A model generated the notes under the pieces. The model saw only the letters and a program-made list of their open reading frames with translations. It was not told the origin of the DNA and did no database searches. A DNA stretch of 55,117 nucleotides, the filler included, from Basidioascus undulatus (Eukaryota): the NCBI GenBank assembly GCA_000826855.1. It is 3 parts of 3 records of this genome, joined end to end, with 100 filler letters (N's around TTAATTAATTAA, not from the genome) between each part and the next. Parts side by side here need not be neighbours in the genome. Positions count along the whole stretch, not along the records: positions 1 to 18,336 come from JTLS01000472.1; 2 more parts are not named here. One strand, written 5' to 3'. The translations under genes and the position numbers were made by a program. Shown here piece by piece: positions 1-55,117 of this stretch. How positions within the stretch are numbered: the stretch's first letter is position 1; each line of letters begins with the position of its first letter.

Positions 1-1110
1 TCGGGTCGTGGGGGGTTGGGAGGAGGGAGAAGGGACAGCCTGCGCACCGTGCGTCGCCCAGTCCTTGTTCTCCCCCTGGATCTTGAAGATGCCCTTCTTG
101 CCGGTCTTGTTATCGTAGTCGACCCCTTCACCGCATCGCGCCAATCAGATGCAGCGCTCCTCCCCGCCAACACGCCCGGAAAGTTACCGGTGAAGTGGTT
201 GAAGCTGGACACAATCCGAAACCCCTGCTCAGTCCCGGAACGAAGGTTGACGAACAAGGAATAAGATCTACGCACTTCCATTGCATTTTACTGTACTGCC
301 CGTTTCGCGGCTCGAACTTGAAGCTCGTCCATCCCTCGATGTCGAACGGCTCGCCGAGCTCCTTCTGCCGGTCGTCCTGGTCGACCTCAATCACCTTGAA
401 GAGCTCCGTCCCGTCCGCGCCGAGCTTGTGCTTCACACCCTCACCACCATCTCAGTTAGCGTGAATGGGGATGACGGGGCCGGATGGCACGCACGTTCAG
501 GACTGCGTCGATGTAGGTTACAATGCCCTTTTTCTTGGCGTACTTGACGGCTGCGACGAGCTGCTCCTCTACACACCACCATCGCATGATTGCCCTCTCA
601 GCTACTGAGAAAGGCAGAGGGGAGGAGAAGGGACTTACTCGTGCCGTACTTCGTCGCGACCCCACCGCCCTGGTCGAACTCGCCGAGGTCCCAGATGTCC
701 TTGATCCCATACCCGACGTCCGCCTGGCGCCAACCACCCTCATCTCAGCCCTCCTAGTTCGACAACCATGCAAGGGAGGAGGGGCGGACCGGAGAGCTGC
801 CCTTTGTCGGCGGCGGGAGCCACGCAGCGGTGATGCCCATGTCGGCGAGCTTGTCCACTTTCTCTTTGAACACTGCGTCCTCCGCCAATGTTCACCCCAA
901 CCTTCTCCTACAAACTTGTATTCGGCACTCACAGTTCCAGTGCTTCCCCTGCTCGAACACGTCTCATGGTCAGTCAGCCTCGCGTCGTGGGAGGCGAGAG
1001 GAGAGGTGAGCGAGCCCACGCACCCCCTCCGGAAGGTACCACTCAAACGCCTGGAGCATGGTGTAATTCTGCTCGCGGGGGACAGAACGCTGGTTCGCGC
1101 GGCTGGCCAT
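1..1110 (-). CDS. Intracellular alpha-amylase, GH13 subfamily 5 (bacterial liquefying-type); 5' part only, runs off the window start; multi-exon
   Basis: Spliced translation: MASRANQRSVPREQNYTMLQAFEWYLPEG...DVGYGIKDIWDLGEFDQGGGVATKYGT...GIVTYIDAVLNHKLGADGTE...GWTSFKFEPRNGQYSKMQWNFNHFTGVDYDNKTGKKGIFKIQGENKDWA. This matches the GH13_5 signatures (QxFEWY, GYxxxDxxDLGEFDQ, DxVxNH, HFxGxDxD). No signal peptide. Confidence 0.93.
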
Positions 1111-2325
1111 ATTGTCCTGACCGAGTGTATCGTTTCTACACAACGACAATCATGTCCATCCCATCAGTCACGCCCACCTGCAGCCTCTCATAAGCGACCG
1201 CGTACGTCTAGGATGGTATACTGGTTTGTTGAAGGTATCTTCGATTGAGAGATGAAAAGTGGGTGGTGGTATGAGTTCAACGACCGCTGGTTGGGCTTTT
1301 GACTGCTCCCAGGGCAGGGAGCTGCTAGTCCTGAAGCGGGCCCACCTGGGTTCGCAGTCGCGCACTGTGGAGCGCGTCATCGCCACGTGCAAGGCTCATC
1401 GGATGGATGCAAAATCATTACTCCATGGAACTGCGCGTATTCCCAGTTCGTGCTGGCTGATGCGCGAAGAGTATAAAAAGCTGAAATGTTTTCAATCTAT
1501 TGAAAGGGTTTGAGAAGTGAGAGTAAGACGCGTAAGTTGCCCAGTCGCGACTGGTCTGCGAATCGTTGTACCCATTCTGTGATCAACGTCGTGAGGCTGG
1601 CTCTTGCCTATCGGTGCTGCCGGTTCACAGACGGTACAAGGTGCGCTGCATTTTCTTGAATAGAGTATCGGGCCATGGGCGTCGAGTTGGAGGGTGGGTT
1701 GGCGGGCCTGGGAGGAAGAGGTTGCTGGGAGCACAGGTCCGTATCTATCTCCTTGAATCGCTCTATCTCCGCCATATATTTCTTCTCACTGTGGCGATTC
1801 ATCTACCTGTTCACCGCAACGTCCTCCCATCAAACCCAGACTCGAGCTAGGAGGGGACTCCCCCTCCGAGCAGGATGTGTTGTTCACCCTGACCGCCTCA
1901 CGCTCGTCTTGCCGCTACTGCACTGATGTACTCGATCGTAGAGGATAACTCGATCAGGCTGCGCTGCACGTCACTCTTCTCGAACCAAGCTCCTCAAGGT
2001 TGTTTCTGGGCGCGCCATGGGCTTTGTAGACGGGTCAGCGCTCATGGACCAACTCCTATTCGCTCTTGCGTCCAGCCAAATCCTTGACTTTCCGCCAATT
2101 TGCTGCACTCCCGGTAGAGTCAGCGGCTGAGTGCCGACCTGCGAGATGGACGTGCGCCGGTTGGCGTCGGGCGCCAGGCACGAGCTTGCACGAGCCGTCT
2201 TACTCTTTGACGGCAAACGCAAGCGGGCCTCCACTTGACGTGCTCGATCAGCGTGCGGCCGCCTTCCTGCTCCCACTCTCGCTCTCACTCTCTTTCTCTC
2301 CTTCGTTTCACTAACAAAAACAATA

Positions 2326-4795
2326 ATGTCCACAGCGGAAACGGAGCCGCTCCTCCCCGCGCCGACGCCCTCGGACGCGCCCGCCAAGCGGCGGCGGGGG
2401 AACGGCCTCCGCCCGCGCAGCGTCGCGGCCTACTCTGCACTCCTCCTCGTCCTCGTCTTTGGTCTCTCGGCGGCGATCGTCCTCCAGGACCGCCGTGCGT
2501 TCAACGCAGTCCGGTTTAGGCTTCTCAGGTGCTGATGGGCTTGGAAGGAATCTAGTGCACCCCGATCCGCCAGTGCACAATGGCCCGCCGGGCCCCTTTC
2601 CGTTCCCCATACCCGACGTGCCCCCCGGCCCGCGGAACCCGAGCTACCTCGCCAAGGGCAAGCATGGCGCGGTGGCGGCTGAGCAGGAGACGTGCTCGGA
2701 CATTGGAGTGGATGTTCTTAGAGTGCGTTGGGAGGCATATCATGGGCATTGGCAGCGGCGGCTGATAAGCAGTGCAGGATGGCGGGAGCGCAACGGACGC
2801 TGGTATCGCTGCCGTTCTTTGCGGTGCGCATTTACCCTAGTAAAAGCTACCTGGTAAAACCTCAACCCTTCCTTTCACAGTTGGCGTGGTCTCCATGTTC
2901 TCCTCCGGCATCGGCGGGGGCGGCTTCCTGACCGTCCGGCCCGCCTCCCCCTCCCCCGTCAACCCGGTGCTCACGATCGACTTCCGCGAGACCGCGCCCG
3001 GCGCCGCGCACCCGCGCATGTTCGTGCACGATCCGCAGGCGGCGCAGATCGGGGGGCTCGCCGTCGGCGTGCCGGGCGAGCTGGCGGGGCTGGCCGAGGC
3101 ACACAAGCGGTTCGGGAAGCTCAGCTGGGAGCGCGTTGTTAGGCCTGCGGCGGAGCTCGCGGAGGGGTGGAGAGTGGGGAGGGAGCTGGAGAGGAGAATC
3201 AAGGTGCGCTTTGGGGTGGGCGCGAGAGGTGGCAGGAAGGGCTGATGGAGAGGGAGGGATGAGGACAGATGTTTGGCGACTTCCTCGGGACAGAGCCGCT
3301 CTGGAAGGATATTTTCGCGCCGAACGGGACGCTCTTGCGGGAGGGTGACTGGATCTCGCGCCCCGCTTACGCGCGCACGCTGCACACGATTGCCGAGCAA
3401 GGTCCCTCCGCCTTCTACCACGTGCGTCTCTCCCCTTCTCCCCTCTCCCTTCTCCAACTGACAAGAGCCCCTTTGTGCAGGGACCCATCGCCTCTCACAT
3501 CGCCGCCGCCGCGCGCGCGCACGGGGGGATCCTAACCGCCGCCGACCTCGCTTCCTACAAAGCGCTCGTCGAGCCCGCCCTGCAGGGATCGTACCGCGGC
3601 CGGGCGGTGTACACGTCCCCCGCGCCGACGAGCGGGCCGATCCTGCTCTTCATGCTCAACGTGCTCGAGCGCTGGGCGCCGGGCGAGACGGCGCAGAACG
3701 TCCATCGGCTGGTGGAGACTATGAAGTGTGCGTTTGAGGGAGTGCGGAGGCGGGGGGGAGGGACGGCACTGATAGTGATGTCGGGGACGGGATGGCAGTC
3801 GCTTTCGCCGCAAGGACGGAGCTCGCGGACCCTAAGTTCAACGAGGCTAACGCGCCCAAGGTCGCACGCATCCCGACTAAGGAGTACGCGGACGAGATCG
3901 CAAAGCTCATCACTCCTGTGCGTCCTCCTCTGCGCTGGAGGGTTTGGATGATGGCTGACGCGGGGTGTGGGGACAGAACACGCACGAGTGGGAATACTAC
4001 GACCCGCGGTTTGACCTGCCCGAGCCGCACGGGACGGTAAGGCTGGGCTTGTCTTCATCCCTTCCACACTCTAGAAGTTCACCGGCTGCCCCGCAGACCC
4101 ACGTCTCCGCGGTCGACCGGAACGGGAGTGCGATGGGCATCACGTCCACCGTGAACCTGGTCTTTGGCTCGCGTGTGATGGACCCCGAGACGGGTATCAT
4201 CCTGAACGACGAGGCACGTTCCACCCTCACTGCTCTTTCTCGCATCTTCCCTAACACCCCTCTCCCCCCGCAGATGGACGACTTCTCGATCCCGGGCGTG
4301 CCCAACGCGTTCGGGCTCATGCCCTCGCCGTTCAACTACCCCGAGCCCGGGAAGCGCTCGCTCTCCTCCACAGCGCCGACGGTCGTCGAGCGCGCGGACG
4401 GCTCGCTCTACGCCGTCCTCGGCGGGAGCGGCGGGAGCCGCATCTTCGGGAGCGTCGCGCAGGTGCTGCTGAACCTCGAGCGCGGGTTGGACGTCAGCGA
4501 GGCGGTCGAGGAGCCGAGGCTGCACGACCAGCTCTTCCCCCACACGGTCACGATTGAGTCTGGGTTCCCGAACAACCTCGTCCGTGCGCTCGAGGCGCGC
4601 GGGCACAACACCACCGTGTTCAACATCAACCTTGGCGTCGCGGAAGTGCAGGCCATCGTGCGGGACGAGGACGGCACGGTTTGGGGTACGCCTCTCTTTC
4701 TCTCCTCTTTCGCCTGATCCGGTTCGCTAACTATGGCCGCCTTCGTCGCAGCCGCGAGCGATTCAAGGAAGAACGGGGTCGCCGCAGCGTATTGA
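2326..4795 (+). CDS. Gamma-glutamyltranspeptidase (glutathione hydrolase), type II membrane protein; multi-exon
   Basis: N-terminal TM segment (YSALLLVLVFGLSAAIVL). Motifs HGAVAAE, SSGIGGGGF, IDFRETAP, VGVPGEL, HGT|THVSAVD (catalytic Thr), TSTVNLVFGS, LNDEMDDFS, PGKRSLSS, GGSGGSRI, ending ASDSRKNGVAAAY-TGA at 4793-4795. Confidence 0.95.
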
Positions 4796-5405
4796 GGGGG
4801 AGCGCGGGCGGGGCTGGTTGGCGAGGATTGCTTGTTGTAATACTGAACTTCCATCTTGGGACATAGAAGCGGATACCCGATGCACTACCGTTCATTCCCT
4901 ACAAAGGCCTGCCAAGCGCTGCAGTTCCATTCGTCGAAGTGCTGGAGCACTGACCGCAACTGGCTGCTCAGTTGCAGGGAAGCGGGACGCTTACGATGCT
5001 CTCCCATATATGAATAAGGATACTGGAATTGAGCGCGCTACTCTTGCAACACCTGCATTCGTTTCAGTAGGCGCGGTCCTGCCTCGTGCGTTTCTCGCGG
5101 GCTCGCGACTTGTATTCTGGCCGCCAAATCATCTGAAGTCGCAATTGCTAAAGGCACTCGGTCGAATATCTAATAAATGTCGCTTTTCATGCTGATTTTA
5201 GGGAGTGTAGGGTTCAGGGAATGCGGTACAAGTGAGGGAGTGATGGTGAGTAGGTGCGGGAGACACGGAGCGATGCCGAAGCCCAAGATAATACGTGAAG
5301 AAGTGCGAAGTAGAACGGGAATACAGTGTAAGGTCTTAACTAAGCGAAAGCAGGAACAGTTGCGGTAACGGGAAAGAAAGAGGAAAAATTGTCCAGAAAA
5401 ATTGT

Positions 5406-8400
5406 TCAGAACCCGCCGTTGCGGAGAGAGCGACGGTTGGGGCATTGTTGGCAGTAGCGCCCGTCGCGCGAGACCCGGATTCAAGGCAAGGACGGGAGGC
5501 ACGACGGTCAGCCAGCAGAAAAGGGAAGGCAAACGGCTCTGAAGAACGCACCGCACAAGCCGGCCTTGCAGCCCATCGTCGAGCGGCCTCGATCTGCGTG
5601 CAGTCGACGCCGGCGCCCATGGACGCGCAACCGCCGCACGAATCGAGCTCCTGTTGGGTCGAGGCACTCGAACGCGCCCACCTGCGCGCCCTGGACGGGG
5701 CAAGCGGAAAGGCCAGCGGGGCAGTAGAGCGCGTCGCCCGAGAGCGGGTTCTGCTGGTGCTTGCGGATCGCCTTCTGCGAAGCCGGCAGAACGCAGATCT
5801 TCTTCCTGCCGCTGACGATCTCGACGTACGTGTCGTCGCACTCGCAGCCCTTGCCCGCAACGAAGTGGGAATTGGGCTTGGACCGCAGAGCATCGATGGC
5901 TGATTAGGACACGATGCCAGTGGGAACTCGACAAAACGGAAGAACGTACGGCACACTTGGACTTGCACTTGCCATTGTCGTAGTCGTAGCCGTCGGCGCA
6001 CTCGTAGTAGCAGGGGTTCAAGAAGTTCCCCTTGCTAGACGATTGGAGAATACGGGCATCAGCTGAGAAAAACAAGAGCTGCCATCAGTCCGCGTCGAGA
6101 CTCACGCGACAGAGTTTACGACTTGAGGGCAGCACTGGCTCTTGTTGTAGAGGCCGAAGAAAGACTTGTACGGCCCCTGGACTGCGTAGCCGGAGTTGCA
6201 CTGGCACGTGTTGTCGTTGCTGTATACAACGCCCGTTAGCGTACTGAACGTTTGCCATTCGGAACCATCGTTGCGTACAAGTTGTCATCCTCGGTCGGGG
6301 CATTCTCGCACTCGCACTTGCGCGACTGGGTGCCGAACATCTTGCCGGCGTGTTAGACATCGAAACGTAAGCATGCCATATAATTGGGCGCAAGGGCAAG
6401 GCGAGTACGTACCGGGCACTAAACGGAAACACAGTTGTCGCCGTTGGTGGCCTTCTGGTATCCAGCGTCGCAAACGCAGCTCTTCTTGGTCCAGTCCCAA
6501 TGCGAGTTGGTCTGCAGCATGTTTGCGGGGAATCAGTGGACCGCAACGTTGACCCAAAGTGATGGCACCCAGAGGGCACTTCTTCTGGCAGTCATCGCCA
6601 ACGGCGAAGCAGTCGTCGTTGCAGACGCGCTTCTTCTTGTCGGAGTCCCAGTGCTTATTGGTCTGCATTCCGTCCCCCAGCGTCAGAAGTAGCGCATGCG
6701 GACCGCAAGATCGATTTGCACCCACAGGACATGCCGGCCAACGTGACAGGGTGAGCGACGATGACAGTGACTGCATGTCCTCACCGTGAGATCATGCATC
6801 TGCTGCTCCATTCGGGACATGGCGGCTACCATACGTCCCATCGTATCACCCTGAGCGTGTGATCTCCATGCAAGTGCCTGAAGGTGCTCATTGGTGACCT
6901 CAGAGTTCCTTACTAGCCTTGTGAGGAGCATGTGTGTGGTGGCCGACCTGGAGACAGTGCCCACGAGCTTGTTGATGGACTTATCTTCACTCCCAGGCTC
7001 GTCCTTGACAGGATCTTCAGGGACCCTCATGGCCTCAAGCTCGTCAGCGAGTTTGTCCATGGCGGCAATGGAGGCACAAGCATGGCTGTGTGCTCATCCA
7101 TCTGCCATGACTAGTACGGGTGGGCGCCGACTACAGAACCATCCCCTAAGTCGCGAGAGGTGAGCACAGCTTGCATCAGGGGGTACCCGGCGCGATGCCC
7201 AACCCGAAGACCCTGATGCCGTGCATACCCAGAGCCCTTGTTCGCCTCTCGATACCACCAATCACTACCACCTTGCGCTAGCGGCATGGGCGCTGAGTGT
7301 CGTAGGCCCCGAAGAGGGCGCCGTTTCTCCTTACTGGCGCTGTATATGGACGCTGGGAACCTGGGTGTATCCTAACGGGCTGGTGGTCTCGTGGTCGAGA
7401 ATGCAGCCGGTGATAAGCACAGCGACAGTGCAGGTGCGAGAGGACCTGGGGCCGCTGTTGCGAGTACGAGACGAGCTGGTGTCTAGAGGAGCCACGAGGA
7501 GCTCGGTTACCGTGAAGAGATTCGCGCACCACTCTCATACCTTTGATGCCCATGCCACCACAACCAGGGGATGGAACATCGTGCAGACAGGAGAGCAAGA
7601 CAGCAAGGCCGATTACACTCCCCTTAAAGTCTCCCATACTGGGGACATTCAGTTCAACGGCAACCCCGGGGCGTTAGCGGGCGCATTCTCGGCGCTGTCA
7701 GTAACGCTCAGGAAGGCTCTCACCGGCCCCCGTAGCGGTGCCTTCATCAGCACGCTCCGCAAGTTTTAGACATTGATCCCTGACTTGATAGCTGCCCATT
7801 CTGCTAGTACGGCTTGCACTTGCCCCGGCTGTTCATGTAGTAGCCGTCGACGCACTTGCACTTGTTGTCGTCGCTGGAGCGAACAAAATGAGCATGTGTG
7901 CTGCCTATACGGGTTCTGCACATGACCTACAAGTACTGGGCAGTGTCGCCCGTGGGCCGGTTCGGGCAGTAGTAGCAGTTATGCGACTCGCGGTCGTATA
8001 CACGGTTGTTCAGCATGACGCGCCGACAAAGTCAGATGCCATGAGCCAAAGAACAGCATTATTGACTCCGAAAAGAGGACGCACATAGCACTGGACGTTG
8101 CACTGGCGGTTCTGCTTGTCCCGAGAGCACGAACCGTGACCGTTAACGATGGAGTTGCACTATCGCACGAGGGTGAGGGTCCGGACGATGAAGCAGAAAC
8201 CTTGGTGCAACGAACCGTAAAGCCGCCGGAACAATCGGTCATCTCGCAGTAGTCAGGGTAGTCCCAACACTATGTATGATAAAAATCAGCGCTGAACTGC
8301 AGAGAGAAAAGCGAAGGACAGGATTAACTTACGCCGACATCCTTGCGGTTTTTCTCACAGTCCTTCCCAGTCAACTCTCCAACTTTTTCTTATGACACCC

Positions 8401-8782
8401 GCGAACGAATCCGCGTCGATGTCGGCGAGACAGTAGGCATCGTCCTTTCGCCGTCCTGTGACCGCCTCGACTGAGCATGACGTAAAGTAGAGCAATTATG
8501 ATGGGACTTACCTGCCCGTATTTCCCGCCATCGCCCTGCTGCGGACGACCTTGGATGACGCCCTTGTTCGACGCGGCAAGGTGTACGACGGCTGCCGCTC
8601 GCTGTCCTTGTTGGAGCATCCGAACTTGTTGTTGCCGTAGAAGGACCAGGACGTGCGGGTGTGCAGAGTGTAGTTGGGGTACAAGACGGCCGGTAGGTGG
8701 TGAGAGGTCGAGTCGGCGCTGGTGGAAGGGGCGGCCGACAGAGCGGCGAGGCGAGAGCGAAGAGGGCAAGCGGCGAGTGCAT
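5406..8782 (-). pseudogene. Secreted Cys-rich PriA/Cpl1-like protein, frameshifted and interrupted by a 1.07 kb insertion
   Basis: Signal-like start MHSPLALFALA(ALSAAP). Repeated CxC/CPxGA Cys units. C-terminal CPAGLSACPV...FECLD.QQELDSCGGCASMGAGVDCTQIE, typical of basidiomycete PriA/Cpl1. Frame changes are needed near 8745, 8580, 8370-8400 and 5655. The 3' end is approximate. Confidence 0.8.
6732..7805. mobile_element. Unclassified ~1074 bp insertion inside a PriA-like exon
   Basis: Removing 6732-7805, counting the shared A once, restores minus-strand ...AAG TGC AAG CCG TAC TGT CCT GTG GGT GCA (KCKPYCPVGA), matching the gene's other CPxGA units. No TIR or terminal TSD seen. Confidence 0.75.
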
Positions 8783-11606
8783 GTCAGGCTTGATGGATCG
8801 AAGAGAGGTCGACGGGCCGGGAGGGAAACCAAAGACGATTACCTGCGAAGGCGGCGCCACGGTAGCGGAGGGAAGGGGGTGAGGGTAAAGGAAAGAGAGA
8901 CGGGTGAGAAGAGGGGGACAGTCTGGCGATGATAAAAAAGAGCTCGATGCTTATACGCGGCAGATTCGCACCCGGGTTTTCCAAACCATAATTGCAAGCA
9001 GCACGGTTCCTGTTATGCCTCGAATGAGCGACTCCCAGGCGGGGGTACGGAGAGCGGGGATACGGAGGTGCGTGGTCTTCATGAGAAGCCTCGAGGCCGC
9101 AGGGGCCGCATGTGGCAGAGTCAGACACGGGGAGGTCGAGTGGCAGTCGTCCGCAAGCCCGGGGATCGAAAGAAAGATATTCGAAAACAATAATGAAGTA
9201 TGTTCAGCAATAACCAGTCATAGCAACGGAATGGATAGAGATCAAGGCAGCCGAGAAGACGAGCGGGGAAGAGGAACAGGAAGAGACGGCCCTCGCATTC
9301 GTTTATTGAAACATCTTTTATCATCCCACCATGCTCACGTTCGCCTTGCGAGCCACATTTCTGACTGACTGATTCTTCACGCGTGCATGTCAACCGGATG
9401 GCGTCCCTTGCAAAGATCTGTATTGAGCAGCAGCGGATGCTTACTGTGCCCGAAAATGAGTATGAAAGTGGTTTCATGCGGCCCCTACTTATATGGAGAC
9501 ACGACGATTTCGGGTGGATCGGATCTGCTCAGGCTGCAAGGACGGCGGACGCCCATCCCCGAGCATAGGTCCCTCCCGTTTGGCCAGATGTCCCCCTCGT
9601 AATACTCCAAACGTGCACGGTTCTGGCAAATCACTCCCATCTCCTTATCTTAGTGAGTGTCTTCGTCTGCTCCCGGGCGTGTCTAGATAACTATCGTCCA
9701 GTGGGCACAATTGGGGACGCCGAACGTGTCTTTTTCAGAACATCTGTTTTGCATTCGTTGGGCAGCACAGATCAAAGCTGTTCCGAGTGAGGATTGTTGT
9801 TTTGAAGGAAAATTTGAAGAAGACAAAATTCAAACTTCTGGGATTTGGCGGAGGCGTCCCGCTGTGGGTCATCGCAGGCCATTGTAGGTAAGACAGCGTG
9901 GCCTGGTCTCGCCGCGGCTCCACCCGATCACGGCTCCTCTCAACCAGCATCTCTGCGTGGAAGTATGCTGTCGGCACCTTCACATGATACGGAGGGCCTA
10001 ATGCTACAGGAGTGGTACCACCGGACCTCGTGGCGCTCGGGGACAGCGATGCTGCACACGCTGAGTGCGAAGCCCTGACAAGGGAAAGTATGTTCTGGCT
10101 CGCTTACAGGTGAGGACGGTATCCAGAAGGGTCTGGGCCCAGAACTTCTTGTCTATTCAAGCAGGGTGACGGAGCTCAGTCCATTCTCGTAGCATCGCGA
10201 TTCAGCGGAGCCGGGACTGCGTCCAAAGCGAGGGCACTATTCGGCAGCCGCTCGAACCTGGCAATGGTATAGATGGTGAAAGCAAAAAGGCCTCTTTAAT
10301 GAGGGGGGGATTGCTATTTAAGCCCAGGCAGTAAATACGCTGTTATTCGCTTAGGTAGGTGTGAGGATAGGCTGACATGCGCTGCACAATTGCCCAACTC
10401 GCAGTTTGTGGTCGATGGAGCAGCCCACTTTCGGAAAGCACCCTTTATACGATTGCAAGGACATCCAAACACCCCCAGTCCACTTATACTGAGTATCCAG
10501 AGTTAAGGGTGTTCTAGCAATAGAGACTAACAGTACGGTGCCCTCGACATGCATCGTAAAACCAAAGCACTTTGACTGCCAGTGCCACCGGCGTTCGGGA
10601 TCAGGAAAAGCTGGCATTACTGGAGGTAATTACAAAGTAAACTAAAATGCTCTCCAAATTTTCGTGTTCCTGAAGAGTCCTCCCTGTCTGCTCTCGAGAG
10701 CAAGCGCCTGGCTGGTCAGTTGTCACCGCTGAAGCAGCAATACGACCCAGAACCTCTGTCTCACCCTCTGAACAGTCCAGCCTTGAATCTCTCATGAACC
10801 ACCCTAAATCTTATTGCCCGCTTACAGTGGCGTTACCAGTACAAGAACGCGAGCAGAGGAGTGCAATGGATCCCACCTTCGACGTGCGCCTGACGCGATA
10901 TGCAAACGCACAAACCTCTGCCACCTTCAGACCGCTGGGTCGGTATTGCTTTGGAGAATTCCAGAACTCTCGAAACCAGAACCGAGGTGCGACTCTCAGT
11001 CCCGGCAGGGCGCTCACAGTCTGCCGTGTGGCGCCTGATCGCTGCGTAGGATTAATCCTACACAGCGTTGTGCGCATGGTTTGGTCCCACCACTACAGAG
11101 GGTAAAGATGCTCTTATAGCCCCATTAGTGATCATGCAAGGATCTGAAATGAGTTCTGATCGAGAGGTGGGTCATGAAAGGGCCCAAACAGCGTTTTACC
11201 ATCTTCATAAAGCTCTTCAGATTATTTGTCTACCATTCATCTTCACGGCGCCCACGGGCGTCAGAAGCTCAAGGCGCTTTGCTTTGCTTGTCCACCGTGA
11301 CGTACGCAGGACACCTCGATAGGGCGACTCCGGTACGACTTCGAGGAAGTGACACGATGCCATTCCACACAGCAAAGGTAGAAGCAAAACACACCCCCAT
11401 ACAGTGGGCGAGAAAAGGAGCAAAGCATTGTCCATGTCGGCAAGCATAATAAAGTAAAGTAAACACAAAGAAGAAACCGAAGAAAGTGCAGGTATACACA
11501 TGCAGCGCGGGGGCGACCCGCGCCCGTTGCGCTTCGACAGAGCGTTGAGTGTTTTTGTGATAATGCTTGGAACTCATGTGGCGGGTAATGCAATGAAAGG
11601 GAGGGA

Positions 11607-14600
11607 TCACATGCCAAAGAGGTTCGAGACGAGGTAGCATATGCAGCCGAGGAGCTTGATAGCGTTCGTGATGGCGACGAAGATGAGGCTGTAGCCCGCA
11701 GCATCAGCAACGCTGCGGTGTGGAAAAATAATAATTGGCAGGATGAAAAGGCGCACATAAAGAGCATGTAGATCTGGGTCTTGCTTCCCGTGGCACTCTG
11801 GGACAGGACGGAGTCGCCGCCGGTGCCGTAAAGGATGCCGATGACGAGCGCGCCGTTGGTAAGGACCCACGCGAGGAGGACGTTGCTCCGGAAGCTGGCG
11901 AGGTAGTCGGCCTGCTCACGCTCGCGGTCTACGGCTGTCGAGAGCGGCTTGGGGACGGGCATGCGAGTCTGGCAGAAACGACAACGACATGAAGGTCAGT
12001 CTACTAATTGAAAATTCTGCGACCAATGCGCGCAGACTCTGCAAGATGACAACCGACCTTCAGTTTGTGCAAAGCATCAGCGTACGAAATATCGACGTCT
12101 CGCTGCTCGGCGTAGATCTCGATCTCGGCCATGCCGTCCTTCGAAGCCTTGACGACGCCAAGGTCCTTAGGGGCCTGAAGGTCGCCCTTGGTTCCCCAGG
12201 ACAGCTGTGGACCGCGATAGACCATCAGCACCTGGCGCGCACTCTCCATAGAATAAAGGGGCCAAGCGCACGTCGTGGAGGTTCGAGAACGCATAGGTGG
12301 TCAGGACGTTTGTTTGCGACGCGGCGAACAGCAGGTACTGTGGCAGACTCGTGAACAGGTGCCACGGGTCGAGGGACAGCACAGAGGCGACGACCCAGAC
12401 GCCGTAGGTAGCTGCGAGTGTCGGAGGGAACGTAATCAGTTTCGCGCCCAGGAGATGGATACGGGTACAACGCGCACCGATGAGGGAGACGACCATCTGC
12501 GCGTATATCGCGTTGTCCCTGGACTGCTTGGAGACTTGCACCGTGCAAATGATAGCAGCGACAATCATGTCTGGTTTCGCGTCCTCGGATGAGAACACGC
12601 ACGAATCTGGCGATGGGAAGGACGACTCACAGATGGATAACACCGCAAAAGCTATGATGACAGTCGTGTACTTCTTGTGCGACCCTTGTGGCCGGTTCCC
12701 GAGCGCAAACGTGAAGCATGCGACGACGAGGCCGCCGTACACGGACTGCGTGATCGAGTTGAGGATAGAGATCTTGGGGACCTGTACCGAGCACCATCAT
12801 ATCAGTCTCCATGTCGTACCCGACACCTGCTTTTTCTTAAACAAGAGAAGATAACGCACGCCGAAGCTCGGATCTTCCAATGCGCGAGTGAGGATCGAGT
12901 AGAAGAGGAAGAAGTTCGCCTGTGGAAGGGCGCATCAGCATGAGCATGCGTCCTTGCCTTTTCTTGTTCCTTTTTGAAGAAGAAAGCGAGGGAGTGTACG
13001 CACGATAGCGAACCACGAAAAGAGGAGGTTGATGGCGCTGTAGATCGTCTCGACCAGGAGCGCGATCTTGCGCAACGTGCTGTGCCCAGAGCGAAGGACC
13101 TGGCCGGTGTGCCAGAGCGCGTAGACTGCCATCACCATCACCATGTGCATCTTCGCCATCGCGTGAGCTCCATCAGGACGCACTAGCAGCGAAGAAAGAT
13201 CTGCGGCACGCACCCCCACCCATTCATCAGCCACGCGAGGCGTAGGATGGAAGATGAACGGAGGACGACGCACCCGTTCAACCATCTCCTCCGCTGCGAG
13301 ATCAACTCCGGGATCTCCCCGGGGACGTCCGTCTCGCCGACGGCCTCCTTCACATACTTGAGGACCCAGCTCTCGCCCTTCTTCGCCACGAGCTCGAAGC
13401 ACAAAATACTGAACGGTCCTCACGCACCCCAAATCAGCATTCCCTTGCCTTCGTTCGGGCAGACGAAAGAACGAGCGCACCGGTCCTCGGCGAGGTACAT
13501 GTTGCGCGCAAAGACCGACTCGTCGGACGTGTGCAGCTTCTCGCCCTTGAAGTAGCTCGCGAGCGGACCGACACCCATCGCGTCGTTCTTGAGCGCGATG
13601 TACCGGTACGCGGAAAACGCGCCGGGGAGGACCGAGATGTACCCGAACGCGGACTCGGTCGTCTTGTCCAGGATGTTGGACATCTTGTACTCGAAGCTGT
13701 GCGAGCAAGAGCAAGGCGACGTTGGCTTGAGAGAGGGGAAGGGGAGGGGAAAGAGGGAGAGGCGCACTTTTGGGAAGCGACCAGAGGGTTGAGGAGGAGC
13801 CTCCCGCGGCTGCCCACGTCCGCGCGGATCTCGCCGCACGCGCCGCCGACGCTGCTGTTCCTGTCGAATGCCTTCCAGAGGTGATAGAGCGACTTGACGC
13901 CGGGGCGGGTGCCCACGTCGAGGAGCACGCAGACGTTCGGCTGTTGTGTTTCGGTTCATGCTAGTTCAGCCACTGGGGGAGGAAGGGTGTCATGTGGGCG
14001 AAGAACGGACCTGCAAGACGGGACAGAACCCGTTGAAGAACCACCGGTGCGAGTTGATCTTCTTCGCGTTCTTCTCCTTCAGACAGAAGATGATCTATTG
14101 CCCAATCCCGCCCAGCATTAAGCCTTGCCCCCAGCATTAAGCCTCGCCCCCAGAAGCCGTCCCCCCGTTCACGCAGACGCACCTGCGTAGGGACGATCTT
14201 CTTGTCCGGCCCCTTGAATTGCAAGTCGGGGCCGATGCACAAGCTTGTCGTGTACTCGAAAAGATGCGCCTCGACCGGCCTAGATGCACGGACGCAAAGC
14301 GCATCGTGAGCTTCGAAATGGGCGCGTTCGGAGGAAACAGGTTGAGAAAAACACACTTGTCGCCCATCTCGTTCTTGGCCACCCCCTCCTGGTACACGCC
14401 CATGGCCGCCAGGCAATCCAGCACGCGCGGATGACACTTTGTCCGTCCGTCTGCGATGATCACGATAACGACCTGGTTCCGCGTCATGGGCGTGAGGTGC
14501 GCCAAGAAGGGAAGAGGAAGGGCGAAGGGGGACGGACCTTCTTCCAGGAATCGTGACCCCATTTGGAGGAATTCTTGCGCGAGACGAGGTGCGCGATATT

Positions 14601-15903
14601 CTGGTTTGGGGGAGGGGCGAGAATGAGTAAAGTGGGGGCATGGAAGCTGGAAGCATAGGGAAGGCGGACCTTCATCACGCCGTACAGCGTTCGGGTGAAG
14701 AGGATCTCATCTTCGTTGTACCTACCAGCTCGGGCAAGTCAGTTGACATGCGGAGGACAGCACGGGAGGGGGAGTGGGTTGCACGGACATCGTGATACAG
14801 ACGGCACTGTGTGCGTTGGGGATGTGAGCATGGTGTGTACAAATGCATTGGAGGGGTGCGAGAGAGCACACGCACAGCTCCGTCCGCCGACTCGCCAAGC
14901 TCTGCCGGAGCGTGAAGTTCTGCGCCTCAAACTCGTCCGGATCGCAAGTCACCGCCGTGTACCTGTCCTCCAGACACGCACTCTTTCAGCGTGCTGTGGG
15001 ATAAGAGAGGGAGGGTGGAGCACCGCAGGCGCACCTGACGCTCTGCATCTCGGGAAGGTCGCGGTTGAAGAGGACCTTGTCGAGCTCGGAGGGGATGGGG
15101 AGGTCGACGACGAGGTTTCCGGACGTGAGCGGGATACGCTTCTTGGTCTTGTTACGACGGAGGATGCGCTCCTCGGGCGGGCGCCCGAAGTGCTGGGTGT
15201 CGTCCAGGATGGGCGACTCGTAATACTCGGGATTCGCAAGGTCCGCGTCTTTCACGTCTCCCGTGGGTGCGATGAAGCGCTCGGGTGTGCCGGTCGGGGA
15301 GCGGGAGCTGTAGGGGCATGCGGTCTGTCAGCGCGGGAGAGCAGGCGGCGGAGGTGAAAGACGGACCGGAAGGTATCAAAGTTGGGCGCATCGTACGCGG
15401 GCTCGCGGTCGACCGAGTGGAAGCTGGGCGGGCCGGTAGGTTGCGGATACCCAACCGGCACGGGCGTGGACAGTCGGACGTTGTCGTACCCCTCGACGCC
15501 GACGTCGGGGAGCAGGCCCGTGTCGTAAGGCCGCAGGGGCACGTCCTCCTCCGCGTTCGCAAAAGCATCATAGCGCTCTACGGGGTAGCTGTAATCGTAC
15601 CCCGGCGCAGCGTACCCCGGGTACGGCTCGGGGTGATGATGATGGTGTTCATCTGCGAGCGCACCCCTCCATATCAGCTCGCCTTCCAGCCTCAAGACAA
15701 CATGGAGGCTCACGGATGGTATACGCCGGCTCAACTTCGTTACTAGGAGGAGAAGTAGTCCGAGGTTGAGGTGGCGTGGGCAACGGCGGGCGCGAGGGCT
15801 GGCCTTCGCCGTTGGGTGAGGTGGAGCGGACGGAGCCATTGGCGGCGAGGACGACGGGGGGTATGAGCGCGGGGGGCGCCTTGCGCGTCGGAGGAAACAC
15901 CAT
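11607..15903 (-). CDS. Chitin synthase, division 1 (class I-III type, no myosin motor), GT2; multi-exon
   Basis: Motifs [94 protein letters not shown], multi-TM C-terminus ending LVSNLFGM*. The start (MVFPPTRK) is less certain. Confidence 0.95.
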
Positions 15904-16124
15904 CGCAGGTAGAGTGGTCGTCGGCGTCGCGGCCGACGGGACTGATGACAATGGGGAGGAAGGGCGCGGCGGCGGGGAGCGGGCAAGGGGACAAGGGGAG
16001 ATGGAAGGGCAAGAGCGAGCTGTGGGGCACGAACAACAGTAATCGCGGGTCGCGGTCAGAAATCGCGGTCACGTGCGTGTGGAATCTGAGCCGACAGTCC
16101 GTGCGCCCCTCTTGTTTCCGGACC

Positions 16125-16990
16125 ATGGCATACCCACCCTCCCAATCGAAATTCATCACCGAATCATCGAGCTCGCAGGCTCACCCGAGCACCCGCTCGC
16201 ATACACCCGCGACTGAGCGACCCTCTCCTCGCTGTCCCTTGTCTCCCGCTCCTCTCCTCCCCATCGCTCGAACCTACCTCTACAGACTAGTCATCCTCTC
16301 AAATTATGAACAGCTCCACACCCTTGCTGGGACACTCGAAGCATCCTCTGCCCTCACTGCGTATGCACACATGTTCGCTTTCACGGATTTCTACACGCAC
16401 AACATGCCAGGCACCATGGGCTGCCTGCATGCTTCGAGAACATAGAGCTCGGATCCAGGACCTGCCTTGTCTCCAAGAGTTCTTCTGCTCCAGGTCTCTT
16501 GCTTGCATCCTAGACACTGAGACAAGTATGTCACATCTCCAGTGCCTGGCAGGGCTCATGCCTGCATCCATCGCAAATCCTTCTCCAGTTCTCCCCAATC
16601 TCACCACACTAGTCTCACTGGATGCCAGCCTGCTCACCGGCATGCAGGACAGGCCAAGACACCGTAAGGTGTTCGCAAGTCTCATCTGTGATGCACCCAC
16701 TGTGTTGATGCATCAGCAGTCATGCCTGGCTGACCCAGAGGCCAAGCGGGCCTGGAAGCAATCTGAAGAATGCGGTCAAGATCATGCGTGCACGATACAC
16801 TGCCAACTTCAAGGACAACAACTGGATGATGGTCAGTGATGGAACACTCTGGGAGCAGTGTGGTGTGGTTTGTTCTGAACACACTGATGTTTAATTCCAT
16901 TACCGTTCTGCAAGGCGGCTCAATGAGGGTGACCAAGGATGTGACCGTCGCCACTGAGGCACTGGACCCGGCTCATCTCTTGGATCCATG
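16125..16990 (+). pseudogene. Degenerate F-box-like or basidiomycete-specific hypothetical gene relic, CpG-depleted
   Basis: LLPIARTYLYRLVILSNYEQLHTLAGTLEASSALTAYAH resembles the post-F-box segment of expanded basidiomycete families; 'PVLPNLTTL' is LRR-like. Contains stops and frameshifts. Confidence 0.4.
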
Positions 16991-17217
16991 AATACATGAA
17001 TGGGATTTATGTGAAGTCAAAAAAAAACGTGCCACTTTGAGACTATGCGGAAACTACGTCGGCGACAAACGACGACAAACGACATGACTTCCGTGGACAA
17101 TCCGCGACATGTTGGAGGCTGCTCGGCCGACCGCGCCACTGAGCCGAGAAGACCGCTGCCTCAGCTTCCCCTGCCCCTGCCCTCTTGCTTGCCACTGCAT
17201 CCCCTTCGCTCTCCAGC

Positions 17218-18336
17218 ATGGCCACCGCGATCCTTTGCCGTGCGGCGTGGCGCTTCGGTGCGCGCGCGCTCTCCACTGCGTCCCTTCCTACGACCTACCC
17301 GCTCCCCGTCCAGGGCGCGCCGAAGGATGGCTTTGTCGGTGCCCTCGGCAACACTCCGCTGGTGGGTCGCTTGCGATGCAGGGAGGCAGGGGAAGGGTGC
17401 TGAAGTTGAGAAGGGACTGTAGATTCGCTTGAACAAGCTCAGCGAGGAGATCGGCGCCGACATCCTCGCGAAGGCGGAGTTTATGAACCCTGGTGGGAGC
17501 GTGAAGGACCGCGCTGCGCTCGGGCTGGTGCTGGACGCTGAGGAGAAGGGTGAGTCGTGCGGTCCCTGGTTGAGCAATTACTCGATGCTCATGCTGTTTA
17601 TCTGCTGCATGCAGGCCAGCTCAAGCCCGGTGGGACGGTGGTGGAGGGCACGGCTGGAAACACCGGCATTGGTCTCGCGCGGTGCGTCTTCCTTTCCTTG
17701 GTCACCCATATTTGGAGGGTACACTGACTGGTGGAGTGGGGATTTGCAGCGTCTGCCGGGCTCGCGGGTACAAATGCGTTATCTACATGCCCAACACTCA
17801 GAGCCAGGAGAAGATCGACCTCCTTCGCATGCTCGGCGCCGAGGTCTACCCTGTCCCTGGTGCGTTTTCTCTTGTTTTGGTTGAACGTTCAGCTGTAGTA
17901 GATTGCTCACACTTGTAGGGGAAATACAGCTGTCGCATTCGAGAACCCCGAAAACTACAACCACCAGGCGCAGCGGCATGCCGAGCGTCTCCCGAATGCG
18001 TGCGTCTCCTTCGCCTTGTCAGGGGAGGAGGGAGAGGGAAAGGCGTTCTCACAGTGCACTGGCTCGGTTCTCACAGGATCTGGACGAATCAGTTCGACAA
18101 CCCGGCAGGGAACCGGGAGATCCATGTGCTGACGACGGGCCCCGAGATCTGGGCTCAGACGAACGGCGGGCAGCTCGACGCGTTCACGTGCGCGACGGGC
18201 ACGGGCGGCACGCTCGCCGGGACGACGCGCTTCCTCAAGGAGAAGAGCGGCGGGCGCGTCAAGTGCTTCCTCGCCGACCCGCCGGGGAGCGTCCTCGCGA
18301 GCTACCTCCAGAGCGGGGGGAAGCTGATGGAGCGCA
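17218..18336 (+). CDS. Cysteine synthase (O-acetylserine sulfhydrylase, PLP-dependent), with a probable mitochondrial presequence; truncated by the gap
   Basis: [20 protein letters not shown] presequence; [28 protein letters not shown] (PLP lysine), [40 protein letters not shown]. Confidence 0.93.
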
Positions 18337-18436
18337 NNNNNNNNNNNNNNNNNNNNNNNNNNNNNNNNNNNNNNNNNNNNTTAATTAATTAANNNNNNNN
18401 NNNNNNNNNNNNNNNNNNNNNNNNNNNNNNNNNNNN
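18337..18436. other. Assembly gap or contig linker (N-run + TTAATTAATTAA + N-run)
   Basis: Artificial 12-mer with stops in all six frames inside Ns; unrelated genes are cut on each side. Confidence 0.97.
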
Positions 18437-18630
18437 AGACGCCGTACCCGTACCTCTCGCCCGCGCACCTGCGCGACCTCGTCCTCGCGCGCGAGCACTC
18501 GCCCGCGCGCAGGCAACGCCTGTGGGCGCGCGTCGCAAAGATCGTCGAGGGCAACGCGAACGTCCAGACGCGCCAGGCTGAGTCACGCGGCGAGATTAGC
18601 GACGTGTGGGAATGGCGGTCGTCGCTTTGA
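18437..18630 (+). CDS. C-terminal end of a Man1/Src1 (Heh1-like) inner nuclear membrane protein, MSC domain; 5' part lost in the gap
   Basis: PYPYLSPAHLRDLVLAREHSPARRQRLWARVAKIVEGNANVQTRQAESRGEISDVWEWRSSL* matches the Man1-Src1 C-terminal winged-helix pattern (LRD...LW..V...VE.NxNV...GE...VWEW). Confidence 0.85.
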
Positions 18631-19774
18631 ATGCGCTTGGTCGAGGAGAGGGGAGGGAGTGATTTTTGTTGAGATGAGGGGAGGAGAGGGCGATGAGTAC
18701 CTATGAGAGATAGGAGGGCTGGGGCACGTTCTTACTCTTGCGTTTAGTTTGTAGTCTTTTTCACGTTCAAGCTTGTATGGGTGATATGGTCGTTTGTTTC
18801 GCCGATCCTCAAGCTGGGAGATAGAACTCAGCTAGATCTAGACTCAGCTGCACTGTGTCTTCAGTGACTGACCAGTTCCATTCAGTTCTAGTGCGGCTGT
18901 ACGTGTCGTGCTCGCTGAAGTGCGGCCACGCAGCTTAGACGAGAAGAAAAACAAGACAGTCCTTCGTGCCTGCACAGCGGAAACAAAATATAAGATATTT
19001 CCTTAGGTTCAGGTCAGATACCGAACGACATTTGCGACAGATACCGGCGTACCAGCCAGCGGTGTTTGCCGACTTTCCGGGACGCCAGCGATCGGGACAT
19101 CTTCCCAGCTTTGCTCATACGATACGCGCATATCCAGCGTACGCTCTTGTCCAATGTGAACCCGGAACGCCTGACCAACTGATGAAGAATCACCCGCAGA
19201 TGGATTCAGCGAGCGCGGTTTCATGAGGGTCGCGCTTCTTCGCATCGTCTCCCCTTCCGACATACCGACGCCCGTCATCCTCCCCCTGCTCGTCAACGCT
19301 TACAACACCTGTCGCGAGAGCATCGTGCCCCACGTTAGTCTCGACACCGACCCCGCAATTTTTCGGTGCTGTAGAAGATCGCCGACCTCGAGCGCTCCCC
19401 GACGTCTGATGTCCCGTGCCAAACCGAGGTGCGGCTCATCGCGCCGCAGGCCAGCATTGGCGCACCGCTCGCCTTCGTGCTCACGCGTCTTGTCATCGAG
19501 AAGCGCGGCTGTGCGGAGCTGGAGGGAGATTCGCGCCTGGAGGACACTGCCGGAGGAGCTGAAGGACGGGATGAAGCTTGCGCACGTCAAGCAGGTCACG
19601 TCCGACAAGATGTTGGGCTGTTCTGCGCGCGGCAGTGTGGAGGCGCCAGAAAAGCGGGAGGAAGCGAACCGGGACTTTTAAGGATAACGAGCAACAGCGA
19701 CACGCTCAAATAAACAGCTCCTTCAATTGACCATACCATCGTCCCCAAAACCCACACCGCCCGCGCAGGGATGT

Positions 19775-22720
<2,946 letters not shown>

Positions 22721-23145
22721 GGTCGCGTGAGAAACACAGTTTCAGGGCGCTTCGCGGATAGCGGAAGCGTTACAATGCAGTGCCGGAGAAGGGAAGACGG
22801 AAAAGTTTCAGGGGGTCGTTTGAGTGAGGGTGCTGGTGTCGGTGGGATGTGGGCAAGCAGCTGCTGAGCCCTGGCGCGAGCAGGTCGGGCGTTGGGCTGC
22901 AGGCCCCGTTTCGCAATCGCCAAATAAAATGACGGATCACAGCCATTTAGGCGTTCTAGCACTGACATCCTGCTATTATTCATTTTCTCACCATCGTGAG
23001 CATAGTTTTGCTTTTGAAAGTTGGATAATTGAGCGAGTGACGCGCCGGTTCCGCCTCTCAACAACGTTCGGCGAAAGGGTACGCGCACCTTCACTCCGAG
23101 CCACCACCATCTCAAAACAACACTGACTGCTTCCAAGAACTGGCA

Positions 23146-24400
23146 ATGGCCCCGCCTACCGTGCTTGCACTCCTGTCGAAGCCATGTCGCTCGCATTCGC
23201 CGTCGACGCGTATCCCAAGCTCTCGGGCGGACTCGACTTCCTTGCGCCTCTCGCTTCACTCGCGCAGCGGCTGCCTCGTCCTCGCGCTCACTCAGGAATA
23301 CGTTTTAAATCATGACATTGTTCTCGAGCAGACCCCCGATCCATCACCCTCCGCAGCGAAACGCCCGCTCTTCCGCCTTGCCGCGGTCCAGGAGATCCTC
23401 GACATGATCGCCGATGCGCTCGTGGACTCCTCCATCGAGGGCGCGAGGCTGGCCGCGATCAGACAGATGGAATATGAGCATGATTGCTGAAAGTGGGGCA
23501 GTGCGCAAACTTCTCTCGTAAGCGCCTGCCTGTTTCGCTCAGCCGCGGCTCGCAGGACCCGAGTGGTGGCAAAGCTGCCTCGAGTGCATCAACGGCCCTC
23601 TCGCTCGTTTACAACGATCACCATCTCAGCAATGCGGAGGCTGGTCAGGCAGCCGCGCTTCTGCGCCCTGTGGGACGACTCTGCATGTCTAAAGTTTCAC
23701 GCTTCGTTGGACACCCGTACCTTACGAGTCGTGTGCATCGCAGTACGGTCTTCAGCTCCTCTCCCGCGCGCACTGTCTACTTTATCGGCCGCTCCACCAT
23801 CACCGCGAAGGTGCCTCGCAACGCGACCATGTCAAGCGCGCCAAAGCGACGGCTGCCATGCGCGAGACGAGCAGGCGCCCGTTCGAGCTTGCCGTCCAGC
23901 GCTGTACGCCCCCCGCTCCAGCCGTCAAGGTATTTGGAGTGGGTGGGCCTACTCCCGCGGGCTATGGATAGATGTACGCGAAGGTTCTTGGGGACTATGT
24001 GGCGCTGCCTGGAGAGCCGTTTGCGGTTGTGCTGCATGGGCTCGTGGACGTGGGGTTGCTTGGAGTCTCTCTGACCCGGGGCACATGGTCTGAGTTTCGG
24101 ACAAGGATGTGGTTCTCTTGGGCATGATGAATACCAGCGGACCATCTGTACTTTGGGTGTGTGACGGCTGATCCGCGTATTTTGATCGCTTCTCGTGGAT
24201 CAAGGTGCAGCCGACAGAAATGCGCTTAGTACTGTTACTCGCCAACGTCGCACAGGCAGAGAGCGCTCAGGATCAATACTTACGCCAGTCATTTCCGTGT
24301 CTCTGTTTTTGTGTTATGCGGTACCGCGGCATGCTACGAAGTCCGGCGACGTACAGGATAATGGCAGACAGGCGACAATGTATGATCTTAAACCGAGCTA
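23146..24400 (+). pseudogene. Degenerate hypothetical gene, possibly F-box-like
   Basis: PLFRLAAVQEILDMIADAL resembles an F-box start (LPxEIxxxI). It is followed by stops and broken frames, with no confident family. Confidence 0.25.
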
Positions 24401-24480
24401 AGAGCGAACGCGGCCAGCGCATTGGAGACAGCGATTTATCGACTTTTCATGAACAGGTTCGCACCGCTGGGCAATGCGGT

Positions 24481-25419
24481 CTACCGTCCCCCGAACCCCT
24501 CAAACGCCCGCTTGAAGGTGGGCAAGTTACCGCTCCCGCTCCTGTCGATCACCGCAAAGCAGACCTCGTCGAACGCCTGCCGCACATCGTTCTCCGACAG
24601 CGTCTCCCGCCAGAACTCGACCACCGCTTCGGGCGGGTTGTGGAACGCGCCGCAGCCAAGCCTGCGAATTTGATGTCAGGGTTGTTGCTCGATAGAACAA
24701 GGTACTCGAAACGAAGGCACGCACGCTCCGAGAACGAGGTGTGTGACCCCGCGGTTCTTCGCGATGCGCAACTGAGGAAGAACAGGCGAGTAAGTGACAT
24801 GAGAGGACTGAGACGGGTATGGTCAACGCACGATCTGCCTCATCTTGTTCTTCGTAATCAACTCGTCCTCTCGCCTCGCAAAGCCCTTCCCGCTCTCATC
24901 CAGCTCCGGATTCCTCAGCGCCGCCACGCTGACGACGCGGACGTCGAACCTCCCGCTCTCAGGCAGCACCACGTTGCCTCCCGCGTCCTCCCCCCTAAAC
25001 ACCCTCACGCCCTCACACCAGATGCCCGTCGTCTCCGTCTCGAACGGGTAGACGATCCCGCTGCGCTTCTGGCCCTTGGTCAAGTGGAGATACAGCGTCG
25101 ATCTCCGGCAAAGCGCCTCCTCCTGCGCGCCTGCGCCCGTGCGGAACCCCCCGCCCGGCCAGACGTGCGACGCCATGTTGAGCACGGCGACACGGGCGGC
25201 GCCGTGCGCACGAACGAGAGGCTCTGCAGCCGTGAGCGTGTCCGCGTTGACGACGCGGTAGACGGTCTGCCTTTGAGTACCCGCAGGCGTGACGGGCAGG
25301 AGGTCCTTGTAGCAGACCGTCTTCGAGAGCGCGGAGGTGAGGAAGGGGAGCAGAGCAGGGTAGTGCTTCGTAACGTTCTCGTCAGCTATGAGGGTGCGTC
25401 GCTCTCGAGGAAAAGCCAT
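24481..25419 (-). CDS. Microbial-type poly(ADP-ribose) glycohydrolase (TIGR02452/DUF2263 macrodomain); 3 exons
   Basis: VAVLNMASHVWPGGGFRTGAGAQEEALCRRSTLY (GGG-x6-QEE PARG signature), VVSVAALRNP, LGCGAFHNPPEAV, FDEVCFAVID, ending FEGFGGR*. Confidence 0.9.
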
Positions 25420-27465
25420 GATCGAGCGGCTGAAGCACAGATGAGTACGAGGGCAAGATAGGCTGGAGGGGAAAACAAGGAGAACACGACGACCACGGCG
25501 ACAGGGCGGAATCAGAGAGGGCTGTGCACTGCGTTGCCTATCGGGCCCGAAACACTATGAAATTCGTTCGGCGACAAGTTGACCTGCTGCACGTACATTA
25601 TGTTGACGATTACCTGGTTTTCTGTTCCTGCATACGATGGATTGATTCGATGTTTCTCGTACCTCAGGGGAATCGGTCTACACATTTTTGTCCCGCGCCG
25701 CCGTTCGACGCAAACGGCCCTAACATCGAAGCCTTTCGGTGATACTGATTTCATTCACCATGATCTGCTGTGGCAAGCTGTCTGCTGTCCGCCTGGCGCC
25801 TACGAATCCAATAAATTATGTAAAGTGTTATTTTTCTGCCCATATCGATTGAAGAAGACATTTTGAACACAAGAGAACGGATTCTGGCCAGGACCAACTG
25901 TGGTGAGACACCCTTGCCTGGCGTACGGTCGAAGAAATACAGTCAACCTTCCGTTGTCCTCCATAAATCTTCCTGATATTCAACCTAATTCTTGAGTAAA
26001 ATTGAACAATAACGACGCAGACAAGTCAGCCCTAGCAAACCCAAAGCCATCGGGGTGCAGCAGCATGCGTTTGTTGGTGTTGCTTGCAGCCTATGGAATG
26101 TCAGTCCTGGCTGAGTGATGTTCTCATCGCACAAGTATGATAAGGATCTACTTTAAACTTACTCACATGTTGCCTGGAAGTGGATCATGTATCTAAACAG
26201 ATTCCAGATTGGAAACGCGGAGAAGCGAAAGCGTCAGGCCGTTGCCAGCTTGTGCATCTCATGCCGCAGTTACAACCACGGCCGAGTCCCAGAAGGTTAG
26301 TATTCCAATCCAAAAGAACCTATTAATTTTATGATATTGAGTCTGGTGGAGTCAGGTTAGCCGCCGACAGCAGGCGGGTATTGCATCGCAAGCCGCATTG
26401 ACTGGCTTTGCGGGTGTACATGTCCTAACACTCTACAAGATAATTTCAACACGGAAGAATAATTTTAAATGCTATACTGAAGGAGTGTAGACCTCAAGAA
26501 CAGGGCGGAAATCTCTCTTGCTGTCCAGCAAGACCTTCAGTTATGTTCGGAAATGCACGGCTACTGCATACGAGGAGGACCATCAGCGCATGCATGAATT
26601 CTATCAGACAAGTTCAAAGGGAATCGGACCTCCCGCGGTGCGACGGCCTACATCCACAAGTTTGTTGCAAAGCAACTGCTCAAGCGACGGGGTGGTTAAT
26701 GTCCCCGAAATCTCCGTGTCCTGATCATTCTTTTGGCATTCATGTATGTTCGTTTTCTGTTAGCTTGGCCGCCGTTCTCCTTTCCCCGATCTCAACAGAA
26801 ATTTAAGAAGTTTGAAGGACACGAGTCAGACAATGTGGAAGGTGCAGCTGTAGCTGAGCATGTAGTGACGGACCACCCCGCCCGGACGCCCCTCGTCGGG
26901 TCCATCGTGTTCGCTTCAGCTCTGTCACAAGACCGCAGACAGAGCGTGAAGAGACTTGACGTGCCAGCCGTGCTCGTTCGTCCCGCCGAAGACGGCCTGG
27001 AACCAGAACGTCGACCCGTCCGGCGGAGTCAGGCAGCGGTACTGCGTGAACCAGCCGAGGTGCTCGTCCGTCATGCGCTGGACTAGGAGAGCGAGGGTGC
27101 GCTGCTGCTCGGTGAGGGACGCATCGAGGTCGACGATGTGGAAAAGTATGTGGGGACAGCTTTGAACAGTGTCAATCCAAGACAACGGAAAAGGAAATCC
27201 GGACTTACGCTTATGTGCATGCCTTTGCATTGACCGCATTGCAGGCTCGGTCTGTTATTACACCGATAATGATTTCGTGTCCATACCATCTCGTAAGTCC
27301 ATGGCGACCATATGATAGTTAGACAATCGCTTGAAAGCACTGAAGTGCTTCATCACGATCACGATCACCTGGCCTAATGTAGTTACGTAGTAGCGGAGAT
27401 CATGCCTATAAGAACACGACTTGCGTCCAGTCCCCTCTGCAGCTCTTGTCGTTTCGTAGCCAACA

Positions 27466-30385
27466 ATGCTAGGCCTCTCGTTACTCACCATTGCGGTCTT
27501 AGCACAAAGCGCCGCGGGCAACTATAACGGTGCGAGCACCGGGATTCGTACATTCAGTCTCCGCACAACCGCACCGTTCACCCACAGTCCGTTTACCGCA
27601 TCGAGTGCGCCTTCCTCCTTCTCGAAGACATCCATCCTTTGCTCTTTACTGAGGCTCAAACTTCAGATGAAACGTCACTTTCCCCTCCGCCGGTTTACCC
27701 CACTTTCATCTGGCTTTCGGCACTCGCATTTGGGGCGTCAACTCAACACTCGTCCTCGATTTCGGGAAGCAGGTCGCCAGCCTCGTCTTGTTCTCCTTTG
27801 GGAGTTCTTCCGAGCCCGGGCAGAGCCTCGGCATGGCTTTCTCAGGGTCTGAGTACTTCATCGGTCGGGAGAGGTAAAGCCTTTCTTCCGCCTACAGACG
27901 CTAAGGTGAACCGGTGACTACACTGACACAGTTTTCTTCCTAAACAGCGATTACTCGCCCAGCTTCACCGGGCCGGACGGGGTCCTCTCGATCTCGGTGA
28001 ATGTCTCTGGCGACTATCAGACCTCCCCATGCGACTTCCGCGGGTCCTTCCACTTCCTCACCCTCTTCGCCGAGACGAACGGCACTATCGAGCTCTCCTC
28101 TGTACACGTGCAGTTCACCGCCTCGCCGAACCTCGCGGACGACGAGCTGCGCGACTACAATAGCTGGTGTAAGTTTCCACTCCTCTCTATCTTCGACATT
28201 ATATCTCTGACTCTGTTGGGATTCTCAGTCCACTCCGATGATCATCTTCTGAACCAGATTTTGTATGCCGGCGCGCACACGCTGCAGCTCTGCCAGATCG
28301 GGGCGCATCAAAGCCGCGCTCAGGCCTCGGACTTCCTCAACAACACGGTCGGCTGTAACTCGACCGCCGTCATGACTCCGCTCGAAGCGGACAAGATCGT
28401 GCTCGTTGACGGGGCGCGGCGTGACCGCACGCCGTGGGCCGGCGACTACAAGATTGCAATACCCGCCGCGTTCGTAGCTGCGAATAAGGACAACTTGGCC
28501 TCGTACGTTGGTTATACATATCACCAATATGGCTTTGCCCCTCACCTAGAGTTGAGTCTGCTGCTCACAGTGTCAATGACGGCCTGGAAACATTGGTTCT
28601 ACATCCAGAACGAGACGACCGGTCTGTTCCCGTATGCAGGTACGCCTTGGGTCTGATAATGGCAGCGAACCTGCATGCCGACAATGTTTCGCTTATTTGC
28701 AACCTTCAGGTCCGCCGATCAACGCTCCTCCGATCTCTATATCACGTATCATCTATGGACGCTCTTCGGCGTCCGCGATTATTACTTCTACTGGGGCGAC
28801 CTCGACTTTGTCGCTGCGCACTGGTCTGACTTCGCGAGAGGGGTAGATGCGGCACTCGATGTAAGATTAATTCTCGTGCCTTTGCCTTTGCTCTGCTGAA
28901 GAATAGTACTCTACAGGGTATCGACGACTCGGGACTGTACAACGTCACGGCCAACCTGCAGGCCGCGTGGGGCCGCCGCTACGGCGACGGACACAACATG
29001 GCGACGAATGCGCTAAATTACAGTGCCTTACTGGATGCGGTCGAGATCGCTAACACTCTCGATATGACCGAGACCGTGGAGCGTTGAGTCCGCACTGCCC
29101 AGGGCGTCAAAGCCGCAGTCAATTCGTTTTCTGGTGCGCAGATCTTCCAGACGTGCGGTGCTCACGCGAGGCGGTGGTCAACCTACACCTCAACTATTTG
29201 TCGTAGGGACGACACGGCGGGACTCTTCAAGGATAACGACACAGACGCTGGCGGTGCGCTCTTTCCTCAGGACGGAAACACGCTCGCCGTCCTGTTCAAC
29301 GTGACGGACTCGAACGACAAGACTACGCGGATCAGTCAAGGGTGAGACGATCTAAGTTTTCGGAGCTATAAATTCAGCCTTCTTAAACCTTATCCTTGTT
29401 CTAGGCTGCAGCAATCTTGGACGGAGTACGGCGCCGTCGCGTCGAGCCGGTTGGCCCATTGCCCCGTTCATTGGGGGACACGAATTGCAGGCTAATTTTC
29501 TGGCTGCTAAGTTAGGAGATTCTGAGTCAATATGCTGATGTTATTGGGTTCCAGGTAATACGGGTACTGCGATGCAACTGTTGCGGCGACAGTGGGGTTA
29601 CATGCTGAACGCGTTCTCGTAAGTCGTACCCGTTGTCGGGCATGCTTTACCTTGCTGGAGTTGAACTTCGAACATCGACAGCAACTCGACCGCTATTGAG
29701 GGATACTACCGAGACGGAACACTGCACTACCCCTTCTACGGCGGCAGTCGCTCCTATTCGCAAGCTTGCGAAGACAACCATTTCTGACCGTTGCCCTTTT
29801 CCGAACAAGTTAGTCTCGAAAGAGAATGGATCGCCAGTGCAGATTTCTGACTTTTTCATATCTCCCACGCGCACGCCTGGTCTGCTGAGCCGACCTTCAT
29901 CCTCCTCTTCGGCTTGCTCGGCCTGCGTCCAACCTCCGCCGACGGATCGACATGGCAGTTCCATCCGCACCTGGCGTCCTCCGGTGTCTTGACCGTGGTG
30001 GGTGGGTACAGCTCGGACCTTGACACATCGCCTCGTGGTCGCACCTTTCGGACGCATACTTCGAAGCCGTCTTTGAGGGGCCTGAAGGGTCGTCCGGGTC
30101 CGCGATCATCCCGCTGTTCGCCAACGCGACTCGCACCGTATTGGTGGACGGAGAGACCGTCTGGTCCGGTGGGAGGAGGCAATGGTTCATGGCCACAGGG
30201 TCAAGGTGGATCAGCTGGAAGGCGGCGTGCAGCATACTGTGCTCGTGCTGGGGACGAATGACTTCGGCGCGAACGCGGACCAGCAAACCGATCCTTCACG
30301 GCCATTCGAGGAACAGTACGCCAACAGTGGTGATGAATGGAAGTGCGTTACTTGCGTTGGACTCTTGCCTGCCTTTCCACGCTGA
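27466..30385 (+). pseudogene. Secreted alpha-L-rhamnosidase GH78, disrupted
   Basis: Signal peptide MLGLSLLTIAVLAQSAAG; FRGSFHFLTLF, FHSDDHLLNQILYAGAHTLQ, VLVDGARRDRTPWAGD, YHLWTL, FPQDGN, RRQWGYML, HAWSAEPT. In-frame TGA at 29085-29087 and a frameshift near 29445 (before IAPFIGGHELQA). Confidence 0.85.
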
Positions 30386-31999
30386 CTGAGGCGACGTACG
30401 TGTGCAGGGGGAAACGCGCAGCGCAGTGGTCGCTGAGGTTGACTATCAGGTCTTTTGTGCTACACGGCCGCCCCGTGCACATATATTGAATACAGTACAT
30501 GGCAAGGAAAAAATATCAGTAAACATTTTGCGTTATGTATCGAAGCCTGAAAGAAACCGGAGCTGTTCAACCCAAGGAAAAGAGCAGTGTCGTGAGAGGG
30601 TTGTAGGCTCTTGCTGAAGACAAGACGAGACGAGTAAGGACTTGCAGTTTGTACAAGGTGATATTTATTCAGGTCTTCGGATCAACTTGCGAGCACTTAA
30701 GTAGTGTTGCAGTGAGCGTTTGTGGACCTCTGAACCGCTGTTTGTACAGCTACGCGTGTGAATACGCATCTATGCATCTTTACATCATGGCCAGGGGTGA
30801 GAGATTTTTCTCATTTCTCCGCACAAACTTATCAATTCAGTACGGACCGTCCATCCTCCGCCCCGCGATAAAACAACTACCCGGTACAAGGGAAGTGCAG
30901 CTACGCATGAAGACAACCCCCGCCAGCACCGTCGTTGCTCACTCGTGCGCCCCCACTGAGTAATTGTCTGATATAATCTGGACCGAGTTGGGATTTAAAG
31001 TACATTTCAATTACACAGTTTTCTCCTGACTGTGCAGTACGGTGTGTCACCGTGCCGAAAGCGGTCTGGCAGGACCTTCCGCTGTTTATCGCAGGGCGTG
31101 CATCCTAGCAGAGCACTTGCCATTGACATGTCTCATCCGTTTCCATAAGAGTACCTGTCCCAATCATTTGGCGCGGTGGCGGCGGTGGTGGGTGGGGGAG
31201 TGGTCGCGTTTGGTGCGATGGGACTGGCCGGGTGAGCGCTTGTCGGCGAGGTCGACCAGAGCATGCTGGATGCTGAGCAGTTGGGGAAGGGACAGTGCTG
31301 CGCTGTGAGTCGTCGTCCTCCGTCCGCTCTCTACCCCGCCGTCTTTGGGCCCGGCTCTTACACACCTTTTGAATTGGACAGGGCTCGTCTACGGCGAGTC
31401 GCTTGCGGAGGAGGCGGGGCGGGCGGGTGCGCTGCGGGCGGATGCGCTGCTGAGAGGGCGGCGTGCATGAGTGGGAGGAGATGGGCATGGGCATGGGTGT
31501 GGCGGAGGGTGCCGTGGGTGCGGAGGAGGCGGGTGCGGAGGAGGTGGGTGTGGGGGCGGTGGGAGCTGAGGCGAGGACAGGGCGACGACTTCTCGCTCTC
31601 GTCCGCATCCTCTTACTTTTTAGAGTGGCTTAAGTATTGTCATATTCATGTGCATTTTGTTCAACCAGGTGTTGTGGTGCTGAAGCTGCCCTGTTACTCT
31701 CCTTGTGTACGTGGAAAAAGCGTCAGCATCCTCAGGCAAGCGCACATGATGCTGTTTCCGTGACCCTTACACAGACCACTACCTGTGATTCTTTACTTGT
31801 TAATTGATTACCTTATTCAGATGCTCTTGAACTTGGTCGAATAAAACATTTTAGACGGTACGGCGTGCATTTCCGCAGAACAATCACTGCATGGACATTC
31901 AGGCCCTCTCCTTGTCCCTCTACTCTATAGATGTCAAAACAAGGAACCTATATGAAAAGTTGGACCATAACAACGCGACGCAGGTCTTCAACTGGGCGT

Positions 32000-32977
32000 C
32001 TAGCACCCGTTGAGGATGTTTTCGAGAGCAGACTTCTCGGCGCTGTCGACAGCGAGGTCGTAGTAGTCCTTGACCTGGACCCTGTATCCCACCATAAGGA
32101 CATTCAGGAAATACCCCTTCCGCGGGAAAATGAGTCAAACTCACCAAGCGCGGGAGTAGGTGCAGTGGTACGAAGACAGCGGGGGGAGCCAGTTTGCAGG
32201 GTCGGCGTCACTTTTGTCCTGGTTCACGTTGTCGGTGACGGCAAGAAGCTGGGGACGAGTAACTGGAATGGATCAAGTGTTTTAGACTAATTAAGTATAT
32301 GTGTGTGAACAAGGAAGATGGTTAGACCTACGGTCGTTCGCAAACGCCTGGCGCTGCGAAGTCGTCCACTCGCTGGCGCCCGACTTCCAGGCCTCGGACA
32401 GGGGAACGAGGTCTGTTGTGGGCAAAGTTTCAAGGGGTAAGAATTTTGAACATGCATTTTTGAGTTGACATGGAGACCATCAAGACGCACGATCGATATC
32501 GACATCGCTGGCCGCCGTCCAGGTCGCGCCGTCGTAAGGGCTGTACCAGGAGCCAGACGTGGGGTCTGAAATGCATCAACAACACATTAGTATCACGATA
32601 GTGTAGGAGTTGTAGGGCCTCTGATTCAAATAAGGTCATGGACTCACAGCAGTCCGACCCGACTGAAACGCCGGAGCCGTCGCGCTTGAGGACGGTCTCG
32701 CGCGTAGAGCACTCGCCGGACTCGATCCAGTGTGGGAAGCTGTCCAGCCGCATGGATTGAGACAACAAGGACAAAACCTCATGAAAGTGTAGGATACGCA
32801 CAGGTCGCGGTTATAAGTGCCAGAGTTGGCCTCAGCCTTCACGGTGAGCCCAGCGAGGGCTGCGCGCGCCGCGGACGCGGAGATGGGCTCAGGGAGCGCA
32901 CGGGACTGGAGGGGCGCAGCGAGTGTGAGGGCTGGGAGCGCAGCGACGGCAAGTGTGAGGACAGTGGCGGAGAACAT
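32000..32977 (-). CDS. Secreted DUF1524 (HNH-like) putative nuclease, actinobacterial-type; multi-exon
   Basis: Signal MFSATVLTLAVAALPALTLA; YNRDLFPHW, CSTRETVLKRDG, SGSWYSPYDG, DIDHLVPLSEAWKSGA, RQAFAND, LLAVTDNVNQDKSD, WIQVKDYYDL, ending LENILNGC*. Confidence 0.88.
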
Positions 32978-33045
32978 GGTGTACTGGCGAATGGGAAGAG
33001 AGGTGAAGGTGGGTGGGTCACAGTAGGCGCAGCCGCGCAGCCGCC

Positions 33046-33052
33046 TTTTATG
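33046..33052 (-). promoter_or_regulatory. TATA-like element (CATAAAA) upstream of the DUF1524 gene
   Basis: Isolated AT-rich CATAAAAGG about 70 bp upstream of the ATG, in GC-rich context. Confidence 0.3.
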
Positions 33053-34722
33053 TGTCCCTCGCATGCCACGCGGGGCCCGGCACCGAGTCGCCTGTATCAT
33101 GCATCGCTTTGCAGAGACGGGGGTAGGAGACCTCAAACCCGGATTGAGCATCGAGAGCAGAAGTACCGGACAGCCTGAGGCGCTGTGATTAGTGAGAGCC
33201 CTGGGCACGCGCCGCTGCAAGTCGGCGGCCCGGCGATGCTGACATGAGAGCACTAGTTGTGCTAGTTGATTTTCGGTGCATGCTCGAGGAGGGGAAAATG
33301 ATTGGCACTGGGTGTTATCAAGATATATTGAAGAGTGCTGAACAGATCGTCGTGTTCTGCAGGATAAAGAGGTAAAGCAGTAGGGGCCGGGGGAGCATGA
33401 AGATCCATGTCGGCATTATGGGGGCGCCTACCGCTCCTCTGTACTGCTTTGGCCCAAGACAAGAGCAGTTCTCACTGCGGACATGAAAGCCGCACGTGCA
33501 TGCCACATCTAGATAGGTGGATTCAGGAATGTGCTCACTGCTGAGGACACGCTGGCCTTGGCAGATGGCCCTCCTGGAGCTGCATCAAAGATGTCCAACA
33601 CGCATTATTTTGCCTTGGTGGAGGACGCAAAACATCACAGCGCTGGACATCTGAGACTCTCGATACCATTGTAGCCGTTGGAGCGAGGTAAATGGACTCG
33701 GCAAGCAGAATGAGAACGTCTTCCCCTTTAAATGTGGCAGTTTACGTGCTGCGTGAATCCCTACCAGCATGTGCCTACTGGACTGCCTCCCTAAACTTGC
33801 TCAATGAAACATTTTTAAACGCCTATCGTCCTCTAAGTTATACCACGGGACGCTAACTGCCACTGAGTCGTGCATGACAATTGTGCGAGTTCGTGCGACG
33901 ATGCCTTCAAATCTTTTAATCAGGCCTGCCCGCAGGCTACACACGGGAAAAAGGAGGCATGACCGGGAGAAATGACCTCTAGGAACTTCCATACAATTCT
34001 ACATCAGTTCACATAAATTTGTCTATCCACGTTTCGTCTCTCAACCTGCGGCTAAGACGGCGCCTGGTTTCCTTCCGAAATGCAGATCGCTGCCGCCGAA
34101 TCTGTGTTACTACAGAACAAGCCTGTATCACAAGGCTGATGGGGGAGGTAAGGGGTTGAGAAATGTTAAAGCTTTGTATACCGACAGGCCACCTCCTCCA
34201 ATGGACGTTGCGTCCCGGATTTGTTCGACGACTACGCGACGCGTTTCAGGAGCTGCGGCACTTGCTCCACTTTCTTTTCGGCATCATCTGTTTTGGCCTG
34301 TTCTCATCTCTCCATTGTCCTCCACCGTCACGTCTAACACTGCGCTATGCTAACCCCATCGTACACATCTGCACAATTTCAACCGATCTACAACATCAAA
34401 CCTATCCTGCCATTCGACTTGGCCCTCGGCGTTCCCCAACCTGCTCCTCTTTACGCACACGCGTGGCCGCTCACTGAACTTTCGACCGATGCCCCAGCTT
34501 CATCAGTATATTTGTCGCCCTCCGAATCCTCTTCCGAACGAGTCTGGACAGCTATGACTAATGCCAGTTCTTGCTAGAATTGCTCGAGCACCTGCAACAC
34601 CGAAAGACCTCTTCCGCAGTATCGTCGTCCACGTTCCCAAAGATGAGCTCCAGGATATTCACCCTTTATACGACGAATACAAAGTTTAATTGTTGTGTGA
34701 TATGCTCTGACCCTCACAGGCT

Positions 34723-36097
34723 TTGCAGGAGAAGCTGCTGTCCCGCGTCGTTGCAGCGTTGGGTGGATGTCACATTACAGACGCAGTCGGGGAATCGGCT
34801 AGCAACGTTACCCACGTCCTCACCCCCGTTCCGGAACCTCGGGTGGGAAGATACGACACGGATATTGGCGCAGTATTACCGGCAGGTCTAGCTGTCCCGG
34901 TTGAGCTGGCTGTAATTGTACAGGTATTCTCACTGATTCGAGTCTCTTCACAGCTCCGGGATACTCTTGACCTCATGAACGCCAAATATGTCATTCCGCA
35001 ATGGTCAGATTTCCTTTGCGTGCCCAAACGTCGCTCTCAGCTCATCCAGAGGGACTCATTCAGGGTCACCGCATGCGCCATTGCGGGGGTTCTCCTTCCC
35101 GAGGAGCCTTTCCGCACCGACAAGAACCACGCACCGGTCCTCCTCATCAGGGAGGCCGAGCGATCGAATATGCGGTCGTTCTTCATCAACGCCTCCATCG
35201 GTGTCTCTCTGGAGCCCGACAACGAGCCTCGCAGTCGGTCTCCGAGTCCCCTGCGCAGCGGCGCTTCGTTCCTGCCCGTCTTCCTCGATCGATCACGTCA
35301 TATGGCAATATCGAGCACAAACTCGCTGCTAGCAGTCGCCTCCATCGCGCGCCGCTCAGGAATCGAGATTCGCGTGACCAACGCGGACGACTCGTTTGTG
35401 GACGCTCAAAGCTCGAGGCGCTCCTCCAGCCGCCCGCCGTCTGCGTAACGGAGAGTATGGCTAGTCCCGCGTAACTCACCCTAAGCAGAACACTTCATCC
35501 TAGAAAGTCGCATTCTCGGGGCAGGCGGCACGAAACCATCTTCCGGTGATCAACCTGGAGGGCCTCATAGTCGCGGTATTTGTCGGCGAGCTGCCCGCTC
35601 ACTTGATCTCACCGGCATGCCAGATCAGCCTGCCGTCTTGGCGGGCCTCGAATTCTGCCGCGGCGGGTTTTCGCCGGACTTGGAGAAGCTTCTCCGGCAC
35701 ACCGTGGAGTCTCTGGGAAGCCGGTGAGTGAGCCCACCTGTCCTGTTAAACGGTCTGAATCGTGACCATTGTCCCTTTACAGCTTGTTGAGTGCGCCCTG
35801 GCTCCTTTCGACCCCATTCGTGGTCGCTACTCGGAGGAGATCGAAGCAGACGCTGCCGCATCGGGCCGCTATGCCGCCTCGACGAAGATCTCAATCGACT
35901 GGCTTGCCGCCTGCGCCCGGGCCGGTTATCGCGTTCCCTTCGACGACTTCCCTCCGAAGCCGCTCGATCTCAGCGACATAGCTCTGTTCGAGTACAACTC
36001 AACGGACGTCGAGACGAGGGAAGGGCTTCCCTGGAGATTGCGAGCTTCCAAGGAGGGCGAAGACTCACCACGCATCTGGGTCACTGCACACTTGTGA
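34723..36097 (+). CDS. Multi-BRCT-domain protein, divergent and possibly decaying; start uncertain
   Basis: LLSRVVAALGG...NVTHVL...KYVIPQW|VTACAIAGVLLPEEPF and KISIDWLAACARAGYRVPFDDF are two BRCT-type signatures (GG, THvl, W-x3-C, then P.xxF). Confidence 0.6.
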
Positions 36098-36571
36098 ACA
36101 GCACGAACGGGGAGATCGTTCGTACAACTCACGCAAGAAACACGACAATGCAATAAATGCAAAATGTGAAGCGGCGCACGAAAAACCATCAACCAGAAAG
36201 AGAAAAGAAGAAAACCGAAAGAAATCGAGCTGCGAGCCGGCGTGCTAGGAGGAACGGACGAGCAATAGCAACACTAAAGACGATGTGAAGCTGAAAGACG
36301 GGAAGTAGGATGAACAGTAGGGTATGTGATGTGATTGCAGCTGATGGGACATATGGCCAACATAAGAGACCAGATGCGAGAGTGGAGAGCGGGAAAAGAG
36401 GAAAGATGCGAGTATGCTAGACGCGATGGCGATGGAAGATCAGACGATGACATGTGCAAGGTGAAGAACGTGATGATAGCAGTGTCCAGGAGAGTCCGAG
36501 TCCAGAAAGTCTGTTTAAGTCTGAGAGTCCGAAGAAGAAGAGAAGAAGGGATGAGAAGACGTGGTGACGGC

Positions 36572-36735
36572 TCAGCGACCGCCGCCGCCGAGCTGCCCGC
36601 TCCGGCTGCGGCGCCGCTCGTGGTCGATGCCGCTCATCCTCCGCGAGCCCAGTTGGTCCCCGCTCCTCCTCCGCTCCCTCTCCCTCTCCCCACCGGCGCC
36701 CACCTGCGCCTGGTACGCCTGCCACTCGGAGACCT
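36572..36735 (-). CDS. C-terminal fragment of an unknown gene cut by the gap
   Basis: Open GC-rich frame VSEWQAYQAQVGAGGERERERRRSGDQLGSRRMSGIDHERRRSRSGQLGGGGR*, followed by a CT-rich 3' region. Confidence 0.5.
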
Positions 36736-36835
36736 NNNNNNNNNNNNNNNNNNNNNNNNNNNNNNNNNNNNNNNNNNNNTTAATTAATTAANNNNNNNNN
36801 NNNNNNNNNNNNNNNNNNNNNNNNNNNNNNNNNNN
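36736..36835. other. Assembly gap or contig linker (N-run + TTAATTAATTAA + N-run)
   Basis: Same artificial linker as at 18337. Confidence 0.97.
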
Positions 36836-39800
36836 CGGCCGCGGGCTGGGGGTGAAGCTCGGGCTCGGGCTGGGGCTCGGGGAGGGGGTGCTTGCGCGGG
36901 CGACCCGGCCTGCGCTTCACCGTCGGCGCGGCTGAGGTAGAGGCGGAAGCGGCAGAAGAGGCCGTAGCGGCGTGACGAGTCCTCTTGGCGGGGGGTGGGC
37001 CATCCTCCTCGCCCACGCCATCCTCGTCCTCGCCCTCCCCGTCCTCCTCAAAGTCGTCCTCGTCCGGCTCGGCGTAGCTCGGCCGCGCCTTCCTACGAGT
37101 GGAGACCCTCGGCTGGGGACGGGAAGGGCGCGCGGCGCCGTCCTGTGCGTCCTCAGGCTCAGCCTCGCCCTCCGCGTCGTCGGGCTCGACAGGCGGCTCC
37201 AGGTCGTCGTCCTCGTCCTCGTCGTCCGAGTCAGCCGCCCGCACTCTGCTGCCGCGCCGGCCGCCCCTCCCACGCCCGCGTCCGCGTCCGCGCCCGGTGC
37301 CGGTGGACCGACGCCTGCCCGACGCAGAAGTACCCGCGGCGTCTTCGCCGTCTTCGGGCTTGGGAAGGCCCTGCAGGACGCGCCGGCCGTTCGGGCCGAG
37401 CGTGCGGTCGATGCGCGGGCGCTTGCGCTTGATCCCATTCTTGAGCTGGTGGTAGCGGCGGAGACACTGTTCGCGAGTCCGAGCAAGTGTCAGGACACAG
37501 GCCGAGGGAAAAGTACGAAGTAAGCCAGGTATCAAACGAGCCGACGCACCATGTTGTCGTTGCGGTTGTTGCCGACGATCTTCGCGATCTCCGGGAAGCT
37601 CTTGTTGTGAATGTCCCTTCCCTCGAGGACGATCTTGTCCTCCTACCACCCAAACCGGAAGCGCATCAGTGTCCATCCTTCCCCACCTCACCGTTCATTG
37701 TATCTCTCAACGCACCTCCGGCGTAAAGTCCTCAAAGTTGAGATTCGGGTCGATGCGCGCGACCCATCGCTCGCGGCACTGCGCTGCGGTGCGCCCCGGC
37801 ACGCGTGCCGCGACGTCCGGCCACGAGCTCGCGCCGAGCGCGGCGACGGCCGTGCGGAGGACCTCGTCCTCGTCTGCGGTCCAGCGCGAGCGCGTAATGG
37901 ACGGGTCGAGGTGGTTCTTGTACCGGAGGGCGCAGGCGCCGGCTGGGCGGGCGGGGGTGAAGGTGAGGGCCACTGATGGGAGGGAGGAAGAACGTCAGTA
38001 TATGTTTTGATGAGGGTAAGGGAGGTTAAGGGCGTGGTATAGGATGGGACGGGGACGGACCAGCTCCCCAGTTTCGCCCGTGGATCTTGACCGCCGCGCG
38101 GAGCTGCTTGTCGGCCTCCTCGTCCCACTCGTTGCGCTCGCGGTTGACCGTCTTGCGGTGCTGCCTGAAGCACTGCCACGGCGTGCGACCGTTCTGTTGT
38201 CCACATGAACACCGCATTCAACATTCCTCTCCGTTCCCCAAGTCTCGTTCCTGAGTCAACGAAAGACCAACGCACCCCAACAGCAGCCGCAACCTCCTCC
38301 CACGCCCTAAACCCGTGGCGGAGCGGGCGCTCATCCTCCTCCTGTCCCTCCTGCTCCTCCTGCTCTTCCCCCTCTGAAGCCGGCGCCGGCGCCTCGCGCA
38401 GCTTCTCCACGGCCGCCGCGAGGCGCTCGTTCTCGTCCTTGGTCCACTTGTCCGCGGTGTTGACGCCCGGCGCGGTGTGGTACACCCAGTTGATGCGCGC
38501 GTCCAGGGCAGTGCGCGTCGTCGGGCCGAGCTAATAATAGGGGGTTAAGAAAGTGTGTCAGAGTTGCAGATCGGTGTGGGCTTGAGGCAGACGGAGGATG
38601 GGATGGGGAAGGGAGACGAGGGTGACAAACCTGCTCTGCGATGCGCTCCCAGTTCATCTGGTCCGGGTCCACGCTCTGCTCGAACCAGTCGTCGTCCTTC
38701 GCAGCGATCTCGGCGAAGAGGTCCAGACCACTACGTCGCCTCAGTGTCAGCTAGGCCGGAGATGCGTTGGAGATGCTGGATGTAGGAAGAGAGGAGGGAG
38801 AGGAGGAAGACGCACGCGGCGGTGCACTCGAGCGCGAACATGCGCTTTCGCTCTGCGCGGACGACGGAGCGCAGGTTGAGCGTCTCGGGCTTGGACCCTG
38901 AGAACCCACGCCCGTCAGCTTTCGGTTACGAAAGGAGATGAACTGGGGAAGAAGGAAGACGCACAAGGGTGCGGGCGCGTCAGGTCGACGAACCGGTTCC
39001 GCATGTCGGCGTCTTCGAAAAGCTGGGAGGTCTGCTTTGAACCGCATTTCCGAGTCAGCCACAGCGCGCCTTAAATGACAGCATTAAAGCTCACCGAGTC
39101 GAACAGCTTCGGGTACAGCGGGAGCGCCCAGTTCTTGCTTCCCTCCGCCATCAGGCGCGGCTTGTTCGAGTACACGAGCCCGTCTTGCAGGCGCGTCAGA
39201 GTCTCCTGCAACAACACGCACGGGCGGTACATTAGCGTCCATCAATAGTTCGTAAAGCAAGTCCTGGCGCACCTTGACGCTGTCCAGCAATCCCTTGGCG
39301 GTCGTGAGCCCCTTGAGAGCAGCAACGAGCCGCTCGCGGTGCGCCTGGTTGGCCGCGAGCGCCGCGGCCGGCGTGGACAGATGCGGGACAGACACGGGTG
39401 CGGACGCGGACGCGGACGTGGAGCCGCTCGGGCTCGGGAGCGCGGCGGCTGCATGCGTCGCGGCGAAGAGGAGGTCGGTGAGGGTGGGGGTGGCTGTGGG
39501 CGGGGAGTCAGTGGTGAAGGCGGAGAGCGATGCGAGAGAGAAGACAGACCTTGGGGCTGGTGAGGCGGCGGGGAGGAGGAGGGGACGACTTCTGCTCGGG
39601 CGCACCAGGGTGGGGCTCAGTGGATGCGGATGGGATGAAAGAGGGGGGAGAGGAGAGAAACACACCTTCGCTGAACTTCTTGTCTGCCCACTTCTGGCTG
39701 AGCGACCGGCGCTCGCCGCGCCGGGGCCGCGGCGGGGGCGGCCAGAATGGGGACTCCCTGCTCAACACGTCGCACACACGTCTCCTTCAGCTCACCTCCC

Positions 39801-40009
39801 CCCTCGTCTGAGGAAACAAGCCAGACTCGGAGGACGCACTCTTCAATCGGCCCGCTCGACAGGTCCGCCGGTGCGCTCAAGCGCGGCATCTTCGCCTTGG
39901 CCTTCCCCTTATCCGCGTCCCCGGCAGACGCGCGCGTGCGCTTCTTTGAAGGCGCGCCGCCCGTGGCGTTGAGGGTCTCGCGTAGGGGGGCGGATGGGCG
40001 TGCGGACAT
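36836..40009 (-). CDS. Multi-repeat Myb/SANT protein (SNAPC4/SNAP190-like) with C-terminal AT-hook; 3' end in the gap
   Basis: About 4.5 Myb repeats: NWERIAEQ..W, KWTKDENERL..WEEVA..RTPWQC, EWDEEADKQL..NWGAVA, RWTADEDEVL..SWPDVAARVPGRTAAQCRERW, DFTPEEDKIVL. AT-hook KRRPGRPRK. Confidence 0.85.
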
Positions 40010-41758
40010 GGTGTGCGTGGGGGGGAAGGGGGAATGGGAGGAGGAGGTGTTGGGGTTGACGTTGAGGCTGGGAGGTTGGTGAGGGTGAGGAGGATGATAG
40101 TGGAGCGAGCGGAGAGCGAAAGGACGAAGTCGGCGCGCGAAGACGCGTTGAGCACGAGAGAGGACCGAATTGTTGTGATGACGCGACCGAGGCACGTCAG
40201 AAGCGGACCAGGTCCGTATCGCAGCGCAGCCTTTTGTTTGCCTTCAGCCTTCTTTGCAGCAACAGACAGCCGCTTCCGCTCTTGTTTCGCTGAACCAATA
40301 CAGCCGAGCAGAGGGAAACTTCAGCAGTTCTCCTCGTTTCCCAACACTAAATGTACGGAAGCATGAGTGGAACATCGCTGTGTTGCAGGATGCGAACCGG
40401 AGCACCAGATTGGGTGTCAGGAGAGCGAAAGAGAAGTGGTATATCGTATTATCCCGAATGAAAACATTGTACGTAGCAACAAGGGAGTGGATCCTCAAAC
40501 ACAACAGCACAACGAGCTACATGTTCCGAGCAGGCAACGAAAAGCTCCTCCGCGACGCGAAGGGGTGAGTTGACGTGTAAAGCCTCACATACGGATTGAT
40601 CCTTCCCGAATATATGTCTATCAACGGAAGATTTTCACTCGTATTGCTATGGGTGCCCGTTAGACTGAAAGGGGGGGGTCTGTCTGTTCATGAATGTATG
40701 GAAAATACAGAGCACAGCAAGTCGATCATGCAGGCACACTCACTGCTGAGAGAATTTTCAACACAAACCGATCATTTGTTGGGATCTGCATCGTTCATTT
40801 TTTTATACTGAGCAGAGGTTTCCACGGACAAACAATATGGTATTGTAGCATTGCTGTGGCTCGGAGGTGAAAGGCTTGTAAGGGATGCTCATCTACAATC
40901 ATTAGCTCACTGAGCCATCAAAGATGACAGCTTTATTAAAATTGCCATGTCTTGTTGTCCCATCTACTGCAATTCTTTTTGGTCTATGAAAGCCTAACAG
41001 ACACAGGCTAAACTAGAGGCATGAGCAGCAATGTGAGCAACAGTGGACAATGTTGGCAAGCAGTATGATGCAATGTGTCACCATGCAGTATGTAATCTGT
41101 TTTTGCTTGTTTGCATCTGTCATTTTGAATCAGCAGCAAGACCAAATGGTATAGACAACTGAATGATTAACACTGATAACACCCAGTGTGAAGTGCTAGG
41201 TGCTGCACAGTGTTCCTCAATATGCCAAGCCAGCAAGTAGACAATGTGTAAGTCCCTGAGGCAGTTCAAATACAAGAAATACTGCCAATTCACTCATGTT
41301 ATGTGACCTTGCAAGCTCAGCATTGTGGTGTTGTGTGCTGAGGCGCAATATGAGACATTTGAATTTTAATCATCATTGACTAACTTGCATGAACATGCCC
41401 CTCGCCTTTCACTAGAGGCATCCGAGTTGATTGCGGTGTTTCCTTTTGAGTGTAGGCCCGTGGAAACCACAGACCAGTGGCAGTCACGTACTGGGCAAAT
41501 TTCAACCACACTCATTTCAGTGCCTGCAGTCTCGTTTCCCGCCTTTTAACCAAGCCTTACTCTGCCTAAACCGACCTCTTCGGTCGAGCATTCGTATAGC
41601 ATGAGACTGTGAGGCACGAAAAACGGTGCAACACGGAAGACTGCGTACAGCACGCAAGCCGTCGCCATGCGGCTTGACGGCGTACTTTCAACCCATCTTC
41701 ATCTGGCATGTCCACCTCCCTCGGCCCCATCTCAGCGTACTACCACTCCCGTTCCAAA

Positions 41759-42120
41759 ATGTACGATTCCGAAGACGCCTCCTTCCACCTCTCCCCCTCC
41801 GCAGGCGCCCGCATCCTCTCCCTCTGCTCTGGCACAGGGCGGGACGCGCTCCTCCTCGCACAGCTAGTCGGACCCAGCGGCCGCGTGCTCGGATCGACGC
41901 GAGCCTGGTGATGGTGGATGTTGTGCGCCGCAAGGCGCGCGAGGAAGGCATGTAGGAGTGGGTGAAGTTCTGAGAGGGGGACGTGTGCGATGTCATGGAT
42001 CTGGATGAGGGGACGTGGGACGCCATCGTGTGCTGCAGTCCGCTCGCGAAGTGGGCCGCGCTCCTCAAGCCTGGTGGAACGCTCGTCCTCGACGTCCCAG
42101 CGGAGCGAAGACAGTCGGCA
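41759..42120 (+). pseudogene. Class I SAM-dependent methyltransferase (UbiE-like) relic
   Basis: GARILSLCSGTGRDALLLAQLVGPSGRVL/ID (motif I), EGDVCD, WDAIVC, LLKPGGTLVLDVP. Frameshift near 41890 and in-frame TAG/TGA near 41953 and 41971. Confidence 0.8.
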
Positions 42121-42169
42121 GAGCATTTGCGATTCAGGCAACTGCGATAGATGTGGGAAACAATGGAAC

Positions 42170-45100
42170 ACTCGCGGCTCTGCCATGTCCCACAAGCCTG
42201 CCAACGCAGTCTCGAGCAACTCCACGGCGTGCGAGCCATCCTTGGTGAGACCTTTTTTCACCTCCTTAAGAAGGCTCTCGAGGGTCTGTTGAAAGACCTG
42301 GGGTGCAATCATGTGCAGCTGTATACAAGCAGTGTACGTACCTTCTCAAGCGAAGCCTGGATAGGCCCGAAAAACTCGCTCTTCTTGTCCGCAGCTTTCT
42401 TCAGGATGCTCTGAATATTCTCAAAGTAAGCATAATATTGTGGGCGAGGGTGAATAACCATTACGCACCAGGCACCTCGCCATGCTGCCGGGGCCGGTAT
42501 GCGTAGCTTATGGCGTGGAGACGGTCTTCCACTCCCCCCGCACCTGAAAGTTCATGGGGTCAATTGAAGCAAAGAATTGGGCACGGGGTTTCTGTCAAGG
42601 TAACGAAAGACCTACGCCAGTCTGCACAAGCTCAAGAGCGTTCTTTTTGTGCCGCTTTGATGTTCATGCGCGTCTCGGCTTGCAGAACATCGAAGTCATC
42701 TACGTAAAAAGGTGAGCTGAATGAGGGCGAAGATATATTGATCAAGTCAACGAACGAGGATGAGCGGAAGAAGCTGGTCGGCGGTCTTCTTGACGTTGGT
42801 GTGCAACGAGCGCGGCGTGCTCTCCGTGATCTCCCTGTCATCGACCGGGATCAGCATTGAAGGCGAAGGATTTGAAAGGAACATTTGTCCTACTTCATCG
42901 CCGACCTCACCGCAATTTCCAGCTCCGCCGTAGGCTATCGAATAGGGGGCCCAGCAGCTTGTGCGAGAGAGGCAAGCCATGGCTGCTCCAGCACCTCGAA
43001 AATCGGTCCCTCCGTGAGCTCAGGGAAGTTCTATAAATAATGTAAGCTTCAGGTCCTGGAAGAGGATGGATGCTACTTGCCTTGCGGAAGACACCGTCGC
43101 GACGAATGTACGCCGCAAGGGTGGACTTGACTTCAGCTGTTCTTCCATTCAGTAGGTACTGCCGATAGAAGATTATGATGAAAGAATTTTATGCACTGCA
43201 ATATTCTGAACACGCTCTCGTATACCTGCGGAAGGTTATCGCCCACCTGTCGAGCACTGGGGTTGAGTTGATCGTCAGCAACTGCCAGTTGCTCAAGGCC
43301 GTCGCTGGGAGAAAACGTACCGCCGCGTCAGCTTTCGCGATGTGATTCTTGAGACAGTTGAAGGGTTCCTCGACAGCGCTCACGAGCTTTTCGATCGAAG
43401 CCGCAACGCTCTGTTGGAAGAGGGATTGAGCTGCATGGCTCAGGCTGTGATGCTCAGGAAATAACCCGCCTTCTCGAGCTTCGGAAACCTTTTCAGCTGC
43501 AGTGCGTAGCTCCTGTTTCCGCACAGTCAGGATTAGACAAGGTCTCCAGTTTACTGCGCCTGAGAGAGCATCGCACCTCCTTCTGCAGGAGGCCCCTGCT
43601 CTTGACGATGTTCTCGTTGGAGAAGAGCGAACGCTACGAAAGAGATGCTCAGTTCGAAAGTTGGAGTGTCACGGCGCTTCAGCTCAAGAACAAACTCACT
43701 TCGCAAAGCCGATAGGTTCTCTCCACCAGTTCAGAAGCCTGCTGAGCACGAGAACGACTGGAGATCTCTTGGATGTGCTTGATGAGGGCGGGGATCTCCG
43801 TGAGCTGTTCGATGCTGTCAGCACTCGGAGTGAGGACGGACAGTCGGTTGTTGTGCGTACCTGCGTGCGATCGAAGGTGTCCGACCAGGCGTCCTCGTCC
43901 TCGTCGTAGATCGAGATCAGCTTGATGTAGTCTCTCGCCGCGGTGACAAAGCAGGGGAGAGGTTCGCGTTGGTCCTCGGGCAGCGTCTGGCTCATGTTGT
44001 CCCGGAAGCCTGAATTTACCCACTCCTGTGAGCATACAAGTCCGCATGACGCCAAAAGTATGCAGTACGGTCCCGGACAAACTGCATGGTCAGGGCAATC
44101 TTGTCAGTAGGCGTCCGCCCGGCTCAAAACAGTAGGGCAAGTGGGTACATCAGCACGAGCTTGAGCGATCTTCATCTTCACAGCTTGCTCAGCATTTCAA
44201 CATTGAGTTGAGCTTGGCCTCGTCCCTGGCATCGAGAAGATCGAGTTTCTGCGGGAACATGCAACGTTAGTGACCTCTTTAAGCAACCGGTACATCCACA
44301 CATGCCTTCTGCCGGAGGTCCGACAACCGGCAGCGTCTGGGCTTTCGAGGCTGGAAAAGTACAAGATGTAAGGTATCATGTCCGTCTAACTTATTTCAGA
44401 AGAATACTTACGCGAGCTCGTCAACACTCCTCGGACGGGTCCCGAACCTGGTCCTCCCGCTTGAACCACTTGTTGGGGGAGCCTTTCCCGCTGCCGCTGC
44501 GCTTCCGCCGTCTGCTCGAGCTTGGTGCAGCTTCTCCGCTCTTGAGATCGTCGCAAAGGCTCTATCTTTTAGTCACCAAGCCTTCCCGATGAGGGGCGAA
44601 CCGCGGTGGACTCACTCTCGATCTGGGCCGTCACGTCGATCTTCTTCTCGATGCCCTCGAGCTCCACAATCGCGTAGTCCAGCTTGATCCTGAGCCCTTT
44701 GTACTATGATATTTGTTGTATATAATCAGCGACTTCTTTCAGGTCGACATAACTTGTTTTGCGCACCGGCAGACCTCGACAACCTCAGCGACCGTTCCGC
44801 TCCCGCGAGCGCGCCGGCACCTCGTCATTCTTGGTGGCGACAAGCGCGAGGCTGTCCGAGCAGCGTGTCGTAACTGTTCAGTTTCCAAAGTTCGGTCAGT
44901 TTGTTCAAGCTCGATCAAGCAGTGATGAGCTAGAGCCTCACGCTGAATGCGAATGCCGATCAGCGTGAGCGCCTTGAGATTGGTAGCCGCGCTATTCAAC
45001 AGCTAGCGTGTCAGCTCTGGTAGGCGGAATGGAGGTGTTTGACGGACCGATGTACCTCCACCGTAGGCAAGATCTGATATAACGTATCAGCTCGTAGTCT

Positions 45101-46700
45101 TGACGAAGCTGGAAATGTGCTTCTTACTGCGTTCGCTTGGTTGAGCATCCGGTCAGCAATCTGGTTCCGCGCAGCGTTCGCGTCCTGGCTGCCACGGAGG
45201 TAGGTGATGCAGGTCAGCCTAGTCTAACATAGCTTTGGAAAAATGCGTACATCCAGGATCGTTACCCCAAAGCGAAGCACTGTCCCAGGCCCGTAGAGAT
45301 TATCAATGTCGGCGTTAGAGTGCTTAGTGCTTGACATGGTGGAGGATCAAACATACCCTCGGCGTTGGTCGAGATGCGATAGACTTGACGAGGGGCCACA
45401 GAGCCGGCTGGATCATTTGCCAGGGCAAGTCGCCTATCATACGAGGTGGTTTCAATGGCAGTGAGGTACCTTCTCCAGATCGTCGCCCTCGCGATATTCC
45501 GACTGGATGTATTGCGCAAGCAAGTTCTGGGACTCGTTGTCGGTGGACGAAAAGGTTTGTTCCGTTCCTGCAGGCACGCCGTCAGGTCATTCGGGTCGAA
45601 GGTTGAACTCTAGGACATGAACGTACCCAACAAGCTGGCAAACCTCTGGGAGTGGTCGCAGATCTGCTCAACCGTCATATGCGCGAGTTCGTCCAGGGAA
45701 AGCGTGGGGAGCAGACTGTGTGAAGAGCTATTAGTTTGCTTCGGAAGAACAGAATACCATAAAGGTGACCAACGGGTTGATCTTGTCGAACGCAGCTTGG
45801 CCTGCGGAGCGCTAGAAAAGTCAGAAGCCTGTCGTATATCGTATCAATGGCTGAACGGAGTGGGACGCACCAAGGGAGCTGAGATTCTCCGTTTCGATCG
45901 GCTTAATCTCGGACGAACTGCCCTTGTTCGTGCTTTCAGCCTCGTCCGCCGCGTCCTCGAGGTCGCCGACCAGGATCTCGAGCTCAGCGGTAAGCTCCTC
46001 AAGCGTCAGGAAGGTGACGCGGCCCTCGGTGCGCTCGCGCATGTGGTCTACATTAAGGCAACGCATCAGCATCCCGGGTGATGGATGGAGAAAGAGAATG
46101 GGGAGATATGGCTGTATAAAGCTCGCAGGTGATTTCGGTGGCGACCGCCGTGCTGCATGATTTGGTTGATGAGCTTTGCGCTGCAATGTTTTCTGTGTGC
46201 CAACCCACCATGCTTCGACAGGGCTGCTGGGCAGCAGACCGCGTCCCCTGGCCGAACACATTGCTTAAGACAAATTGGTCTCTTGCGATATATGGAGAAG
46301 ACACTCAGAGGAGGGCATTGATCAAGAATGATTTGCCTGTCAACCGATCGACCCAAACCCGCACGCGAAACGTCAGTAATCCAAGCTTCGCCGCCCACGA
46401 GTCTCCATGTGCCCGTCCTCACCAGAGCCGAAGGACTGAATTCCACCACGCAATGAGTTCCATAAGTCACCTAAAAGAAAGTGGAACCCGAAAGGACCCG
46501 CAAAACCAGCACGAAATCCTTCTCCAGCTTGACCTCCCACAAGTTGCGTAGCCCGCGCACGAAGCCGTCGCGCGCCTGGCTCTGGCCCGGTCCGCCGAGG
46601 TGGGCGACGAGATCTGAGAGTCGTTGGTGCAGCTCAGAGAGCTTATTGAAGGCCTCTCTGGTCGTGAGGCCCAGGACTGTGCCGGGGGAGGGCGACATTA
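42170..46700 (-). pseudogene. Dynamin-like (Dynamin_N) nuclear GTPase of SLIP-GC type, apparently degenerate; multi-exon
   Basis: P-loop ending GKSFLINALL (~46340), TAVATEIT, LWPLVK, GVTILD...DANAARNQIA, LPCFVTAARDYIKL...TEIPALIKH, TLAAYIRRDG. Several stops and frame changes. Ends are approximate. Confidence 0.7.
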
Positions 46701-47554
46701 TCGGTAACGTGGCGGTAAGCGAGCGATAAGATGATGGTGGGGAAGCAAAGGGGAAAGGTACTGCCGATGGGCTTGAACACGTTTGCTGGCGTTGGTGCGC
46801 AAAGCTACGCAAAACCCGGGGAGCTGGACCTGCAGTGGCCGTACAACACCCGCCATGACCCATGGAACGGAAAATACGATGTTGGACCTCTCGCAGCGCT
46901 CGCACAGGGAGGTAATTTAGGAAGTCTTAGATGGACAAGACTGCCCAAGATATTCATAGACATCGTGGGCAGAGCTGCCTTGTTGAAACTGAAGTGCGTC
47001 GATCCTCCGACACCTGCAGGACAGCCGCATGTACGTTGTACCCCCATTTCCGCCAAGGCCGAGTTGACGTATCACGGAACGGTACGGTGATGGTATTGTT
47101 AGAACTGCTAGAAGGCAAGTGTACGAGTCCCGAAGAATATCGAGCAAACGCCACATGGGCTCAATCTTGCGAAACGTGTATCGTTTTGAGAGAAGGGCTG
47201 GAGCTTACCTACTGTACAAAAGGGTTATTACTTGCGCACTCTAAGTCGAAGTCAACTACACGGCACTGCGAAGAAAATCGGCAAGCTGCCGTTCAAGGAT
47301 GGAATTGCTTCAACCCGAATCCAACTGCTCAAAAGTCCGGCGTCCGGTGAGCATCCTGCAGATCCAACGACGGCCCTTCTCTGGCGCACTTCCTGATTGC
47401 TTCACTTAGGCAGGCGAGGACTGCCCGAGCTGCAAGCCCGGACCCACGCTCCCCATCTTAGCCCCTTCGCAATACGTTTATACTCTGTCCCTCTCACTCA
47501 TCCCTTTCTCTCGCTCTCCTCCTCCTCCTCCAGCGGCGCGTCCCCGCGTCCCGC

Positions 47555-48831
47555 TCACGCCAGACCGGCCTCCTTGAGCTTGCGCACGAGCTCATCGACG
47601 CTGCCGACCTTGACGCCGCCGCTGCGCTTCGCGGGCTCCGCGACCTTGAGCGTCTCGAGGCGGGGCGCGAGGTCGACGCCGTCGAGCTGCTCCGGCTTGA
47701 GCGTCTCCACAGGCTTCTTCTTCGCCTTCATGATGTTGGGGAGGGAGGCGTAGCGGGGCTCTGTTGAAGGGATAGGGGATCAGGGAGGCCTGATACGGGG
47801 GGTGGAGTGGGGTGAACGAACCGTTAAGACTGGATGAGGATTCAGTTCAATATGAGAGGTTGTAGGAAGCAGAAAATGAAGGGGGAAGACGCACCGGAGA
47901 TCAGTGGTAATAACCATAGGCAGCTTCCCCTTGACGGTCTCCAGACCGCCATCGATCTCCCTGGTAACCTCAACCTCGCTCTCACCCAGCTTCACCTCGC
48001 TCGCGAACGTGCCCTGCCCCCAGCCAAGCACGCCCGCGAGCATTTGGCCCGTGGCGTTCTCGTCGCCGTCGATCGCCTGCTTGCCCATGATGACGAGGTC
48101 GATGCCGTCGCGCTTCGCGAGGTGCGCGAGCGCCTTCGCGACGCCCAGCGGCTCCGGGTTCGGCGCGCCCTCAGGCAGCTGCACATGGATCGCCTTGTCC
48201 GCGCCCATCGCGAGCGCCGTGCGCAGCGTCTCCACCGCTTTGGACGGGCCGATCGTAACCGCCGTGATGGACTCGATCTTGTCCTTCAGCTTTTCGCGGA
48301 GTCGGACAGCCTCCTCGACAGCTGAAGGATAGGATGAATAGGGGCGTGAGCGGGGTGAGCGTGGGGAACAAGGCAAGGGGAGGAGGCGGACCGATCTCGT
48401 CGAAGGGGTTCTGGGGACGGGTGCAACGTGAGCTGTGCCCCGATGGGGACGAGGAGTGAGAGTGGGACACACCATAGAGTGCTTCACAGAGGTGTCCACG
48501 CCCTTCTGGTCAGCAGCCACCCGGATCTTGCTGCACCGCCAGTCGAGCGTCAGCGCCTGCCTCACGGCAATGCCCGCCTACATGAGGACTCACACAGCAT
48601 AGTCGCTATAAACCGCCAGGCCCATCCAGCACCATCAGCCTCTGCTCCATCCGTCCTCCGTCTCGATACCTTTCAACTCACATTGTCCCTATTCCATCCC
48701 GACAAGCGCGTCAGTCTCGCCCGTCCTTCACTGCCCTCTCGAGCTCGGCCTTACTCACGCTTAACAGGCACAAGGAGCTTGATATCCCTGGGGGAGGTAG
48801 CGCGGAAGAGGGCGCGAGCAGTGGGGTGCAT
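47555..48831 (-). CDS. ETFB: Electron transfer flavoprotein beta subunit (mitochondrial); multi-exon
   Basis: [88 protein letters not shown], ending KLKEAGLA*. Confidence 0.96.
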
Positions 48832-50351
48832 GGTGGGCTGTCTAGAGTGTAGGTGGTGAGGAGAGGGAGAGGCAGATGGCGAGGTTGAGGGCGGGGACTG
48901 GGAGGAGCAGACAAGAGAGAGGCGCGTGAAGGCGAAGGCAAGGAGCCGGTTGCCGGAGCTGCCCGAATGTCCGATCGTGCGGGGGGACCGGCCGATGAGG
49001 ACCCGGTCCTCCTGCGTCAGTTTCAGACTCGCGATCAGAATGCGACTTCGACATAACGTCGAGAAATCGAAGAGAAATTACGTTGAAGATCAAGAATCTA
49101 AGATGGAGCTGGTTGCTCCGCCTACCGGCTACAGCCGTTTGCACCGACTGCCTTCGCGTTTGACTGTTGACTGTCATGTGTACTTTCGCTACTGAAAATG
49201 CTTGATAAAAAAAAACTGAGTATCAAGGCTGAAACCAGAAGCGGTCTGCCTGCCCCGTATTACACCACGAGGCGGAGTTGGGAGGCAGCTTGCCGCTGCA
49301 TCGCTGCATCAAGGCTCCCGGCCGCTTCCACCCGCTCTGCCAAATTCAGCCGCTCCTCAATTACCAACTGGTGTCATGGAAGACCGTCCATACCATTATT
49401 CTTAGTCATAAAGTTTATAACTTTCAAAACACTGTCTTGTGGGAGGGGGAGAGATGCAAAGTATGAACCTTGCAGCGTGCTCGTGAGCAACAGCGAAGTT
49501 GGGCGGTCACTCTCTCTTTCTGTTTGCAACTAGCACCGAGTGTCCTAAGCCGAATTCGCCAGACGACGCCGCAAACACAAGAGAATCTCGCAGGGACGGC
49601 ACCGCGTTCCTCATGAAACTGTTACAGGAAAAAATAGACAATTGCTTTCGAATGTTCTTGAAAAATAGTAGGCTTATGGTCAATCGGCACGCCCTTCTCA
49701 ACTAGGGCCCAACTGCAGTGCTCCATGTATTGGCACCTGCGAAAGCCGATGCTGGAAACTTCACTTATGGACGCACGGAGAGCACTATAGCTCAGTGTTT
49801 CGTCCTTAAGCTCCCTGAAGGAGGCTGCGGTCCAGTCACAACAGGCAGGGAGCGCTCATCCAGCTGCCGCAACAATGCAACCCAGTCGCAACGTCCCTCT
49901 TGCCTTTGAAGCTTTCACGGTTCCAACAATCCAGACTTCAATGATCCAGACGGCCTGGGAGTTCGGAGAGGTAAAACTATTTCTTCAAACCCTTTGCGAG
50001 TTCAGTTGGAGCCGAACCCGTCAGTGCGCAACAGATGGCAGTTGTGACTTTCAGAGTACACAGACGAACGAGCAGCTGCACCCGCGTCGCCCATCGCTTG
50101 CCCTTTGTCCATCACTTCCTACAGTGGCTCAAAGTTCATGTTGCTTCCCCTTTGCAGTTTGTATATCATGAAACATATCTTGCATGTTTTGTTCAGTCAC
50201 AGGAGCACGCTACTGCCCATCGTCCCTCTGCGAACCGCATCGCTCCACGCGGACTCAGGGAGACGTCGGCGGGCCTCACCAGCATGTCTAGCGGTCGAGA
50301 GAAGTTCAACGAGTGTATCTCTTCACACATTTACACATTTGAAGGCCCTTT

Positions 50352-51323
50352 ATGCCGTACATGGGACCACCTGAACGATTGCATGTCGGCCAAATCCACC
50401 GGCGCAACCTCGAGGTGAGCTGCCAACTCGTGCTTTGCTCATTCGGCCTTCAACAGATCCATTCCCCTGTTTTTGAAGACATCCTAGCTGTACCAACTCC
50501 ACCCAGCGAAGAAAACTCGCTGTCGGCCCTGCCCACCGTCAAGGTCGAAGAGTCTGCCGACATCCTGCGCCTCCTCCTTCCTCAAATCTACCCATTCGGG
50601 ATATCCACCCACATCTGGTCCGGTCGCTCCCGGGAAGCAGACGTGGGTCCTTCATTGACCCCGAGATCACCTGGCGCCTCGTTGCCGCAGCCCTCAAATA
50701 CGAGCTGGGATCCGCCATAACCGCCGTCCAACTCGCGCTACACAACGTCCTCATGCTGGCTTTGCCGACGAAGCAGCGCTCGACATCTTCTGATCGCCGC
50801 GAAAGCAGGGGAGGGGTTGGGCAGCCTCGCGGTAACTGCATCCCAGCACGTACGCTTCACCTCCTGGACCACCAAGACGCTCGGCGTCAAAAGCATCCGA
50901 CATGTTGCTGCGCTCGCGGAACTGCAGCAAGAACATCAGATGTAGCATCGCGAACGAGCGAGTAGGAGAGTCGAGCTAGGGACCGAGCTGGACGAGGAGG
51001 CGGATGTTGCCATGGGCGAAAATTTGAGGCCCACCGATATGCACTGCCCCGACCTCTTCGACAAGTCGCGTATCTGGCAGGAGACGAAGGTGTGCATGGT
51101 TTTCGAAATGGGCGATGTCGCTTGCATCTCTCTCTTCGAAGCTGTACGTACCTGGCCAGCTGCTGGACCTTGTGCTGGGATATCACTGACAAGAATGCAC
51201 CGTCAGCTTCAGATTGTGGGTGTTCCGCACTTTCAGTGCGACTTGTGTATGAGGTCCATCGGGGAAAGCGATCGTTCCTGGCAGGAGGAGTGGAAAGCGC
51301 TTCCGCAGGTCATCAAACTTTGA
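50352..51323 (+). pseudogene. BTB/POZ-domain protein of a basidiomycete-expanded family, frameshifted
   Basis: HSPVFEDILAVP...LPTVKVEESADILRLLLPQIYP, then in another frame WRLVAAALKYEL, the typical fungal BTB pattern. Confidence 0.6.
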
Positions 51324-51541
51324 TTGATCCACGAACGGAAACTTTATGAATTTGTATTCCTCTGCCACTCTGGCGTCTTTTGGAGCGCCCCTGCTGGAAA
51401 ATGGCGGGCGTGAGCTCTCGTCGTTCGTCAGTAGAGCGAGCCGGCTCAATTGTGATCATGCAGCACCTCGTAGCCAGCCCGAATGCTTTGAACCAAACGA
51501 AGCAAAGCTCATGCATATGCGGGTGCCACAAATAAGGTATG

Positions 51542-52719
51542 TCATTCAGCGGGTATCAAACCCTCCCAATCCCGCCTTCTCTTCATCCCGTCCCTGCTGC
51601 CCGCCGCGTGCTCCTGCGCCTGCTCCTGCATCGCTTCCCGGATGCCACCAACCGCGTCCGCCACCTCGTTTAGATACCATGCCTTATCCAACGCCGGGTC
51701 CTTTTGTTCCTGCGCACCCTCCTTAACAGCAAGGGCTTCCACCTCCCCCCATCTGTCCGCCAAGCCAAACAGCAAGTCTCGCATCGCGCGATCCGCCTCC
51801 TCGTCGCCCAGCACGACCTCGAGCACGCCCAGCCTGCGCCCGAGCCTGCCCACCTCCGTCTCCGCTGCTATGCGCGCCGCACGCTCCGCAGATAGATCGG
51901 CCAGCGTGCACTTGTGGCTCGAGCGCAGCGCGCGGAGGGACGCCCGCGACGCGGCGAGCTGCGACTCGAGCAGCTGCAGGCGGGACTCTTGAGCCGCCGG
52001 TGGAGGGAGCGCATTGGCGGGGGACATGACGGGCGATAAGCTCGCTCGAGACGAGGGGCGAGCTGGGAGGGAGACGAGCGGTGGAGCGGGTAATTGCGTT
52101 GTGGGGAAAAGCGTGCTGCTGTCGGCGCTCCCGTTGCGCTCCAATCTAAAGCCCTCCTCCGTTGACTTCCTCCTCCGCTTTCTCCCCGCTGTCGACGTAT
52201 CCGCCTGCAGATAGTCCCCGTCCTCTCTGCCGGCCGGTCCGCCGTGCATGTCAGCTCCCCCACCATTCGCGCCCAGACTCGTCTCGACGCACCCTCTATT
52301 CCTGAACTGCCTGACCAAACTGTACGTGCTCCCCGCCTGCGAGGTGGTATTGAACATGCTGTGCGCCGTAGCTTGGTGCACGAGCTTCGCGCCCGTCCGC
52401 GGGTGGTCGAGAGCCACCCCGCCCGCCAGCACGCGCTCGAGCGAGTCGGCCGAAACGAAGGTGACGAGCGCGAAGGTTCTCACGAAGTTATGCGAATTCG
52501 TCGCGGTGTATATGGCGACGGTGGATCTGAAAGAATTATAGAGAAGCGTATGAGAGCTTGTGTATCCTGGACCGGGAGAAGGAGGCATACGCACATCGCG
52601 CCGAACTGGGAATAGACCTCGTCGAGCATGACGAGCGTGAGGTTCTCGGCGTCTGACACATAGAGGGTATGGCCAAGGATATGCTCCGGCGCAGATACGC
52701 GCAAATGCTGCTCATACAT
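51542..52719 (-). CDS. Hypothetical protein with a divergent RRM and C-terminal coiled coil
   Basis: TLYVSDAENLTLVMLDEVYSQFGA|RS...FALVTFVSADSLERVL is RNP2/RNP1-like; heptad stretch RLQLLESQLAASRASL...RIAAETEVGRL. One short intron at ~52535-52595. Confidence 0.55.
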
Positions 52720-53862
52720 TTTGGGTATACCTCCAGTGTAGAGACCCGAGAACAAGCTGTGTGAGGGTGTTGTAAACTAAGGAGGAAGGCAAGGGGCCTG
52801 TCATCGTCTTAGGCTGAAGGCCCGCGCGACTTGCTGACACGACTGAGTTTGGAATGCGATTCATCAAACCACACTCGAAACACACATTATGTGGCATGAA
52901 ATTTTGCCTGTAGAACCTTCTACAAATACTATCCAACTACGTATTATTGAGCTGCGCCCGGCCCATGCCGCTAGCGAGCCTATGCTGCTCTCCGTGGCAT
53001 GCACCTGTCTTGCGACTTCGAGCGATGCGTGCAGGAGTTGCTCCGCTGAGAGTCGGCAAGGCGATGTGAAGTTGAGGGTCGGGCTTCGGTTGAGGGAGAG
53101 CTGTTTCTTGATGTTTGTTTTGGCCATTCGTCTCTGGTGAAAGTCTGCTAAGAACGTGTCGCGTCGACGCTGTCATGAACTGCTTGAAGATCTGTCTTCG
53201 CCTTGCGTGTTCTAGTTCGCCTGCCAACGGGCCTCGGTCTTTCTGGAGAAACTTTGGGCTTCTCTTTCTTTTCTCTCGTTGTGCACTTCCGCAAACCAGA
53301 ACTAGAAAGCTTCGCGTACTGAAGATGGCGGGGCGGATGAGCAGCCCGACGGCCGTGAGCTTTTCGGCTGCGCGGCGCCTCGATGTCCCTTCCAACATAT
53401 TGTATGGCTTGCTTCTCCTTCCGTTGTCTTCTCTTCAAAATCTCGCTAGCACATCCACATCGAAGGCGCGCAAGGTGGCTTCGAATGTGACGCGTCCGGC
53501 GAAACGCCGCGGACGGCGGCAAGGTCCGGCGCCGAATCTACAACACTTTGCGCTCGTTCTTTATCTGCGTTTCGCATCTCACAGCTAGCATGGCCACACT
53601 ATTGTCGCGATATCCTCCGCACCCGTTTCTAAAAGAGCCGGTATTATATTCCCGCAACATTCTCGACCCAGGCCTCGTCAGCGAGATATTGAAGCATGAG
53701 GTGGCCATCCAAGATGCGGTGTTCGTCCTCTTAACGTTCGAAAAGGACTCATCGCGTTGGGGTTTGTACTGACGAAGAATTCTGGTTGCACACTTATCGA
53801 GTAGAATGAAGAAGGTTTCGGTGGGAGAAGGGGTTGAGGTGCTAGAGATCCGTTTCAAAACC

Positions 53863-55117
53863 ATGCTGCAAGGTGCGCCTTCGACCTCCAGTTAAGTCGT
53901 CGCGCTGAACCTCAACCCGTATCCCATCCTGCAGCTGAGCGAACATACGCGACTTGTCACCGCCTGTTCATCCACTCGCTCTCAACCTCCCTCCGCCTCG
54001 CTTTCCACCCGACGCGCTCGCCGGCCCACCCGGCCCCTCCCCCCCGCCTCGAGTTCGCGCTCAACTTCCGGCGCCTGCCGCGCGTGCGAGCGTTCAATCT
54101 CTTTCGGCAATGTGGGCCAATCAGGCACGTCAACACGAGCACCCAGCACGGCACGAGAGTCGCCGACTTCTACGACGAGATGTCACTCACGTCCGCGCTC
54201 GACACCACCCGCCGCGGACTCCTCCTCGACCACGGCACGCTGTTCATCGGCTCGCAGGAGGGGCTGGACGTCAAGGTCGACTACGAGAAGCCCATGTCAG
54301 AGCTGGGGCCGCTCCTCGGGTTCAACTGGGCGAGGGGCAGCGGCGGTCGGGATTGCGCGTTCGCGAACTTTGTGGAGGTGAGCGCATCTTCTGATCCTCC
54401 ATGTTCCAGCTTACGCATGACTGACAAGTGCTCCGGTGTTGCTCTCAGCTCGAAGATGCGGCGAAGGGAGTCGGCCCTCACGGCGACGCCGAGGCGCGCT
54501 ACCACGCGAACCGCACCATTCACGTCACGACTCTCCCCTCGACCGATCCGCCGTCTCCCCCTTCTACCCCTCCGCCCTCCCGACGGGCGCTCTCCCGCGA
54601 GCGCAGGCCCGAGCGCAGTCCGAAGCGACGTCGGTCTAATCTCCCGCCTTCTCCGCCCGCACCGGCGCCTCCTCCCAAGCCCGCCTCGCCGGTCCTCCGC
54701 CGACGCTCTCCCCCAATTATGCTCGACCCGTCGGACCCGGAAGGGGCATACTTCGACGTCGTGCTCTCCAAACCCACCATAAACATGTATGAATCTCTCT
54801 CCCCTTCTCAATTCTCCATCCGCCGGCCGGCTAATTCAATGGTTGCCGGATCACGCAGAGCTTCCGACCTCCATCGCCTGTCCGCCTTGCCCAATCCAGG
54901 CGTCCTCGAGAAGAGAGCCCAGGCGAAGCAGCTCGCGTCTGCTACGCTCCTTGCCTCGCAGCAGATCCGCCAAGCACGCTCGGACCTGTTCGAGAGTTCC
55001 GACGGGCTGGGCGTCGAGTCGCCCGAAGCCAGCGTGCTCCAGGTGCGCTTCCTTGACTCCCCCTTCAGTAAGACACCGTTGACGCTCAACTCTGTTTCGT
55101 CCCTCGCAGATGCACCT
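53863..55117 (+). CDS. Hypothetical protein with divergent RRM-like segments and an RS/P-rich region; partial
   Basis: AFNLFRQCGPIRHV...VADFYD and CAFANFVE|LEDAAKG resemble RRM elements, followed by the RERRPERSPKRRRS tract. Splice-like sites are present. Start uncertain. Confidence 0.4.

Follow-up and report, generated by a model that had tools for sequence, protein, structure and literature searches.

A Gene-Bearing DNA Segment Splits an Exon of a Decaying CPL1-Like Gene in Basidioascus undulatus

Introduction

The locus considered here presents a puzzle: How did a segment of about 1 kb, carrying ORFs of its own, come to lie inside an exon of a gene for a Cys-rich secreted protein in the fungus Basidioascus undulatus (GenBank assembly GCA_000826855.1)? 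The window, by which we mean the whole 55-kb stretch of DNA that was analyzed, has a fungal look, with short introns and a GC content of 0.5-0.7. Pfam families (E <= 1e-5) were matched by 8 of its 83 ORFs of at least 150 aa, with similarity to gamma-glutamyltranspeptidase, chitin synthase, a PLP-dependent enzyme, a protein kinase, a PARG-type hydrolase and an electron transfer flavoprotein. A previous interpretation of the same DNA, hereafter the sequence-only reading, had regarded the segment as intronless foreign DNA, perhaps derived from a virus. We reconsider this origin by combining the anatomy of the junctions with public sequencing runs and exhaustive protein searches.

The Segment in Public Sequencing Runs

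The segment was found in three public runs (X1, X2, and X3) deriving from two samples, none of which is recorded as RNA; no run of another strain or species is listed among those containing it. The Logan contigs of X1 (2014) and X2 (2025, from a different study) each span positions 5200-9000 whole, with 0 gaps, and pass both junctions in contigs of 15 kb and 72 kb, so that the segment is embedded in host chromosomal DNA. One of these two runs may be the origin of the DNA under study, and they should be taken as assemblies from reads rather than as independent strains. Misassembly, which the sequence-only reading had named as a danger to be checked with junction-spanning data, is nevertheless unlikely, because the contigs of both runs cross the two junctions gap-free.

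The third run, X3, shares its sample with X2, comprises 16 Mb and carries the label 'DNA?', while behaving like a transcriptome. Seven joints of 56-73 nt, all with canonical ends, appear in its contigs and in neither of the DNA assemblies of X1 and X2, and we infer from these intron joints that X3 derives from RNA. The contigs of X3 cross neither junction, and its cover is absent over 6724-6977 and 7486-7993, which renders it uninformative at these places. All three runs have G at position 5455, where the window has T.

Anatomy of the Split Exon

As seen from the sequence and its three-frame translation, a minus-strand exon of the host gene is interrupted by the segment at 6732..7806, which has no assigned strand, measures 1,075 nt and has a GC content of 0.58. 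On the gene strand the junctions read ...GGC AAG TGC AAG CCG TAC / TAG CAG AAT ... GGC CGG CA / TGT CCT / GTGGGT..., the first triplet of the insert being a TAG (7804-7806) that places a stop right after KCKPY. The upstream part of the split exon, ...DDNKCKCVDGYYMNSRGKCKPY, occupies 7807..7873 (minus strand) according to its translation, with a predicted exon start after ...CTCCAG. The end of the exon is confined to the 6 nt TGTCCT at 6726..6731 (minus strand), encoding CP, and fits the C-x3-C-P/GT pattern of other modules of the protein. Excision of 6732-7806 restores the exon as ...DDNKCKCVDGYYMNSRGKCKPY/CP (GKCKPY-CP), directly followed by the 5' splice site GTGGGT. No host base was lost at the insertion, and the two edges overlap by 1 nt, since T stands at both of them and leaves an ambiguity of 1 nt, as the sequence-only reading had already noted. 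That reading had placed the insert at 6732..7805 in a PriA-like exon and had the host frame rejoin as KCKPY/CPVGA; the split itself stands, with the right bound now moved to 7806, as does the join KCKPY/CP, but VGA is a translation of intron sequence, from GTGGGT onward, and the host frame is otherwise broken.

Adjoining CP is a predicted, in-phase host intron of 63 nt (GTGGGT...CTGAC...TGCAG; 6663..6725, minus strand), which is homologous to the stretch that follows the next module. Its splicing was not seen in any transcript contig of X3. The same layout, C-x3-C-[P/A]/GT, recurs at the module boundaries CQKK-CP, which the intron-homologous stretch follows, and CKSK-CA/GTACGT, while a third boundary, CVSV-TAG-CP/GTACGT, has this layout plus an extra TAG.

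Could there have been no insertion at all? A small native orphan gene might lie between two tandem Cys-rich genes, the first of which would end at the TAG of 7804-7806. This arrangement would suit a stop codon directly after KCKPY, a segment with its own transcript (see below), and the lack of X3 contigs crossing either junction. Against it, the downstream part would be a gene with neither start codon nor signal peptide, opening with a 6-nt exon tail for CP and a 5' splice site, and the upstream part would lack the C-terminal CPL1-like domain. Moreover, the C-x3-C-P motif is split exactly between the two sides, and its division in phase across the segment, with no host base lost, makes a single cut exon a much better explanation than two genes. 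We thus consider the tandem arrangement improbable and regard the segment as an insert.

The Host Gene as a Decaying Pseudogene

The host gene, of the CPL1-like/PriA kind of Cys-rich secreted proteins, lies on the minus strand at 5200..8865, an extent that corresponds to the cover of X3 contigs. Its C-terminal part matches the CPL1-like domain PF21671 (5543..5662, minus strand; E 5.6e-9, 36.4 bits vs. a cutoff of 27.4, profile positions 5-45 of 60), which makes the earlier label of PriA-like a reasonable one. A protein of this kind, CPL1-like, secreted and Cys-rich, is Cpl1 of Cryptococcus in the account of bioRxiv 10.1101/2021.09.02.458767. With such proteins the host shares a C-terminal domain scoring above the Pfam cutoff and a body of Cys-rich modules; it differs from them in being broken, not only by the insert but also by frame shifts, a stop in frame and a dead splice site.

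Six host introns on the minus strand are spliced in X3 (5877-5949, 6035-6105, 6220-6278, 6341-6412, 8160-8215, and 8456-8511). The dead site belongs to an intron-homologous stretch of 61 nt (6514..6574, minus strand) that opens with CTGGGT where the intron has GTGGGT; the X3 piece 6413-6612 keeps it unspliced in the transcript, with a shift of the frame as the result. The stop is a TAG at 6419..6421 (minus strand) that stands in frame in the spliced host mRNA (NCVSV-TAG-CP/intron), the splice 6413/6340 being seen in X3. Farther downstream, the CPL1-like domain is encoded in a frame shifted relative to the Cys-rich frame that flanks it on either side; this flanking frame matches no family, and the X3 contig shows 0 gaps there. 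Consequently, no intact frame runs from a signal peptide to the C-terminal domain, with the insert, the retained 61 nt, the TAG and the frame changes all intervening. The dead 5' splice site with its intron retention, the in-frame TAG, the shifted domain and the insert together identify the host as a transcribed, decaying pseudogene. Its decay is probably recent, because the GC3 (G+C at third codon positions) of its exons is still 0.79-0.89. Because the host is now a pseudogene, the insert could be what inactivated the gene or simply a neutral addition to its other lesions.

Two further, putative lesions are apparent frame changes in host exons 1 and 2, and an unspliced intron-like stretch with a stop near 8010-8090. 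When longer proteins were searched with the C-terminal exon for host orthologues having a possible empty site, 0 of 174 candidates scored.

Transcription Units within the Insert

ORF translation bears out the presence of two divergent ORFs in the insert, where the minus ORF and the plus-strand unit diverge head-to-head from the middle. The plus-strand unit is transcribed and spliced: a 303-nt contig of X3 covers 7006-7159 and 7233-7381 while skipping 7160-7232. Its exon 1 (7006..7159, plus strand) overlaps the start of the minus ORF and has a minimum extent set by the contig end; it is followed by a spliceosomal intron of 73 nt (GTGAGC...CTGAT...CAG; 7160..7232, plus strand), defined by an X3 joint with GT..AG ends, and then by exon 2 (7233..7769, plus strand), with an open frame of 178 codons up to the TAG at 7767-7769, a GC3 of 0.68 and X3 cover only to 7381. 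The insert intron falls in the range of 56-73 nt of the six host introns in X3, although it is known from that one 303-nt contig and its splicing could be cryptic. The claim that the insert is intronless, or devoid of host-like introns, does not hold in view of this contig.

An ORF of 182 aa at 7221-7769 does exist, as the sequence-only reading had it, but it starts at GTG and not at ATG. The spliced plus transcript offers this frame no ATG upstream of MQPVIS; those in exon 1 lie in a different frame, which ends about 16 codons beyond the splice. Lacking an in-frame start and being shorter than its sole relative (see below), the plus ORF probably makes no full protein.

The minus ORF, MDKLADELEAM..., begins at ATG 7060 and occupies 6732..7060 (minus strand) within the insert; it is severed by the left junction and continues for 16 codons in host sequence until a stop at 6683-6685. 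It was previously described as coiled-coil-like. The model of its structure is indeed helical, with a pLDDT of 53.5, a confidence too low to lend that description support. No relatives emerged among proteins of near length (2 candidates, 0 scored) or from the IMG/VR and JGI metagenome scans, the best Atlas score was 0.79, below the useful range, and the best PDB sequence match had an E value of 3.4.

Ends, Copy Number, and Composition of the Insert

On the gene strand the insert runs from TAGCAG to CCGGCA (TAGCAG...CCGGCA). A repeat search over 6600-7950 found neither terminal inverted repeats nor a target-site duplication, and no poly-A or A-run is visible in the insert sequence, in full agreement with what had been seen before. 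The edges are arbitrary with respect to the features inside, the minus ORF being severed at the left edge and the stop of the plus ORF lying 37 nt from the right one. In the 55-kb window, blastn and tblastx found no second copy of the segment, only the self-match; the unbroken passage of X1 and X2 contigs through the insert hints, if weakly, that no near-identical copy exists elsewhere in the genome. All five insert ORFs (5/5) had 0 Pfam families at E <= 1, hence no transposase, reverse transcriptase, integrase or Rep-helicase/Helitron-type domain, upholding the initial impression that nothing in them resembles a transposase or reverse transcriptase. Rfam likewise gave 0 matches at E <= 1 over 6400-8100, ribozymes included.

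The GC content of the insert is similar to that of its flanks. The GC3 of its ORFs is 0.62-0.68, to be compared with 0.74-0.89 for the host exons and the four neighboring ORFs with clear Pfam matches; other neighboring ORFs, however, go down to 0.55-0.67, so this mild difference decides nothing about a foreign origin.

Several specific candidates were rejected along the way. An exact 9-nt repeat such as CTAGTACGG, whose copies stand at 7111 and 7804, is roughly to be expected by chance in 1.35 kb. One edge, with CTAG/T, would suit a Helitron, yet the 5' TC and the 3' hairpin are both missing, and the host frame is not restored when the segment is cut out at those bounds. A solo-LTR might have the ends TA...CA, but the target-site duplication is missing. 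Alteration of the insert by RIP, the fungal repeat-induced point mutation process, is not suggested by its indices, which show no signature of it.

Might the segment, then, be the remnant of an unknown mobile element of low copy number that prefers this particular module boundary? The TAG at 6419-6421 lies at the module position homologous to the opening TAG of the insert, one module pair later. As the footprint of a lost second copy, it would account both for an extra TAG that disturbs the C-x3-C-P spacing just where the modules correspond and for an insert opening with the same triplet. The absence of terminal inverted repeats, target-site duplication or any terminal motif speaks against such an element, as do the lack of transposase, reverse transcriptase or Helitron-type domains in 5/5 ORFs and the single copy in the window. 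Furthermore, since the minus ORF is severed at the edge, the insert does not end where a complete element would. Both TAGs could themselves be a mutated fourth codon or chance; more specifically, the TAG at 6419-6421 may be a mutated fourth codon common to two like modules, a coincidence, or the footprint of a second event. We consider such a mobile element improbable.

A Sole Relative of the Plus ORF and the Question of Viral Origin

Exhaustive phmmer searching of 1.84 billion representative proteins produced one match to the plus ORF at E <= 0.001, the distant relative P0001, a protein of 292 aa (E 9.6e-5). The alignment consists of two collinear stretches, including GAFISTL near both C-termini, and about 65 middle residues are absent from the copy in the window; weak alignment also extends into the intron stretch (query residues 8-23). 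P0001 is a singleton found in Logan only, on a contig of 3,902 nt. A profile built from the plus ORF and P0001 returned only P0001 among 8,000 scored candidates, and no relatives of the plus ORF were found among named proteins. P0001 has no Pfam family at E <= 5, the JGI metagenome scan gave no match and Atlas no usable match for either protein, and the PDB sequence searches yielded only E values of at least 0.37. The AlphaFold model of P0001, with a pLDDT of 33.5, is too poor for use. A possible likeness of P0001 to TATA-binding-protein repeats was dropped, finding support neither in Pfam at E <= 5 nor in PDB sequences.

A singleton of this kind, coming from Logan alone and sitting on a short contig, evokes a virus: about 3.9 kb is compatible with the genomes of small RNA viruses. 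The segment could accordingly be an endogenous viral element, that is, cDNA of an uncharacterized mycovirus caught at a break, with P0001 as an exogenous relative and the intron as cryptic splicing of the relic. The weak alignment that enters the intron stretch, an insert GC3 below that of most host genes, and the dearth of relatives among named proteins would suit this origin. Viral families were, however, absent from the Pfam results (5/5 ORFs and P0001), from three IMG/VR scans, where the single match of 21 aa was read as chance and no relative appeared, from PDB sequences and from Rfam. The intron is spliced and has host-typical size and signals, a feature not to be expected in viral cDNA other than through cryptic splicing, the plus ORF has no in-frame start codon, and the ORFs are divergent, unlike the convergent layout that characterizes linear ambisense segments. 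On these grounds the proposal of the sequence-only reading that the segment is cDNA of a fungal RNA virus is unsupported, the spliced intron of host size pointing to a cellular, fungal-type source instead; we judge the viral origin unlikely. A broader version, in which the segment would be a relic of an undescribed mycovirus or of another extrachromosomal fungal element, P0001 its only known living relative and the later TAG possibly the mark of a second, lost integration, appears to us no more probable.

Discussion

Comparison with known systems helps in placing the insert. In introner-like elements, functional splice sites lie at the ends and allow the element to be excised as an intron. The segment resembles them as an insertion of about 1 kb close to a fungal exon-intron boundary. 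Yet its gene-strand 5' side is GTACTA and its 3' edge GGCA, without AG; use of the next AG as acceptor would disrupt the frame, the X3 contigs include none with a joint that skips the insert, and the window holds a single copy.

Non-retroviral endogenous viral elements are normally recognized by homology to RdRp or capsid proteins, the older cases in fungi being those of totivirus and partitivirus. Foreign-looking coding sequence with a degenerate ORF within a host chromosome is a trait that the segment has in common with these elements, which differ from it in that no viral homologue, be it RdRp, capsid or nucleoprotein, was detected here and the insert has a spliced intron. The elements in question are reported from fungi and other eukaryotes (PMC10636211, PMC10640383).

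A closer parallel is offered by the capture of filler DNA at chromosome breaks, which is known in yeast and vertebrates (PMC1976456, PMC11372161, PMC2671141). The material captured, according to the sources cited, comprises linear fragments, mitochondrial DNA and retrotransposon cDNA in yeast, and repair-mediated duplications in vertebrates (PMC1976456, PMC11372161, PMC2671141, PMC2820518). The segment shares with such cases a single insertion with arbitrary ends, 0-1 nt of microhomology, no self-encoded enzyme, and neither target-site duplication nor terminal inverted repeats. It departs from the cases described there in lacking both a mitochondrial style (its GC is 0.58 and Rfam gave no match) and a retrotransposon domain, and in that the event is deduced from sequence.

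We therefore lean, with a little more confidence than doubt, towards the interpretation that non-homologous end joining sealed a random gene-bearing DNA fragment into a double-strand break, the style of the fragment suggesting a cellular source of fungal type. An exact junction with 1-nt overlap, arbitrary ends that sever one of the insert's own ORFs, and the absence of machinery fit such a capture. The alternative put forward by the sequence-only reading, in which end joining patched a break with foreign DNA, agrees with these features and also with the intact host bases, the absence of terminal inverted repeats and target-site duplication, and the single copy in the window. The break would have occurred 6 nt before the end of the host exon, and a fragment coming either from elsewhere in this genome or from a foreign one would have been joined into it, bringing along two transcription units arranged head-to-head. 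The one on the minus strand would have lost the 3' end of its ORF at the junction, while the plus-strand unit would have continued to be transcribed and spliced after the capture. Several points go against this interpretation. No source copy of the fragment turned up in the window, and the plus ORF has its sole relative in Logan alone, which is unusual for an ordinary fungal gene. The intron, moreover, is seen in a single contig, and the TAG at the homologous place of the later module fits no part of the capture.

In biological terms, the implications depend on which origin is true. Should the contig carrying P0001 be viral, the segment would link an orphan protein family to a virus and a host; and if the insert were a relic of a mycovirus or another extrachromosomal element, the plus ORF would be the first genomic 'fossil' of the P0001 lineage. 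If capture by end joining, which we favor, is correct, the locus would represent a clean natural case of filler-DNA capture in a fungal genome of filamentous type, with a junction exact to the base and a captured unit that is still spliced. It would then be a useful case, yet no new kind of system, situated in a gene that is already dead.

Transcription and decay of the host gene

Three public runs hold the inserted segment, namely X1 and X2, which are DNA runs of 2014 and 2025 from different studies, and X3, which shares its sample with X2 and carries the label 'DNA?'. The contigs of X3 contain seven canonical splice joints of 56-73 nt, none of which occurs in X1 or X2, and in this respect the run resembles a transcriptome made from the same sample as X2. 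At position 5455, the window has T and all three runs have G, which reflects either an assembly error or a site at which the sequenced isolate differs.

The CPL1-like/PriA-like gene hosting the insert (5200-8865, minus strand) is transcribed and for the most part spliced, but it carries several frame breaks, an in-frame stop and a dead 5' splice site at 6574 (CTGGGT). Since its exons still have a GC3 of 0.79-0.89, pseudogenisation of the gene appears to be recent.

An additional in-frame TAG (6419-6421, minus strand) interrupts the C-x3-C-P spacing in a later module of the same gene, at the module position matching exactly the insert site in an earlier module; the insert likewise starts with TAG (7804-7806, minus strand). 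These paired triplets could be a coincidence, a mutated codon common to both modules, or a footprint.

Other features of the window

Matches to the chitin synthase domain at 12938-16055 (minus strand) are short, fragmented and in differing frames, their pieces covering profile positions 38-88 and 137-163 of 163; introns or more frame breaks could account for this fragmentation. The fillers joining the records (18337-18436 and 36736-36835) each consist of one pair of 44-N runs with 12 bases between them.
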